The notes: generated by a model not told the origin, from the sequence alone. A DNA stretch of 64,000 bases from an uncultured Alphaproteobacteria bacterium (GCA_902625365.1 CACOAX010000002.1:468-64467), one strand, 5' to 3'; positions 1-64,000 are shown, numbered from the stretch's first letter. Numbers and translations are program-made.

Positions 1-113
1 AAAAGTCTGGTTATTTGTAATAACCATGCTACTGACAAAAAAATAAACAAAATAAGAATAAAATGTTTTGAAATTTGTAAAAATAAATAAGTTTTAATCT
101 TTTCAATATTCAT
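1..113 (-). CDS. 5' end of a membrane protein running off the window, possibly an LptF/LptG (YjgP/YjgQ)-type permease
   Basis: Manual reverse translation from ATG at 113-111 gives MNIEKIKTYLFLQISKHFILILFIFLSVAWLLQITRL with no stop before the window edge. It has a hydrophobic helix and an N-terminal pattern reminiscent of LptF/G. Confidence 0.25.
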   Translation of the reverse strand, partial: MNIEKIKTYLFLQISKHFILILFIFLSVAWLLQITRL

Positions 114-256
114 AATTTTATAGCTATATTTGTTAAATTATTTAATTAATGGTATATTTATTACCATTCTTTTGAATAAATTTATTCCAAAACTTATCAA
201 AATATGGACAAAATCAAATTAGTTAATTAGAAGTCATAACCATTATAGGAGTATTT

Positions 257-676
257 ATGAATAGAACTTTTTCAATTATAAAGCCTGATGCTACCAAAAG
301 AAATATTACTGGTTCAATTAACAAAATTATAGAACAAAACAATCTTGTCATTATTGCTCAGAAAAGGATTAAATTATCAAAAGAAAAAGCAGAGGATTTC
401 TATTCAGTTCACAGAGAAAAGCCATTTTTTCAAGAATTAATTCAATACATGACCTCTGGACCAGTTATAATTCAAGTTTTGGAAGGTGATAACGCAGTAG
501 AAAATTATAGAAAAATTATGGGCTCAACAAACCCTGAAAATGCTGATGATGGAACTATCAGAAAATTATATGGACTGAATATTCAGGAAAATTCCGTACA
601 TGGTTCAGACTCGAATGAAAATGCTAAAATTGAAATAAGTTATTTTTTTGATGAAAGTGAGATAATTAATAATTAA
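257..676 (+). CDS. ndk: Nucleoside diphosphate kinase
   Basis: 139 aa. N-terminus is [10 protein letters not shown]. It contains the NSVHGSDS active-site histidine motif, and the length is typical. Confidence 0.95.
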
Positions 677-797
677 ATAATGTAAAAATAATTAATAAAA
701 TAATTGCTACAAAAATTATTGTATAAAGTGTTAATTTATTAAAAGTTTTCCATGTTTGCGCCTTATCTTTAGCTATATTATTTTTATTGTAATCCAT
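666..797 (-). CDS. Small single-helix membrane protein (43 aa), possibly aa3-type cytochrome c oxidase subunit IV-like
   Basis: Not in the ORF track; translated manually as [44 protein letters not shown] polar head is followed by TF..F/K and one TM helix ending in N, like alphaproteobacterial CoxIV peptides. It overlaps the ndk 3' end convergently by 11 nt. Confidence 0.35.
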
Positions 798-839
798 TTT
801 ATATATAATAATTCATATTAAACATAATGCAATGATTTA

Positions 840-1865
840 ATGAAAAAAATAATTTTAATAATCATATTATTAATTATTCAAAAAAATGTTTATTCAGAAA
901 ACTTATTTGATACCTCTTTTTTTAATATCGAATTTACTTCAAGTAATATTGAAAATGATAAGATTGAAGTAATAAAAAAGATTAAATACGAAAGTGGTAT
1001 ATCTATTTTTAAAAAAATTTTAAATGAAGAGGATTTCATCAAAATAAGTAACAATATAACAGAAGAAATAATTAATACATTTATTAAAAATATTGTTATT
1101 AATGATGAGAAAATTATAAATGATAAGTACATCTCAAACATAAAAATAAATTTTCATAAAAATAAAATTGTAGAATTTTTAAGATTTAATAAATTACCTT
1201 ATGTTGAATATTATCCAGATAAATTTTTACTTATATTTTATGAACAAGAGGAAATAGGTAACAATTTATTTACAAGAAATAACAATTACTACAAATATTT
1301 TATTAGTAATTTAATGAATAATGATTTTTTTAAAATTCCCAACTTAGATATTAATGATAGATATATATTAAAAGAAGAAGATATTTTAAATAAAAATTAT
1401 TTTAAAATAAATAAATTCTCAAAAAAATATAATTCTAATGAAAATTTAGTCGTTATTTCAAAAATAAATAACAATAAAAAAAGTTATGAATTAATTTTGT
1501 ATTCAGATGGAAATATTTTGCAAAAACAATTCCAATACAATAAAAATGAAATGAAATTATTTTTTGAAATACTGCAAAATGAAACACTAAACTTATGGAA
1601 GAAGTTAAATCAAATACAAAATTACAAAATAAATATTCTTAATTGTAAAATTTATTATTTTAATTTATTAGAATTAAAAGAAATAAGAAAAAATTTAAAT
1701 AATATTTCAGCTATAAAAAATCTTAATATAAAAAATCTAGAATATAAGAATATCGAATATGATATACACTATTATGGTAATATAAAAATATTATCTAAAA
1801 TCTTACAGTTAAATAAGTTAAAAATTAATTATAGTAAAAATTCATGCGTTATTAGGTTAAAATGA
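840..1865 (+). CDS. Hypothetical exported protein (N/K/I-rich)
   Basis: 341 aa with an N-terminal signal-like helix MKKIILIIILLIIQKNVYS. Its stop overlaps the hda start (ATGA). No recognisable catalytic motif. Confidence 0.6.
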   Translation: MKKIILIIILLIIQKNVYSENLFDTSFFNIEFTSSNIENDKIEVIKKIKYESGISIFKKILNEEDFIKISNNITEEIINTFIKNIVINDEKIINDKYISNIKINFHKNKIVEFLRFNKLPYVEYYPDKFLLIFYEQEEIGNNLFTRNNNYYKYFISNLMNNDFFKIPNLDINDRYILKEEDILNKNYFKINKFSKKYNSNENLVVISKINNNKKSYELILYSDGNILQKQFQYNKNEMKLFFEILQNETLNLWKKLNQIQNYKINILNCKIYYFNLLELKEIRKNLNNISAIKNLNIKNLEYKNIEYDIHYYGNIKILSKILQLNKLKINYSKNSCVIRLK

Positions 1866-2491
1866 TTAGACAAAAAAGTTTTAATTATAATTTTATTAAT
1901 GATGAAAATGAACAAAATTTTTTTGTTAATAAAACAAATTTTTATGCTTTTAATGCGTTGATCAATGAAGATTCTAGGTTTTCATTTTTATATGGACCTA
2001 AAAAGTCGGGCAAATCTTATTTAGCACAAATATGGTTAAAAAAAAACAATGCGATAAAATATAATAATAACTTTTATGAGTTAATTCTAAATAAAAATAA
2101 AAACATATTGATAGACAATATATATTTGTTTGATGAAGAAAAAATATTTCATATTGTGAATAATTGCATTTTAAATAACATTAAAATATTGATTACATCA
2201 AATGATAAAATTAATGAAATTATATTTAAATATAATGATTTATCCTCACGCTTGAAAACCTTTTCTATTTTAGAAATAAAACAACCAAATGATGAAATGC
2301 TTTTAACAATTTTAACAAAATTACTAATTGAAAAACAATTTATAATAAACTCTAATGATATTTTTGAATATATATTAAGAAGAGTTGATAGAAGTTATTA
2401 CGGTATTAATGAAATTGTAGACAAATTAGATATATTATCACTCGAAAAAAAAAGGCAATTAACAATACCATTGATAAAAGAAATACTATAG
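1862..2491 (+). CDS. hda: DnaA-related regulatory inactivator (Hda/HdaA family AAA+ protein)
   Basis: 209 aa. Walker A is [10 protein letters not shown], Walker B-like is [11 protein letters not shown] followed by FHIVN, and the length is typical of Hda. Confidence 0.75.
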
Positions 2492-2504
2492 ATGGATCAA
2501 AAAT

Positions 2505-4271
2505 ATGAATAAATACAGATCCCACTTATGCTCAGATTTATCAATTTCTAATCTTGGTGAAAAAGTAACCATATCAGGTTGGGCTGATACAATTAGAGAT
2601 CATGGAAACCTATTATTTATTGATTTAAGAGATAATTATGGAATTACACAGTGTGTAATTGATGGAACTCATTCTCTATTTGAAGAAATAAGTAAATTAA
2701 GTAATGAGAGTGTTTTAACAATTATTGGAGAAGTTATTAAAAGATCTGAAGAGACAATAAATAAAAATCTTCAAACAGGAGAGATTGAAATACAAATTGA
2801 AGATTATAAAATTTTATCCAGATCTGAAATTCTTCCCCTACCTGTTAATTCAGATATCGAATATGGAGAAGAAATTAGATTAAAATACAGATTTTTAGAT
2901 TTAAGAAGAAACAAACTACATAAAAACATTATATTAAGAAGTAAGATAATATCAGACATTAGAAAGAAAATGATTGATAGAAACTTTGTAGAATTTCAAA
3001 CTCCCATTCTTACTTCATCATCACCAGAAGGAGCAAGAGATTATTTAGTTCCCTCTAGGATGCACCAAGGAAAATTTTATGCTCTTCCTCAAGCACCTCA
3101 GCAATTTAAACAATTATTAATGATTGCTGGTTTTGATAAATATTTTCAAATTGCACCATGTTTTAGAGATGAAGACAGTAGAGCAGATCGTTCTCCAGGT
3201 GAATTCTATCAACTAGACTTTGAGATGAGTTTTGTAACACAAGAAGATGTGTTCGAGGCTATTGAGCCAGTTTTATTTGAAATATTTGATGAAAATAAGA
3301 AAAATAATGAAATTAAGGTAAGTCCGTATCCATTTAAGAAAATACCTTATATGGAGTCGATGGAAGTTTACGGTTCTGATAAGCCTGATTTACGAAATCC
3401 ACTTGTTATTGATGATTATACAAAAGTATTTAAAGGTTCAAATTTTAAAATATTTAGCAATCAAATAGAAAAAGGATCAGTTGTTAAGGGAATAATTGTT
3501 AAAAATACTGGCGACCAACCTAGAAGTTTCTTTGATAAATTAAACAATTGGGCAAGAGAAGAGGGTGCAGCTGGATTAGGATATATTTCATTTGCAGAAA
3601 ATAGTTTTAAAGGCCCTATTGCAAAGAATTTAAATGAAGAACAGTTATTATTATTGAAACTTGAAGAAAATGACTCAATTTTTTTTATTTGTGATAAATT
3701 AAAAGAAGCTCAGTTATTTTCTGGTAAAGTAAGAGAAAAAATTTGTAATGATTTAAATTTACTTAATAAAAATTCTTTCGAATTTTGTTGGATAGTTGAT
3801 TTTCCAATGTATGAAATTGATGAAAAAACAAATAAAATACAATTTAGTCATAATCCTTTCTCAATGCCTCAAGGTGAGATGGAAGCTTTAGAGAATAAAG
3901 ATCCTCTTGATATAAAAGCATATCAATACGATATTGTATGTAATGGTGTAGAGTTATCTTCTGGTGCAATTAGAAATCATAAACCAGAAATTATGTATAA
4001 AGCCTTTGATATAGCTGGATATTCAAAAAAAGAATTAGAGGATAAATTTTCAGGAATGCTTAATGCTCTAAAGTTTGGAGCACCTCCCCATGGAGGTAGT
4101 GCACCAGGTATAGATAGAATCGTTATGTTACTTGCCGATGAGCCAAACATTAGAGAAGTAATAGCATTTCCAATGAATCAACAAGCTATGGATTTGATGA
4201 TGGATGCCCCTGCTAGTATTGATAAAGAAAGATTAGAAGAATTAGGTATAAGACTAATAGATAAAAATTAA
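2505..4271 (+). CDS. aspS: Aspartate--tRNA ligase
   Basis: 588 aa. Class II motifs are present: [26 protein letters not shown] and [12 protein letters not shown]. It also has an OB-fold N-terminus. Confidence 0.97.
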
Positions 4272-5147
4272 ACCTGTTCCAATAATAGCGATAATTGTTC
4301 CTACCCATGCACCATAAGAAGGTACTTTTTTTGTTAATATCCAAAGAAGAAATAATATCATTATTGGACTAGTTGAGGATAAAGTTGCTACAATACCTGC
4401 ATCAGCTTTTTGTAACGCGATTAAAAGTAAACTCATACCTAAAGCCATTCCTAAAAAGCCACTAAGAATTGATTGGTAAATAATTTTTGTTGTAAGTTTA
4501 ACTTTTGTATTAAAAATTTCATAATTTAAAAAAAATGTAAATGACAAAAAAATACATGAAATAGTAGTTCTAATTGCAGCTGAAGCTATTGGATCTGCTC
4601 CATCTGATAATATAGGTTTCATCATAACCAATCCAATTGCTTGGCATAAAGCGGCTCCAATGGATAAAATAATTCCTATATAAAGTGAACCCTCCACCTT
4701 TTCCCATCTATGCTCAGATCCTTTTTTATCTCCATATGAAATTGCAAAAACAACACCAAAAAAAACAACAAAACATCCAATAATACTAATAGTTGATGCA
4801 AGTTCATTTAGAAAAAAAATATTAATTACTACAGTAAAAGGAGCAGCTAATGAAAATAAAATATTATTTCTTCTTGGTCCAATTTTTTGCAAAGCAATAA
4901 ACAATAAAGTATCGCCTATGAATATGCCTACAATTCCTGAAATTATAATAATAGTTAAGTAATCAACACTAATCGTATTCCAAGTATTTATGTAAAATGT
5001 GTAAGTAATTAACATTATAGATACAAAAAATAATCTAAGACGATTAAAAGCCAAACCTCCAATCGTTCTTGTAACATCTGCTGATACTAAAGATGCAACT
5101 GCCCAACAAAGTGCAGCAGCCATTGCAATAAAGTAATAATAGATCAT
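4254..5147 (-). CDS. DMT superfamily (EamA-type) transporter
   Basis: 297 aa, about 10 hydrophobic segments, two EamA-like halves. Confidence 0.85.
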
Positions 5148-5155
5148 ATTATTTA

Positions 5156-5344
5156 TTAAAATAAACTTAAAATAAATTTAATAGGTATTGATAAATACTC
5201 ACCCAATAGATGTTCTTGTAATGCAAATCTTTTAATTAATCCTGTTGCTCTTAATATGGCGTAAATTACTAAAGCCCATAAATAAATTCCAAAAATAAAA
5301 TTTATGTATGATATTATTTTTTTAAATTTGTTATAATAATTCAT
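5156..5344 (-). CDS. Small membrane protein (62 aa from the internal ATG)
   Basis: I trimmed the ORF to MNYYNKF..., so it abuts the divergent ATG at 5345 rather than overlapping it. It has one or two TM helices and sits 8 nt upstream of the EamA gene. Confidence 0.35.
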   Translation of the reverse strand: MNYYNKFKKIISYINFIFGIYLWALVIYAILRATGLIKRFALQEHLLGEYLSIPIKFILSLF

Positions 5345-5962
5345 ATGAAACCTAAATATTGGAATAAAGGAAAACAATATTTATCAAATAAAGATAAAGT
5401 TTTGAAGAAGTTAATTCAAACTTATAAAAATGAATATTTAGATCAAAATTCTAATTATTTTCATTCATTAATTAATTCAATAATTGGTCAACAAATATCA
5501 GTATCAGCAGCTGATTCGATGAAAACTAAATTTTTTAAACTTAAAAGAAATATTACACCTCAAACTGTATCTAAATTACGTACTACAGATTTACGAAAAT
5601 GTGGTCTATCAAGGCAAAAAATTTTATATATAAGAAATATTTCTAAATTTTTTTTACAAAACAAGAACTTTATAAAAAATATTAATAAATATTCTGAAGA
5701 AGAAATTTATAATAATTTAATTGAAATTAAAGGAGTAGGGAATTGGACTATTCATATGTTTTTAATGTTTAGTTATGGAAGTTCAAATATTTTTCCAACA
5801 GGTGACTTAGGGTTTTTAAAAGCTATTTCAAAACTTTATAAAGTTAAACTTCCTGTAAGTGAAAGAAAACTTAAATTGCTTTACAAAAAATGGAGTCCGT
5901 ACAGTTCACAAGCTACATGGTATTTATGGAGATCATTAGACCCCATTCCAGTTAATTATTGA
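5345..5962 (+). CDS. HhH-GPD DNA glycosylase (DNA-3-methyladenine glycosylase II-like)
   Basis: 205 aa. The helix-hairpin-helix is LIEIKGVGNWTIHMFLMF followed by PTGDLG. Confidence 0.8.
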   Translation: MKPKYWNKGKQYLSNKDKVLKKLIQTYKNEYLDQNSNYFHSLINSIIGQQISVSAADSMKTKFFKLKRNITPQTVSKLRTTDLRKCGLSRQKILYIRNISKFFLQNKNFIKNINKYSEEEIYNNLIEIKGVGNWTIHMFLMFSYGSSNIFPTGDLGFLKAISKLYKVKLPVSERKLKLLYKKWSPYSSQATWYLWRSLDPIPVNY

Positions 5963-7394
5963 TATTTGCTCCTTGCTCTATCCAAACTTTTAATATCTCT
6001 CTTTCATTTTTTGTAATACCAGTTAGGTTATTCGGAGGCATAATTTCAGCATCAATAGCCTGTGCTTTGATTAATTTTATATTATTTACAATATCTTGAG
6101 CCGTGTCATATACAACTCCTTTTGGTGCCGCTTCAATACCTTCAAAAGTTGGATATTTGGCATGACATGTTCCACATCTGTATTTAATTATATTTTGTAC
6201 TTCATTGAAACTCACTAATTCTAAAGAAAGAGATGCATTTGCATCTTTTTTTTCAAATATTGAAAGACTGCTTAAAGTCATTAAAAAAAACATGATTAAA
6301 CCTGCTGAAGGTAAAATCCAAAATTTATATTGTTTTTTATTTCTTAAATTAAAGTAATGTCGAGTTAAAATGCCAGCTATCGATATAACAGCTAAAATTA
6401 ACCAATTATTTACTGCTCCATATGTAAAAGAAAAATGTGAGCTTATCATGATAAATAAAACTGGTAGTGTAAAATAATTATTATGTATTGATCTGTTTTT
6501 TGCTTCTAATGAAAGATTTAAATTTGGCTTTTGATTGTTTTCAGCTGATGAAACAAGATTTCTTTGTGCAGGAATAATGACTCTAAAAACATTAGCTGCC
6601 ATAATGGTACCAATAATCGCTCCAACATGTATGTATGCAGCTCTTGATCCATAAATTTGAGTCAAAAAATAACTTAATAATACAAATAATAAAAAACCAG
6701 TTGCAATCAAAGTTTGTTCATTATCTTTTAAAACATTTTTACAAAGATAATCATATAGAAGCCAAGATCCTATAAGTAAGAATATAGATATTAATATTGC
6801 TTGAAAGGGTGTTAATATAATACCGCTAGCTCCCAACATCATAGAACTTGCATTTAAATAATAAACTAAAATAAGTAATACAAAACCACTTATCCAAGTT
6901 GCATATGCTTCCCATTTAAACCAATGAAGAACTTTTGGAAGTTTTTTAGGAGGTCCTTTTAATTTTTCAATTCTATAAAACCCACCTGAATGAACAGACC
7001 ATAAATAACCGTCAAGGTGTTTAAAATCTGGATCATCTCTTTCAAGTCTACTATCCAGCCAATTAAAGTAAAATGATGTTCCAATCCACGCTACACCAAC
7101 AATTATATGAACCCATCTAACAATTAAATGTAACCACTCAGAATATACTGCAAATAAAGTTTCTGTTGGAACACCTAAATTATAAAAAGCTGCAGTAAAA
7201 GATATCACTATAGTTGTTGCAATTACAATATAGAGTCTTTGTTCTTTAGATTTTAAACCTGAAAATGCCCCAAGGATAATAAATAATAGTAAACCTAATA
7301 ATGCTGATGCTGGAAGTGATAAAAGTAAATTATGAAAAAAAGTTTGGAAGTCATAAGATTGAACTGGTGCAACAATTTTGAGAAATAATTCCAT
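5952..7394 (-). CDS. puuD: Membrane-bound urate hydroxylase, PuuD type (polytopic domain plus C-terminal cytochrome c)
   Basis: 480 aa, multi-TM, with a C-terminal CGTCH haem c motif encoded at 6162-6176 and a distal MPP. It is last in the xdh operon. Confidence 0.8.
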   Translation of the reverse strand: MELFLKIVAPVQSYDFQTFFHNLLLSLPASALLGLLLFIILGAFSGLKSKEQRLYIVIATTIVISFTAAFYNLGVPTETLFAVYSEWLHLIVRWVHIIVGVAWIGTSFYFNWLDSRLERDDPDFKHLDGYLWSVHSGGFYRIEKLKGPPKKLPKVLHWFKWEAYATWISGFVLLILVYYLNASSMMLGASGIILTPFQAILISIFLLIGSWLLYDYLCKNVLKDNEQTLIATGFLLFVLLSYFLTQIYGSRAAYIHVGAIIGTIMAANVFRVIIPAQRNLVSSAENNQKPNLNLSLEAKNRSIHNNYFTLPVLFIMISSHFSFTYGAVNNWLILAVISIAGILTRHYFNLRNKKQYKFWILPSAGLIMFFLMTLSSLSIFEKKDANASLSLELVSFNEVQNIIKYRCGTCHAKYPTFEGIEAAPKGVVYDTAQDIVNNIKLIKAQAIDAEIMPPNNLTGITKNEREILKVWIEQGANINN

Positions 7395-7395
7395 T

Positions 7396-7863
7396 TTAAT
7401 ATCTTATTTTATTTTCCTCTTTTTCCCAAATATTAAATGCTTTTATTGCTTCGTCACGTGATATTTGACTGATAGGTATTTTTCTTTCTTTAATTTCTAA
7501 TGATAGTTCATCATAAATAAACTTGTCATCAAATTTAATTTTTGCAGCATCCTCTCTAGAATTACCATAATATACTTTGTCTATATGTGACCAATATATC
7601 GCACTTAAGCACATAGGACACGGTTCGCAACTGGAATACAATTCACAACCTTCTAAGTTAAAGGTATTTAATTTTTGACATGCATTTCTAATAGCAACAA
7701 TTTCAGCATGAGCAGTAGGATCATTATTATATGTTACTCTATTTACTCCCTCTGCAATAATTTCATTTTCTTTTACAATTACACATCCAAAAGGGCCCCC
7801 ATTATGTTTGATATTATTAATTGACAGTAAAATAGCTCTTTTCATAAAATCTATATTTGTCAT
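7396..7863 (-). CDS. guaD: Guanine deaminase (cytidine-deaminase fold, GuaD type)
   Basis: 155 aa with HAEIVAIRNA and SSCEPCPMCLSAIYW...DAAKIKFDDKFIYDEL. This closely resembles my recollection of B. subtilis GuaD, and the gene lies in a purine catabolic context. Confidence 0.85.
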   Translation of the reverse strand: MTNIDFMKRAILLSINNIKHNGGPFGCVIVKENEIIAEGVNRVTYNNDPTAHAEIVAIRNACQKLNTFNLEGCELYSSCEPCPMCLSAIYWSHIDKVYYGNSREDAAKIKFDDKFIYDELSLEIKERKIPISQISRDEAIKAFNIWEKEENKIRY

Positions 7864-8690
7864 ATAACTTCTTTAATTTTATTATTTGATAAATGATTTA
7901 AGCTATTTTTTATTGATATTATTCTTGTAATTATTGAGAAAGCTATTTCATTCGGATCTTTTGAATTACCAATATCAATTCCAATCGGACACTCAATTTT
8001 CTCAACTATTGATTGATTGTGACCATTATCAATTAATCTTTTATAAAACCTTTTTTTCTTTGTAAGAGATCCAATTAAACCAACAAAAGTATTATTTTTT
8101 TTCAAAATTTCATTTAATATTTTTAAATCATAATCATGACTGTGAGTTAAGACTATAAAATAAGAATTATCTTCTAGTTTTGATACAATGTCCCAAGGTT
8201 TTTTCGAAAGCAAATAATTTATATCTTTGATATTTGTCATTTTTAAATAATCTTCTCTTGAATCAATCATAAAAGTATTAAAATTGATATTTTCTAATTT
8301 AGAAATTAACGCTTGACCAATATGCCCTGATCCAAAAATATATAAGTTAGGTTTAATATTATTAACAACATATTCATTTTTTAGCGCATCTTTGGAATTA
8401 TTATGTAAGCTTAATTTAACTTGTACGTATCCACCACAACATTGTCCAATTCCTGGCCCAAGCGGAATATTCATTACTTTATTTGCTATATTATTATCAA
8501 TTAATTTTCTCGCTTCATTGATAACTAAATATTCTAAGTTTCCGCCACCGATAGTTCCAAAAATAGTATCAGTTGAGATTAATATAATGTCATCTAAACT
8601 ATTAGGCGATGATCCTTTAACTTCAATAATTTTAGCCTTAACTATTTTACTATTAAAATTTATATTTTTACTTAATTTTTTAAGATACAT
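7860..8690 (-). CDS. xdhC: Xanthine dehydrogenase accessory/maturation protein XdhC
   Basis: 276 aa. It has an XdhC/CoxI-like N-terminus and a Rossmann-like IFGSGHIGQAL, and it lies directly after xdhB. Confidence 0.8.
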   Translation of the reverse strand: MYLKKLSKNINFNSKIVKAKIIEVKGSSPNSLDDIILISTDTIFGTIGGGNLEYLVINEARKLIDNNIANKVMNIPLGPGIGQCCGGYVQVKLSLHNNSKDALKNEYVVNNIKPNLYIFGSGHIGQALISKLENINFNTFMIDSREDYLKMTNIKDINYLLSKKPWDIVSKLEDNSYFIVLTHSHDYDLKILNEILKKNNTFVGLIGSLTKKKRFYKRLIDNGHNQSIVEKIECPIGIDIGNSKDPNEIAFSIITRIISIKNSLNHLSNNKIKEVI

Positions 8691-8691
8691 T

Positions 8692-10965
8692 TTAATGCAA
8701 ACTTTTTAATATATTTTCAGCAGTAGCAGGTGCAATTAAATTTTCAGAATTTTTTCCTTTATTGGCATTATATACTGCATCCTTTAATGCAATAAAACTT
8801 GAAATTGCTAGCATAAATGGTGGCTCTCCAACAGCTTTAGAGCGATTAATAACCTCTTCTTTATTAAAACCACGATCATATATTTCGACATTAAATTTAA
8901 ATGGTGTCTCACCTGCAGTTGGTATTTTATAAGTAGAAGGACTATGAGTTGTTAGAATTCCATTTGATTTCCAAGATACCTCTTCAGTTGTAAGCCAACC
9001 TAATCCCTGAATATAACCACCCTCAATTTGCCCTTTATCAATTCTTTTATTAATAGAATTGCCAACATCATGAATTATATCAACTTGAAGAATTTTATTT
9101 TCACCCGTTAATTTATCAATGATTACTTCAGTTACCGCTGCTCCATAAGTAAAATACAAGAATGGTCTTCCTTGAAGTGTTTTTGTATTTACATTAATTT
9201 TGTCAGTTTTATAGAAACCTGAAGATGACAATGGAATTCTATTTAAGTAAGCAGTATTTATCAATTCTTTAAAAGATATTTTTCTTTTATCAAAATAAAC
9301 AAAATTATTTTCATATTTTATTTTGCTATTTGTTTTAAAATAATCATAGATAAATTCATTTAGACCTGATTTGATATTATTTATAGCATTAACAATTGCT
9401 GCTCCATTTATATCAGTTGTAGCTGATGCGGCACTCGCTGATGTGTTAGGCACTTTTTCTGTATCCGTTGAAGAGATTTTTATATTTTCGTAATTAAGGC
9501 CAAATTCATTTGAAGCCACTAAAGCAAGTTTCGTCATCAATCCTTGACCCATTTCAATTCCTCCATGATTTAAATGAATGGATCCATCAGTGTAGATATG
9601 AACTAATGCACCACCTTGGTTTAAATGAGTAGTTGTAAATGATATTCCAAACTTTACAGGTGTTATTGCTATTCCTTTTTTTAGAACTTTATTTTTTTTG
9701 TTAAAATTATCAATTTCAACTTTTCTTTTTTTGTAATTAGATTTCTTAATTAGTTTATTAAAAATATCTTCAATCACATTGTCAGTAATTCTCATTCCAT
9801 AATGAGTAGTATTTTTAATTTTATCTTTATAAAAATTAATTTTTCTTATTTCACTTGCTTCCAGTTTTAATTTTTGAGCGATATTTTCAATTATATTTTC
9901 AATACAGAACATTCCTTGAGGTCCACCAAATCCACGAAAAGCAGTATTAGAAACAGTATTTGTTTTACATCTATACGAATTAATTTCTATATTCGGTATG
10001 TAGTATGCATTATCGATATGATAAATAGCTCTATCATTTATAGCTCCTGATAAATCTGGAGATATACCACATCTCGATGCCATCATTATCTTTAGAGCAA
10101 GTATTTCACCATTATTATTAAAACCTACTTCATAATCAAATAAAAAATCATGCCTTTTTCCAGTCATGATCATATCATCATCTCTATCAACTCTTAGTTT
10201 TACTGGTTTAGATAACTTTTTTGCTGCAATGCTTGTAATGGCGGCAAATAAAAAAGATTGTGTTTCTTTTCCACCAAAACCTCCACCAATTCTTCTTACG
10301 ATCACATGGATACTATTGTAATTTTGTTTTAGCACCTTACCAATAATTTGCTGTGTTTCTGATGGATGTTGTGTTGAAGAATAAACTAAAAAATTATTAT
10401 CTTCTTGTGGAATAGTCATTGCAATTTGACCTTCTAAATAAAAATGATCTTGACCCCCTGAATACAATTTACCCTTTAAATTGTTGTTAGATTTTTTAAA
10501 CCCATCTTTTATATTTCCCCTAGTTAGATGCTTCGGTTTTAAAACAAATGATTTTTTCTTTAATGCTTCTTCAATTGAAACTATCGGTTTAGATATTTTT
10601 AAGTCTATTTTTACTTTTAATGCAGCTTTTTTTGCTAAATTATTGGTCTTTGCTATAACTGCAAAAATTGGTTGCCCATAATATTCTATATTTTTTGAAG
10701 TAAATATTTTATCTCCCTTAAATATTGGCCCAACATCATTTATACCCTCAATGTCTTTTTCAGTAATAATGTCTACTACACCTTCTGAAGATAAAACATC
10801 TTTATAATCAATTTTTTTTATTACTCCTTTACTACAATTACTGTATCCAATTACTGCGTGAAGTAAATTTTTAGGCTCTGATATATCATCAGTATAAATT
10901 GCTTTTCCAGTAACATGTTTTACTGCACTTTCATGTTCAATATTTTTTGTAAATATTTTATCCAT
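8692..10965 (-). CDS. xdhB: Xanthine dehydrogenase, molybdopterin-binding subunit
   Basis: 757 aa with GGGFGGKE, AFRGFGGPQG and ELGQG-like GIEMGQGL motifs of the xanthine oxidase family. Confidence 0.93.
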   Translation of the reverse strand: MDKIFTKNIEHESAVKHVTGKAIYTDDISEPKNLLHAVIGYSNCSKGVIKKIDYKDVLSSEGVVDIITEKDIEGINDVGPIFKGDKIFTSKNIEYYGQPIFAVIAKTNNLAKKAALKVKIDLKISKPIVSIEEALKKKSFVLKPKHLTRGNIKDGFKKSNNNLKGKLYSGGQDHFYLEGQIAMTIPQEDNNFLVYSSTQHPSETQQIIGKVLKQNYNSIHVIVRRIGGGFGGKETQSFLFAAITSIAAKKLSKPVKLRVDRDDDMIMTGKRHDFLFDYEVGFNNNGEILALKIMMASRCGISPDLSGAINDRAIYHIDNAYYIPNIEINSYRCKTNTVSNTAFRGFGGPQGMFCIENIIENIAQKLKLEASEIRKINFYKDKIKNTTHYGMRITDNVIEDIFNKLIKKSNYKKRKVEIDNFNKKNKVLKKGIAITPVKFGISFTTTHLNQGGALVHIYTDGSIHLNHGGIEMGQGLMTKLALVASNEFGLNYENIKISSTDTEKVPNTSASAASATTDINGAAIVNAINNIKSGLNEFIYDYFKTNSKIKYENNFVYFDKRKISFKELINTAYLNRIPLSSSGFYKTDKINVNTKTLQGRPFLYFTYGAAVTEVIIDKLTGENKILQVDIIHDVGNSINKRIDKGQIEGGYIQGLGWLTTEEVSWKSNGILTTHSPSTYKIPTAGETPFKFNVEIYDRGFNKEEVINRSKAVGEPPFMLAISSFIALKDAVYNANKGKNSENLIAPATAENILKSLH

Positions 10966-12380
10966 TAATATAATGTTGATTTAATTTTATTATTTTCATT
11001 TAAAAACCTCTCTAAAAGGTTTTGACTAATTATAGTTCTATAATTTTTTGACGCTCTCATATCATCTATTGGATCAAATTCTTTTTTAATAATTTTCTTT
11101 GCTTCATTAATATTTTCTTCATTAAATATTTTATTCAATAAAAATTTTTGTGCCTTTTCAGCTATTTTTGGAGTTTCTGCTAAACCTCCACAAACAATTT
11201 TTATTTCTTTAATAATATTTTTTTCAATCCTAGCATTTATAGCCATGAAAACAGAACTTATGTCATCATCTATTCTTTTTGAAATTTTATAACATTTAAG
11301 AATATTTTTTTTATAAATGGGTATTATAATTTCTTTAATTATTTCATTAGGTTTTAATTTTGTTTTTCGATAGCTGAGAAAATAATTATCCAATAATAAA
11401 GTTTTTTTAACTTTTCCTTGAATAACAATTTTACTATTGAGTGCAATTAATACAGGCAAACTATCACCTATTGGAGATGCGCTTCCAATGTTACCTCCAA
11501 GAGAAGCAGTATTTCTTATTTGCTCAGATCCGTATCTTTCAAACATTTTAGCAAATGTTGGATAAATATTTTCTAAAATTGGTAAAATATCATTTATGGG
11601 AGTAGCGGATCCAATGTGTAAATTATTGTTTTTATTTTTAATATAATTTAAATCTTTATTTGATCCTAAATAAAAAATATTTTTTAAATCTTTTCTTTTT
11701 TTTGTTACTTCAAGAGCGAGATCTGTACCTCCGACTAGTAAATGTCCATTACTAATCTTTTGATAGTCTTCTATTAGAGAATTTAAATTATAATGGATGA
11801 AAAACTTAGAATCATTTTTTTTAATAACAATATCAGTTTTCTTAATTGATTTTAATAATCTGATAACTTTACTTTTTGAAAATTTATCACTTTTATAGCT
11901 ATACATATTTTTAATTGCATTTTTAATTGGAAGATAACCTGTGCATCTACATAAATTTCCAGAAAGAAATTTATCGATATTTTCTTCTGTTGGTTTAATT
12001 TTGTTTTCGTACATATTATACATTGACATAATAATACCAGGTGTACAAAAACCACATTGAGATCCATCACTATCAATCATTGATTGTTGAACAGGATGAA
12101 GTTTATTTTTTTTTATATGTTCAACCGTTATTAATTGCTTGCCATGTAGAGAATACAAAAAAGTAATACAAGTATTTATACTTTTATAAGAAATTTTATT
12201 CTCTTTTAATTCTCCTACAACTGCAGTACATGCTCCGCAATCACCAGATGCGCAACCTTCTTTTGTTCCAGTTAACTCATGATTATTTCGAAGATAATTT
12301 AAGACCGTTGTATTTGTATCTAAATCTTTGATAGATATTTTTTCTTCATTCAGGAGAAAATAGACATGTGCTATAGACAC
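10965..12380 (-). CDS. xdhA: Xanthine dehydrogenase, Fe-S/FAD-binding subunit
   Basis: 471 aa. Two 2Fe-2S motifs are present (CASGDCGACT, CGFCTPG...CRCTGY), followed by an FAD-binding domain (GGTDL). Confidence 0.93.
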   Translation of the reverse strand: MSIAHVYFLLNEEKISIKDLDTNTTVLNYLRNNHELTGTKEGCASGDCGACTAVVGELKENKISYKSINTCITFLYSLHGKQLITVEHIKKNKLHPVQQSMIDSDGSQCGFCTPGIIMSMYNMYENKIKPTEENIDKFLSGNLCRCTGYLPIKNAIKNMYSYKSDKFSKSKVIRLLKSIKKTDIVIKKNDSKFFIHYNLNSLIEDYQKISNGHLLVGGTDLALEVTKKRKDLKNIFYLGSNKDLNYIKNKNNNLHIGSATPINDILPILENIYPTFAKMFERYGSEQIRNTASLGGNIGSASPIGDSLPVLIALNSKIVIQGKVKKTLLLDNYFLSYRKTKLKPNEIIKEIIIPIYKKNILKCYKISKRIDDDISSVFMAINARIEKNIIKEIKIVCGGLAETPKIAEKAQKFLLNKIFNEENINEAKKIIKKEFDPIDDMRASKNYRTIISQNLLERFLNENNKIKSTLY

Positions 12381-12733
12381 TAGCTTCCTCTATATGTTGA
12401 ATAACTCCACGGGGTAATAAGAAGAGGTACATGGTAGTGCTCTTCTTTGTTAATTCCAAATCTAATTATTACGTCATCAAGAAAAAATGGTTCATCAAGA
12501 TTTGTAAATTCCTTAAAATAACTCCCGCAAAGAAATAGCAACTCATATTTTCCAAGTATAAAATTCTCTTTACTTAATATAGGCTCATCACATCTGCCAT
12601 CTTCATTGAGAATAAAATTTGAAATTTTAACTTTATTTTCACCATCAATTTTGAAAAGTGACCCTTTTATACCAGAACCAGGCTTACCATTATAGGTATC
12701 CAAAACATGAGTAGTTAAATATCCTTTAGACAT
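12380..12733 (-). CDS. uraH: 5-hydroxyisourate hydrolase (transthyretin-like)
   Basis: 117 aa. It starts LTTHVLD and ends with the signature YSTYRGS. Confidence 0.9.
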   Translation of the reverse strand: MSKGYLTTHVLDTYNGKPGSGIKGSLFKIDGENKVKISNFILNEDGRCDEPILSKENFILGKYELLFLCGSYFKEFTNLDEPFFLDDVIIRFGINKEEHYHVPLLITPWSYSTYRGS

Positions 12734-12785
12734 AATACTTATTCGTTTATACAGTATTTAGCTAAATATTAAATCAAGCATTTTT
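12734..12785. promoter_or_regulatory. 52-bp divergent control region between the uraH-xdh-guaD-puuD and puuE-uraD-alc-allA-ABC operons
   Basis: This is the only non-coding DNA between two divergent operons of one pathway. It contains the perfect 14-bp palindrome TATTTAGCTAAATA at 12755-12768. Confidence 0.4.
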
Positions 12786-13697
12786 ATGAAAGACGACAGA
12801 AATTATAAAGGCTACGGAAATAATGACTCTAACTTTTATTGGCCTAATAAATCAAAACTCGCTCTTCAATTTGTTCTAAATTATGAGGAAGGTGCTGAAA
12901 ATTCAATAATGAATGGTGACGAAGGATCAGAAACTTTTTTATCGGAAATAATTAATGCAAAGCAAATAAAAGGTGCCAGAAATATAAATATGGAATCAAT
13001 ATATGAGTATGGCTCAAGAAGGGGTTTTTGGAGAATACATAATGAGTTTGAAAAAAGAAAATTACCTTTAACAATATTTGGCGTTGGTATGGCTTTAGAA
13101 AAAAATCCTGATGTTTGTGAGCAAATAATTAAATCAAAGTATGAAGTAGCTAGCCATGGTTATCGATGGATAGACTATCAAAATATAACTGAGGAAGTTG
13201 AAAAAGAACATACTATAAAATGTAACAACATTATTAAAGATATATTTGGCTATTTTCCGTCTGGTTGGTATACTGGTAGAACAAGCCCAAATACAAGAAA
13301 TATAATTTTAGAAAATACAAATATTATTTACGATAGTGATTCCTATGCTGATGATTTACCCTACTGGATAAAAGTAAAAAATAAAAAACATCTAATTATT
13401 CCATACACTCTAGATAATAATGATATGAGATTTTCTACCTTACAAGGTTTTAACACAGGTGAGGATTTTTATAATTACTTAAAAAACTCATTTGATACAT
13501 TATACAGAGAAGCAAACGAGTTCAATAAACCAAAAATGATGAGTGTGGGTTTACATTGTCGATTAATAGCAAGACCTGGAAGATTTATGTCGTTGGTAAA
13601 ATTTTTGAATTATGTTTCTGGTTATAATGATATTTGGATATGCAAAAGAGAGGAAATTGCCAATTATTGGTATGAAAATTTTAGTGATGAAAATTGA
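12786..13697 (+). CDS. puuE: Allantoinase, PuuE type (polysaccharide deacetylase fold)
   Basis: 303 aa. It looks like a NodB/polysaccharide-deacetylase family member (FVLNYEEG, ASHGYRW) and is first in the ureide operon. Confidence 0.85.
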   Translation: MKDDRNYKGYGNNDSNFYWPNKSKLALQFVLNYEEGAENSIMNGDEGSETFLSEIINAKQIKGARNINMESIYEYGSRRGFWRIHNEFEKRKLPLTIFGVGMALEKNPDVCEQIIKSKYEVASHGYRWIDYQNITEEVEKEHTIKCNNIIKDIFGYFPSGWYTGRTSPNTRNIILENTNIIYDSDSYADDLPYWIKVKNKKHLIIPYTLDNNDMRFSTLQGFNTGEDFYNYLKNSFDTLYREANEFNKPKMMSVGLHCRLIARPGRFMSLVKFLNYVSGYNDIWICKREEIANYWYENFSDEN

Positions 13698-14196
13698 AGA
13701 TATTAATAATTATAACTCTGAGAAATTTATTGATTCTTTTAAAAATATTTATGAAGAATCTAAATTTATAACAGAATATGCTGATAAAAAGCGACCATTT
13801 AAAAATAAAAAAGAAATGATATCAATATTTTTAGAGTTGTTTGATAATTTAGATGAAGAAACTAAAGTAAATATAATTAAAAAACATCCTGATCTAGCCG
13901 ATAAAATAAAAATAAATAAAGGTTTGTCTGAATTATCTGATGAAGAACAAAGTAGATCTGGATTAAAAGATTGTTCAGAACAAGAATTTAACTTATTTAA
14001 AGATTTAAATTTAAAATTTAAAAACAAATTTAATATTCCATTTATTTTTGCAGTTAGAAATAAAAATAAAAATGAAATTATAACAGAGTTTAAAAGTAGA
14101 TTAGACAATAATGACTTAAACTTAGAAATAAAAACTTCAATTTCACAAGTAAAAGAAATTGCAAAATTAAGATTAACAGAATTAATTAATGAATAA
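13687..14196 (+). CDS. uraD: 2-oxo-4-hydroxy-4-carboxy-5-ureidoimidazoline (OHCU) decarboxylase
   Basis: I trimmed the track ORF to the ATG at 13687, which overlaps the puuE stop by 11 nt. Motifs are KKHPDLA and FIFAVRNKNKNEII..RL. Confidence 0.8.
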   Translation: MKIEDINNYNSEKFIDSFKNIYEESKFITEYADKKRPFKNKKEMISIFLELFDNLDEETKVNIIKKHPDLADKIKINKGLSELSDEEQSRSGLKDCSEQEFNLFKDLNLKFKNKFNIPFIFAVRNKNKNEIITEFKSRLDNNDLNLEIKTSISQVKEIAKLRLTELINE

Positions 14197-15166
14197 GAAA
14201 TATATTCAAAAAAATTATATAAACTTATGTAGTAAGGTTTTAGGTACAAAAATTCATAGTTTTTCTGATCAGTTTTTTGGATCAGCATCCAGATTGCTTA
14301 AAGAGGAACAACCAATTTTTAAAGAAGGAGTATACGATAAAAATGGGAAATGGATGGATGGATGGGAAACAAGAAGAAAAAGAATTGAAGGAAATGATTA
14401 TGTTACTATTAAATTAGGCCTTCCTGGTAAAATTAATTTTGCTGAAATAGACACAAGCTATTTTAATGGCAATCAACCTGAATACGCAAGCATTGATGCT
14501 TGTTATTTTGAAAAAAATAAATTTAATTGGGTAAATATTTTATCAAAAAGGAAACTTAATCCAAATTATCTTCATGGTTTTAAAACTCAACAGAATAATA
14601 AAGTTTTTAACTTCATAAGATTGAACATCTATCCAGATGGAGGAGTAGCAAGATTAAAATTATTAGGAAATTTAGATGTATCAAAATTAAAATTTCCAAA
14701 TAAAAAATTTGATTTACTTAGTATCCTTAACGGTTCAAAAATTGTGGCATGTAGTGATGAACATTTTGGAAGGGCAGAAAATTTATTACTTCCATTTAAA
14801 TCTAAAAATATGGGTAATGGTTGGGAAACTAAAAGAAGAAGAGGATCAGGATATGACTGGGTTATAATTAAACTTGGTAAACCTGGTTTAATTGAAAAGT
14901 TTAATATTGAAACTCATTATTTTAAAGGTAATTATCCTTCTCATTGTTCAGTACAAGCTCTTTATTCAATAAAAAATATAAATATAAACAAATTAATAAA
15001 TGAAAGCAAAAATTGGAAATATTTAATAAAAAATAAAAATCTTAAACCTAATTCATCATTAAAAATTAATTCAAATAAACAAATTAAAAAAATAAATTAT
15101 TTGAAGTTAAATATTTATCCTGACGGTGGTATTTCACGGATCAGGGCAATTGGAAAGTTTTTGTGA
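14189..15166 (+). CDS. alc: Allantoicase
   Basis: 325 aa with two internal repeats, each carrying GWET(R/K)RRR and a D/E-T-x-x-F-x-G-N core (IDTSYFNGN, IETHYFKGN). Confidence 0.9.
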   Translation: MNKKYIQKNYINLCSKVLGTKIHSFSDQFFGSASRLLKEEQPIFKEGVYDKNGKWMDGWETRRKRIEGNDYVTIKLGLPGKINFAEIDTSYFNGNQPEYASIDACYFEKNKFNWVNILSKRKLNPNYLHGFKTQQNNKVFNFIRLNIYPDGGVARLKLLGNLDVSKLKFPNKKFDLLSILNGSKIVACSDEHFGRAENLLLPFKSKNMGNGWETKRRRGSGYDWVIIKLGKPGLIEKFNIETHYFKGNYPSHCSVQALYSIKNININKLINESKNWKYLIKNKNLKPNSSLKINSNKQIKKINYLKLNIYPDGGISRIRAIGKFL

Positions 15167-15657
15167 ACTATAAAATAAAGAATATTAGTAAAGAGAATTT
15201 CAAAAATTATGGTGATTTAATTACAACATTTAATAAAAATTATGAAAGTATTAATAAAAATACAACTGATAGTTTTTTTGATTTAGCAAATATTCAAATA
15301 ATTGGTGATGACAAAAGATCTAGATTAAATATTTTTCAAGCTAAGAAAAGAAACTTTCCATTAAAAATTAACATGTTAGAAAATCACCCCTTTAGCTCTC
15401 AAGTATTTCTTCCATTTAATGCTACAGGGTTTTTAGTTTTAGTTGCTCCAATAGGTAACAAACCTAAAATTGATTTAATTGAAATATTCAAAGTAAGTGG
15501 TGGTGATGGTATAAATTTTAATCCCAAAGTATGGCATTTTCCTCTAATATCTCTTGAGAATGAAAAATATATTACCATTGATAAAAAAGATGCGGATAAT
15601 AATATTGAGATTTATAATTTTGAGCAATCAGAAATATTTGAATTAAATTATGAGTGA
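15163..15657 (+). CDS. allA: Ureidoglycolate lyase (urea-releasing, AllA family)
   Basis: 164 aa with a GTG start overlapping the alc stop (GTGA). Size is cupin-like, a NHPFSSQ.F.P motif is present, and the operon position fits. Confidence 0.8.
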   Translation: MNYKIKNISKENFKNYGDLITTFNKNYESINKNTTDSFFDLANIQIIGDDKRSRLNIFQAKKRNFPLKINMLENHPFSSQVFLPFNATGFLVLVAPIGNKPKIDLIEIFKVSGGDGINFNPKVWHFPLISLENEKYITIDKKDADNNIEIYNFEQSEIFELNYE

Positions 15658-17155
15658 TACAATATTAAATATAGAGAATATTACAAAATCTTTTCCAAGA
15701 GTAATAGCAAATAAAAAGGTTACCTTTGATATTAAAAAAAATGCAGTTCACGCAATTTTAGGAGAAAATGGAGCAGGGAAATCTACTTTGGTAAAAATTC
15801 TATATGGTCTCTTAGAACCAGATGAAGGAAATATTAAATTAAATAATAGGGATTTTAAAGTTAGTTCACCAGCAGAAGCAAGGAAACAAGGAATAGGAAT
15901 GGTATTTCAGCATTTTTCTTTATTTGATTCTTTATCAGTAAAAGAAAATTTAATTTTAGGAATTGATGAAAAGATGTCTTATTCAGATTTAGAAAATAAG
16001 CTAGAAAATATAAGCTCAAGATACAATCTTCCCTTAGATTTAGATGCTCCAATTACTGCTTTGTCAGCTGGAGAAAAGCAGCGTGTAGAAATAGTAAGAA
16101 TTTTATTACAAGACCCTCAGATACTTATTATGGATGAACCAACTTCAGTCTTAACACCACAAGAAGTTGAAAGTTTGTTTGTAACATTAAATGCACTCGT
16201 CAAAGAAGGTCGTACCATATTATATATCACTCATAAACTTGAAGAAGTAATATCAATATGTGATACAGTTACAATAATGAGAAGTGGTGAAATTATAGAC
16301 ACTTCAAGTACTTCAAATCAAACTGCAAAAACACTTGCAACAAAAATGCTAGGACAAAAACTAGATGATTTAAAAACTAATTACGGGCATATTAAAGATG
16401 AAGTTAACTTTGAAGTAAAAAATATTTCATGTGATTTTAATGATCCATTTTTAACAGACCTTAAAAATATTTCATTTCAAGTTAGAGTGGGTGAAATTTA
16501 TGGCATTGCTGGTGTTGCTGGTAATGGACAATCAGAATTAATGGACATTTTAACAGGGGAAAATATAAATATTAAATCTGGATCAATTACTTTTGATAAT
16601 AAAAAAATTGAAAAGTATGGACCACAAAAAAGAAGAGATTTATCTATTTCGTTTGTTCCCGAGAATAGATTAGGTCATAGTGCAGTTCCTGAGTTAAGTT
16701 TGTCTGAAAATATTCTTTTAAGTCAATTTCCAAAAAATAATTTTATTAAAAATGGTATAATATTGAAAAATAACGTTGATGATTTTGCTAATAATGTAAT
16801 TAATGAATTTAAAGTTATTACTCCTGGGAATGATGCTAAAGCATCAAGTTTGTCTGGAGGAAATTTACAAAAATATGTCATTGGTAGAGAAATTTCATCT
16901 AAGCCAAAAATATTAATTATTTCACATCCAACTTGGGGGATAGATGCCGGCGCTGAACATTCTATAAGAGAGTCTTTGATAGAATTATCGCAAAATGGAA
17001 CTTCTATAATTGTTATTTCTCAGGATTTAGATGAATTGATTGAAATTACTCATAAAATATCTGTTATTTATGATGGTAATTTATCCAAACCTTTTAAAAC
17101 TAGTGAAGTAGAAATTGAAAAATTAGGATTATTGATGGGTGGAAAAAATGAATAA
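15650..17155 (+). CDS. ABC transporter ATP-binding protein (duplicated ATPase, CUT2/BMP nucleoside type)
   Basis: 501 aa with Walker A GENGAGKST, signature LSAGEKQR, and a second signature LSGGNLQK. Confidence 0.92.
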   Translation: MSDTILNIENITKSFPRVIANKKVTFDIKKNAVHAILGENGAGKSTLVKILYGLLEPDEGNIKLNNRDFKVSSPAEARKQGIGMVFQHFSLFDSLSVKENLILGIDEKMSYSDLENKLENISSRYNLPLDLDAPITALSAGEKQRVEIVRILLQDPQILIMDEPTSVLTPQEVESLFVTLNALVKEGRTILYITHKLEEVISICDTVTIMRSGEIIDTSSTSNQTAKTLATKMLGQKLDDLKTNYGHIKDEVNFEVKNISCDFNDPFLTDLKNISFQVRVGEIYGIAGVAGNGQSELMDILTGENINIKSGSITFDNKKIEKYGPQKRRDLSISFVPENRLGHSAVPELSLSENILLSQFPKNNFIKNGIILKNNVDDFANNVINEFKVITPGNDAKASSLSGGNLQKYVIGREISSKPKILIISHPTWGIDAGAEHSIRESLIELSQNGTSIIVISQDLDELIEITHKISVIYDGNLSKPFKTSEVEIEKLGLLMGGKNE

Positions 17156-18221
17156 TTTATTTCCCTCTATAGTTTCTCGCTCACAGAGTTCAGGTCTAAT
17201 GAATTTTTTTATTCCCATAATATCTATTATTTTAACTTTAATTACTGGATCAATTATTTTTGTTCTCCTTGGTTTTGATCCAGTTTATGCATTGTATACG
17301 TTTTTTATTTCACCCATTTCTTCAACCTACGGTATTTCTGAATTATTTGTAAAAGCAACTCCTTTAGCCTTGATTGCAATTGGTCTTTCATATTGTTTTA
17401 AGAATAATATTTATAATATTGGAGCTGAAGGACAACTTACCATGGGTGCAATTTTTGGTGGAGGTATTGGAATATTATTTCACGATACAAATGCTTTCTG
17501 GTTGTTGCCATTAATGATTTTTGCAGGAGCAATTGGAGGAGCATTGTGGGGTTTAATACCTGCTATTTTAAAAACAAAATTTAATACAAATGAAATTTTA
17601 ACAAGCCTAATGATGGTTTATGTTGCTTTATTTATTTTAGATTATTTAGTAGTAGGGCCTTGGAAAGATCCATTTGGGTATAGCTTTCCTAAATCAAGAC
17701 CGTTCAGTGAATCAGGAAGAATGCCTTTATTATTTGATGGTTTAAGGGTGCACTTTGGATTAATTATAACGCTATTTTTAATTTTTGTATCTTGGTTTAT
17801 ATTTTCTAAAACTATTTTTGGCTTTCAATTGAAAGTATCTGGTTACAGTCCTAAAGCTGCTAGATATGCAGGTTTTAATCAAACAACTTTAGTTTTTTTT
17901 GCTTTTGCAATTTGTGGTGCTTTTGCAGGTATTGCAGGTTTAGCTGAAGTATCTGGCCCAATTGGATTATTATATAGAGATATTTCTCCAAATTATGGAT
18001 TTACTGCAATTATTGTCGCTTTCTTAGGTAGACTTCACCCAATTGGTATTATTTTTGCTTCTCTAGTTATCGCTCTTACCTACCTTGGTGCTGAGGACGC
18101 ACAATTGTTTTTACAAATACCTTCAGCAGTAGGTTTTATATTTCAAGGTTTGGTTTTATTTTATTTATTAGGTGCGGAATTACTAATTAACTATAAATTA
18201 ACTTACAAAAAATTATTATGA
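17148..18221 (+). CDS. ABC transporter permease (BMP/nucleoside-type)
   Basis: Polytopic. I prefer the ATG at 17148, an 8-nt overlap with the ATPase stop, over the GTG at 17139. Confidence 0.88.
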   Translation: MNNLFPSIVSRSQSSGLMNFFIPIISIILTLITGSIIFVLLGFDPVYALYTFFISPISSTYGISELFVKATPLALIAIGLSYCFKNNIYNIGAEGQLTMGAIFGGGIGILFHDTNAFWLLPLMIFAGAIGGALWGLIPAILKTKFNTNEILTSLMMVYVALFILDYLVVGPWKDPFGYSFPKSRPFSESGRMPLLFDGLRVHFGLIITLFLIFVSWFIFSKTIFGFQLKVSGYSPKAARYAGFNQTTLVFFAFAICGAFAGIAGLAEVSGPIGLLYRDISPNYGFTAIIVAFLGRLHPIGIIFASLVIALTYLGAEDAQLFLQIPSAVGFIFQGLVLFYLLGAELLINYKLTYKKLL

Positions 18222-19087
18222 ATTTAGATTTAATACTTGGAATTTTACAAATTGTTTTAATTGCAACAACACCTCTTGTTTTTGCTGGAATAGGTGAGTT
18301 AGTTGCAGAAAAATCTGGAGTATTAAATTTAGGTGTAGAAGGAATGATGTTAGTAGGGGCAGTGTCCGCTTTTACTATCTTAGTAATTACAGGAAGTTAT
18401 TTTTTAGCTTTTTTTGTATCTATATTATCTGGAATTATCATGTCTGGTTTATTTGCTTTTCTAGTTCTGTTTTTAATGTCAAATCAAATTGCTACAGGAT
18501 TAGCATTAACTATTTTTGGAATAGGTCTTAGTTCGATGCTTGGCAAACAATATATTGGAACACCAATTGATGGTCTGTCACCATGGTTTTTTGTTATATT
18601 TTCTTTCTTAATTGTTTTTTTGGTTAGTTATTTTTTTTATAAAACTAAAGCCGGTTTGATTTTAAGAGCAGTAGGGGAATCTCATAATTCTGCACATGCA
18701 TTAGGATATAGCGTTATTAAAATAAGATTTTTATCAATTTTATTTGGAGGTTCTATGTGTGCTCTTGCCGGATCATATATTTCAATTTGTTATGCCCCAA
18801 TGTGGCAAGAGGGAATGACAGCTGGACGTGGATGGATAGCGTTAGCTTTAGTTGTTTTTGCAACTTGGAAACCAGAAAGAGTGCTTATTGGAGCTTATAT
18901 ATTTGGAGGTGTTACTATTCTTCAAATGAATCTTCAGGCTTTAGGTTTAAGATTCCCTGGTCAATTTTTCAGCATGGCGCCATATGTTGCAACTATTATA
19001 GTTTTAGTGTTAATTTCTAGTAATAAATTAAGAATAAAACTTAGTGCACCTGCTTCGTTAACTATTCCTTTTTATAAAGGCAGATAA
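18218..19087 (+). CDS. ABC transporter permease (second subunit)
   Basis: 289 aa, polytopic, with an ATGA overlap with the preceding permease. Confidence 0.88.
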   Translation: MNLDLILGILQIVLIATTPLVFAGIGELVAEKSGVLNLGVEGMMLVGAVSAFTILVITGSYFLAFFVSILSGIIMSGLFAFLVLFLMSNQIATGLALTIFGIGLSSMLGKQYIGTPIDGLSPWFFVIFSFLIVFLVSYFFYKTKAGLILRAVGESHNSAHALGYSVIKIRFLSILFGGSMCALAGSYISICYAPMWQEGMTAGRGWIALALVVFATWKPERVLIGAYIFGGVTILQMNLQALGLRFPGQFFSMAPYVATIIVLVLISSNKLRIKLSAPASLTIPFYKGR

Positions 19088-19196
19088 ATAATATCCACTT
19101 TTTTTTTTCTATAATCATATACAATTATTGATCAAATCTATTTGTATATATTAAGTATATCTTTGAGTAATCGTTATATTAGCAGGTGAGGTTAAA

Positions 19197-20264
19197 ATGA
19201 TTAGAACAATAACTTATTTATCAACTTTTCTGGTATTTGCATTTGGCTCAGCATATGCAGACCCTAAAAAAGTTGGATTTATATATATAGGTCCTCCAGG
19301 AGATCACGGTTGGACGTATATGCATGATGTAGGTAGAAAATATATGGAAAGCCAACTTGGCGACTCTATTACTACTACTTATCTTGAAAATATTCCTGAA
19401 AATGCAGATGCAGTGAGAGCAATCCGAAAACTAGCTGATTCAGGACATGATTTAATATTTACTACGTCTTTCAACTATATGGATCAGACACATGAAGTAG
19501 CTAAGGATTTTCCCGATGTAAAATTTGAACATGCTACTGGATATATCCAAGCAGAAAATGTTGCTACTTATTCAGCTAGATTTTATGAAGGCAGAATGAT
19601 TGAAGGTCATATTGCTGGGCATATGACTGAAACCAATACTATTGGTTATATAGCTTCATTCCCTATCCCAGAAGTTGTTAGAGGAATAAATGCATTCTAT
19701 TTAGCAGCATCTAAAGTAAATCCAGATATAAAAATGAAAATTATTTGGGTATTTACTTGGTATGACCCAGGTAAAGAAGCTGATGCAGCAAATACATTAA
19801 TTAATCAAGGAGCTGACATAATTGTACAGCATACAGATACATACGCTCCTTGTCAGGCTGCTCAAAAAGCAGGTGTCTTTGCATTTGGTCAAGCTTCAAA
19901 TCAAGAAGAGTTCTGTCCTGATGCACATTTAACTTCAATTGAAGATATTTGGGGCCCTTATTATGCTGAAAGAGCAAAAGCTGTCGTTGATGGCACTTGG
20001 TCCTCAGGTGATACTTGGGATGGTATGGATAAAGGTATGGTTGTAATGTCACCATATAATACTAAACTTATGCCAGCAAGTCTAATTCAAGAAGCTGTAA
20101 ATATGGAAGTTGGAATTAAAGATGGAACTATCCATCCTTTCACAGGACCAATTTACAATCAAGCTGGTGAGCTTGTAGTTCCTGAAGGTGAAGTAGCGCC
20201 TGATGGAATGTTACTTGGAATGAACTTTTATGTTCAAGGAATTGACGGCGAAGTACCACAATAA
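19197..20264 (+). CDS. BMP-family (PnrA/Med-like) ABC substrate-binding protein, probably for a purine base or nucleoside
   Basis: 355 aa with a signal peptide and KVGFIYIGPPGDHGWTY typical of basic membrane protein family binding proteins. A strong RBS (AGGTGAGG) lies upstream. Confidence 0.9.
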   Translation: MIRTITYLSTFLVFAFGSAYADPKKVGFIYIGPPGDHGWTYMHDVGRKYMESQLGDSITTTYLENIPENADAVRAIRKLADSGHDLIFTTSFNYMDQTHEVAKDFPDVKFEHATGYIQAENVATYSARFYEGRMIEGHIAGHMTETNTIGYIASFPIPEVVRGINAFYLAASKVNPDIKMKIIWVFTWYDPGKEADAANTLINQGADIIVQHTDTYAPCQAAQKAGVFAFGQASNQEEFCPDAHLTSIEDIWGPYYAERAKAVVDGTWSSGDTWDGMDKGMVVMSPYNTKLMPASLIQEAVNMEVGIKDGTIHPFTGPIYNQAGELVVPEGEVAPDGMLLGMNFYVQGIDGEVPQ

Positions 20265-20280
20265 CTAATATTCTTAAAAT

Positions 20281-20310
20281 CCTCTCTCCTTAAAAGAGAG
20301 AGGTTTAATT
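20281..20310 (+). terminator. Intrinsic terminator after the binding-protein gene
   Basis: A perfect 8-bp stem CCTCTCTC (20281-20288) pairs with GAGAGAGG (20296-20303). The loop is 7 nt and a T-rich tail follows. Confidence 0.6.
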
Positions 20311-20331
20311 CTTAATTTCAAAGGAAGATTT

Positions 20332-20835
20332 ATGTCTGATTTACACATTAGTTGGGATGAATATAGAGCTAAAACAGAAGAATTAGCAAAACAAATTCAT
20401 AAAGATGGATGGAACTTTAATCAAGTTGTATGCATTGCAAAAGGAGGAATGAGAGTAGGGGATGTAATGGCAAGAATATTTGATGTCCCTCTAGCAATTC
20501 TTTCTGTTGAATCATATAAAGGTGATGGAGTAAAAAATAAAAGAGGTGCAATTACTTTTTCAAGAGATTTAGCAAAAACAAGTCCTAACATTGGATCAAA
20601 AGTTTTAATAGTAGATGATTTAGCAGACTCAGGAATTACACTAAAAAAAAGTATTGATTGGTTAAATCATACTTATGGTTTTTATATAGATGAACCAATA
20701 AGAACTGGAGTTTTGTTTTATAAATCAGTATCATCATTTAAACCAAATTATTATGTTGATTATTTAGAAGATTCTCCTTGGATACATATGCCTTATGAGG
20801 TTTATGAAACTATGAAACCTGAAGAGCTTGGTTAA
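20332..20835 (+). CDS. Purine phosphoribosyltransferase (Gpt-like)
   Basis: 167 aa with the PRPP loop VLIVDDLADSGITL and an overall layout like xanthine-guanine PRT. Confidence 0.8.
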   Translation: MSDLHISWDEYRAKTEELAKQIHKDGWNFNQVVCIAKGGMRVGDVMARIFDVPLAILSVESYKGDGVKNKRGAITFSRDLAKTSPNIGSKVLIVDDLADSGITLKKSIDWLNHTYGFYIDEPIRTGVLFYKSVSSFKPNYYVDYLEDSPWIHMPYEVYETMKPEELG

Positions 20836-21509
20836 AAAATTGAAGTAATTTCCTCAAACCTTTTCTTTTGTTTAGCAAATTTCGGAACTGTTGCATCCTC
20901 ATTTGGTAGCCCGACAATAAGCAAAACAAATGGTTTTTCATTACTAGGTCTTTTCAAAATTTTATTAAGAAATGTCATCGGACTTGGTGTGTGTGTTAAC
21001 ATTGCTAAACCAGAAAAATGTAAACAAGTAATTAATATACCAGTAGCTATACCCACAGACTCTTTTACATAATAATTTTTTATTTTTTTATTTTTTGAAA
21101 TTGAAAATTTTTTTTCAAATATAGCTATTAAATAAGGCGCATTTTCAATAAATTTTTTATTTTCATCAGTTCCTAAAGGAGTTAACGCATCTAACCACTC
21201 TTGGGGAGCTTTGTATTTGTAAAAATTTTCTTCTTCTTTTTCTGCTTCTATTCTAATCTTCTTTTTTACGGTTTTATTTTTTATTACTACAAAATGCCAT
21301 GGTTGAAGATTAGCCCCACTAGGAGCTGATCCTGCAGATAAGATTGCATTTTTTATAACATTTATATCGATTTTATCTTTTGAAAAATCACGTATGCTTC
21401 TTCTTTCTTTAATGTTATTATAAAAACTTTTTGAATTAATCCTCATATCTTTGATAGTTTGATTTGAAAATTTTAAATCTTCAGCTATGTATTTTTTAAC
21501 TATATGCAT
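20832..21509 (-). CDS. Flavin nitroreductase-superfamily protein of the iodotyrosine deiodinase (IYD) subclass
   Basis: 225 aa. RRSIRDF, SAGSAPSGANLQPWHFVVIKN, KIRIEAEKEEENFY and VGLPNEDATVP align closely with my recollection of animal and bacterial IYD. Confidence 0.8.
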   Translation of the reverse strand: MHIVKKYIAEDLKFSNQTIKDMRINSKSFYNNIKERRSIRDFSKDKIDINVIKNAILSAGSAPSGANLQPWHFVVIKNKTVKKKIRIEAEKEEENFYKYKAPQEWLDALTPLGTDENKKFIENAPYLIAIFEKKFSISKNKKIKNYYVKESVGIATGILITCLHFSGLAMLTHTPSPMTFLNKILKRPSNEKPFVLLIVGLPNEDATVPKFAKQKKRFEEITSIF

Positions 21510-21692
21510 TGGTTTGTTATTATTATTGGGATACTTTTAATTTCTCTGTCAATTAGTAATCCTCTATATAAACTAATTATAAAAAAACGAGTAAGATTTA
21601 ATCTTTTTATTGAAATATTGTTCAGAATAATACTATTTTTAATTAGCGTAATTATTATTTTTTTAGGCTTATACTTAGAAAGTATTTCTTAA
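21504..21692 (+). CDS. Possible small two-helix membrane protein
   Basis: 62 aa. It fills the whole 179-bp gap between two minus-strand genes, and its ATG overlaps the divergent start at 21509 (ATGCAT). It could instead be non-coding spacer. Confidence 0.3.
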   Translation: MHWFVIIIGILLISLSISNPLYKLIIKKRVRFNLFIEILFRIILFLISVIIIFLGLYLESIS

Positions 21693-22021
21693 TATCTTCT
21701 AATATTTCTGTCAATTAATGCAGCCCATGCATCTATTCCGCCAAGTACATTAACACAATGATTATAACCTTGTGCTTTGAGCCATTTACATACGGCTTGG
21801 CTTCTTGTTCCGGTATGACACATTACAAAAATATTTTTTTTCTTATCCAATTCGGTATATCTTTTAGCTATTTCTGAAAGTTTCATGTGTATTGTACCTT
21901 TAATATGGGCATGATCTCTCTCTGTATCTTCTCTTACATCTATAATTTGAATTTTTTTGTCATCTTGTTTAAGTTCATTTAACTGATGAACTGTTATTTC
22001 ACTACTACTGTAAAGATCCAT
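21689..22021 (-). CDS. Single-domain rhodanese sulfurtransferase
   Basis: 110 aa with the active-site loop CHTGTRS and GGIDAW near the C-terminus. Confidence 0.85.
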   Translation of the reverse strand: MDLYSSSEITVHQLNELKQDDKKIQIIDVREDTERDHAHIKGTIHMKLSEIAKRYTELDKKKNIFVMCHTGTRSQAVCKWLKAQGYNHCVNVLGGIDAWAALIDRNIRRY

Positions 22022-22130
22022 AATATTATCTTATTATAAATACTACTAGATTTCTACTATTTTAAATAAAATTAATTTTTAAAATTAAATTTGTTATTTC
22101 TAAATTTTTAATGTAAGAGCTTTCATCAAT

Positions 22131-22430
22131 ATGTCAAAAAAAATAACTTTTTCAGCTTTTGGTAGAGATTCATATTATCACAGAGACTGGTTCAAAAAAA
22201 ATGGTTTTAAATTTGATAGAAGTTCTAGAAAGTGGACTGTAGAAAATTTACCAATAGATAATGCTGAAGAATTCGCTAGTTATTGTAGAAAATACGGCTT
22301 AACATTTGAGCGATCTGATAGAATGATCACAGAATTTGATTATGCCGACTATCTCTGGGATGGAAGAAGGGATGAATTTATGAAACCTTCCGAAAATATT
22401 GAAATTCCACAACCTAAAAATAAAATCTAA
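22131..22430 (+). CDS. Hypothetical soluble protein (99 aa)
   Basis: The ORF has normal-looking, non-low-complexity composition rich in R, D, E, F and W. I recognise no family, but there is a KNGFKFD...RKWTV element. Confidence 0.55.
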   Translation: MSKKITFSAFGRDSYYHRDWFKKNGFKFDRSSRKWTVENLPIDNAEEFASYCRKYGLTFERSDRMITEFDYADYLWDGRRDEFMKPSENIEIPQPKNKI

Positions 22431-22433
22431 TTT

Positions 22434-23351
22434 TTGTTAAATAAATTATTATCTAATAATTTAATACTTCTTATAATTTTAGCAGCTATTTGGGGATCTT
22501 CTTTTTTTGTTATTAAAATTTGTCTGTCTAGTTTTACTCCTACAAGTATCGCCTCTTTAAGATTAATTATTGCATCTATATTTTTAATTATTTTATATTA
22601 TTCATACAACAATCATCCTAAATTAAGTCTTGATTTAGTTATAATTCTTTCTTTTATTGGAATTACAGGAAATTTTTTACCATTCTATCTGATTAGTTGG
22701 GCTGAACAATATATCCCTTCTTCAACTGCTGGTTTGTTAATGTCAGTTGGTCCCTTAATAACATTACTAATGTCTCATGTTTTAACTTCAGATGATAAGT
22801 TCACTTGGATTAAATTTTTATCAATTATTATAGGCTTTGTAGGTATTTTTTTTATTTTAGATGTAAGTAAATTTAATTTTCAAGATGAAAACTACATAAG
22901 TACTTTAGCTAAAATTTTTGTGATTATAGCAGCATTTGGCTACATGATTTCAAATATTGCAGCTTATAATAAATTAAAAAAATTAAGCTCTATTTCAATT
23001 ACTACTTTTGCTACATTGTTTGGAGCCATAATATCATTACCATTTTTATTCTATGATTTTATTAATTATGAAAATAATATTAATACAATTTCTTTAATTT
23101 CTATTATTTATTTAGGTGTTTTTCCAACAGCTATTGCATTTCATATGCGCTATCATATAGTTAAGCAATCTGGTCCGGTTTTCTTATCTTATGTTGCCTA
23201 TTTAATACCTGTTTTTGCTTTAATATGGGGATTCATATTTCTTTCTGAAAAAATAGTATTCACTTCTGTAGTCGGAATTATTTTAGTTTTTATTGGTCTG
23301 TTTGTGGGTCAAAAAAAATCAATGAGTAAAATATCCGTAAAAAACATATAA
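22434..23351 (+). CDS. DMT superfamily (EamA-type) transporter
   Basis: 305 aa, TTG start, with AAIWGSSFFVIK and 10 TM segments. Confidence 0.85.
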   Translation: MLNKLLSNNLILLIILAAIWGSSFFVIKICLSSFTPTSIASLRLIIASIFLIILYYSYNNHPKLSLDLVIILSFIGITGNFLPFYLISWAEQYIPSSTAGLLMSVGPLITLLMSHVLTSDDKFTWIKFLSIIIGFVGIFFILDVSKFNFQDENYISTLAKIFVIIAAFGYMISNIAAYNKLKKLSSISITTFATLFGAIISLPFLFYDFINYENNINTISLISIIYLGVFPTAIAFHMRYHIVKQSGPVFLSYVAYLIPVFALIWGFIFLSEKIVFTSVVGIILVFIGLFVGQKKSMSKISVKNI

Positions 23352-23449
23352 TACTAATAAAAAAGCAATAAAAATAGACACATTTTTGAAGTTAAAGTAT
23401 TTCATTTATGGTTGAAATTTAATTTTTTATAGTCCAATATACTTTTATT

Positions 23450-24814
23450 ATGAGCGACTCAATTAAATACTTACTTGAAGAAAATAAAGCACCAAAGTTT
23501 TGGTATAATATTAATGCAGACTTACCAAGTCCACCACCACCACCACTACATCCTGGGACTAAACAACCAGCTGGTCCTGACGACTTTGCTCCTTTATTTC
23601 CAATGAGTTTAATTATGCAAGAAGTTTCTACTGAAAGAGAAATAGAAATCCCTGAACCAGTAAGAGAAGTATACAAACAATGGAGACCCTCTCCTTTATT
23701 TAGAGCAAGAAGATTAGAAAAGTTTTTAGATACACCAGCTAAAATTTATTACAAATATGAAGGTGTTAGTCCTACTGGAAGTCACAAACCAAATACTGCA
23801 GTTCCACAAGCATTTTTTAATAAAGAAGAAGGAATTAGTAAAATTTTTACTGAAACGGGCGCAGGTCAGTGGGGAAGTTCATTAGCTTTTGCAGGCCAGA
23901 TCTTTGGTATAGATATAGAAGTTTTCATGGTTAAGGTTAGTTTTGATCATAAACCTTACAGAAAATTAATGATGCAATCCTTTGGCGCTAACTGTCACGC
24001 TAGTCCATCTAATTTAACTGATTTCGGTAAAAAGTTATTATCAGAAAATCCTGATAACCCTGGTAGTTTGGGAATAGCTATATCAGAAGCAATAGAAGCA
24101 ACTGTTAAAAGTGGAGGCAAAGCAAAATACTCACTTGGAAGTGTTTTAGGACACGTTTTAATGCATCAAACTATAAATGGCAATGAAGCTATTATGCAAA
24201 TGGAGATGGCTGGAGATTATCCTGATATAATTGTTGGCTGTACAGGTGGCGGTAGCAATCTTTCTGGATTAATGTTTCCATTTTTAGGACAACAGTTAAG
24301 AGGTGGTCAAAAAATTGATATAATTGGTTGCGAGCCTGCATCATGTCCTTCATTTACGAAGGGTAAGTATGCTTATGATCATGGTGATATGGCAAAAATG
24401 ACTCCATTAATTAAAATGCATACTCTTGGATCTGATTTCTTACCACCAGCAAATCACTCTGGTGGATTAAGATACCATGGCATGTCTTATCATTTAAGTC
24501 ATTTATATGAGTTAGGCCTGATGAGAGCAAAGGCTTATCGTCAAAAAGATTGTTTTGAAGCTGGTTTAACTTTTGCAAAACAAGAAGGAATTATTCCTGC
24601 TCCAGAAGGAAACCATGCAATAAAAGGCGCTATTGATGCAGCTTTAGAATGTAAAGAAAAAGGTGAGTCAAAAACTATTCTCTTTAATTTATGTGGTCAC
24701 GGATATTTTGATATGTCTGCTTATGATGATTATCTAAATGGATCAATGGCTGATGATGTTATTGATGATGATGGAATAGGTAAATCTATCTCTCAAATAC
24801 CAGAAGTAGCGTAA
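23450..24814 (+). CDS. TrpB-like PLP-dependent enzyme (TrpB2 / trpB_rel type)
   Basis: 454 aa with the PLP-lysine motif TGSHKPNTA and the phosphate loop GCTGGGSN. It has the long N-terminal extension typical of TrpB2. Confidence 0.88.
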   Translation: MSDSIKYLLEENKAPKFWYNINADLPSPPPPPLHPGTKQPAGPDDFAPLFPMSLIMQEVSTEREIEIPEPVREVYKQWRPSPLFRARRLEKFLDTPAKIYYKYEGVSPTGSHKPNTAVPQAFFNKEEGISKIFTETGAGQWGSSLAFAGQIFGIDIEVFMVKVSFDHKPYRKLMMQSFGANCHASPSNLTDFGKKLLSENPDNPGSLGIAISEAIEATVKSGGKAKYSLGSVLGHVLMHQTINGNEAIMQMEMAGDYPDIIVGCTGGGSNLSGLMFPFLGQQLRGGQKIDIIGCEPASCPSFTKGKYAYDHGDMAKMTPLIKMHTLGSDFLPPANHSGGLRYHGMSYHLSHLYELGLMRAKAYRQKDCFEAGLTFAKQEGIIPAPEGNHAIKGAIDAALECKEKGESKTILFNLCGHGYFDMSAYDDYLNGSMADDVIDDDGIGKSISQIPEVA

Positions 24815-24860
24815 TTTAAGTTTAATTTTTTTTTTATTTAATTAAAGGTGTTTCTTTATT

Positions 24861-26075
24861 ATGGTTGAAATTAAACCTTTTAAAGGTACACGTCCTTACA
24901 ACGAAGATGCAAAAAATTTAATTGCTCCTTCTACTGATCATTTAAGTATTGAAAATATAGAAATATTTAAAAAAAATAATTATTGGAATTATTTAAAAAT
25001 TTTGAATCCTGTTGGACAATTAAAAGAAGCAGATACTCTCTTAGAAGCTAAATCACATTTTAATGAAATGAAAGAAAATGACGTAATTAAAAAAGATAAA
25101 GAATTATGTTATTACATTTATCAAATTGAATTTAAAGGCCATACTCAACTAGGTTTTTTATCTCTTTCTAAAATATCAGATTTCGTAGATGAAAAAATTA
25201 AAGCACACGAAAAAATATACGAGACAAGGATGAGAGAAAGAGCAGAGCAAATGTTAAATATAAAAACACAAATTGGTCCTATTTATGTGGTATATAAAAA
25301 AAATAATAAGATAAAAGATTTATTATCCTCTATAATATCAAATACTCCAGATTATGATTTTGAAAGTTTTGATAAAACTATTCATAAACTCTGGTGTGTC
25401 TCTGATGAATTTTTCATCAAAAAGCTATCTTCTGTTTTTGTAAATGAGGTAGATAATTTTTATATTGCTGATGGACATCATAGAATGGGTGCAATGAAAA
25501 TTATTGGTGAATTAAATTATAATAAAAATATTTTACAGGAAGATTTTATGATAGCTGCATTTCCAAGTGATGAGGCTAAAATATTTGATTATAATAGAGT
25601 TGTTAAAGATTTAAATGGTTTGAGTGAAGAAAATTTTTTAGACATTCTTTCTGAAAACTTCGAAATAAAAAAAGAAAAAAATCCTTTCAAACCTCAATCT
25701 AATAAACAATTTGGAATGTATCACGAAAAAAAGTGGTACTCATTACATTTTAAAACTGAATTAAAAACTGATAATTTTGTTGATACGCTAGATATAAATA
25801 TTTTAAATAATTTTATTTTCAAAAAACATTTAAATATTTCTGATGTTAATAATGATGAAAGAATAAGATTTATTGCTGGATGTCATGGTTTGCAAGCTTT
25901 AGAAAAAAAAGTTGATGAAAATAATGACAGTGTGGCATTTTCTATCTTCCCATCTTCAATAAGTGATGTTATTACAGTCGCGAATAAAAATTTGACTATG
26001 CCTCCTAAATCAACATGGTTTGATCCAAAACCTTTAGATGGCTTAGTAGTTTATGAGTTTGAAAAAATTATATGA
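24861..26075 (+). CDS. DUF1015-family protein
   Basis: 404 aa. The motif IADGHHR and the overall size match DUF1015 as I recall it. Confidence 0.75.
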   Translation: MVEIKPFKGTRPYNEDAKNLIAPSTDHLSIENIEIFKKNNYWNYLKILNPVGQLKEADTLLEAKSHFNEMKENDVIKKDKELCYYIYQIEFKGHTQLGFLSLSKISDFVDEKIKAHEKIYETRMRERAEQMLNIKTQIGPIYVVYKKNNKIKDLLSSIISNTPDYDFESFDKTIHKLWCVSDEFFIKKLSSVFVNEVDNFYIADGHHRMGAMKIIGELNYNKNILQEDFMIAAFPSDEAKIFDYNRVVKDLNGLSEENFLDILSENFEIKKEKNPFKPQSNKQFGMYHEKKWYSLHFKTELKTDNFVDTLDINILNNFIFKKHLNISDVNNDERIRFIAGCHGLQALEKKVDENNDSVAFSIFPSSISDVITVANKNLTMPPKSTWFDPKPLDGLVVYEFEKII

Positions 26076-27235
26076 ATAAACCTAATAAAAAACCTAACAA
26101 TCCAAACTTTTCAAGTGGACCAACTTCAAAAAGACCAGGCTGGGACATATCAGTGTTGAGTAATGCTTTAACTGGTAGATCTCACAGATCTGTTGAATGT
26201 AAAGCAAGATTAAAAGAAGCAATAGATAAATCTAAAGATATTCTTAAATTACCTGATGATTATTTATTGGGTATCATGCCTGGATCAAATACTGGCGCTT
26301 TAGAAGCGGCTATGTGGTGCCTACTAGGTAAAACGGGAGTCGATATTCTTGCATGGGAAAATTTTGGTAAAGATTGGGTAATCGATGCAATTAGCGAACT
26401 AAAATTAGATAATTTAAATATTCATGAAGAAGATTATGGTAAACTACCTGACCTTAGCAAAGTCAATTTTGATAATGATGTTATTTTTACTTGGAATGGA
26501 ACAACATCTGGTGTCAAAGTTCCTAATGGAGATTGGATACCTGATGATAGAAAAGGCCTAACCATTTGTGATGCTACTTCGGCAATCTTTGGTATGCCTA
26601 TAGATTATAATAAATGTGATGTTATAACTTGGTCTTGGCAAAAAATACTTGGAGGAGAGGCTGCTCATGGAATGATAGCAATTTCTCCACGCGTTGTTGA
26701 AAGATTAGAAAGTTTTACACCTAGTTGGCCAGTGCCAAAATTATTTAGATTAGCTGAAAACCAAAAATTGATAAAAGGTATTTTTGAAGGAAACACAATT
26801 AATACACCTTCAATGATATGTGTTGAAGATATAATTGATTCATTAAATTGGGTTTCTTCTCAAGGAGGATTAAATTCATTAATTTCTAAATCTCAGAATT
26901 CTTTACAAAAAATTAGAGAATGGATTAATAAGAGAGATTGGGTCACCTTTTTATCTGAAATTGAAGATGATAATTATATCTCAAATACTGGAATAACTTT
27001 TAAAATTATTGAAGATTGGTTTACTAATAAAGATGAAAGCAGTCAAAGAGCTGTAATGGTTGATATATGTAAATTACTTTCTGAAAATAATGTTGGATTT
27101 GATTGCAATGGATATCCCAAAGCACCACCTTCTTTTAGAATATGGGCTGGAGGAACTGTTCAAACTTCAGATGTAGAATTAGTTTTACCTTGGATTGATT
27201 GGGCCTATTCAGAGATTAAATCAAAACATGCCTAA
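26072..27235 (+). CDS. serC: Phosphoserine aminotransferase (alphaproteobacterial/methanogen-type SerC)
   Basis: 387 aa with NFSSGP near the N-terminus and SWQKILGGE (PLP lysine region). ATGA overlap with the preceding gene. Confidence 0.85.
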   Translation: MNKPNKKPNNPNFSSGPTSKRPGWDISVLSNALTGRSHRSVECKARLKEAIDKSKDILKLPDDYLLGIMPGSNTGALEAAMWCLLGKTGVDILAWENFGKDWVIDAISELKLDNLNIHEEDYGKLPDLSKVNFDNDVIFTWNGTTSGVKVPNGDWIPDDRKGLTICDATSAIFGMPIDYNKCDVITWSWQKILGGEAAHGMIAISPRVVERLESFTPSWPVPKLFRLAENQKLIKGIFEGNTINTPSMICVEDIIDSLNWVSSQGGLNSLISKSQNSLQKIREWINKRDWVTFLSEIEDDNYISNTGITFKIIEDWFTNKDESSQRAVMVDICKLLSENNVGFDCNGYPKAPPSFRIWAGGTVQTSDVELVLPWIDWAYSEIKSKHA

Positions 27236-28166
27236 AGTACTAATATCAGATTCACTAGATAATATTGCATCTCAAATTTTAATAAAAAATAACATTTCAG
27301 TTGATACAAAAACAAACTTATCTCCTGAAGAATTAAAAAAAATAATTGATAACTATGATGGTTTAATCATTCGTTCTGCAACTAAGGTGCGAAAAGATTT
27401 AATTGACTCTCTTTCAAATTTAAAAATTATAGGTAGGGCAGGAGCAGGAGTAGATAATGTTGATGTGGAAGCTGCTAAAAATAAAAATATTATCGTAATG
27501 AATACCCCAGGAGGAAATACAAATGCTACAGCAGAACACACAATTGGTTTAATTTTTGCATTACAAAGAAAAATTACTGTTGCCAATGAGGCAACTCATA
27601 AGGGTCTTTGGGAAAAAAAGAAATTAAAAGGAAATGAAATTAAAGGCAAGAAAATTGGTATCATAGGTTTTGGCAATGTAGGCAAAAGAGTTGCAGAAAT
27701 ATCTGATGTATTGGGAATGCAGGTTTCAATATTTTCTTCATACTTTGAAACAATTAAGGATAACTTTCCTGAATATAATTCTTGTTCTATCGATGAGATT
27801 ATTAAAGATTCAGATATAATTTCTTTTCACTGTAAACCGAATAAAGATGGTAACCCCATTATGAATAAAAATCATTTATCATTGATGAAAAAAAATTGCA
27901 TAATTATTAATACTGCTAGAGGTAACTTAGTTGATGAAGATGATCTTAAAAATGCTCTAGAAAAAAAAGAAATTAAAGGCGCTGCATTAGATGTTTTTAA
28001 AAATGAGCCTTTAGAAGAAAGTGGGTTTTATAATTTAGATAATATAATTTTAACTCCACATATTGCTGCTTCTACTGATGAAGCACAAATAGTAGTAGCA
28101 GAAATGGTTGCTAATCAGTTTGTTGAATTTTTTAATAATAATAAAATTATAAATTCAGTTACTTAA
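27228..28166 (+). CDS. serA: D-3-phosphoglycerate dehydrogenase, short form without an ACT domain
   Basis: I trimmed to the ATG at 27228 (MPKVLISD). The NAD motif is GIIGFGNVGKRVA and the catalytic region is NTARG...PHIAAST. It has about 312 codons, so there is no regulatory domain. Confidence 0.88.
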   Translation: MPKVLISDSLDNIASQILIKNNISVDTKTNLSPEELKKIIDNYDGLIIRSATKVRKDLIDSLSNLKIIGRAGAGVDNVDVEAAKNKNIIVMNTPGGNTNATAEHTIGLIFALQRKITVANEATHKGLWEKKKLKGNEIKGKKIGIIGFGNVGKRVAEISDVLGMQVSIFSSYFETIKDNFPEYNSCSIDEIIKDSDIISFHCKPNKDGNPIMNKNHLSLMKKNCIIINTARGNLVDEDDLKNALEKKEIKGAALDVFKNEPLEESGFYNLDNIILTPHIAASTDEAQIVVAEMVANQFVEFFNNNKIINSVT

Positions 28167-30018
28167 TAAAAATTTCAGTTAAATTTTCTAAGTAAGCTGA
28201 TGGATTTGAGAGTATGTTACCATCTAATATATTAGCTTGATCTAAAATTAAATTTGAAGCTTTTTTATGGTCAATTTTTGTTAAATTTTGAGATAAATTT
28301 ACAATCATCGGATGGTTTGGATTAATTTCAAGTATCTTTTTTGAAACAGGAGTTTTTTGATTATGCATTTTCATCAGTTTTTCCATATTTATATCCATCC
28401 CTGCTTCTTCAGCAACAAGTAGAATTGGACTTTTTGTTAATCTCTTAGATATAATAACATCAGATATAGTCTCTTTAAGCTCTGTTTTAAGTATGTTAAT
28501 TAAATCATTGATTTTACTATCTATTTTCTTTTTATCTTCGTCTTTCTTACTTGATTTTTCACCAACTTTCGAAACATCAACTTTACCTTTAGTTATTGAT
28601 TTAAATTCTAAATCTTTAAATTTATTTACATTTTGTATCCAAAACTCATCTACTGCATCAACCATAAACAAAACTGGTATCTCTTTATCAGTAAAAACTT
28701 CTAATTGAGGAGAGTTTTTAATATGATCCTTATCAGTATTAGCAAAATAATAAATTTCTTTTTGATCTTTAGCCATTAACTTAATGTATTCTTCAAGAGA
28801 TATTTTTTTATCGTTTAAAGAATTTTCAAACCTTAATAGCGGTAGGATTTTTTCATGATGATCGTTATGTTCGTATAACCCTTCTTTTAAAACAGGACCA
28901 AAATTATTCCAAAATGTCTCAAATTTATCCTTTTCTTTCTTAGCTAAGCTATCAATTTCACTTAAAATTTTATTTGTAATACCTTTTTTAATTTTCGTAA
29001 TAATAGGATTATTTTGAAGCATTTCTCTACTTATATTGAGAGAAATATCTTGTGAGTCGACTACTCCTGGAATAAAGCGTAACCAATTAGGGATTATGTC
29101 TTCACAATCATCAGTGATAAAAACTTTTTGAACATATAATTTTATTTTATTTTTCCTATCAGCATTAAATAAGTCCATAGGTTGATTGGTAGGAAAATAC
29201 ATTAAAGCCTTATAACTAATAACACCCTCAGCGTTATAGTGAATAGTTTTTAAGGGATCATCAAAGTTAAATGAAATATTATTATAAAATTGCTTATAGT
29301 CTTCCTCTTTTATATCTTTTTTATCTTTTAGCCATAATGGACTACCTTCATTTATTTTTTCTTCTTTTTCTTTATCGTCAAGATCCTTAAGATAAATTGG
29401 GAAAGGAATATAATTTGAGTATTTTGTTATAATTGATCTTAAACGAAATGAATCTAAAAATTCATCAGCATCTTTCTTTATATTTAAAGTTATACAAGTT
29501 CCTCTTTTATCTTTTTTAGCATCTTCTATTGTATAATTTTCTTTCCCATTGGAAGACCAAAGATTTGTTTCTTCATTTTCAGCATCTTTAGAAAGAACTT
29601 CAACATTATCCGCAACCATATATGAGGAATAAAAACCAACACCAAACTGTCCAATTGCGGAAATATCATTACCCTTTTTATTTTTCATTGCTTCAATAAA
29701 TTTACTAGTTCCTGATCTCGCTATAGTTCCTAAATTATCGATAAGTTCATTTTTAGACATTCCAATTCCATTATCTTCAATTTCAATAATTTTTTTCTTT
29801 TTTGAAACTCTAATATTTATTTTTAAATTCTTTTCATCTTTAAGAAGATTTTTTTTAGAGAGTGATTGATATCTTAGTTTTTCACAGGCATCTGCAGAAT
29901 TAGATATTAATTCTCTTAAAAATATTTCTCTTTCGCTATAAAGAGAATTAGCAACAAGATCTAAAAGCTTACTGACTTCAGCTTGAAATGTTAAATTTTC
30001 TTTAGTTTTTTCTGCCAT
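28159..30018 (-). CDS. htpG: Molecular chaperone HtpG (Hsp90)
   Basis: 619 aa with LRELISNSADA, IGQFGVGFYS and NISRE motifs. Confidence 0.97.
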   Translation of the reverse strand: MAEKTKENLTFQAEVSKLLDLVANSLYSEREIFLRELISNSADACEKLRYQSLSKKNLLKDEKNLKINIRVSKKKKIIEIEDNGIGMSKNELIDNLGTIARSGTSKFIEAMKNKKGNDISAIGQFGVGFYSSYMVADNVEVLSKDAENEETNLWSSNGKENYTIEDAKKDKRGTCITLNIKKDADEFLDSFRLRSIITKYSNYIPFPIYLKDLDDKEKEEKINEGSPLWLKDKKDIKEEDYKQFYNNISFNFDDPLKTIHYNAEGVISYKALMYFPTNQPMDLFNADRKNKIKLYVQKVFITDDCEDIIPNWLRFIPGVVDSQDISLNISREMLQNNPIITKIKKGITNKILSEIDSLAKKEKDKFETFWNNFGPVLKEGLYEHNDHHEKILPLLRFENSLNDKKISLEEYIKLMAKDQKEIYYFANTDKDHIKNSPQLEVFTDKEIPVLFMVDAVDEFWIQNVNKFKDLEFKSITKGKVDVSKVGEKSSKKDEDKKKIDSKINDLINILKTELKETISDVIISKRLTKSPILLVAEEAGMDINMEKLMKMHNQKTPVSKKILEINPNHPMIVNLSQNLTKIDHKKASNLILDQANILDGNILSNPSAYLENLTEIFIK

Positions 30019-30119
30019 TTTTAAAATTTAAGCATTCATATCTATAATTCAATAGTAAGCAATAATTTTTTGCCACATTTAAGACTATATAAGTAAAAGT
30101 TATGGTATTTAGGTTTATA

Positions 30120-30734
30120 ATGAAATTTGATAATTTTTTAAAATTATTTTGTATTACATTGTTATTTTTATATGCATGTACTTCAAATCAGTTAACAAAT
30201 ACTGCTGATAGTTGCATAATTTTTGATGAAAAGAAAAGCTGGTATAAAGCAACTAAAAATTCTTATGATAAATGGAATACCCCAATTGCATTCCAATTAG
30301 CAGTTATAAAACAAGAATCATCTTTTACCCAATTTGCAAAACCGAAAAGAAAAAAATTTTTAGGTTTAATACCAACCTCTAGACCATCAACTGCTTTTGG
30401 TTATGCACAAATAACAAATCCCACTTGGGATTGGTATAAGAATAAAACTGGAAATCAAAATGCATCAAGGGCAAATTTTAGAGATGTAACTGATTTTATT
30501 GGCTGGTACACAACGCAGTCCGAAAATATGATTGGAATTTCAAAAAATGATTACTATAATCAATATTTAGCATATCATGAAGGTCAAAACGGATGGTCGA
30601 AAGAGACATTTAAAAGTAAAGATTGGTTGATTGATGTTGCTAAAAATGTAGAAAGAAATACTAAGATGTTTAATAAACAACTAAAACAATGCGAAGAAAA
30701 ACTAAATAAAAAAGGTTTCTTCGGAATACTATAA
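30120..30734 (+). CDS. Lipoprotein with a lytic-transglycosylase (SLT)-like domain
   Basis: From the internal ATG there is a lipobox, LFLYAC. It also has VIKQESSF (catalytic Glu-Ser) and AFGYAQIT motifs. Confidence 0.6.
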   Translation: MKFDNFLKLFCITLLFLYACTSNQLTNTADSCIIFDEKKSWYKATKNSYDKWNTPIAFQLAVIKQESSFTQFAKPKRKKFLGLIPTSRPSTAFGYAQITNPTWDWYKNKTGNQNASRANFRDVTDFIGWYTTQSENMIGISKNDYYNQYLAYHEGQNGWSKETFKSKDWLIDVAKNVERNTKMFNKQLKQCEEKLNKKGFFGIL

Positions 30735-31912
30735 TGCCAATTTTAAACAGCATAAATCAAATGCAAGATCAGATGACAGAATGGCGTCAGGATTTACATA
30801 AAATTCCTGAGATAGGCCTTCAAGAATTTGAAACATCAAAATATATCAAAAACAAGTTAAGTGAATTTAATATTAAATTTAAAGATGGTTACGCTAATAC
30901 AGGTGTTGTTGCTTGGGTAGATGGTAATGAAGTCACTAATGATAAGACAATTGGTTTAAGAGCAGATTTTGACGCTCTTCCTATGCCAGAACAAAACGAA
31001 TTTAATCATAAATCACAAAATAAAGGTATGATGCATGGTTGTGGTCATGATGGTCATACCACAATGCTTCTTGGAGCAGCGAAATATCTAAGTGAAAATA
31101 ATAATTTTAATGGAAGAGTATATTTCATTTTTCAACCAGGAGAAGAAGGTTTTGCTGGAGGAGAAAAAATGATTCAAGATGGTATGTTTGATGATTTTAA
31201 AATTGATGAAGTTTATGCACTTCATAATTGGCCTGAGTTACCTTTAGGTACGTTTGGTGTAAATAGTGGACCGATGATGGCAGCAGTTGATGAATTTGAT
31301 ATTACTGTAAAAGGAAAGGGTGGTCATGCTGCATCACCTCATCTAGCAATTGATCCTGTTGTAATTTCTGCACAAGTTATTTCTGCTGTTCAAACAATTA
31401 TAAGTAGATCCACAGATCCTGTTGATAAAGCTCTTATAAGTATTACAAAAATTAATGCTGGTACAGCTTATAATGTAATTGATGATCAAGTTAAAATGGG
31501 TGGGACAATTAGAACTTTTCGAAGAGAAACAAGAGCATACATAGAGAAAAGATTAAATGAATTATGTAAAGGTATAGCCGATGCACATGGTGCAGAGATA
31601 AAAATTGAGTTTGATTTAGTAAATAAATATCCACCTACTATAAATTCTAAAGAAGAAACAAAATTTGCCGCGAATGTAGCTAAAGATTTGGTTGGTGATG
31701 ATAAAGTTATTACTGATATTGACCCGTCAATGGGAGGAGAAGATTTTTCATATTTGTTAGAAAAAAAACCTGGTTCCTATCTTTATCTTGGTCAAGGAGA
31801 TGCAGAACATAGCGCTCATCTACATACAACAAAGTATGATTTTAATGATAATTTATTACCTATTGGTGTAAATTTTTGGGTGGAACTTGTTCAAAAATAC
31901 TTTTCTAAGTAA
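30734..31912 (+). CDS. M20D-family amidohydrolase (hippurate hydrolase / N-acyl-amino-acid amidohydrolase type)
   Basis: 392 aa with MHGCGHDGH, QPGEEG and GGEDFS motifs. Confidence 0.88.
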   Translation: MPILNSINQMQDQMTEWRQDLHKIPEIGLQEFETSKYIKNKLSEFNIKFKDGYANTGVVAWVDGNEVTNDKTIGLRADFDALPMPEQNEFNHKSQNKGMMHGCGHDGHTTMLLGAAKYLSENNNFNGRVYFIFQPGEEGFAGGEKMIQDGMFDDFKIDEVYALHNWPELPLGTFGVNSGPMMAAVDEFDITVKGKGGHAASPHLAIDPVVISAQVISAVQTIISRSTDPVDKALISITKINAGTAYNVIDDQVKMGGTIRTFRRETRAYIEKRLNELCKGIADAHGAEIKIEFDLVNKYPPTINSKEETKFAANVAKDLVGDDKVITDIDPSMGGEDFSYLLEKKPGSYLYLGQGDAEHSAHLHTTKYDFNDNLLPIGVNFWVELVQKYFSK

Positions 31913-31921
31913 TCTTAATTG

Positions 31922-32683
31922 ATGTTAAATTTTAGTGCGATTTATTCAATAATCGCATTTAGAATTAAAGAATTTCTCCAAGAGTATCATTATTCTTTAT
32001 TAGCCCCTTTAACTACAAATCTTTTATTTATATTAGTTTTTATCACAGTAGAAAATTATTACTCACTTTCTATGGATTCAGGTTCTTTCGTTGAATTTAT
32101 TGCTCCTGGATTAATCATTATGATCGTTGCTCAGGAAAGTTACGATAATTCGTCTGCTACTTTAATTCATATGAAACAAATTGGTTCTTTAGATGATTGG
32201 TTAATGGCACCTATATATAGAATTGAAATATTAATATCTTTAATATTAACATCTCTTATTATTGGAATTATTTTAGCACTTTTTAATTTTTTTATATTTA
32301 CTTTTTTAATAGATATTGAAATTTATAATTTTTTTTATTTTTTTTACTACCTATTTTTAGTTATAATATTTTTCTCATGTTTAGGATGTTTCGTGGGAAT
32401 AATTTTTAATTCTTGGGATTCACAAAGTACATTCTCGAGCTTTTTTGTTGCACCTATTAATTTTTTATCAGGAACCTTTTTTTCAATAAATTATCTTCCT
32501 GATAATATGAAGGCTATACTTTTATATAATCCTTACTATTATGTTGTAAGCTTTTTTAGGAATTCATTTAATGATGAATTTTCATTTAATTTAGTTGAAA
32601 ATATTTTTATAATATTTTTTATTTTATTAATTTTGATTATTACATTATTTATTTTTTTCAAAGGTTTTAAAATTATTAAATGA
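31922..32683 (+). CDS. ABC-2 type transporter permease (no adjacent ATPase)
   Basis: About 253 aa with six hydrophobic segments and an ABC-2-like layout. I prefer the ATG at 31922 to the TTG at 31919. Confidence 0.65.
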   Translation: MLNFSAIYSIIAFRIKEFLQEYHYSLLAPLTTNLLFILVFITVENYYSLSMDSGSFVEFIAPGLIIMIVAQESYDNSSATLIHMKQIGSLDDWLMAPIYRIEILISLILTSLIIGIILALFNFFIFTFLIDIEIYNFFYFFYYLFLVIIFFSCLGCFVGIIFNSWDSQSTFSSFFVAPINFLSGTFFSINYLPDNMKAILLYNPYYYVVSFFRNSFNDEFSFNLVENIFIIFFILLILIITLFIFFKGFKIIK

Positions 32684-33273
32684 TTGATGTTATTTTTAAT
32701 TTTTTAATTCAATTTGATTTATTAATAAAAAAAAATTTAGAATTGTCTTTAATTTTATATTTTTTATTTTCTTTTTTGTTTTTTACATTTTCTCTACCTG
32801 GTAGTTTAATAATTATACTTGCATCAAGTTTCTTTTTTGGATTTATTACAGGTTTTATAATTAATATAACAACTATTGTTTTAGGTAGTTTATGTTTTTT
32901 TCTTTTTTTTAAAAATATATTTAAAAAATATTTTAATAAACAAATTGAAAAATTTAGTTACAAATTAAATACAATCATTAAAAAATCATCTTTTGAATAC
33001 TTAGTTTTATTACGACTTATCTTTGGAGTACCATTATTTGTTCAAAATTTATTTTTATCAACATTAAATATTTCTAAAACTAAATTTATAATTTCATCTT
33101 TTATTGGTTTTACTCCTTATTTTCTTCTTTTTTCATTTATTGGTAATCAATTTTCTGATTTTATTGAAATTAAGGAATTTCAACTTCGTAATATTTTATC
33201 TTTTGAATTAATTTTAATTTTTTTAATATTAATTATTTTTTTATTAATTAGAATTTTTTTTAAATTTAAATAA
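32680..33273 (+). CDS. DedA/TVP38 (SNARE-associated) family membrane protein
   Basis: 197 aa, polytopic, with LRLIFGVP typical of the family. ATGA overlap with the upstream gene. Confidence 0.65.
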   Translation: MIDVIFNFLIQFDLLIKKNLELSLILYFLFSFLFFTFSLPGSLIIILASSFFFGFITGFIINITTIVLGSLCFFLFFKNIFKKYFNKQIEKFSYKLNTIIKKSSFEYLVLLRLIFGVPLFVQNLFLSTLNISKTKFIISSFIGFTPYFLLFSFIGNQFSDFIEIKEFQLRNILSFELILIFLILIIFLLIRIFFKFK

Positions 33274-33649
33274 ATAGATTTTTAAATCTAATTGAAATGA
33301 AACATAAATAAACAGTAACTACTATTGCGGCATATATAGTTATATCAATAATTATTAAATTTTTTGCGGAAAATTCATTTGCTATTCTTGAATATATTAA
33401 AGCAGAAGTCTGTATTATAGATGTAATAATAATAACATTTAGCAATCTAATAGATCCCTTTGTATTCAAGTAGATCATGAAAAGACCAATAAACAAAAGA
33501 CCTGTTATAGCTCCACCAAGGTTTCTAAGCCATGCTATATTGATACTTTCAGCAGCAGTTAAATTAACAAAACTATATGGCAAAAATAAAAAATATATTC
33601 CATACATAAGAGAAAAAATTGATAAAAATAAAATGCTTAATCTAATCAT
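33266..33649 (-). CDS. Hypothetical four-helix membrane protein
   Basis: 127 aa and hydrophobic. No motif recognised. Confidence 0.5.
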   Translation of the reverse strand: MIRLSILFLSIFSLMYGIYFLFLPYSFVNLTAAESINIAWLRNLGGAITGLLFIGLFMIYLNTKGSIRLLNVIIITSIIQTSALIYSRIANEFSAKNLIIIDITIYAAIVVTVYLCFISIRFKNLFI

Positions 33650-33717
33650 CTACTAAAAACTATTTATTAAGATATAATTAGTATTGCAAATTAATTTTTA
33701 CTAAATATAGAAAATAT

Positions 33718-33951
33718 ATGTTCCGATTGTTAATAGTTTTAATTGTTATAGTAATTATACTATTTATTTTGAGATCAAGAGCTAAATCACAATATAATAA
33801 TTATGGTAACTTTTATAGAAATTTAATTCTGATAGTCATAATCGGGGGTATAATCTTCTTCCTTGCAACAACTGGAAAATTCTTGATACCACAGTTATTA
33901 AACCTTATTAAAGTTGGTTTACCATTCTTGACAAAATTAATAGGAATATAA
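33718..33951 (+). CDS. Hypothetical small membrane protein
   Basis: 77 aa with two TM helices. Its stop shares a base with the next start (TAATG). Confidence 0.4.
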   Translation: MFRLLIVLIVIVIILFILRSRAKSQYNNYGNFYRNLILIVIIGGIIFFLATTGKFLIPQLLNLIKVGLPFLTKLIGI

Positions 33952-34814
33952 TGAAATATTTTTCAACAAATGATTTACCCTTAAACGATGAAATGATTAA
34001 TTTTTGGAATAATAACGGATATTTGGTTATAGAAAATTTCAACACAGATAAAGAATGTGATGAATTAATGCAACGATCATCATATCTTATTGAACATAAT
34101 AATTTTAATAATCAAAAATCTATTTTTGATACAGTCAATCAAGCTCATAATGATGATAATTATTTTTTAGAATCAGGAGATAAAATTCGTTTCTTCTTTG
34201 AAGAAAAAGCTAATTTAAATGATGATAACATAGAAGAAAATAAACATTTTATTGTAAATAAAATTGGTCATGCGTTGCATGACTTAGACAAAGTTTTTTA
34301 TAAATTTTCTCATAAGCAAAAACTTCAAGATATTGCTTTATCACTTGGTTTCTCTAAACCAAAATTACTTCAATCTATGTATATTTTTAAGCAACCAAAA
34401 ATAGGTGGTGAAGTAGTTTGCCATCAAGATTCTACTTTTTTATATACTGAGCCAGAAAGTACTATCGGTTTCTGGTTTGCATTAGAAGACGCAAATAAAA
34501 CAAACGGATGTTTACAGGTTGCAAGTGGAGGTCACAAAGGTCCATTAAGAAAACTTTTTAAAAAAGTAGACGGTAAAATGCAAATGATAGATCTAAATGA
34601 TGAACCATTTCCTGAAACTGATACTTTTGTAGAAGTAAAAAAAGGATCACTTGTTTTATTACATGGTAGACTACCTCATTATTCATGTGAGAACACAAGT
34701 TTAAAATCAAGACATGCTTACACAATTCATGTAATTGATAATAACAACAAATATCCTGAATGGAATTGGTTACAAAGATCTTCAATACCTCTTAAAAGTT
34801 TTATTAATGACTAA
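33951..34814 (+). CDS. Phytanoyl-CoA dioxygenase (PhyH) family Fe(II)/2-oxoglutarate oxygenase
   Basis: 287 aa with the HxD motif CHQDSTF, WFALEDANKTNGCL and a distal His in SRHAYTIH. Confidence 0.8.
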   Translation: MKYFSTNDLPLNDEMINFWNNNGYLVIENFNTDKECDELMQRSSYLIEHNNFNNQKSIFDTVNQAHNDDNYFLESGDKIRFFFEEKANLNDDNIEENKHFIVNKIGHALHDLDKVFYKFSHKQKLQDIALSLGFSKPKLLQSMYIFKQPKIGGEVVCHQDSTFLYTEPESTIGFWFALEDANKTNGCLQVASGGHKGPLRKLFKKVDGKMQMIDLNDEPFPETDTFVEVKKGSLVLLHGRLPHYSCENTSLKSRHAYTIHVIDNNNKYPEWNWLQRSSIPLKSFIND

Positions 34815-35751
34815 AAAAATAATTTTAGATTGTGATCCAGGTCATGATGATGCTGTAGCAATAATGTTGGCTGCTTCTTCTAAAGAGATTGACATACTGG
34901 GTATCACATGTGTTGGAGGAAATAGTGGTTTAAATAATACAGTAAATAACGCTCTTAAGGTTTGTACATTAATTGAAAGAACGGACATCAAAGTTTACTC
35001 AGGTGCAAATAAACCTATTCACTATGAATTATTTACAGCTGAATATGTTCATGGAAAAACCGGATTAGATAAAAAAGGTGATCCTATAATAATAGATACA
35101 AATTATAAACCTCAAGAAAAACATGCAGTTGATTTCATAGTAGAAACTTGTAAATCTTCAACAGAGCAAATTTATTTATGTCCAACAGGACCTCTTACGA
35201 ATATTGCCTTAAGTTTAAAAAAAGATCCGTCTATTAAAGAAAATATAAAAGAAATAGTTTTTATGGGTGGAGCCGCTATGTGCTTAGGAAATACTACACC
35301 TTCAGCTGAATTTAATATTTATGTGGATCCACATGCGGCTAATATTGTTTTAGAATCAGGCATTTCTTTAACAATGATGGGTTTAGATGTTACTCATCAG
35401 GTAAATGTAAATTCAAAAATTATCAAATCAATGAATGAAAATAAAAATAAAAGTTCTAAGTTTTTTGGTGAACTAATGGAATTTTATACAATATTTCATA
35501 AAGAGTTGTACGAAACTGAGGAAACACCTCTGCATGACCCATGTGTCATCGCATATTTATTAGATCCATCTATCTTTAGTGGTAAACAGGTTAATGTCAC
35601 AGTTGAAGAAAATTCTGAATTAACAAGAGGGGAGACTGTTGTTGATTGGCTTGGTGTTACCAAAAGACCAGCAAATTGTTTTGTGATGAATGAAGCTAAT
35701 GATGAAAAATTTTTTCAATTACTTAAAGATAAATTATCTTTGTTACCTTAG
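34807..35751 (+). CDS. Inosine/uridine-preferring nucleoside hydrolase
   Basis: I trimmed to the ATG at 34807, which gives MTKKIILDCDPGHDDAVAI (the DxDxxxDD calcium-binding signature). Confidence 0.9.
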   Translation: MTKKIILDCDPGHDDAVAIMLAASSKEIDILGITCVGGNSGLNNTVNNALKVCTLIERTDIKVYSGANKPIHYELFTAEYVHGKTGLDKKGDPIIIDTNYKPQEKHAVDFIVETCKSSTEQIYLCPTGPLTNIALSLKKDPSIKENIKEIVFMGGAAMCLGNTTPSAEFNIYVDPHAANIVLESGISLTMMGLDVTHQVNVNSKIIKSMNENKNKSSKFFGELMEFYTIFHKELYETEETPLHDPCVIAYLLDPSIFSGKQVNVTVEENSELTRGETVVDWLGVTKRPANCFVMNEANDEKFFQLLKDKLSLLP

Positions 35752-36668
35752 CTATAAAAACTTTTTGCAATCTGTCCAGCTAAATTTGCATTATTAATTA
35801 TTAATGATACATTAGCATTTAGAGTTTCATTTTTTGATTGTTCGTTAATTTCATTTATAAGAAATGGCGTTAATTCTTTTCCACTAATATTATTTCTATC
35901 AGCTTTTATTGTTGCATTATTAATCCATTTTTCAACGTCATTTTTATTAAGCGCCTTTTCTATTGGAACTTTGTTAAATATGAGAATTGATTTTTTATTT
36001 TCTATATTTTTATTGAGTTTTAAAAAAGAAGAAATTTCATGAATTTCATCAAATTTTTTATCAACTTTATTTTCTGTTTCTTCATACCAAAAACCAGGCA
36101 TATAATTTGTTTGATAACCAATTCTTGTAATTCCTAAAGTTTCAAGTAGTTCATTTGTTTTGTTTAAATCTAAAATAGATTTAGCACCACTACAGATTAC
36201 AAAATTTGAATTCTCAGAAAGTGCATATAGATCTGCAGATACATCATTCGTATTTTCAGCATTAAGATGTACACCACCAATTCCCCCTGTTGCAAAAAAT
36301 CTTATTTGAAATTTAGAAGCTATAGAAATTGAACTTGCTACTGTTGTAGCAGCATTTTCTTTATTAAATATTGATAAATTTATATTGTGGTTAGATACTT
36401 TTTGTACATTTTTCTCTTTTGCTAATATTTGAATATCCTCTTGCGATAATCCTATTTTAACCTTACCTCTAATTATTCCTATTGTTGCAGCAATTGCACC
36501 ATTATCTTCAACGGCCTTTATAGACTCGTTTGCGACTTTAATATTTTCTGGATAAGGCAATCCATGACTAATCAATGTGCTTTCTAAAGCTACTATTGGT
36601 TTTTTTCTATTTATTGCCTCCTGAACTTTTTCACTTACATCAAATATTTCTTGCATACTATTGTACAC
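35748..36668 (-). CDS. psuG: Pseudouridine-5'-phosphate glycosidase
   Basis: 306 aa. ALESTLISHGLPYP and FATGGIGGVH are typical of the IndA/PsuG family. Confidence 0.88.
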   Translation of the reverse strand: MYNSMQEIFDVSEKVQEAINRKKPIVALESTLISHGLPYPENIKVANESIKAVEDNGAIAATIGIIRGKVKIGLSQEDIQILAKEKNVQKVSNHNINLSIFNKENAATTVASSISIASKFQIRFFATGGIGGVHLNAENTNDVSADLYALSENSNFVICSGAKSILDLNKTNELLETLGITRIGYQTNYMPGFWYEETENKVDKKFDEIHEISSFLKLNKNIENKKSILIFNKVPIEKALNKNDVEKWINNATIKADRNNISGKELTPFLINEINEQSKNETLNANVSLIINNANLAGQIAKSFYS

Positions 36669-37545
36669 TCACTTTCTTAGAAAGATTTTTAATTTTTAAA
36701 AAATCACTTTTAGTTTTTAGGCTTTTACCACTAGCATAATAAGATCCGCATGCTACTGAAGTTTTCAAAATATAATTCATATTTTCATTTATACTGAACA
36801 AATACAGCATCATGGCTGCTAGTGCGTCTCCAGCTCCATTTTCGTTTACTACTTTTATTGATGGGGGTTTTATTTTTTTTATAAATTCATTACTTCCAAA
36901 TATTACATTATTTTTTGAATTAGTAGTAATTATTTTTATTTTTTTATTTTGTTTTAATATTTTTTTTACACCTAATATAATATTTGAAGAATTAGTAAGT
37001 TTAAGTAACTCCGCTTTATTTAAGAATATAAAATCAATTTTATTTATAATTCTTTTAATTTTAATAACTTTATGCACTGATGTAGCGCACACTATAATTT
37101 TATTTTTTTTTGATAGTTTATTTATTGATTTTTCCAAATAGGTTTTAGAAAAATTTAGATCAAATATTATATTTTTATTCTTGATGTTTGGTATTTTTAA
37201 AGATTTATTATTTTCATATTCATCTGTGTTAGCTAAACCTAATAAAAATTTATTATTTTTATCTGATAAAGCTAAATAGTATCTATCTGTATAATTTTTA
37301 TTCACTTGATTAACATATATTTTTTTTGAGATTTTTTTTCTAATCTCTTCATTGATAGCTAAACTATAAAAATTTACATCAACAAAATTTGAAAGCAATT
37401 CTGCAATATTATACGCCACTCCACCAATTCTGCTTTTTTGTGTAATTTGATTAGATCTAAAATTAATAATATTTTTTTTAAGATTTAATAAATAATCGTG
37501 ATGAATTGCCCCAATACAAACAAAAATGTTTTTAGATTTCAGCAT
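36658..37545 (-). CDS. psuK: PfkB-family carbohydrate kinase, probably pseudouridine kinase
   Basis: 295 aa with the C-terminal NENGAGDA motif of ribokinase-like kinases. It overlaps psuG by 11 nt. Confidence 0.75.
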   Translation of the reverse strand: MLKSKNIFVCIGAIHHDYLLNLKKNIINFRSNQITQKSRIGGVAYNIAELLSNFVDVNFYSLAINEEIRKKISKKIYVNQVNKNYTDRYYLALSDKNNKFLLGLANTDEYENNKSLKIPNIKNKNIIFDLNFSKTYLEKSINKLSKKNKIIVCATSVHKVIKIKRIINKIDFIFLNKAELLKLTNSSNIILGVKKILKQNKKIKIITTNSKNNVIFGSNEFIKKIKPPSIKVVNENGAGDALAAMMLYLFSINENMNYILKTSVACGSYYASGKSLKTKSDFLKIKNLSKKVSVQ

Positions 37546-37546
37546 T

Positions 37547-40500
37547 ATGAATTATACACCTTTTATGTCAGTTTTTGATGTTGATCCACCTATTATTGAT
37601 AATAAACATTTAATTAAATGGTTAAAGATTAATTTTTCTTTCTTAAGAAATAAATTACTCAAAATTAAACAACTTGATAGTGAAAGGGATATAAATTTTA
37701 TTATATTCATAAATAACAAAAAAAAATATGTATTGAAAATTTCAAACCCATCAGAAAAAATAAATATATTAAAATACCAAGATAGATTAATTAATTATTT
37801 ACGAAGTGATCTTAGTCTTAAATCTTTTATACCAAAAATACACCATACAAAGATTGTAAAATATTTAGATAAAAAAAATAGAGAATGCTTTGTTAGGATC
37901 TTGTCTTATATTGAAGGGCAAATGTACGGAGCTATAAAAAATACCGATAAGATTGAAAATTCTTTAGGTAAGTTACTTGGAAAAGTATCAAATAAGTTAC
38001 AAGCATTTAATGATATAGATGCTCATAGAAATTTTATTTGGGATCCATCAAATATAAAATGGATTAAAAAAGATATTAATATTTTTACTGGCTCAAAAAA
38101 ATCAATTTTATTAAAATGTTTTTCAGAATATCAAAAATTTGTAAAAAATAATTTAAATAAATTAAGATATTCAATAACTCATTCAGATCCAAATAATTAT
38201 AATATCGTTATTAAGGAAAACAATGTTTGTGGTTTACTAGATTATGGAGACTCTATTTATTCTCCAACAATAAATGATTTAGCTATATGTCTTTCATACG
38301 CATTAATGAATAATGACAACATTTATCTTACACTTAAAAATATAATAACAGAGTACAATAAACAGTTTTCTATTAATGAGGATGAAATTAATTCATTAAT
38401 ATCGCTATGTAAGTCAAGACTTATGATTACTGTTGTAATGGCAAAAAAACAAAGAATTAAATATCCATCAAATCAATATTTAAGTATTAGTGAGAAAGAT
38501 GCATGGTCTTTATTAGAAAAATTAGACAAAATTCCTATCAATTTTTTAATATATATTGTTCGTGAAATATGTGGCTTTGATATTATTCAGCATCATAATG
38601 AAATTATAAATTATATAAATAAATTCAACTTTGGTAATATTTTTAAATTTAATTTACTTGATAAAAATAAATCTATCTTGAAATTAAGTTCTGATTCACC
38701 TTTATTAAAAGGTAATCCAGATAATAGTTTGCTTAAAAAAAGAGTTAATAAAATATTTAAAGAAGATAATTCTCGTATAGGAATAGGTTTATACAATGAA
38801 AAAAGAAAAGTTTATAAGGGTCCTAACTTCATTTCTGAATTAAATACGAATGAAAGACGTAATATTCATTTAGGCGTAGATATCTTTATTGATCAGGGAA
38901 CAGATTTATTTGCACCAATAGAAGGTAAAATTTTAATTTTAAAAAATAATAATTTTAAATATGACTATGGTCCCACTCTAGTTTTAGAACATAGTTTTAA
39001 AAAATATAAATTTTATACTCTTTACGGTCATTTATCCAAAATAATGTTTCAAAAACTAAAAACTGGAAAAAAAATTAAGAAAGGTGACTGGATTGGTAAA
39101 ATTGGTAACTCTAATGAAAATGGAAAATGGTTACCACATTTACATTTTCAAATTATTTTAGATTTATTAGGACATGATAAGAATTTTCCAGGAGTAGGTG
39201 AAGAATTTTTATTCAATATTTGGAATAAAATTTCACCTGATCCAAATTTAATTCTACGAATTCCAAAATCGTTTTATTCTAATAATAATAATTTTAGAGA
39301 TACTTTAAAAAAAAGAAGAAAAAATATTTCAGATAATTTTTCAATTTCTTACAAGAACCCCCTTCATATGCTTGAAGCTAAAGATCAGTATTTTTTTGAT
39401 AGATATGGAAGAAGATACTTAGATTGTGTAAATAATATTTCCCATGTTGGGCATTCAAATTCTTATGTCCATGAAGCAATGACTCAACAAAATTTAAAAC
39501 TTAATACTAATACAAGATATCTTTACAATACAATTAATGATTATAGTGAATTACTTTTAAGTAAGTTTCCAAAGAAATTAAATAAGATATTTTTTGTATG
39601 CACAGGATCTGAAGCTAATGATTTAGCGTATAGAATAGCTCAAACTTATACTAATGCAAAAGATGTCTTTGTTATAGATAATGCTTATCATGGGCATACC
39701 AATGCTTTAATTGATCTGAGTCCTTATAAATTTAATAGTAAGGGTGGTTTAGGTAAAAAAGATTATGTTCACGTATTAGATATGCCTGATCCCTTAAGAG
39801 GTAAGTGGAAATATCAAAATTCAAATTGGATTAAAAAATATATAACTGAAGCTAAAACAGTAATTAGAAATAAAATTAAAGAAACCAAAATTGCATGTTT
39901 TTTTGCTGAAAGTATACTTGGTTGCGGTGGTCAAGTAATTCTTCCAAAAAATTATTTAAAAGAAATATTTTCAGAAATTAGAAGAAACAATGCTTTATGT
40001 ATCGTTGATGAGATACAAACTGGTTTCGGACGTGTTGGAAGAAATTTTTGGTCATTTGAAGAGCATGATGTCGTTCCTGATATAGTAACCTTAGGAAAAC
40101 CTATGGGTAATGGTCACCCTATAGCTGCTGTTATAACTACCGAAAAAATTGCTTCAACTTTTAATAACGGGATGGAATATTTTAATTCATTCGGTGGCAA
40201 TCCTGTTTCCTGCGCTATTGGTAAAGCAGTATTAGAGACTATTGATAATAATAAATTACAAAAAAATGCTTTGTTAGTTGGTAATTATTTTTTAAAAGAA
40301 TTAAAAAAAATTCAACTAAAATATAAAAAATATATTAGTGAAGTTAGAGGTAGAGGGCTTTTTTTAGGAATGGATATTATTCAAAATAGTAATATCTCTA
40401 AACCAAATAAAAAATTAGCTAAACTGCTTATTAATTATATGAGAAATCAAGGTATTTTATTGAGCACTGATGGCCCTTATGACAATGTTATTAAAATAAA

Positions 40501-40576
40501 ACCACCTCTTGTATTTACAAAATTAAATGTTGATCAGGTATGTAAAAATTTAGAAACTTTCTTTAAAAAATTATAA
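37547..40576 (+). CDS. Tri-domain fusion: APH/hydroxylysine-kinase-like phosphotransferase, M23 peptidase-like domain, and class-III aminotransferase-fold (AGXT2L/phospho-lyase-like) domain
   Basis: The kinase loop is HSDPNNYN plus LLDYGDS. The M23 motifs are HLGVD and PHLHFQ. The PLP domain has DEIQTGFGRVGRNFWSFEEH and DIVTLGKPMGNGHP. I prefer the ATG at 37547 because 37526 would overlap the divergent psuK start. Confidence 0.85.
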   Translation: MNYTPFMSVFDVDPPIIDNKHLIKWLKINFSFLRNKLLKIKQLDSERDINFIIFINNKKKYVLKISNPSEKINILKYQDRLINYLRSDLSLKSFIPKIHHTKIVKYLDKKNRECFVRILSYIEGQMYGAIKNTDKIENSLGKLLGKVSNKLQAFNDIDAHRNFIWDPSNIKWIKKDINIFTGSKKSILLKCFSEYQKFVKNNLNKLRYSITHSDPNNYNIVIKENNVCGLLDYGDSIYSPTINDLAICLSYALMNNDNIYLTLKNIITEYNKQFSINEDEINSLISLCKSRLMITVVMAKKQRIKYPSNQYLSISEKDAWSLLEKLDKIPINFLIYIVREICGFDIIQHHNEIINYINKFNFGNIFKFNLLDKNKSILKLSSDSPLLKGNPDNSLLKKRVNKIFKEDNSRIGIGLYNEKRKVYKGPNFISELNTNERRNIHLGVDIFIDQGTDLFAPIEGKILILKNNNFKYDYGPTLVLEHSFKKYKFYTLYGHLSKIMFQKLKTGKKIKKGDWIGKIGNSNENGKWLPHLHFQIILDLLGHDKNFPGVGEEFLFNIWNKISPDPNLILRIPKSFYSNNNNFRDTLKKRRKNISDNFSISYKNPLHMLEAKDQYFFDRYGRRYLDCVNNISHVGHSNSYVHEAMTQQNLKLNTNTRYLYNTINDYSELLLSKFPKKLNKIFFVCTGSEANDLAYRIAQTYTNAKDVFVIDNAYHGHTNALIDLSPYKFNSKGGLGKKDYVHVLDMPDPLRGKWKYQNSNWIKKYITEAKTVIRNKIKETKIACFFAESILGCGGQVILPKNYLKEIFSEIRRNNALCIVDEIQTGFGRVGRNFWSFEEHDVVPDIVTLGKPMGNGHPIAAVITTEKIASTFNNGMEYFNSFGGNPVSCAIGKAVLETIDNNKLQKNALLVGNYFLKELKKIQLKYKKYISEVRGRGLFLGMDIIQNSNISKPNKKLAKLLINYMRNQGILLSTDGPYDNVIKIKPPLVFTKLNVDQVCKNLETFFKKL

Positions 40577-41162
40577 AATATATTCCATAACTAATCATTA
40601 GCAGACCAATGGTTAGATCAATCCAAAACCATGTTTTATTTGAATAAATATATTTTGATAAAAACTTTGACATATATCCTAAAGAAAAGAAAAACAAAAA
40701 ACTAGCTGAAATTGCTCCAACGCCAAATAAAAATTGTTCATTAAAATTTGTTGATAATGATCCCAGCAAAATAATTGTATCTAGATAAACATGAGGATTT
40801 GCATATGTAATAAGAAATAAGGTAATTAATACTTTTCCGTATTCGTTAATTATATTTAATTCTTTTTTGATATCTTTAATTTGATTTAGTTTTATAACTT
40901 TATTTAATCCATAAAATATAAGCCAAATTCCACCTAATACTTTTACTATTCCAATAATACTTGGATTAATTTGAACAATATAATTAGATAGATATATTCC
41001 GATTACAATTAGTAAACTGTCAGATAGACTGCAAAATAAAGTGACTGTAAAAACATAAGATTTTTTAAGCCCTTGCTGAATTACAAATAAATTTTGAGGT
41101 CCTATTGCTATAATTAATGTTCCTCCAATTATTAATCCTTGGATAAAATCATAAATATGCAT
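40563..41162 (-). CDS. LysE/ArgO-family amino-acid exporter
   Basis: 199 aa with the N-terminal AIGPQNLFVIQQG motif and six TM segments. Confidence 0.85.
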   Translation of the reverse strand: MHIYDFIQGLIIGGTLIIAIGPQNLFVIQQGLKKSYVFTVTLFCSLSDSLLIVIGIYLSNYIVQINPSIIGIVKVLGGIWLIFYGLNKVIKLNQIKDIKKELNIINEYGKVLITLFLITYANPHVYLDTIILLGSLSTNFNEQFLFGVGAISASFLFFFSLGYMSKFLSKYIYSNKTWFWIDLTIGLLMISYGIYFIIF

Positions 41163-41197
41163 ATTGCTTAAAGTTATAATTACACTATTTTAAAATT

Positions 41198-41656
41198 ATG
41201 CACAAAATTATATTGTTTAGTTTATTTATTTTATTATCAAAAAATGTTTATGGAGAAATGATAAAACCTGATCCTTCAATTGGTCCTAAAGAAGTTATTC
41301 TAATTCAATTAAAGGCACTCCAAAACAATGATTTACCTTTTATTGATGCTGGAATTGAGCAAACTTGGGAATTTGCGCATCCTAATAATAGAATATACAC
41401 AGGCCCTCTAGAAAATTTTATTAGGATGATTAAGAATCCATCCTATGCAATGATGATTGACCATTTAGAGCACAATATAATTCCTGTTCAGGAACAAGAA
41501 AAAAGTTCATACTATTTTGTAGAACTTACAGATAGTAATGGAAAAAAATTTGGTTTCGAATGGACTGTAGAAAAAGTAGATCAAATTGGTGAGTTTAAAG
41601 ATTGTTGGATGACCATCGGTGTTTCTACACCAATGCCTTTATCACAAGCATCATAG
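41198..41656 (+). CDS. Exported DUF4864-like protein
   Basis: 152 aa with a signal peptide. IQLKALQNND...WEFAHPNNR resembles DUF4864 (NTF2-like). Confidence 0.6.
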   Translation: MHKIILFSLFILLSKNVYGEMIKPDPSIGPKEVILIQLKALQNNDLPFIDAGIEQTWEFAHPNNRIYTGPLENFIRMIKNPSYAMMIDHLEHNIIPVQEQEKSSYYFVELTDSNGKKFGFEWTVEKVDQIGEFKDCWMTIGVSTPMPLSQAS

Positions 41657-42312
41657 TGTGTGGGAGATTTACAAGTACTGAAGATAAAGAAAAAATTATA
41701 AAATTATTTCCTAACTCTGAAGTTTTAAACTACGCTCATAAGTCTTACAATATATCACCTTCAAATATCATTAATATCATTTATGAAAATAACCATAACC
41801 TTTTAATAGATACTTTTAGTTGGAGTTATAGTTTCTTTAGTAAACAAAATAATGTTACTCAATTTGTTATTAATGCAAGAATTGAAACGATTAATGACAA
41901 ATATTTATTTAAAGAATCATTTACTAAGAGAAAATGCCTTATTATTGCAAATGGATATTATGAATGGAAAAATATAAACAATCAAAAACAACCATATTTA
42001 ATATCAATCCCAAAAAATGAATTATTATTTTTAGGTGGAATTTGGAGAGAAGAAATCAGAGATAATAAGAAAACAAATGTTGCTTGTATAATTACTAAGG
42101 AAGCAAATGAAAAGCTTTCCCAAATACATAATAGAATGCCTCTTATTATGTCTCATAATGAGGGTCTTGATTTTCTAAATGATAATGAAAATGAATTTCT
42201 ATATAACAACAAAAGCATTATCGAGGATGATTTAGACTTTTATCCAGTATCAAAAATTGTAAATAATCCAAAAAATAATGATGAAAATTGCCTTAAGGAA
42301 ATATCTTTATAA
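41656..42312 (+). CDS. SOS-response-associated peptidase (SRAP/YedK) abasic-site processing protein
   Basis: From the GTG at 41656 the protein begins (M)CGRFT with the catalytic Cys at position 2. It also has NARIET, GYYEW and HNRMP motifs. Confidence 0.8.
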   Translation: MCGRFTSTEDKEKIIKLFPNSEVLNYAHKSYNISPSNIINIIYENNHNLLIDTFSWSYSFFSKQNNVTQFVINARIETINDKYLFKESFTKRKCLIIANGYYEWKNINNQKQPYLISIPKNELLFLGGIWREEIRDNKKTNVACIITKEANEKLSQIHNRMPLIMSHNEGLDFLNDNENEFLYNNKSIIEDDLDFYPVSKIVNNPKNNDENCLKEISL

Positions 42313-42369
42313 TATTTAAATTTTTTTATCGCTTTTATAATATTAATCAAATATATAATTTTTTTTTAA

Positions 42370-43308
42370 ATGAGCCATTTATTTTATAAACCTGCTAAAT
42401 CTAGATTACACAGAAGTGAATTGGCAGTTCCTGGGTCTAATCCAAAGATGTTTGAAAAAGCATTAAAATCAAATGCCGATTATATTTTTCTCGATTTAGA
42501 AGATGCAGTATCTCCAAATGATAAAATTGATGCAAGAAAAAATGTTATTAACGCAATAAAAGAATATAATTGGCGAGAAGAAGGTAAAACAATTTCTATA
42601 AGAATTAACGGCTTGGATACACACTATATGTATCGTGATGTGATCGAAATTATAGAAGAGGTCGGTGATATGGTTGATACATTATTAATTCCAAAAGTAG
42701 GCTCATCATCTGACGTATATATGGTTGACTGTATGCTTAATCAAATTGAACAAAATAAAAAATTTGAAAATCGAATAGGTTTAGAATGTTTAATTGAAAC
42801 AGCATTAGGAATGTCTAATATCCAATCAATAGCAACATCAAGTTCGAGACTAGAAGCATTACACTTTGGAGTTGCAGATTATGCAGCAAGTATGCGAGCA
42901 AGAACTGTTGTCATAGGAGGTTTAAATCCCGATTACCCTGGTGATCAATGGCACCATGGCTTATCAACTTTAGTAATGACCTGTAGATCATATGGGTTAA
43001 GAGCAATAGATGGTCCTTTTGGTGATTTTAATGACAAGGAAGGGTATCTTGATGCAGCAAAAAGAGCCGCAGCAATTGGTTTTGAAGGTAAATGGGCAAT
43101 ACATCCATCGCAAATAGATCTAGCTAATGAAGTTTTTTCTCCACCCAAAGAAGAAATAGATAAAGCAAAAAGAATATTATTAGAATTAGAAAAAGCAGCT
43201 GCTGAAGGAAAGGGCGCTGCTCAGCTTGATGGCAGAATGATCGATGCTGCATCCGCAAGAATGGCTGAAAATATTGTAAATATTAATAAATTAATTGAGA
43301 GCAAGTAA
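42370..43308 (+). CDS. mcl: L-malyl-CoA/beta-methylmalyl-CoA lyase (HpcH/CitE family)
   Basis: 312 aa. RLHRSELAVPGSNP, IRINGLDTHYMYRDV, FGVADYAAS and GFEGKWAIHPSQIDLANEVF are near-identical to my recollection of methylotroph MclA. Confidence 0.88.
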   Translation: MSHLFYKPAKSRLHRSELAVPGSNPKMFEKALKSNADYIFLDLEDAVSPNDKIDARKNVINAIKEYNWREEGKTISIRINGLDTHYMYRDVIEIIEEVGDMVDTLLIPKVGSSSDVYMVDCMLNQIEQNKKFENRIGLECLIETALGMSNIQSIATSSSRLEALHFGVADYAASMRARTVVIGGLNPDYPGDQWHHGLSTLVMTCRSYGLRAIDGPFGDFNDKEGYLDAAKRAAAIGFEGKWAIHPSQIDLANEVFSPPKEEIDKAKRILLELEKAAAEGKGAAQLDGRMIDAASARMAENIVNINKLIESK

Positions 43309-44471
43309 TGGACATACACGAATATCAAGCAAAAAAAATATTGTCTGATTTTGGTGTTAAAATTCCAACTGGTGGTATTGTTTATAGTCCAGAAAATGCA
43401 GAAAATAAAGCGAGAGAAATTGGTGGTTCTAAATGGGTTGTAAAAGCGCAAGTTCACTCTGGTGCTAGAGGTAAAGCGGGAGGAATTATATTATGTAATT
43501 CTCCATTAGAAGTTGCTGATGCAACTGATAAATTATTAGGTAAAAAATTAATTACAAACCAAACTGGTCCAGAAGGTAAAATAATAAATAGAATTTATAT
43601 TGAAGAAGCAACTGATATCAAACATGAATTATATTTAGGTTTAGTGTTTGATAGATCTTCAGAAAGTATAATGGTTGTAGCTTCAACAGAAGGTGGAATG
43701 AGTGTCGAAGAAATTTCAAAAGAAAAACCTGAAACAATTATACGATCTAAAATAGAAGTAGCAGTTGGCATTCAGCAATTTCAAGCAAGAGAAATAGCTT
43801 TTGGTTTGGGAATTGAATCCAAATTGATCTCAAGAGCTGCAAATACTATTATTGGTTGTTATAAAGCATTTAGTGAGCTTGATGCAACAATGGTTGAAGT
43901 TAACCCATTAGTTGTATCAAACCAAGATGAAATATTAGCATTAGATTGTAAAATGAGTTTTGATAATAATGCAATGTTTAGAAGAGATGAAATTGCAGAA
44001 CTTAGAGATAAAACACAGGAAAATTCTAACGAAGTTTATGCTTCTGACAGAGGAATGAATTATGTAAGCCTAGACGGGAATATTGGTAATATTATTAATG
44101 GTGCAGGTTTAGCAATGGCTTCAATGGACATGATAAAACTTGCCGGCGGTGAACCTGCAAATTTTCTAGATGTTGGTGGAGGGGCCACTCCTGAGAAAAT
44201 AGTTAAAGCTTTTAAGTTAATCTCTATGGACACAAAAGTTAAGGTAATTTTAGTTAATATTTTTGCAGGTATTAACAGATGTGATTGGGTTGCGGAAGGA
44301 ATCGTTCAAGCTTTATCAAAAATTGAAATTAAACATCCTTTAGTTATACGTTTAGCTGGAACGAACGTTGAAAAAGGAAATGAAATACTAAAAAAAAGCA
44401 ATATTAATTACATTGAAGCATCAACTTTGGAAGATGCAGCAAATAAAGCAGTAAAGGCTCTTGCACAATAA
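43308..44471 (+). CDS. mtkA: Malate--CoA ligase beta subunit (SucC homologue, MtkA-like)
   Basis: 387 aa with an ATP-grasp N-terminus MDIHEYQAK. QQFQAREIAF and NIFAGINRCDWVAEG match MtkA rather than the SucC wording as I recall it. It is coupled to mcl (TAATG). Confidence 0.8.
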   Translation: MDIHEYQAKKILSDFGVKIPTGGIVYSPENAENKAREIGGSKWVVKAQVHSGARGKAGGIILCNSPLEVADATDKLLGKKLITNQTGPEGKIINRIYIEEATDIKHELYLGLVFDRSSESIMVVASTEGGMSVEEISKEKPETIIRSKIEVAVGIQQFQAREIAFGLGIESKLISRAANTIIGCYKAFSELDATMVEVNPLVVSNQDEILALDCKMSFDNNAMFRRDEIAELRDKTQENSNEVYASDRGMNYVSLDGNIGNIINGAGLAMASMDMIKLAGGEPANFLDVGGGATPEKIVKAFKLISMDTKVKVILVNIFAGINRCDWVAEGIVQALSKIEIKHPLVIRLAGTNVEKGNEILKKSNINYIEASTLEDAANKAVKALAQ

Positions 44472-45367
44472 TGTCTATAATCATTCACAAAAATACAAAG
44501 ATTTTAGTCCAAGGTTTTACTGGAAAAATTGGAAGCTTTCATGCTGAAGAAATGATTAAGTATGGTTCAAACGTTGTTGGTGGAGTAACACCTGGAAAGG
44601 GAGGTATGACTCATTTGAATCTTCCTGTTTTTAATACTGTTAAAGAAGCTGTAGATCAAACGGGTGCATCAACGTCAATTTTATTTGTACCACCATCCTT
44701 TGCAGCAGACTCAGCAATGGAAGCTGCTGATGCAGGTATTAAAACTTGTGTGGCTATTACTGATGGTATACCTTCTCATGATATGGTTAAAATAAAAAGA
44801 TATATGAAAAGATACCCAAAAGATAAAAAAATGGGATTAGTAGGTCCGAATTGTGCAGGAATAATTAGCCCTGGTAAATCCATGTTAGGTATTATGCCAG
44901 GTCATATTTACAAAGAAGGTAAAATAGGAATAGTTAGTAGATCTGGTACTTTGGGATATGAAGCTGCACAACAACTTAAAGATTTAGAAATAGGTGTTTC
45001 AACAAGTGTTGGTATTGGAGGTGATCCAATAAATGGCAGTTCTTTTAGAGATATAATTGAAAAGTTCGAGAATGATGATGAAACAATTGCAGTTTTAATG
45101 ATAGGTGAAATAGGTGGTCCGCAAGAAGTAGAGGCTGGTAAATTTGCTAAAGAAAATATGAGTAAACCTGTAATTGCTTATATTGCAGGGTTAACTGCTC
45201 CTAAAGGTCGTGTTATGGGTCATGCTGGAGCTATAGTCTCTGCATATGGTGAAAGTGCGATTGAAAAAGTAGAACTTCTTAAAGAGTGTGGAGTTACGAT
45301 TTCCAAAAACCCTTCTGTAATGGGAGAGACCGTAAAAAAAGTATTGGTAGAAAATAAATTGAATTAA
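44471..45367 (+). CDS. mtkB: Malate--CoA ligase alpha subunit (SucD homologue, MtkB-like)
   Basis: 298 aa with CoA-binding VQGFTGKIGSFH and the phosphohistidine loop GHAGAIVS. Confidence 0.8.
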   Translation: MSIIIHKNTKILVQGFTGKIGSFHAEEMIKYGSNVVGGVTPGKGGMTHLNLPVFNTVKEAVDQTGASTSILFVPPSFAADSAMEAADAGIKTCVAITDGIPSHDMVKIKRYMKRYPKDKKMGLVGPNCAGIISPGKSMLGIMPGHIYKEGKIGIVSRSGTLGYEAAQQLKDLEIGVSTSVGIGGDPINGSSFRDIIEKFENDDETIAVLMIGEIGGPQEVEAGKFAKENMSKPVIAYIAGLTAPKGRVMGHAGAIVSAYGESAIEKVELLKECGVTISKNPSVMGETVKKVLVENKLN

Positions 45368-45382
45368 TATAATAAAATTAAA

Positions 45383-45520
45383 ATGAAATTTTTATATAAA
45401 AATGAATTTTGGATGCTTATATTTTCATTAGGTGTTCTTTACTGGCTATTTAATCCATCAGTTTTAATGACTTTGATTATGATAATACCTTTATTGTTAG
45501 CAGTTTCATCTAGAAAATAA
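45383..45520 (+). CDS. Possible 45-aa membrane peptide
   Basis: Not in the ORF track. Manual translation gives MKFLYKNEFWMLIFSLGVLYWLFNPSVLMTLIMIIPLLLAVSSRK. It occupies most of a 177-bp gap. Confidence 0.25.
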   Translation: MKFLYKNEFWMLIFSLGVLYWLFNPSVLMTLIMIIPLLLAVSSRK

Positions 45521-45544
45521 TTATTTTATATCTAATTAATATTT

Positions 45545-46132
45545 GTGAAAATTAATTATTATTTACTATATTTTATTGTTTTATTGTATTCACCATTTTC
45601 CTTATCAAATGAACATATTGAGTACGATGATTGGATTAAAAATGAAATTTTCTCAAAAAATTTAATAAAAAAAATTGATAATTTAATTAATTTAAAAGTT
45701 AATTCTAAAACTCAAAGTGAAAACCAAGCAAAAAAAATAAAAAAAATAATTATTTCAAATTTAAACTTTATTGCTAATTATCAAAATCAATATAAAAATT
45801 TAAGATCATTTTGTAGTAATCAAATTGGTGAAATAAATTTTGAATATTTTTTACTTGTTGAGAATTGTATCGAAAATAAAGATAAAAAATTAATGAATGA
45901 ATATTCATTATCTGAATTTGAATTTAATAATACCAAAAGTTTATTATTTGATAATGCAGAAAAATTTAAAATCAAATTTATTAGTTTGCATTCGCACGAA
46001 GTTAAAAAAGAAAACTATGATATAATAATGAAAAATTATAAAAATAATATTGAAGAAATAAACTATAAAATATTTGAAGATCAATTTAATATTTTATTAA
46101 TATATTTAGAAAATAAATATAAATTAAATTAA
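45545..46132 (+). CDS. Hypothetical exported protein (N/K-rich)
   Basis: 195 aa with a GTG start and a signal-like N-terminus. No motif recognised. Confidence 0.5.
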   Translation: MKINYYLLYFIVLLYSPFSLSNEHIEYDDWIKNEIFSKNLIKKIDNLINLKVNSKTQSENQAKKIKKIIISNLNFIANYQNQYKNLRSFCSNQIGEINFEYFLLVENCIENKDKKLMNEYSLSEFEFNNTKSLLFDNAEKFKIKFISLHSHEVKKENYDIIMKNYKNNIEEINYKIFEDQFNILLIYLENKYKLN

Positions 46133-46137
46133 TATTT

Positions 46138-46701
46138 ATGAAATTATATTTAATTAGACACGCTGAGTCTGAAGCTAACGCAGCATCAGATTTAGATAAT
46201 CCAACTTATTATTATGATGCAAGAATTACTCAAAGAGGAGTTGTGCAAGCAAAAAAATTAAATAATAGAATTAAAAATCTCAAATTTGATAATTATTTTT
46301 GTTCCCCCTTAACAAGAACATTGGAAACATTCTCTATTGTTTTTCCATCTAATAAACCTGTAATTGAACCTTTAATAAGAGAGCATTTGTACCACTCATG
46401 TGATGTAGGAAGACAACCAAAAAAATTAAAAAAAGAATTTAATAATTTTGATTTTAATAATTTAAATAATTTTTGGTGGAATAATAACAAACCTATTAAT
46501 GAAAAAAAAATTATACAAGAGTCTCACAATGATATTAAAATGAGATTAAGGTCTTTTCTGCTAACTATCAAAAACCTTAATTTACAAAAAATTGTATTAG
46601 TCAGTCATGGTACATTCTTAAGTCAAATAACTGAATATATGCTGGATAACTGTGAGGTATATGATTGTGAGTACAATGAGGTATACGAAAAATTCTTTTA
46701 A
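46138..46701 (+). CDS. Histidine phosphatase superfamily protein (phosphoglycerate mutase-like)
   Basis: 187 aa with the N-terminal LIRHAESEAN (RHG motif) and a distal SHG. Confidence 0.8.
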   Translation: MKLYLIRHAESEANAASDLDNPTYYYDARITQRGVVQAKKLNNRIKNLKFDNYFCSPLTRTLETFSIVFPSNKPVIEPLIREHLYHSCDVGRQPKKLKKEFNNFDFNNLNNFWWNNNKPINEKKIIQESHNDIKMRLRSFLLTIKNLNLQKIVLVSHGTFLSQITEYMLDNCEVYDCEYNEVYEKFF

Positions 46702-46724
46702 TTTAATTCTTAATAAATAATAAA

Positions 46725-47492
46725 CTAAAACATCTCATTTATTATTTTATTTAATTTTTGTGTTACTCTATCAATTATTTTTTTTCCTATCAGAGTATTG
46801 GACTTTGTAGGGTCTCCAATAATTCCACTTTTACTTAATTCTTTAGTTACCCAAGTTTTCTTAATATTTTTCTCATAAGAAATGGTTTTAGATGATAAAT
46901 AATCGGGAGATAATGTATGTTTAGAAATTTTAGATTGCCTAACTAGGTTTGGAAATAAATATAACATAATAGATGTTTCAAATTCTCCACCGTGATAACC
47001 AAAGTCTTTTTCTTTACTTGATATAATTCCTTTAAATTGATCAAATAAAAAATATGTGCCTTTTACTATGTTTATCTTAAATTCTGATTTCAATTCTTTA
47101 GCAATAATATCTATATGGCTAATTTGTCCACCATGACTATTTAAAAGTAATATATTTTTAAATTTCAATTTACATACATTTTCTAAAATTGATAAAGAGT
47201 GCGATATAAATTCCAATGAATCAATACTTATTGTTCCATCAAAATCCGCATGTTCAGCAGCTGAACCAAAATATATTTCAGGCATAATTAAATATTTATT
47301 TGAATTATATTTTTTATTGAATTCTAATAATATTCCTTCAAGAATTTTTTTATCAGTATTTAAAGGAAGATGCGGACCGTGCTGTTCTATTGATGAAAAT
47401 GGGAAAATTAAAACTGTTTTTCTATTTATTTTTTTAATTTCATTTGTTGTTAATTCTTCCCAAAAGTTTGTTAGCATTTTTTTATTATACAT
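46725..47492 (-). CDS. Creatininase-fold amidohydrolase
   Basis: 255 aa with SIEQHGPHLPLNTD, NSHGGQ and HGGEFETS metal-site motifs of the creatininase family. That family also contains the archaeal formamide hydrolase ArfB. Confidence 0.85.
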   Translation of the reverse strand: MYNKKMLTNFWEELTTNEIKKINRKTVLIFPFSSIEQHGPHLPLNTDKKILEGILLEFNKKYNSNKYLIMPEIYFGSAAEHADFDGTISIDSLEFISHSLSILENVCKLKFKNILLLNSHGGQISHIDIIAKELKSEFKINIVKGTYFLFDQFKGIISSKEKDFGYHGGEFETSIMLYLFPNLVRQSKISKHTLSPDYLSSKTISYEKNIKKTWVTKELSKSGIIGDPTKSNTLIGKKIIDRVTQKLNKIINEMF

Positions 47493-47505
47493 TTATAAGT
47501 AAATT

Positions 47506-48465
47506 ATGAAATCTTATTCTTTATGGATTGATAAAAAAAAACAAGCTAAAATTTATCAAAAAAAACTTATTTACAATAAAAATAACAAAACAGTTTTAGT
47601 TAAAACTATTTACTCAGGTATTAGCAAGGGAACTGAAAAATTAGTTTCATCTAAAAGCATAAGTAAGGATCAATTTGAATTAATGAAAGCCCCTTTTCAA
47701 GAGGGTTCTTTTAATTTACCTATAAAATACGGTTATATAAATGTTGGGAATATTATTGATGGTCCAAGGAAATATATAAATAAAAAAATATTTAGTCTTT
47801 ATCCTCATCAAGATTTATATGAAATTTCTATTCACAATTTAATTTTTCTACCAAAAGGAAATTTGAGAAAATATATTCTAACTGCAAATATGGAAACAGC
47901 AATTAATATCTTTTGGGACGCTCAATCTAAAAGTAATAACAAAATTCTAATTGTAGGGCTTGGCTCTGTAGGAATATTAACTGCATTTTTTTTTAAAATT
48001 AATGGATATAAAAATGTTTATGTTTTTGATAATAATAAAAATAAAAGAAAAATTGCCAATTATTTAGGATTCAATTTTATTGATATAAGAAAGATTGAGA
48101 AAATAGATGTAGCAATAAACACTACAGCTAATTATAAAGTTTTAAATTCTTTAATGGAAAAATTATCTATCGAAGGAAAAATAGTAGAAGCTAGTTGGTA
48201 TGGTAAAAATAAAGGAGAAGTTGCCTTGGGCGGGTATTTTCATTCTAAAAGATTAAAAATTATTAGCTCACAGGTATCTAAAATACCAAAATACATGAAA
48301 AATAAATATGATTTTGAGGGGAGATTAAAATTAGCAATTAAATCTTTAAAAAATTCAAAATTAGAAAAATTAATTACTAGTGAAAGTAATTTTTTTGATT
48401 TAGAAAAAGATTACTATAAAATCCTTCAAAATAAGGACACAATAATGCATCTAGTTAAATATTAA
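47506..48465 (+). CDS. Medium-chain dehydrogenase/reductase-like oxidoreductase lacking the usual zinc cysteines
   Basis: 319 aa with a GroES-like N-terminus and a Rossmann motif VGLGSVG. SGISKGTE replaces the canonical GxCGSD zinc site. Confidence 0.7.
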   Translation: MKSYSLWIDKKKQAKIYQKKLIYNKNNKTVLVKTIYSGISKGTEKLVSSKSISKDQFELMKAPFQEGSFNLPIKYGYINVGNIIDGPRKYINKKIFSLYPHQDLYEISIHNLIFLPKGNLRKYILTANMETAINIFWDAQSKSNNKILIVGLGSVGILTAFFFKINGYKNVYVFDNNKNKRKIANYLGFNFIDIRKIEKIDVAINTTANYKVLNSLMEKLSIEGKIVEASWYGKNKGEVALGGYFHSKRLKIISSQVSKIPKYMKNKYDFEGRLKLAIKSLKNSKLEKLITSESNFFDLEKDYYKILQNKDTIMHLVKY

Positions 48466-48467
48466 TT

Positions 48468-48866
48468 ATGTATTCGATAAAAGTAAGAGAAAATATTCTA
48501 ATAGCTCATTCTTTACCTGGAGAAGTATTTGGACCAGCTCAAAATATGCATGGAGCTACATATTTAGTAGATGCAGAATTTTTCACTGATAAAATTAATA
48601 AATACAATATAATTATGGATTTAGGAATAGTGTCCACAACTTTAAAAGATGTTCTTAAAATATATAATTATCAAAATTTAGATGAAATTGATGAATTTAA
48701 GGGAAAAATTACCTCAACAGAGTTTCTAGCAGAGGATATTTGCAATAAGATCTTGAATAGACTAAGAAATGAATTCTCTGAAGATTACAAATCTTTAAAA
48801 AAAATTAAAATAACCTTGCAAGAATCAAATGTTGCATGGGCATCATATGAAAAAGAGGTTATCTAA
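48468..48866 (+). CDS. 6-pyruvoyl-tetrahydropterin synthase/QueD-fold protein with a degenerate active site
   Basis: 132 aa. IAHSLPG......NMHGATY parallels the PTPS AAH....C..LHGH.Y wording, but the Cys and the last His are missing. Confidence 0.7.
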   Translation: MYSIKVRENILIAHSLPGEVFGPAQNMHGATYLVDAEFFTDKINKYNIIMDLGIVSTTLKDVLKIYNYQNLDEIDEFKGKITSTEFLAEDICNKILNRLRNEFSEDYKSLKKIKITLQESNVAWASYEKEVI

Positions 48867-49893
48867 AAATAAATCTGATATTTATTTTGTCTATCCAGGA
48901 AATATTAATGCAAAAACTGGAGGATATATTTATGAAAAAAATATCCTAGAATATGCAAAGATAAGAGATATAAATATTAGATCAATTGCTCTAAGTGAAA
49001 ATTATCCTTTTCCTACAAATAACGATATAAAATATTTTCTTAAAATTTTAGATAAAATTGATCCTCACTCTAAAATTATTATAGATGGATTAGCTTTAGA
49101 AGGAATGTATTCAATTTTTAAAAAAATACTTACTTATAATGTTATCGCGCTAATACATCATCCATTATATCTTGAATTTAAAGGTCAAAGGTCAAAAAAA
49201 TTCTTACGATTAGAAAAAGAAAATTTCAAAAAAATAAATAAATTTATTGTGACTTCTAAAAATACAAAAAATTTATTAATAAATGAATTTAAGGTACTAA
49301 ATAATAAAATTTATGTAGTTGAACCTGGTATAGAAAGACTTGCAAAATATAATTTTAAAAATAATAGGAAAATTCATTTTTTAACATGTGGAAGTATAAT
49401 AAATAGAAAAAATTATCTTTTTTTATTAAAAGTTCTAAAGCCTTTAGATAATTTTATTTTAGAAATTATTGGTGATACTACAAGAGATATAAGTTATTAC
49501 AAAAAACTCAAAAAATTTATTTCTAAAAATTCAATGAACAGAAAAATAATATTCCATGGCACTATTTCAGATACAAAATTAGCTAAATTATATTCTAAAA
49601 CAGATTGTTACATTTCGGTAAGTAAATATGAAGGTTTTGGTATGTCTTTAGCAAATGCATTAATAATTAAAAAGCCAATTATAACCTATTTTACTAATAC
49701 TATCTTAAATACACTAGGAAAAAAAGGTGTTATTTATTTCAAAAAATTTGAAGTAAATGATCTTAGGAAAATAATTATTAAAAATATATTAAATAAAAAA
49801 AATTTTAAAAAACTAAATATTGATATTCATAAAAATAAAAGATATCTTCTTACTCCTCTAGAGTCTGCTAAGAAATTTGTTAAATTAATTTAA
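48847..49893 (+). CDS. Group-1 (GT4-like) glycosyltransferase
   Basis: I trimmed to the ATG at 48847. The C-terminal half has SKYEGFGMSLANALIIKKPII, a GT1 E-x7-E-like region. Confidence 0.75.
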   Translation: MKKRLSKNKSDIYFVYPGNINAKTGGYIYEKNILEYAKIRDINIRSIALSENYPFPTNNDIKYFLKILDKIDPHSKIIIDGLALEGMYSIFKKILTYNVIALIHHPLYLEFKGQRSKKFLRLEKENFKKINKFIVTSKNTKNLLINEFKVLNNKIYVVEPGIERLAKYNFKNNRKIHFLTCGSIINRKNYLFLLKVLKPLDNFILEIIGDTTRDISYYKKLKKFISKNSMNRKIIFHGTISDTKLAKLYSKTDCYISVSKYEGFGMSLANALIIKKPIITYFTNTILNTLGKKGVIYFKKFEVNDLRKIIIKNILNKKNFKKLNIDIHKNKRYLLTPLESAKKFVKLI

Positions 49894-49894
49894 T

Positions 49895-50707
49895 ATGCAT
49901 GAATTTCAAAATAAATGGTTAAATCTTAGAGAAACTGTCGATAGAAATTCAAGAAACAAAAGAATACTATATTTAATTAATAAATTTTTTAAAAATAAAA
50001 AAAATATTAGAATAGTTGACTTAGGTTCTGGTGCTGGATCTAATTATAGATTTCTTAAGTCACGATTATTAAATAATCAATATTGGTCTTTTGTAGATAT
50101 ATCACATAAATCAACAAATTATTTTAAAAAAAATATAAAATTATCATCTAAAATAAAAAAAAATAATTTTAAAATTGTTGATGTAATTAATAATCTAGAA
50201 AAAATAAATTTTAATGATTATAATTTAGTTACAGGATCTGCTTTTTTAGATATTCTTCCAAAAACATGGTTTAAAAATTTTTATAAATTTAATGTTGATA
50301 CAGAAATTGTCTACTTTGCCTTAAATTATAACGGTAATTTTAAATTTTTTCCAAAACACAAGGATGATAAAAAAATTCTTAATATTTTTAATAAAGATCA
50401 AAAATCTGACAAAGGAATAGGGGAATTGGCCGTTGGACCAGATTGCACTAAATTAATAAATAAAGTATTTAAAAGGACTCACAAAACATATGTTTTAGAC
50501 TCTACATGGGATGTTAGTAAAAATTATGAATTTCAAATTTATTTCTTAAATTTTTGTAGAGAAATTATTCAAAAAAATAAACTTAACTTTGATGATTGGT
50601 TAAAATTTCGTTTAAAAAATATTAAAGAAAAAAATTCTAGATTTATTTTAAATAATAAAGATTTTTTAGCTATTAAGAAAAAAATTAACAATAAATTCAT
50701 TTTCTAA
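49895..50707 (+). CDS. Class I SAM-dependent methyltransferase
   Basis: 270 aa with motif I IVDLGSGAGSN and motif post-I FVDIS. Confidence 0.7.
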   Translation: MHEFQNKWLNLRETVDRNSRNKRILYLINKFFKNKKNIRIVDLGSGAGSNYRFLKSRLLNNQYWSFVDISHKSTNYFKKNIKLSSKIKKNNFKIVDVINNLEKINFNDYNLVTGSAFLDILPKTWFKNFYKFNVDTEIVYFALNYNGNFKFFPKHKDDKKILNIFNKDQKSDKGIGELAVGPDCTKLINKVFKRTHKTYVLDSTWDVSKNYEFQIYFLNFCREIIQKNKLNFDDWLKFRLKNIKEKNSRFILNNKDFLAIKKKINNKFIF

Positions 50708-51499
50708 TTCATTAAAATTATATTTTGGTCTGATAGCTTTATTGAGATTTGAAATTTCTTTTAAATTCAATGAATTAATTCCAGAACCTATTAATATTGG
50801 GGCAATCATTAATTGAAGAATATCAATATATTTATTATTTATTAATTCTGAAATAGTTTTTGATCCTCCCTCTACTAAAATATTTTTATATTTAAGTTTT
50901 TTAATTTGTGTAATTAAGTTTTTAGTAAAATTTTTTTCTTTTAATTTAATTATCGTTGAATTATTCAATTTAATATTTTTATTACTTTTTGTAAAAATTA
51001 TATTTTCATTACCGTCATTAAAAATTTTATATTTGTTATTTAGCGAAAGACTGCCATCAATAATAATTCTTTTTGGATTTGTGCCCTTTATTCTTCTTGT
51101 TGTTAATAGTGGATCGTCTTTTTTAATAGTATTTGAGCCCACAATAATCGCATCACTGATACTTCGTAAACAATGAAGATAAATAATACTCTTGGGATTA
51201 TTTATATAATGTGAATTACCATTATTTAACGCAATTCTACCATCAATACTTTGTCCTATCTGAGCTATAACTAATTTTTTGTTTTTTCTTAGAATCGGGA
51301 CAAGGATATTTAAGATTGATTGATAAAATTTACTTATATTAATTTTGGATTCCAGATTATTATTTTTTATGTAAAAGTTACTTTTTCTTTTTGATGATAA
51401 AGAAATACTATTTTTTTTAACCAATAAATATAAATCACTATTCTTTTTAGAATTTTTTATAAAATCTAGTAAAATTCCTATATTTTTTGATGTAATCAT
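50666..51499 (-). CDS. RibD C-terminal-domain reductase (no deaminase domain)
   Basis: 277 aa with AQIGQSIDGRIA, DAIIVGSNTIKKDDPLLT and VEGGSKT typical of RibD_C/DHFR-like reductases. About 70 extra residues sit at the N-terminus. Confidence 0.8.
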   Translation of the reverse strand: MITSKNIGILLDFIKNSKKNSDLYLLVKKNSISLSSKRKSNFYIKNNNLESKINISKFYQSILNILVPILRKNKKLVIAQIGQSIDGRIALNNGNSHYINNPKSIIYLHCLRSISDAIIVGSNTIKKDDPLLTTRRIKGTNPKRIIIDGSLSLNNKYKIFNDGNENIIFTKSNKNIKLNNSTIIKLKEKNFTKNLITQIKKLKYKNILVEGGSKTISELINNKYIDILQLMIAPILIGSGINSLNLKEISNLNKAIRPKYNFNELENEFIVNFFLNS

Positions 51500-51535
51500 T
51501 TGTTTTTATTGCAATTATATCTATATAAAGTTTTC

Positions 51536-52657
51536 ATGAGTTTCAAATCTAATACAGGAACTATAATAGATAGGGCAATTAATGAACTCAGGACCGGAAG
51601 ACCCTTAATAATTCAGAATAACAAGGAATATTGGATGTTCTTTAATATAGAGCATTCCCAAAGTAAAATTTTTAATCAATTCAATAAGCACTTAATTGAT
51701 GAAAAATACCTTCTTATCACTAAACAAAAAGCTCAATCAATTTTTAATAAGAATGTTAAAAGTAATACTTATTTTGAGATACATCCCAAAACAGATGTAA
51801 ATCAAATAATAAATTTATTTGTCAATCCTCTTAGCAATAATAAAGTAATTAAATTTACCAATATTAAAAAATTCAAAGCTAAAAATTTTCATAATGTTTG
51901 TATTGATCTTTCCAAAAATGCTAAAATGATACCATCGCTAGTTTTTAAAAAAATTAATAAAAAACATTACAAAAATATAAATGAATTTGGATTTAAAAAT
52001 GGAATTTTAATATTCGATTACAAAGATTTATTGAAGCAAAATGAATTAATTTGTGAAAGTATCAAATTAGTTTCCAGTGCAAAAGTTCCACTACCAAAAA
52101 ATGAAAATTCTAATTTTAAAATATTTAAATCATATATTGGATCTGATAAACATGTAGCGATAATTGTAAATCCAAAAAAAATAAATAAAAAATCTGTTAA
52201 TTTAAGAATACATTCAGCTTGTTTTACAGGTGATATTTTTCACTCTTTAAAATGTGATTGCGGTGAACAGTTAAATCAATCAATCAATTACATGGTTAGA
52301 AATAATGGTGGAATTATATTATATTTAGAACAAGAAGGTAGAGGAATAGGATTAGCTAACAAAATGAGAGCCTATTCTCTTCAAGCAAGAGGTATGGATA
52401 CAATAGACGCCGATCATAATATTGGTTTTTTAGATGATGAAAGAGATTTTAATATTGCAGCTAGAATACTTAAATTATTAAAAATAAATAAAGTTAATCT
52501 TATTACAAATAATAAAAGTAAAATAAATTCTATTAAGAAAGCTGGAATTAAAGTCGAAAATCAAATTAATACAAAGCCAACCTTGAATAAATTTAATAAA
52601 AATTATTTTAAAACAAGAGTTAAAAAAGCCGGATATGGTCTTAAACTAGTAGTATAA
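51536..52657 (+). CDS. GTP cyclohydrolase II with an additional N-terminal (degenerate RibB-like) domain
   Basis: The C-terminal half has IHSACFTGD, LKCDCG (zinc Cys triad), EGRGIGLANKMRAYSLQ and DERDF. I prefer the ATG at 51536 to the TTG at 51500. Confidence 0.88.
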   Translation: MSFKSNTGTIIDRAINELRTGRPLIIQNNKEYWMFFNIEHSQSKIFNQFNKHLIDEKYLLITKQKAQSIFNKNVKSNTYFEIHPKTDVNQIINLFVNPLSNNKVIKFTNIKKFKAKNFHNVCIDLSKNAKMIPSLVFKKINKKHYKNINEFGFKNGILIFDYKDLLKQNELICESIKLVSSAKVPLPKNENSNFKIFKSYIGSDKHVAIIVNPKKINKKSVNLRIHSACFTGDIFHSLKCDCGEQLNQSINYMVRNNGGIILYLEQEGRGIGLANKMRAYSLQARGMDTIDADHNIGFLDDERDFNIAARILKLLKINKVNLITNNKSKINSIKKAGIKVENQINTKPTLNKFNKNYFKTRVKKAGYGLKLVV

Positions 52658-52659
52658 TT

Positions 52660-53103
52660 ATGAAAAAAATTCCTAAGATAAAACTTCAATTAACAAACGA
52701 CAATGAGTTTGATTCATCTAAATTAAAGAATAAAACAGTTTTATTCTTTTATCCTAAGGCGTTAACTGGTGGATGCTCAGTAGAAGTTGCAGATTTTCAG
52801 AAATATTTAACAAAATTTAATAAAATTGGCTTTGATGTAATAGGAGCTTCTAAAGATCCTGTTGATCGGAATAAAAAATTTTCAGATAAATATAAATTGA
52901 AATACCCACTTGGTTCGGATGAAGGAAAAAATTGTGATAAACTTGGTATTTGGATAGAAAAATCTATGTATGGTAGGAAATATTTTGGGATAGATAGATC
53001 TACATTTGTAATGGATAAAAATGGAAAAATTCTAAATTCTTGGAATAAAGTCAAAGTTAAAGGTCATGCTGAAGAAGTTTATAATTTTTGTAAGGATCAG
53101 TAA
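52660..53103 (+). CDS. bcp: Peroxiredoxin (Bcp-type thiol peroxidase)
   Basis: 147 aa with FFYPKALTGGCSVE containing the peroxidatic Cys. It starts 2 nt after the GCH II gene. Confidence 0.85.
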   Translation: MKKIPKIKLQLTNDNEFDSSKLKNKTVLFFYPKALTGGCSVEVADFQKYLTKFNKIGFDVIGASKDPVDRNKKFSDKYKLKYPLGSDEGKNCDKLGIWIEKSMYGRKYFGIDRSTFVMDKNGKILNSWNKVKVKGHAEEVYNFCKDQ

Positions 53104-53107
53104 ATTT

Positions 53108-54001
53108 TTATTTAATTTTACCTATTTCTTTTTCTCTTTTGATTACAAATAAACCACTTAATGTAATAATTATTGCACCTACAATCATATTATAAGTTGG
53201 AGTTTCACCTAATATTAAATACCCAAAAATCATACCAAATATAATTACACTATATCTTGCAGAGGCCGTTAAAGAGAGTGGTGCATAAAAAACTGTTAAT
53301 ACTGAAAATAAATATCCGAATAAAACAAATATACTAGAAGCAAGAATATAATTTACATCTTCACCGCTTACTTGATAACCAAAAATAATTGAACCTAACC
53401 CTGCAAACCCAGTGATTAACAATGCTGTCACAAATGTAATTTCAACACTATTTGATTTAGTCGCTAAACTTTTTGTAGCAATATCTCTAATAGTTAAAAA
53501 AATAGCAGCTAAAATAGGTAACACCAAAAGATAATTAAATTGAAAATTTTGTGGATTTACAACAACTAGTACACCTAAGAAGCCAATTATAACTGCACAC
53601 CATCTTCTTATTCCGACTTTCTCTCCCAAAAAAAGAAAAGCAAAAATCGTCACAAAAAAAGGATTAGTCATTAAAAGTGTGTAAACCTCAGATATTGGAA
53701 GTAATATTAATCCAACCAAAAAAAATAATGCCGTTAAAACTTCATACAAACCTCTTATATGAAAACTTTTGATTGATAGTATTTTAATTAAATTCTTTTT
53801 TTCAAAAAATATTAAATATAGACCTAATAAGCTAGAGGTAATTAAACCTCTTAAAAAAATTACAGAATATAATGAATTGTCATCACCTATATTTTTTACA
53901 ACAAGTTTGACATAACTATCATTTATAGAGAATGATAATTGGCCAGCCATCATAAAAAGTACACCTATCGTCCCAACTGAAAATAAAATCTTGCTTTTCA
54001 T
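53108..54001 (-). CDS. DMT superfamily (EamA-type) transporter
   Basis: 297 aa, 10 TM segments, duplicated EamA halves. Confidence 0.85.
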   Translation of the reverse strand: MKSKILFSVGTIGVLFMMAGQLSFSINDSYVKLVVKNIGDDNSLYSVIFLRGLITSSLLGLYLIFFEKKNLIKILSIKSFHIRGLYEVLTALFFLVGLILLPISEVYTLLMTNPFFVTIFAFLFLGEKVGIRRWCAVIIGFLGVLVVVNPQNFQFNYLLVLPILAAIFLTIRDIATKSLATKSNSVEITFVTALLITGFAGLGSIIFGYQVSGEDVNYILASSIFVLFGYLFSVLTVFYAPLSLTASARYSVIIFGMIFGYLILGETPTYNMIVGAIIITLSGLFVIKREKEIGKIK

Positions 54002-54025
54002 AATAAAAAAAAATATTTAACTGAT

Positions 54026-55360
54026 ATGTTACAAAGAAATACTTCCAGCCATTTATATGGATTTACTGACTTGAAGTCATTAAATGAAAGAGGCCCTTTA
54101 GTTATTTCTTATGGAAAAGGAATATATGTTTACGATACTAAAGGTAATAAATATCTAGATGGAAATTCTGGTCTATGGAATCAGTGCGCTGGTTTTGACT
54201 ATCCTGGATTAATTGAAGTTGCAAAAAAACAGTATGAAAAATTTGCAGGTTATCATTCTTTATTTGGAAGATTGTCTGAAGAAACGTTACAGCTATCTGA
54301 AAAAATTATTGAAGTATCACCTTTTGATCAAGGTCGTGTATTTTTTTGTAATTCAGGATCTGAAGCAAATGACACCATGATCAAAATGTTATGGATGTTA
54401 AATGCAAGAATTGGAAAGCCAAATAGACGAAAAATTATAACAAGAATTAATGGATATCACGGAGTTACTTTAGGAGCTTCTTCAATGACAGCCAAACCAT
54501 ACAATAAAGAATTTGGATTACCATCAAAAGAATTCATTCATATTGAATGTCCTCATTATTGGAAATATGGATTAGAGAATGAAACGGAAGAGGAATTTTC
54601 TCTTAGGATGGCCAAAAATTTAGAAGAAAAAATCATTAAAGAAGATCCAGAAACTATCGCAGGTTTTGTTGCAGAACCCGTTCAAGGTGCAGGTGGTTGT
54701 ATACCACCATCAAAATCTTATTTTGATTTAGTTCAGCCTATATTAAAAAAATATAATATTCCTTTTATCGCAGATGAAGTTATTTGTGGATTTGGAAGAA
54801 CTGGAAATTTATGGGGTTGTGATACCTATAATATCAAACCAGATATAATTATTTCATCTAAATGTTTAACAGCTGGGTACTTTCCAATGGGAGCAGTTAT
54901 TGTTAATAAAGAGTTTTCTGATAAATTTGTAGAAGTATCAGAAGAAGCAGAGGAGTTTCCACATGGTTTTACAGCTGGTGGCCATCCTGTTGGATGTGCA
55001 ATTGCTTTGAAAGCAATAGATGTAATTATGAATGAGGGTTTATTAGATAATGTAAAGTTGATGGAACCCTATTTTTTTGAAAGATTAAATGAATTTAATG
55101 ATTATGAACACATTGGAGAAACTAGAGGTATAGGTCTTATGGCTGCATTAGAGATGGTAAAAAATAAAGATACAAAAGAACCATTTGAAGGTCATCTTAA
55201 TATGGGTGATAAAGTTGCTAATTTATCAATTGATAATGGATTAATTTGCAGACCTTTAGGGCCTGCAATTGTTTTGTGTCCTCAATTCATAATTAATAAA
55301 AATCAAATTGACGAAATATTTGATTCTCTTCATAAAACTATAAAGCAAGTTTTTAATTAA
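54026..55360 (+). CDS. Class-III (omega) aminotransferase
   Basis: 444 aa with NSGSEAND, ADEVICGFGRTG and SSKCLTAGYFPMGA (PLP lysine). Confidence 0.9.
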   Translation: MLQRNTSSHLYGFTDLKSLNERGPLVISYGKGIYVYDTKGNKYLDGNSGLWNQCAGFDYPGLIEVAKKQYEKFAGYHSLFGRLSEETLQLSEKIIEVSPFDQGRVFFCNSGSEANDTMIKMLWMLNARIGKPNRRKIITRINGYHGVTLGASSMTAKPYNKEFGLPSKEFIHIECPHYWKYGLENETEEEFSLRMAKNLEEKIIKEDPETIAGFVAEPVQGAGGCIPPSKSYFDLVQPILKKYNIPFIADEVICGFGRTGNLWGCDTYNIKPDIIISSKCLTAGYFPMGAVIVNKEFSDKFVEVSEEAEEFPHGFTAGGHPVGCAIALKAIDVIMNEGLLDNVKLMEPYFFERLNEFNDYEHIGETRGIGLMAALEMVKNKDTKEPFEGHLNMGDKVANLSIDNGLICRPLGPAIVLCPQFIINKNQIDEIFDSLHKTIKQVFN

Positions 55361-55653
55361 GTTTCGTATTTAACTATAAAACCTGAATACTTAACATTAC
55401 TAATTATACTATTTGGAATAACTCCTTCAACTAGAGCTAGTGATGGACCATCTTTAGCTTTTTCAGTAATAGATAGTATACTTTGCATATCTCCTTGAAT
55501 TATGGCCTCTACTTCATCTTTACTTTCTTTATTTTGAATATAACCATTTAATCCCAAAGATATTGCTAAATCACTAAACCAATGTCTAAAGCCCACCCCC
55601 TGGACTTTTCCTTTAATAATAAGTCGATAAGTTTTTATTTCATTTGTATTCAT
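55357..55653 (-). CDS. acyP: Acylphosphatase
   Basis: The motif is IKGKVQGVGFRHW. I trimmed to MNTNEIKTY (ATG at 55653), although 55686 is an alternative. The longer track ORF would overlap the divergent gene. Confidence 0.75.
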   Translation of the reverse strand: MNTNEIKTYRLIIKGKVQGVGFRHWFSDLAISLGLNGYIQNKESKDEVEAIIQGDMQSILSITEKAKDGPSLALVEGVIPNSIISNVKYSGFIVKYET

Positions 55654-55706
55654 TGAAGTATCAATATAAGTACTTTTTTTTATCATACAATCCTTCAATT
55701 CATTAT

Positions 55707-56585
55707 ATGAAAAAAAGTATAGTTTATTCTTCAATTCTTTTATTTTTTGCTGGAATTTTTTTTGTAACAAATGATGCAATAATAAACTACCTAACCCAAA
55801 CAGATGTAAAATTTTATCATTTCATCTTTTATGGAATACCCATTTATTTATGTTTCCCCTTATATTTATATTTTAATGGAACTTTAAAAAAAAATATAAA
55901 ATGCACTAATTATTTTCCACCTATTTTCAGAGGTTTTTTAAATATTCCTTTGCCTTTTATTGCCTTTATAACACTTGAACAAATTAAACTTCCAGAATTC
56001 ACAACATTAAATATGACCGCTCCATTAATGGGAACAATATTTGCTATTTTTTTATTAAATGAAAAATTAAATTTTTTAACTTATATATCTTTGTTCATAG
56101 GTTTTTTAGGTGTACTATTTGTTATACAGCCGGGATTTGAAAGCTTTAATATTTATTATCTAATTGTCCTTATCGGGGTATTATTAATTACAATTACAAC
56201 ATTTATTGTAAATAAATATAATCATGTAACTACAAATATTGGGTATTTTCTTTATGGTGGTTTCTTTGTGCACTTTACTTCAATACCTTTATTTATTATG
56301 AATCCATTAAAAGTAACTCTTTTTGAATTTATTTTAATTTCTACTGCTGCATTATTTATTAATTCAGCAATGTTTTTTGCAACTACTGCTTTTAAGATTG
56401 CTCAAAAACATTATGCATCAGTATTTAGTTTAGTTTACCTCCAGGTTTTATGGTCATCATTAGTTGGAATATTTATATTTAATGAATATATGAATTTATA
56501 TGCTTATATTGGAGCAATATTTATAGTTTTAAGTGGAATTGTTTCATTACCTTCACAAATAAAACAATTAAAGGAAGCAAATTAA
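55707..56585 (+). CDS. DMT superfamily (EamA-like) transporter
   Basis: I trimmed to the ATG at 55707 (MKKSIVYSS...). 10 TM segments. Confidence 0.75.
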   Translation: MKKSIVYSSILLFFAGIFFVTNDAIINYLTQTDVKFYHFIFYGIPIYLCFPLYLYFNGTLKKNIKCTNYFPPIFRGFLNIPLPFIAFITLEQIKLPEFTTLNMTAPLMGTIFAIFLLNEKLNFLTYISLFIGFLGVLFVIQPGFESFNIYYLIVLIGVLLITITTFIVNKYNHVTTNIGYFLYGGFFVHFTSIPLFIMNPLKVTLFEFILISTAALFINSAMFFATTAFKIAQKHYASVFSLVYLQVLWSSLVGIFIFNEYMNLYAYIGAIFIVLSGIVSLPSQIKQLKEAN

Positions 56586-57307
56586 TGTATAAAATCTTAT
56601 TATTTTTATTTCTTTTCTTTTTTAGCTGTAATTCTTTTTCTAACGAAGTTAAGATCTTAAATGAAACCGTTGGCAATGGTTTAGAAGTTAAAAATCATTC
56701 AAAATTATCTGTTCATTACATCGGTAGACTCGAGGATAATACTGTTTTTGATAGTTCATACGATAGAGGGCAATTATTTGATTTTCAAATAGGTGTAAGA
56801 CAAGTAATCTTAGGTTGGGAGACAGGTTTGCTTGGTATGAAAGAAGGAGGCAAAAGAACAATTTTTATTCCGTATGAGCTAGCATATGGAGAAAGTGGTG
56901 CAGGCAGTTTGATTCCGCCAAAATCAAATCTTATTTTTGAAATTGAAGTTACAAAAGTAATCCCTCCAGGGTACAAAGAAATAGATGGTTATCAATTTAA
57001 ATTAGCAATGACTAGTGATTTTAAAATTATAGATATTAGAACTAAAGATGAAATCATTAATTCAAATAAAATACCTGGCGCTATTCAAATAACTGCATTT
57101 GATAAAAATGGAAATTTTTTTCCTAATTTTTTTGATAAGTATAAAGAAAATGTACAAATTGGAGAAAAAGTTGTTTTTGTAAGTCAGAACGGAGATATAT
57201 CATCAATTTTAGCTAATGGATTTGTTGAGCAACTAAAGCAGATTAATATATATCATTTAAAAGATGGTGTTTCTGGTCTAGAAAATATAAATTTTGATTT
57301 TGAATAA
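56585..57307 (+). CDS. Exported FKBP-type peptidyl-prolyl isomerase fused to a Cys-less rhodanese-like domain
   Basis: It has a signal/lipobox-like N-terminus (FFFSC). The FKBP core is VHYIGRL..G.VFDSS...GVRQVILGWETGLLGMKEGG. The C-terminal IIDIRTKDEI..IPGAI...FVSQNGDIS has no active-site Cys. Confidence 0.8.
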   Translation: MYKILLFLFLFFFSCNSFSNEVKILNETVGNGLEVKNHSKLSVHYIGRLEDNTVFDSSYDRGQLFDFQIGVRQVILGWETGLLGMKEGGKRTIFIPYELAYGESGAGSLIPPKSNLIFEIEVTKVIPPGYKEIDGYQFKLAMTSDFKIIDIRTKDEIINSNKIPGAIQITAFDKNGNFFPNFFDKYKENVQIGEKVVFVSQNGDISSILANGFVEQLKQINIYHLKDGVSGLENINFDFE

Positions 57308-57308
57308 A

Positions 57309-58115
57309 TTAAAAATCTATCTTCTTATTATTTTCAGCTGCATAATTAATAATAAATTGCCACGCTGACCTACCCGTTCTATTTCCTCTTTGCAAACTCC
57401 ATTTAATTGCTTCTTTTTCTGTTTCTTTATTAAATGGCAAATTAAACTTTTCGCAATATTTACTAATGATATTAATAAAATCGTTTTGAGAAATATTATG
57501 AAAGCCAATCCATAAACCAAATCGATCACTGAGACTTATTTTTTCTTCTACACTCTCATCTGTATGAATTGCAGAAGATCTTTCATTTTCTATCATATCC
57601 CTAGGCATTAAATGTCTTCTATTTGAAGTAACATATAAAATAATATTCTTAGGTTGGTTTTGTATACTTCCATCTAAAGTAGATTTAATTATTTTGTAGT
57701 CACTATCTATTTTTTCAAATGATAAATCATCAATAAAAATTATAAAATTAAAATTTTTAAAATTTTCATATTTTTCATAAATTATTTCGATATCAAAAAT
57801 ATTGTTCTTATTTAATTGTATTAATTTTAAGTTTTTATTTTTTTTGTTTACTTTATTAAAAACAGATTTAATTAGAGAGCTTTTACCGTTACCTCTAGAT
57901 CCCCAAAGTAAAGCATTATTTGTAAAATTACCTTCAGAAAAATTTACTGTATTATTTAAAATAGTTTTTTTCTGCCTATCTAGTCCAACCAAAAGATCTA
58001 AATCCAAACATCTAAAATTCGATATTATTTTGAGATTTTTTATTTTACTATCCCAAATAAATGCACTTCCTCTTGAGACAGTCAGATTTGATAAAAAATT
58101 GCTTAAAAACATCAT
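57309..58115 (-). CDS. DUF815-family AAA-type ATPase
   Basis: 268 aa with LLWGSRGNGKSSLIKS (Walker A) and IFIDDLSFE (Walker B). It is divergent from yajC-secDF, as I recall is common in Alphaproteobacteria. Confidence 0.8.
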   Translation of the reverse strand: MMFLSNFLSNLTVSRGSAFIWDSKIKNLKIISNFRCLDLDLLVGLDRQKKTILNNTVNFSEGNFTNNALLWGSRGNGKSSLIKSVFNKVNKKNKNLKLIQLNKNNIFDIEIIYEKYENFKNFNFIIFIDDLSFEKIDSDYKIIKSTLDGSIQNQPKNIILYVTSNRRHLMPRDMIENERSSAIHTDESVEEKISLSDRFGLWIGFHNISQNDFINIISKYCEKFNLPFNKETEKEAIKWSLQRGNRTGRSAWQFIINYAAENNKKIDF

Positions 58116-58187
58116 AAATACTTTATTTGATTTTTCTTATTACACAGTATAATAAATCACTCAAATTAAATCATCATAGGTACTATT

Positions 58188-58529
58188 ATGGAAGCTTTTG
58201 GAACATTTTTACCACTTATTTTAATATTTGTAGTTTTTTATTTTTTACTAATTAGACCTCAACAAAGAAAAGTTAAACAGCATAAAGAAATGCTTTCTAA
58301 TTTAAAAAGAGGGGACAAAATAGTAACCTCAGGTGGAATCATTGGAACCATAAATAAAGTTGCAGATAATAGAGAACTAACTTTAGAAGTGGCAGAAAAT
58401 GTTGAAATTAAGATTGCATCAGGAATGGTTGCGGATTTATATGCAATGCCCGAAGTTAAAAAAAAAGAACCACCAAAGGAAGAGAATAAAGGCAAATCTG
58501 GCTTCTCTTTATTTTCTAGAAAAAAATAA
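58188..58529 (+). CDS. yajC: Preprotein translocase subunit YajC
   Basis: 113 aa with a single TM helix followed by IRPQQKR-type LIRPQQRKVK and GDKIVTSGGIIG. Confidence 0.9.
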   Translation: MEAFGTFLPLILIFVVFYFLLIRPQQRKVKQHKEMLSNLKRGDKIVTSGGIIGTINKVADNRELTLEVAENVEIKIASGMVADLYAMPEVKKKEPPKEENKGKSGFSLFSRKK

Positions 58530-58540
58530 TTTTTTTATTA

Positions 58541-60091
58541 ATGAAAAATTATCCTATCTGGAAATCATTCACAGTAATATCATTAGTTTTATTAGGAATA
58601 ATTTTTGCAATACCTTCAATTATTTATGATGAAAATTCTGAAAATTGGTTTTTAAAAAATAAGATTAATTTAGGTTTAGATTTACAAGGTGGATCATATT
58701 TATTATTAGAAGTACAACTTGATGTTTTATATAACGAAGAATTAGAAAATTTTGCTGATAGTGTTCGTTTGATTTCAAGGGATCAAGCTGCAAAAATCGA
58801 ACAAATTGTTATTGAAGAAAATGATGTTATTGTAACGTTTTCAGATATTAATAAAATCAAAGATATTAGAGATAGTTTTTTTCAAATGTATAGAGGTATT
58901 TCATTACAAATAAATAATAACAAATTGAATATTAAGCTAAATGATGATTATAAAAAAATTATTCAAGACTCCGCGATTAAGCAATCACTTGAAATTGTTA
59001 GAAAAAGAATTGATGAATCGGGAACAAAAGAACCTTTAATACAAAGATCTGGTAAAAAAAGAATTTTATTGCAATTACCAGGAGTAAAAGATCCAGAAAG
59101 AATAAAAGATTTATTAGGCAAAACTGCTAAACTTACCTTTCATATAGTTGATGATGAAAACACGTCTGCGCTAAATAATAATTTGGCACCTTTTGGAAAA
59201 ATGATTGTATTAGATTTATACGATGAAAATATAAAATATCTTTTGAATAAGAGAGCTGTCGTCGGTGGAGAAAACTTAGTTGATGCTAAAGGTTCATTTG
59301 ATCAAACAGAAGGTCACGCGGTATCTTTTAGATTTGATACTGAAGGTGCTCAAAAATTTGGAAAAGTTACTACAAACAATATTGGAAAAAGAATGGCTGT
59401 GGTATTAGATGGAGTTGTTATTACTGCTCCTAGAATAAGTAGTGCAATTACTGGCGGTTCTGGAATCATAACTGGAAACTTCAATGCACAAGAGGCTTCT
59501 GATCTAGCAGTTTTATTAAGAGCTGGTGCGTTACCAGCACCTTTAGAAATAGTTGAAGAGAGATCAGTGGGTGCTGGTTTAGGAGCAGATTCTATAGCTG
59601 CTGGTCAAATAGCTGCAATTATTGGTATGGTATTGGTATGTATTTTTATGATACTCATATACGGAACCTTTGGAGCCTTAGCCAATGTTTCTTTAGTAGT
59701 TAACTTATTTATTATTATTTCATTACTAGGAGCAATTGGTGCAACATTAACATTACCTGGTATTGCTGGAATTGTATTAACAATTGGTATGGCAGTAGAC
59801 GCAAATGTTTTAATTTTTGAAAGAATTAAAGAAGAGAGTTTAAAACAAACAAAAGTTTTTCAAATTGTTAAAAATGGTTTTGATAGAGCCATGTCAACCA
59901 TACTTGATGCTAACATTACTACTCTTATTGCTGCTGTTTTGCTATTTGCTTTTGGCTCTGGTCCAATAAGAGGTTTTTCCATAACATTATCTTTAGGTGT
60001 AATAGCTTCGATGTTTACTGCTTTAATGCTTACAAATTTCTTGGTTTACATGTACTTATCATTTGCAAATAAAAAGGAATTAAAACTTTAA
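58541..60091 (+). CDS. secD: Protein translocase subunit SecD
   Basis: 516 aa with LGLDLQGG, a periplasmic domain, and a C-terminal six-TM region containing AVDANVLIFERIKEE. Confidence 0.95.
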   Translation: MKNYPIWKSFTVISLVLLGIIFAIPSIIYDENSENWFLKNKINLGLDLQGGSYLLLEVQLDVLYNEELENFADSVRLISRDQAAKIEQIVIEENDVIVTFSDINKIKDIRDSFFQMYRGISLQINNNKLNIKLNDDYKKIIQDSAIKQSLEIVRKRIDESGTKEPLIQRSGKKRILLQLPGVKDPERIKDLLGKTAKLTFHIVDDENTSALNNNLAPFGKMIVLDLYDENIKYLLNKRAVVGGENLVDAKGSFDQTEGHAVSFRFDTEGAQKFGKVTTNNIGKRMAVVLDGVVITAPRISSAITGGSGIITGNFNAQEASDLAVLLRAGALPAPLEIVEERSVGAGLGADSIAAGQIAAIIGMVLVCIFMILIYGTFGALANVSLVVNLFIIISLLGAIGATLTLPGIAGIVLTIGMAVDANVLIFERIKEESLKQTKVFQIVKNGFDRAMSTILDANITTLIAAVLLFAFGSGPIRGFSITLSLGVIASMFTALMLTNFLVYMYLSFANKKELKL

Positions 60092-60990
60092 TGTTTGGTT
60101 TAAATAAAATTATTCCTGTTGAGCCCAACATTAATTTTTTAGGTTTAAGAAAAAATTTCTTAATTTTTTCAATATTAGCAATTTTACTTTCAATTGGCTT
60201 ATTAAGTATAAAGGGATTAAATCTAGGGATTGATTTTAAAGGAGGTACATTAATTGAGGTGAGTACAAAAAATACCTCAATTGGAGAATTAAGAGAAATT
60301 TTATCTTCTTCTTATAGTGATGTATCTTTACAAGAATTTGGTGATGAAAGTATTATTTTAATTAGACTTCAAAATAAAAGTAATCAAGAAAGCATTGAGA
60401 CAGTTAATTCTGTTAAAAATTTAATTCAAGACAAAGTTGTTGAGTTTAGAAGATCTGAATTTGTTGGACCTACAATTAGTTCTGAGTTATTATTTCGAGG
60501 TTTTCAAGCCGTCTCTTTTGCTTTAATTGCAATTTTAATTTACATTTGGTTGAGATTTGAATGGCAATTTGGTTTTGGTGCCGTTGTTGCTTTAACTCAT
60601 GATGTATTATTTACTCTAGGTTTGCTATCCATTTTAAATGTAGAATTTTCTCTTGCCACAATAGCAGCAATTCTTACAATTGCTGGTTATTCAATTAATG
60701 ATACAGTTGTAATTTTTGATAGGGTTCGTGAAAATTTAAGGAAATATAAAAAGTTAGAGTTAGTAGATCTCTTTAACTTATCAGTTAATAATACTCTATC
60801 AAGAACCATAATGACAAGTTTAACAACGCTTCTTGCTTTAGTATCTTTATTTATTTTTGGGGGTGAGGTTATTAGACCTTTCGCTTTAACAATGATTATT
60901 GGCGTGATAATTGGAACATATTCATCAGTATTTATTGCGGTCCCAACTTTATTAATCTTTAAGTTTAGACCGCAAGATGAGGATGATTAG
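60091..60990 (+). CDS. secF: Protein translocase subunit SecF
   Basis: 299 aa with GIDFKGGT and SINDTVVIFDRVREN. Its start overlaps the secD stop (TAATG). Confidence 0.95.
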   Translation: MFGLNKIIPVEPNINFLGLRKNFLIFSILAILLSIGLLSIKGLNLGIDFKGGTLIEVSTKNTSIGELREILSSSYSDVSLQEFGDESIILIRLQNKSNQESIETVNSVKNLIQDKVVEFRRSEFVGPTISSELLFRGFQAVSFALIAILIYIWLRFEWQFGFGAVVALTHDVLFTLGLLSILNVEFSLATIAAILTIAGYSINDTVVIFDRVRENLRKYKKLELVDLFNLSVNNTLSRTIMTSLTTLLALVSLFIFGGEVIRPFALTMIIGVIIGTYSSVFIAVPTLLIFKFRPQDEDD

Positions 60991-61583
60991 GCGTTATTTA
61001 AATTTTCTGTAACTTTTTCCCAATTAACTAAATTATCGATAAATGCTTTTAAATAATCAGGTCTTCTGTTTCTATAATCTACATAATATGAGTGTTCCCA
61101 AACATCACATCCAAGTAGAGGAGTGTGACCATGTACGATTGGGTTTTCACCATTTGGTGTTTTAGTAATTTCTAATTTTCCATTATTTAAAACTAGCCAA
61201 CACCAACCTGATCCAAATTGCCCAATCCCTGCGTTTATAAAATCTTCTTTCATTTTTTCAACTGAACCAATATCTGAAACTATCTTATTTTCGAGCTCAG
61301 AGGGAATTTTACCATCTGGATTATTTTTCATTACTTCCCAAAAATGAACATGATTTATATGTTGTGCTACATTATTGAATACTGGGGCATTTTTTTGATA
61401 TGAATTAATAACAATATCATTCATATTGTCATCTGATATATTCTGTTCCTTAATAAATTTATTTCCATTAGTAATGTAAGCCATATGATGCTTATCATGA
61501 TGCAACTCTAAAGTTTCAGCCGACATATACGGCATTAGAGCATCTTTACTATAGGGTAGATCTGGTAACTCTAGATTTATCAT
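60987..61583 (-). CDS. sodB: Fe/Mn superoxide dismutase
   Basis: 198 aa with LPDLPY, HHDKHH and DVWEHSYY motifs. Confidence 0.95.
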   Translation of the reverse strand: MINLELPDLPYSKDALMPYMSAETLELHHDKHHMAYITNGNKFIKEQNISDDNMNDIVINSYQKNAPVFNNVAQHINHVHFWEVMKNNPDGKIPSELENKIVSDIGSVEKMKEDFINAGIGQFGSGWCWLVLNNGKLEITKTPNGENPIVHGHTPLLGCDVWEHSYYVDYRNRRPDYLKAFIDNLVNWEKVTENLNNA

Positions 61584-61597
61584 TTTATTTCCTCGAT

Positions 61598-64000
61598 TTA
61601 TAAAATTTTCTTTAAAAATTCACCTGTATAGCTTTTTTTATTATTTGCAATATCTTCGGGGGTACCAGTTCCAACAATTTGACCACCATTTACACCTCCT
61701 AAAGGACCAAGATCAATTATATGATCAGCTGTTTTAATAACATCAAGATTATGCTCAATAACGATTACAGTATTACCTTCATCAACGAGTGTATGAAGAA
61801 TTTTAAGTAATTTTTTAACATCGTCAAAATGAAGACCGGTTGTTGGTTCATCTAGAATATATAGTGTTTTTCCTGTTGATCTTTTTGATAATTCTTTTGA
61901 TAATTTTATTCTTTGTGCTTCGCCACCTGACAAAGTAGTAGCTGATTGACCTATTTTTATGTAATCTAATCCAACATCCATTAGAGTTTGTAGTTTTTGT
62001 TTTATTGTAGGAATTTTATCAAAAAATTTATAACCTTCTTCAACAGTCATTTCTAAAACATCTGAAATAGATTTATCTTTATATTTTACTTCTAAAGTTT
62101 CTCTATTATACCTTTTACCTTTGCAAATATCACACTCGACATAAACATCAGCTAAAAAATGCATTTCTATTTTTTTTACTCCATCACCTTCACATGATTC
62201 ACATCTACCACCCTTAACGTTAAATGAAAAACGACCTGGTTTATAGCCTCTAGCACTGGACTCATTTAAGTTTGCAAACCAATCTCTTATTGGAGTAAAA
62301 CATCCTGTATATGTTGCTGGGTTTGATCTTGGCGTTCTTCCAATAGGAGATTGATCAATATCAATTACTTTATCGATATGATTAATACCTTTAAAGTTAA
62401 AACGACTTTCATCTTTATTTAAAGATTTATTGAAATATTCATCTAATCTTTGAAACAATGTATCAATAATCAATGAAGATTTTCCACTTCCAGATACACC
62501 TGTTACAGTAATAAAATTCCCTAAAGGTAAAGTGATATTAAGATTATTTAAGTTATTTGTTTTTATTTTATTAAGTTTAAAAACTTTATTTTTATTAAAT
62601 TTTCTTCTAATTTTTGGAACTTCTATTTCTAAGGATTTATTCAAATATTTTGCTGTTAAACTTTTATTATTTTTTAATATTTTTTTAAGATCACCCTCTG
62701 CAATTATGTGACCTCCATTAACACCAGCCTTGACACCTATATCAATTATATGATCAGATTGTCTAATTGCATCCTCATCATGTTCAACAACAATTACTGT
62801 ATTTCCTAAATCTCTTAATCTAAATAAAGTTTCAATCAGTTGTTGATTATCTTTTTGATGCAACCCAATAGAAGGTTCATCTAAAACGTATAAAACTCCT
62901 GTTAAACCTGAACCAATTTGACTTGCTAATCTAATTCTTTGACTTTCACCTCCAGATAAAGTTTTACTAGCTCTTGCCAAAGATAAATAATCTAAACCAA
63001 CTCTATTTAAAAAAACTAATCGATCTTTAATTTCTTTTATTACTCCCTCAGCAATTTTTTTATTGTTTTTATCAAGTTTACTTTCAAGTGATGAAAACCA
63101 ATGTAAACACTCGCTAATTGATTTTTTGGTAATATTACCAATATGATTTTCATCAATTTTTACAGCTAAAGCTTTCTCATTAAGCCGGTAACCATTGCAA
63201 ACTTCACAGTCTCTTTCAGATAAATATTTTTCTAATTCATATTGAAGCCACCATCTCTCAGTTTCTTCGTATTTTCGATCAATAAAGTTTATTATTCCTT
63301 CAAAATCATATAAAAAATTTAATTCGCTATTTTCATCTCCATAAAGAATAATATTCTTTACCTTTTTTGGAATTTGACTCCACGGAACATTTTTTTTTAC
63401 TTTAAATTGCTTTAGAATTTTATCTATTGTTTCAACAAAATATTTTTTTTGATAACCAAATACTTTAGTCTCCCAAGGCTTTATAGCTCCATCAGCAATA
63501 GATCTAGTTTCATCAGGTACAATTTTATATTCATCAAAATATTTTTCAACTCCAAGACCATCACATTCAGAGCAAGCACCTTGTGGAGCATTAAAACTAA
63601 ATAATCTAGGTTCAATCTCTTCAATACTAAATCCAGAAACAGGGCATGCAAATTTTGATGAAAATATCGATATTTTATTTGTATCTAGATTTTCTAAATA
63701 TAACAAACCATCTGATAAAGTTAACGCAACTTCTATACTTTCACTCAGTCTTTGCTGAATATTTTTTTTTACAATAAGTCGATCAATTACAACATCAATA
63801 TTATGTTTAAAATTCTTTTTAAGTGAAGGCACTTCATCAATATCATAGACAACATTATCTACTTTAAGTCGTTGATAACCTCTTTTTTTTAAATCTTCGA
63901 TTTCTTTTCGATATTCACCTTTTCTATCTCTAACTATTGGAGATAAAATATAAATTCTTTTATCAATATTATTTTTAATTATAAGATCAGTCATTTCACT
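61598..64000 (-). CDS. uvrA: Excinuclease ABC subunit A (C-terminal about 800 codons; 5' end lies beyond the window)
   Basis: It has GVSGSGKSSL, two LSGGE.QRI.L signatures and CxxC zinc modules. The ORF is open to the window edge, and UvrA proteins are longer than the visible part. Confidence 0.95.
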   Translation of the reverse strand, partial: SEMTDLIIKNNIDKRIYILSPIVRDRKGEYRKEIEDLKKRGYQRLKVDNVVYDIDEVPSLKKNFKHNIDVVIDRLIVKKNIQQRLSESIEVALTLSDGLLYLENLDTNKISIFSSKFACPVSGFSIEEIEPRLFSFNAPQGACSECDGLGVEKYFDEYKIVPDETRSIADGAIKPWETKVFGYQKKYFVETIDKILKQFKVKKNVPWSQIPKKVKNIILYGDENSELNFLYDFEGIINFIDRKYEETERWWLQYELEKYLSERDCEVCNGYRLNEKALAVKIDENHIGNITKKSISECLHWFSSLESKLDKNNKKIAEGVIKEIKDRLVFLNRVGLDYLSLARASKTLSGGESQRIRLASQIGSGLTGVLYVLDEPSIGLHQKDNQQLIETLFRLRDLGNTVIVVEHDEDAIRQSDHIIDIGVKAGVNGGHIIAEGDLKKILKNNKSLTAKYLNKSLEIEVPKIRRKFNKNKVFKLNKIKTNNLNNLNITLPLGNFITVTGVSGSGKSSLIIDTLFQRLDEYFNKSLNKDESRFNFKGINHIDKVIDIDQSPIGRTPRSNPATYTGCFTPIRDWFANLNESSARGYKPGRFSFNVKGGRCESCEGDGVKKIEMHFLADVYVECDICKGKRYNRETLEVKYKDKSISDVLEMTVEEGYKFFDKIPTIKQKLQTLMDVGLDYIKIGQSATTLSGGEAQRIKLSKELSKRSTGKTLYILDEPTTGLHFDDVKKLLKILHTLVDEGNTVIVIEHNLDVIKTADHIIDLGPLGGVNGGQIVGTGTPEDIANNKKSYTGEFLKKIL

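Follow-up and report, generated by a model that had tools for sequence, protein, structure and literature searches.

Gene content and layout of the locus

SAR11, the most abundant bacterium of the ocean, has a streamlined genome. In the 64-kb stretch of SAR11 DNA analysed here, referred to throughout as the window, seven genes lie close together: those for a creatininase-family amidohydrolase, an MDR oxidoreductase, a PTPS-like T-fold protein, a GT4 glycosyltransferase, a SAM-dependent methyltransferase, a RibD_C-only reductase and a long-form GTP cyclohydrolase II (GCH II) (Table 1). A sequence-only reading had proposed these seven ORFs; all were found at their claimed coordinates, and Pfam and NCBIfam scans bear out the seven families. 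The two divergent spacers that it described are likewise exact, 13 bp between the creatininase and MDR genes (47493-47505) and 36 bp between the RibD_C and GCH II genes (51500-51535), the latter provided that GCH II starts at ATG 51536, the position at which its homologues (373 aa) start. Homologues of the GT4 protein begin at the second Met, 48847, and the second ATG is probably the start of that gene. At its 3' end the methyltransferase gene shares 42 nt with the convergent RibD_C gene.

Table 1. Coordinates, strand and family evidence for the seven genes and the flanking phosphatase gene
Feature	Position	Strand	Evidence
Histidine phosphatase (His_Phos_1)	46138-46701	+	Pfam 8e-22
Creatininase-family amidohydrolase	46725-47492	-	Pfam PF02633 1.6e-53
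Zinc-less MDR oxidoreductase, polyol-dehydrogenase branch	47506-48465	+	Weak ADH_zinc_N/Glu_dehyd_C matches, BchC-like match
PTPS-IV subfamily T-fold protein (SCO6650-like)	48468-48866	+	Pfam PTPS 3.3e-20
GT4 glycosyltransferase (Glycos_transf_1)	48847-49893	+	Pfam 9e-19; ORF open from 48829
Class I SAM-dependent methyltransferase	49895-50707	+	Weak Pfam matches: MTS, Methyltransf_25/31
RibD_C-only pyrimidine reductase	50666-51499	-	Pfam PF01872 2.1e-31
Long-form GTP cyclohydrolase II	51536-52657	+	Pfam PF00925 (GTP_cyclohydro2) 1.8e-48; ORF open from 51500

Features of the encoded proteins

In GCH II, about 190 additional N-terminal residues precede the GTP_cyclohydro2 domain, and the protein matches PRK08815 of NCBIfam over its full length, below cut-off. 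The extra N-terminal domain noticed earlier is thus present, and in an AlphaFold model compared by Foldseek it adopts the DHBP-synthase fold (RibB structures at E ~1e-5, TM ~0.6); its sequence, read directly, lacks the RENEGD and GHTE motifs, and on the model the domain is best described as a degenerate RibB-like domain. The C-terminal domain of the model matches E. coli RibA (2bz0, TM 0.90), and equivalents of the catalytic residues Cys54/65/67, Tyr105 and Arg128 are all there. The creatininase-family protein retains the metal-ligand motifs EQHGPH...D, SHGG and HGGEFETS and gives a weak NCBIfam match to ArfB (3e-7), making it a candidate formamidopyrimidine (AFRPP) deformylase or other amide hydrolase. 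A bacterial AFRPP formamidase of the creatininase family, BrbF, has been characterised (PMC9478397).

The reductase is a RibD_C-only protein by Pfam, confirming that it has no deaminase domain, and carries an N-terminal extension of about 75 aa. It matches the ribD_Cterm and archaeal reductase models of NCBIfam, both below cut-off, and the RibD, MjaRED and Rib7 reductases in the PDB. All seven aligned cluster homologues (the window, L005, L006, L079, L080, L082 and L083) share the motif AQIGQS[IL]DGR, and its invariant Gln aligns with Lys152 of E. coli RibD and Lys151 of the B. subtilis enzyme. In bacterial RibD this Lys selects the deaminated substrate. At the same position fungi have Thr and archaea have Asn, and both reduce the non-deaminated 2,5-diamino-6-ribosylamino-pyrimidinone 5'-phosphate (DARoPP) (PMC3631187).

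A profile of the MDR family takes in 238 clusters (50% identity) at E<1e-30. At the zinc-ligand positions of the protein, GIS-GTE stands in place of GIC-GTD and KYGY in place of GHE, so that the usual zinc cysteines are indeed replaced; GxGxxG is retained. Its best PDB profile matches are L-iditol 2-dehydrogenase, butanediol dehydrogenase, idonate 5-dehydrogenase, sorbitol dehydrogenase and galactitol-1-P 5-dehydrogenase, and S. aureus TarJ is among the Foldseek neighbours of its AlphaFold2 model (pLDDT 96), along with threonine, xylitol and arabinitol dehydrogenases. Profile and fold comparisons alike place the protein with polyol and secondary-alcohol dehydrogenases, TarJ among them. TarJ interconverts ribitol-5-P and ribulose-5-P at C2.

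The PTPS-like protein had been described as having a degenerate active site, a description that proved wrong. Ala stands in for its third zinc His (HGA), and it has neither the catalytic Cys nor the Asp-His pair. Its C-terminal ES.VA motif still has the conserved Glu with which T-fold enzymes bind the 2-amino-4-oxo face of their substrates. The protein matches PDB 3D7J ('Uncharacterized protein SCO6650') over its full length (E 1.1e-33) and carries the FGPAQ signature that defines PTPS-IV (PMC5445326). Judged by its sequence, it is a member of PTPS-IV, a distinct and strongly conserved subfamily of COG0720 that has a name and no assigned function, and its interpretation as merely a degenerate copy was rejected.

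Among solved structures, the closest relatives of the GT4 family are the sucrose-phosphate synthase Tll1590, MshA (the inositol-3-phosphate GlcNAc transferase), BshA and PimA/PimB; in the SAR11 copies the second Glu of the EX7E motif is Asn. The methyltransferase has its motif I, VDLGSGAG.

Two flanking genes had been named as possible members of the cluster. The histidine phosphatase, which has the RHAES and SHG motifs and whose best NCBIfam matches are alpha-ribazole-phosphate phosphatase-like and under cut-off, stands on either side of the block depending on the SAR11 lineage, upstream of the creatininase gene in the window, L058 and L084 and downstream of GCH II in L006, L066 and L070, and in five other loci (L080, L082, L085, L086 and L094) an IMPase-family phosphatase takes its place. 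It therefore probably belongs to the cluster and is the probable pathway phosphatase for the 5'-phosphate. The Bcp peroxiredoxin adjoins the block only in close relatives, and its membership was not upheld.

Conservation and spread of the cluster

All seven genes occur together in at least 55 of 71 SAR11-type species genomes or loci, those short of the full set being cut by contig ends, and the order of the block is unchanged in divergent SAR11 lineages despite different flanking contexts. The core of the cluster, consisting of the zinc-less MDR, the PTPS-like T-fold protein, the SAM methyltransferase and RibD_C, usually with GT4 and GCH II added, was found again in 15 loci outside SAR11, which represent three classes or phyla (Alphaproteobacteria, Gammaproteobacteria and Actinomycetota) and are often plasmid-borne. 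In these loci MDR, PTPS-IV and the methyltransferase are each present in 15/15, RibD_C in 14/15, GT4 in 11 or 12 and GCH II in 8, and the methyltransferase gene follows that for PTPS-IV or GT4 in every case. The earlier suggestion that similar gene sets occur in other Alphaproteobacteria was therefore correct and extends to other classes and phyla, with the families kept together in SAR11 and, as a core, in distant taxa.

Copies on accessory plasmids were found in Agrobacterium, Peteryoungia, Palleronia, Methylosinus, Thiodictyon, Streptomyces and Microbacterium. As the plasmids of the first three genera carry the cluster together with its own GCH II, the cluster is accessory there, and the co-localisation of the gene set across distant taxa, including such plasmids, rules out 'just housekeeping rib genes' as an explanation for the family as a whole.

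The cluster is thus real, widely conserved and still uncharacterised. The novelty implied earlier was overstated: the SCO6650 structure had been published, as had a neighbourhood network tying PTPS-IV to PF00925 and PF01872, the GCH II and RibD_C families (PMC5445326). With that link already in the literature, the cluster is a known unknown.

A proposed pathway from GTP

That the cluster encodes a dedicated, non-riboflavin PTPS-IV pathway starting from GTP is quite probable, and the earlier proposal of such a tailoring pathway gains support from the reductase, with its Gln and without a deaminase, from the co-localisation in distant taxa and on plasmids, from the similar sets of other Alphaproteobacteria and beyond, and from the histidine phosphatase. 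The specific chemistry set out here, a split-Amadori route to a pterin, is put forward tentatively, at rather less than even chances, and each of its steps is an inference from sequence, structure models or comparison. Long-form GCH II, with its catalytic residues in place, would open GTP to DARoPP, and the creatininase-family hydrolase may deformylate any AFRPP released, a role suggested by analogy with BrbF and ArfB and by the pairing of a Met-type GCH II with a creatininase in a Streptomyces cluster. The Gln-type RibD_C, to judge from its specificity residue, would then reduce the ribosyl chain to ribityl without prior deamination. The zinc-less MDR would re-oxidise the ribityl 2'-OH, giving a 1-deoxy-ribulosyl-amine, the same compound as the Amadori product; ring closure of this intermediate at the 5-amino group could then yield a 7,8-dihydroneopterin-3'-phosphate-like pterin, to be bound or processed by PTPS-IV. 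The product may subsequently be methylated by the SAM methyltransferase, glycosylated on its phosphorylated side chain by GT4 and relieved of its phosphate by the histidine phosphatase.

Reduction followed by oxidation is favoured by the kinship of the MDR with polyol dehydrogenases and TarJ and by a single RibD_C-MDR fusion protein (P0322), one metagenomic sequence found on two short contigs. Experiments with Chlamydia RibA and TrpF showed that, given an Amadori-type step, the GCH II product can go on to dihydroneopterin monophosphate (PMC4161248). The placing of GT4 before the phosphatase is favoured by its relatives sucrose-phosphate synthase and MshA, which act on phosphorylated polyols or sugars, a phosphatase then following, and by the recurrence of a phosphatase gene beside the cluster. 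Other observations pull the opposite way. The long-form GCH II is also encoded singly in other marine Alphaproteobacteria, away from any cluster, so the SAR11 copy may act as the housekeeping ribA, solely or in addition, and PTPS-IV has been linked in print to F420 synthesis on the basis of unpublished work (PMC5041015). With Tyr105, the SAR11 GCH II should release DARoPP directly, leaving the creatininase without an obvious substrate, and the Streptomyces fungicidicus cluster has no RibD_C within 9 kb, which weakens the case for an obligatory reduction-then-oxidation. The loss of the zinc triad and catalytic Cys from PTPS-IV and the change to Asn in the SAR11 EX7E motif also speak against the pathway.

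Alternative readings

The early steps would be identical, from GCH II to the Gln-type RibD_C with no deaminase, if the ribityl chain were kept, as the sequence-only reading had it. The diaminopyrimidinone ribitide would then either undergo tailoring as it is or condense into an 8-ribityl-pterin or lumazine-like ring, with the MDR acting elsewhere on the chain or ring and a methylated ribityl-heterocycle glycoside as the product. Some polyol-dehydrogenase relatives of the MDR oxidise a position different from C2 (idonate 5-dehydrogenase, arabinitol 4-dehydrogenase, galactitol-1-P 5-dehydrogenase), and a ribityl phosphate suits the logic of GT4 and phosphatase equally well; however, a supplier of the four-carbon or dicarbonyl unit (a functional DHBP synthase or a lumazine-synthase-like protein) occurs in none of the 16 cluster contexts, and we regard this version as doubtful. 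The genes that accompany the cluster outside SAR11 suggest a phospholipid head group or periplasmic decoration instead, which a CDP-alcohol phosphatidyltransferase (in 9 of the 15 loci) would attach to lipid, an LPG_synthase_TM flippase-like protein (5) would move outward and a sulfatase-family transferase (5) would pass to glucans or other acceptors; cytochrome b561 (6 of 15) and the MdoH/MdoG glucan genes (3 of 15) are further companions. The window has no such gene and the divergent SAR11 copies have none within 10 kb, so this reading, improbable in our judgement, would hold for the SAR11 locus only if the genes stand elsewhere in the genome.

Two further readings tie the locus to flavin or deazaflavin synthesis. 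It is very improbable that GCH II, a split RibD reductase and a BrbF-type formamidase are simply the ordinary early riboflavin genes beside unrelated tailoring genes, despite the essential role of BrbF in riboflavin synthesis in Sinorhizobium and Brucella (PMC9478397) and despite the solitary position of the long-form GCH II in related Alphaproteobacteria, as expected of a housekeeping gene. The window has no further rib genes, as this reading would have it, but the tblastn searches behind that statement (deaminase domain, ribB, ribH and ribE) and an Rfam search for an FMN riboswitch, all negative within the 64 kb, equally uphold the claim that the locus is not the riboflavin operon. The reductase, moreover, has Gln in place of the Lys typical of bacterial RibD and no deaminase partner nearby, the only deaminase-fold gene of the window (7396-7863) lying 39 kb off in a xanthine-dehydrogenase operon, and in 14 of the 15 distant loci, many on dispensable plasmids, RibD_C travels with MDR, PTPS-IV and the methyltransferase. 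That the cluster feeds deazaflavin (FO/F420) synthesis, by supplying or modifying the ribitylaminopyrimidine precursor, has slighter prospects still: PTPS-IV has been placed in F420 synthesis on the strength of unpublished work (Zallot et al. 2016, PMC5041015), and an F420-dependent PPOX-class oxidoreductase is encoded two genes from the Streptomyces fungicidicus cluster. Yet FO synthase and the F420 tail enzymes, sought by annotation or Pfam family, are absent from all 16 contexts, and the reductase residue and the T-fold Glu both indicate a 2-amino substrate, not the deaminated uracil form that FO synthesis takes. SAR11 is not known to make F420.

Comparison with known systems

The nearest counterpart of the PTPS-IV protein belongs to the SCO6650 locus of Streptomyces coelicolor (3D7J), whose own function is likewise uncharacterised. 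A plasmid cluster of Streptomyces fungicidicus shares the MDR-PTPS-GT4-methyltransferase order and, alone among the clusters outside SAR11, has a creatininase gene, divergent from ribA. This ribA encodes a short, Met-type enzyme, whereas the SAR11 GCH II is long-form and of the Tyr type; Met-type GCH II, as Spoonamore and Bandarian reportedly found in 2008, releases formamidopyrimidine. Unlike the SAR11 cluster, the Streptomyces locus also includes genes for a CDP-alcohol phosphatidyltransferase and a flippase-like protein, and it has no RibD_C nearby.

The toxoflavin cluster offers a precedent for a secondary-metabolite cluster with its own GCH II (ToxB), RibD-type enzyme (ToxE) and SAM methyltransferase (ToxA), as here, but ToxE keeps its deaminase domain, PTPS-IV, MDR and GT4 are missing, and the triazine product derives from the uracil form. 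The archaeal ArfA/ArfB/ArfC and fungal Rib1/Rib7 pathways resemble the proposed route in opening the GTP ring, in reducing the ribosyl group before deamination, in a separate formamide hydrolase step and in reductases without the bacterial Lys, in whose place archaea have Asn, fungi Thr and the SAR11 cluster Gln. They go on, however, to deamination, lumazine synthase and riboflavin synthase, none of which the SAR11 cluster has; its creatininase matches ArfB only weakly, and its cyclohydrolase is of type II, not type III. BrbF (SMc02977/Bab2_0247) is an alphaproteobacterial creatininase-family protein that acts just after GTP ring opening, a likeness at the family level, but it serves housekeeping riboflavin synthesis and adjoins marR and cobW-like genes, not this cluster.

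The folate bypass of Chlamydia (RibA and TrpF) passes from the GCH II product to a pterin through an Amadori-type intermediate without GTP cyclohydrolase I, and the hypothetical route proposed here would share that intermediate; Chlamydia uses one isomerase and directs the product to folate, whereas the SAR11 cluster would use two redox enzymes, RibD_C and then MDR, and tailor the product. Sucrose-phosphate synthase, with its phosphatase, and MshA of mycothiol synthesis are the closest solved structures to the cluster GT4, and a dedicated phosphatase recurs nearby; identities are low, however, and the SAR11 EX7E motif is altered.

Taken as a whole, the locus is probably the SAR11 version of a widespread PTPS-IV cluster of the SCO6650 kind, which would convert GTP to a tailored molecule retaining the 2-amino-4-oxo-pyrimidine face of guanine; it is not a riboflavin operon. 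Its product is most likely a methylated, sugar-bearing small molecule of the pterin or pyrimidine type rather than riboflavin.

Gene content and layout of the block

The seven ORFs, their families and the divergent spacers of exactly 13 bp and 36 bp described in the sequence-only reading were all confirmed, the families by an HMM scan with Pfam and NCBIfam. The genes lie in a very AT-rich window (mean G+C 26.8%) and are themselves lower in G+C (19-27% over 46001-52000) than the neighboring sucC and sucD (33-35%). No NCBIfam equivalog model reached its cut-off for six of the seven proteins; the exception, the GTP cyclohydrolase II (GCH II), passed only the subfamily-level RibA model NF001591. 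A promoter and terminator scan was uninformative in such AT-rich DNA, in which promoter-like matches were fewer than in shuffled controls.

Features of the block, its surroundings and related loci
Sequence	Feature	Position	Strand	Basis or remark
Window	Xanthine dehydrogenase operon	5952-12380	minus	includes two large upstream ORFs
Window	Deaminase-fold ORF	7396-7863		155-aa CDA-fold protein, adjoins xdhC
Window	XdhC	7860-8690
Window	195-aa ORF	45545-46132		between sucD and histidine phosphatase
Window	Creatininase	46725-47492	minus	Pfam/NCBIfam
Window	MDR oxidoreductase	47506-48465		weak ADH_zinc_N and BchC-like scores at most
Window	PTPS	48468-48866		Pfam/NCBIfam
Window	Glycos_transf_1/GT4	48829-49893 (ORF)		start probably 48847; Pfam/NCBIfam
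Window	Class I SAM methyltransferase	49895-50707		Pfam/NCBIfam
Window	RibD_C-only protein	50666-51499	minus	Pfam/NCBIfam
Window	GCH II	start at ATG 51536		start as in 373-aa homologs; ~190 extra N-terminal residues
Window	Methyltransferase/RibD_C 3' overlap	50666-50707		42 nt
Agrobacterium (L093)	Methyltransferase/RibD_C 3' overlap	11165-11236		72 nt
Peteryoungia (L096)	Methyltransferase/RibD_C 3' overlap	10219-10263		45 nt
Rhodobacterales plasmid (L094)	PfkB/ribokinase-family kinase	9997-10887
Rhodobacterales plasmid (L097)	PfkB/ribokinase-family kinase	5834-6754

The view that this is not the riboflavin operon is also supported, as the locus has no deaminase domain, no reductase lysine, no RibH, RibE or functional DHBP synthase, and no FMN riboswitch. 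E. coli RibB, RibH and RibE found no tblastn match in the window or in any related locus, Rfam found no FMN riboswitch in the window, and no further ribA or ribD genes occur within it. The sole deaminase-fold ORF of the window lies 39 kb away in the xanthine dehydrogenase operon; the idea that it supplies the deaminase half of a split RibD was rejected because it adjoins xdhC and resembles TadA and guanine deaminases. Of these identities, guanine deaminase is more probable than TadA or RibD.

Catalytic and specificity residues

The GCH II aligns with E. coli RibA over the motifs HSACFTGD, KCDCG, MRAY and DERDF, retaining its three zinc cysteines, Tyr105 and Arg128, and the model of its C-terminal domain superposes on 2bz0 with a TM-score of 0.90. 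Judged from the sequence, its catalytic residues are intact and activity is predicted. The N-terminal domain adopts a DHBP-synthase fold (E ~1e-5 and TM ~0.6 against RibB structures; profile matches weak) and carries neither the acidic RENEGD loop nor the GHTE motif, which makes the enzyme a RibBA-type protein whose RibB half is dead and bears out the original description of an extra domain without DHBP synthase function. The long form of GCH II also occurs alone, outside the cluster, in other marine Alphaproteobacteria.

The reductase is truly related to the pyrimidine reductases of riboflavin synthesis, and, as first described, it has no deaminase domain: Pfam and NCBIfam find RibD_C alone, at residues 77-243, and the N-terminal extension is not a deaminase. 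At the position of E. coli Lys152 (B. subtilis Lys151), glutamine is found in the window protein and in six other aligned cluster homologs, within a motif, AQIGQS[IL]DGR, that is invariant among them. Lysine at this position favors the deaminated substrate, fungal and archaeal enzymes with Thr and Asn, respectively, reduce the non-deaminated DAROPP, and a Thr-to-Lys swap in yeast Rib7 shifts substrate preference (PMC3631187).

The MDR oxidoreductase lacks the usual zinc cysteines, as the alignment confirms: Ser takes the place of Cys (GISKGTE) and Tyr-Gly-Tyr that of His-Glu, so that of the characteristic motifs the Rossmann GLGSVG alone is kept. The zinc-less protein is nonetheless highly conserved. 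A profile built from its family comes closest to L-iditol 2-, butanediol, idonate 5-, sorbitol and galactitol-1-phosphate 5-dehydrogenases, and its AlphaFold model (pLDDT 96) retrieves the same group together with S. aureus TarJ; profile and fold thus place it in the polyol-dehydrogenase branch, but not as a standard zinc enzyme. One metagenomic protein of 648 aa (P0322), seen on two short contigs only, fuses RibD_C (residues 122-312) to a cluster-type MDR (residues 356-627), which is consistent with consecutive action of these two enzymes.

The PTPS-like protein had been called degenerate, a description that must be revised, for it belongs to a conserved subfamily, PTPS-IV. It matches the Streptomyces coelicolor structure 3D7J ('Uncharacterized protein SCO6650') with an E-value of 1e-33, falls below the cut-off of the QueD and 6PTHBS models, and contains VFGPAQNMHGA, conserved in all homologs aligned. 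Against E. coli QueD and rat PTPS, its third zinc His is Ala, no Cys or Glu precedes HG, and DH has become Y-x-N; the residues that stand in for the zinc His, for the catalytic Cys and for the Asp-His pair are themselves conserved. The C-terminal ES.VA motif retains its conserved Glu, the residue with which T-fold enzymes bind the substrate's 2-amino-4-oxo face. The SCO6650 structure was reportedly released about 2008, and the family has been a recognized orphan for the 18 years since. In the published classification, FGPAQ is the PTPS-IV signature, standing in place of CxxxHGH, CxxxxxHGH or ExxHGH, and a neighborhood-network study placed PTPS-IV proteins near PF00925 and PF01872 (PMC5445326). 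Both families lie less than 3 kb from PTPS-IV in the window and recur in related loci. The study labels PF00925 'GTP cyclohydrolase I/FolE2', whereas PF00925 is in fact GTP cyclohydrolase II, and as a result the published PTPS-IV neighborhood was misread as folate-related (PMC5445326).

The nearest solved relatives of the GT4 are sucrose-phosphate synthase, MshA, BshA and PimA/PimB, which places it among enzymes whose acceptors are phosphorylated. The first Glu of its EX7E motif is present; the second is Asn in SAR11 copies (YEGFGMSLANA in the window, L005 and L006) and is kept as Glu in all GC-rich homologs. The creatininase has the family fold and metal-ligand motifs, and scores 30 bits with the ArfB model against a cut-off of 180.

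Conservation in SAR11 and flanking genes

The window locus is 96-98% identical to dozens of single-cell genomes labeled Pelagibacteraceae or uncultured Alphaproteobacteria, which identifies its source as a SAR11-type bacterium. In a profile scan of the genome collection with a four-sequence MDR alignment, 71 of the 77 distinct loci came from near-identical SAR11 genomes. All seven genes are present in at least 55 of the 71 SAR11-type loci (one per species-level genome), the remainder being cut by contig ends. Lineages of just 55-70% identity hold the same gene order amid unrelated flanks.

Of the flanking genes proposed as possible members, the histidine phosphatase gains support, since it is found on the upstream side in three loci (the window, L058 and L084) and downstream of GCH II in three others (L006, L066 and L070), and its presence on either side in different lineages argues for membership. 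Bcp does not, as it adjoins the block in close relatives only. EamA transporters were set aside because of inconsistent adjacency. The 195-aa ORF, which is of 15.5% G+C and has a hydrophobic N-terminus and no Pfam match, was also set aside: it occurs in only 3 related loci and so looks strain-variable.

The cluster outside SAR11

The earlier suggestion that similar gene sets occur in other Alphaproteobacteria is borne out and extended, for the core recurs in 15 non-SAR11 loci. They belong to Roseovarius, two Hyphomicrobiales MAGs, Aestuariibius, a proteobacterial MAG, Ruegeria and L086 (GCA_043513715.1), and, on plasmids, to Methylosinus OB3b, Thiodictyon (Gammaproteobacteria), Streptomyces fungicidicus, Microbacterium, Agrobacterium, Peteryoungia, Palleronia and one Rhodobacteraceae strain. 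SAR11, Rhizobiaceae, Methylosinus and Microbacterium share the order MDR-PTPS-GT4-methyltransferase followed by convergent RibD_C, and the 3' ends often overlap; the overlaps in SAR11, Agrobacterium and Peteryoungia indicate that the methyltransferase/RibD_C arrangement is conserved across orders.

Occurrence of gene families in the 15 non-SAR11 loci
Family	Loci	Remark
MDR	15/15
PTPS-IV	15/15
Methyltransferase	15/15
RibD_C	14/15
GT4	11-12/15
CDP-alcohol phosphatidyltransferase	9/15
GCH II	8/15
Cytochrome b561	6/15
IMPase-family phosphatase	5/15
Sulfatase-family protein	5/15	LtaS/EptA/MdoB-like
LPG_synthase_TM protein	5/15	flippase-like
FkbM methyltransferase	3/15
MdoH/MdoG glucan genes	3/15	L079, L080, L089
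Creatininase	1/15	Streptomyces

Outside SAR11 the cluster usually has membrane-linked additions, which are found at L080, L082, L083, L085, L090, L091, L092, L093 and L096. Together these neighbors look like the logic of making a phospholipid head group, flipping it and handing it to a periplasmic acceptor, and their recurrence suggests that the product ends up linked to lipid or in the periplasm. No such accessory genes occur in the window or close to the divergent copies in SAR11, which thus has a stripped, apparently soluble version whose own additions are the creatininase and the histidine phosphatase.

Two further arrangements were noted on plasmids. A PfkB/ribokinase-family kinase adjoins the cluster on two Rhodobacterales plasmids, and lone PTPS-IV paralogs, with the rest of the cluster absent, reside on Streptomyces plasmids (L088, L095, L098) beside MEKHLA-domain, cupin, MBL-fold and discoidin-domain genes.

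A proposed route from GTP

These findings support the earlier interpretation in its main lines, and the locus probably encodes a dedicated, non-riboflavin PTPS-IV pathway that starts from GTP. The sequence itself supplies catalytic and specificity residues, family placements and a phosphatase as a recurring neighbor; how the pathway proceeds is a matter for proposal at every step. In one possible though doubtful scheme, GCH II would open GTP to the non-deaminated product DARoPP, with the creatininase clearing any formylated intermediate, and RibD_C would reduce DARoPP to its ribityl form. The MDR would then oxidize the ribityl 2'-OH, by analogy with TarJ and iditol 2-dehydrogenase acting on comparable polyols. 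Together, the reduction at C1' and the later oxidation at C2' would be the net equivalent of an Amadori rearrangement, and the resulting 2'-keto compound should close onto the 5-amino group, yielding a pterin resembling dihydroneopterin-3'-phosphate that PTPS-IV, the methyltransferase, the GT4 and the phosphatase might then tailor. A precedent for reaching a pterin by way of GCH II exists in Chlamydia, in which GTP is converted to dihydroneopterin monophosphate by RibA and a promiscuous TrpF, the latter supplying the Amadori rearrangement (PMC4161248).

The sequence-only reading instead had the ribityl chain retained in the product, and this version is about equally likely. Several observations sit awkwardly with the proposal. 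The Streptomyces locus, at which a creatininase stands beside a ribA with Met for Tyr105, has no RibD_C within 9 kb and does not fit; nor does the Asn that replaces the second EX7E Glu in the SAR11 GT4. The SAR11 GCH II is of the Tyr type, which leaves its creatininase without an obvious substrate. The S. coelicolor ribA paralog SCO6655, located near SCO6650, was reportedly shown to release the formamidopyrimidine because Met replaces Tyr. In Sinorhizobium and Brucella, the creatininase-family formamidase BrbF deformylates the formamidopyrimidine AFRPP during riboflavin synthesis (PMC9478397).

Significance

Full-text searches that combined the family names yielded no paper characterizing this gene set, and a SAR11 core-genome paper contains nothing on riboflavin or pterins. 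Among four published items that bear on it is a remark, citing unpublished work, that links PTPS-IV to F420 synthesis (Zallot et al. 2016, PMC5041015). The cluster family to which the locus adds a variant had been recognized before, though no function was assigned to it; what makes the locus interesting is its host, how broadly the genes are conserved and the evidence pointing to specific, cheap experiments. The Gln-type reductase, the MDR resembling polyol dehydrogenases, the logic of GT4 plus phosphatase and the membrane genes that recur outside SAR11 lead to a concrete order of reactions, and cluster hosts such as Agrobacterium, Ruegeria and Methylosinus are genetically tractable. The RefSeq and GenBank records examined use 6-carboxytetrahydropterin synthase (queuosine) for PTPS-IV, 'RibD family protein' for the reductase and 'zinc-binding alcohol dehydrogenase' for the MDR; the PTPS-IV and MDR names are wrong or doubtful, and that of the reductase misleadingly implies a riboflavin enzyme. 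Recognition of the cluster guards against such mis-annotation.

Few known genomes are as streamlined as those of SAR11. That dozens of SAR11 species keep the block intact implies that the cells probably depend on the GTP-derived compound. An unlikely reading is that SAR11 and many other bacteria make a pterin-like compound independently of GCH I, by GCH II, a Gln-type RibD reductase and a zinc-less polyol dehydrogenase, the latter two replacing the Amadori rearrangement, and that most non-SAR11 lineages couple it to a phospholipid or export it to the periplasm, where a cytochrome b561 could exchange electrons with it. If this is true, the compound would be a new membrane- or periplasm-associated redox group, and PTPS-IV would finally gain a function.
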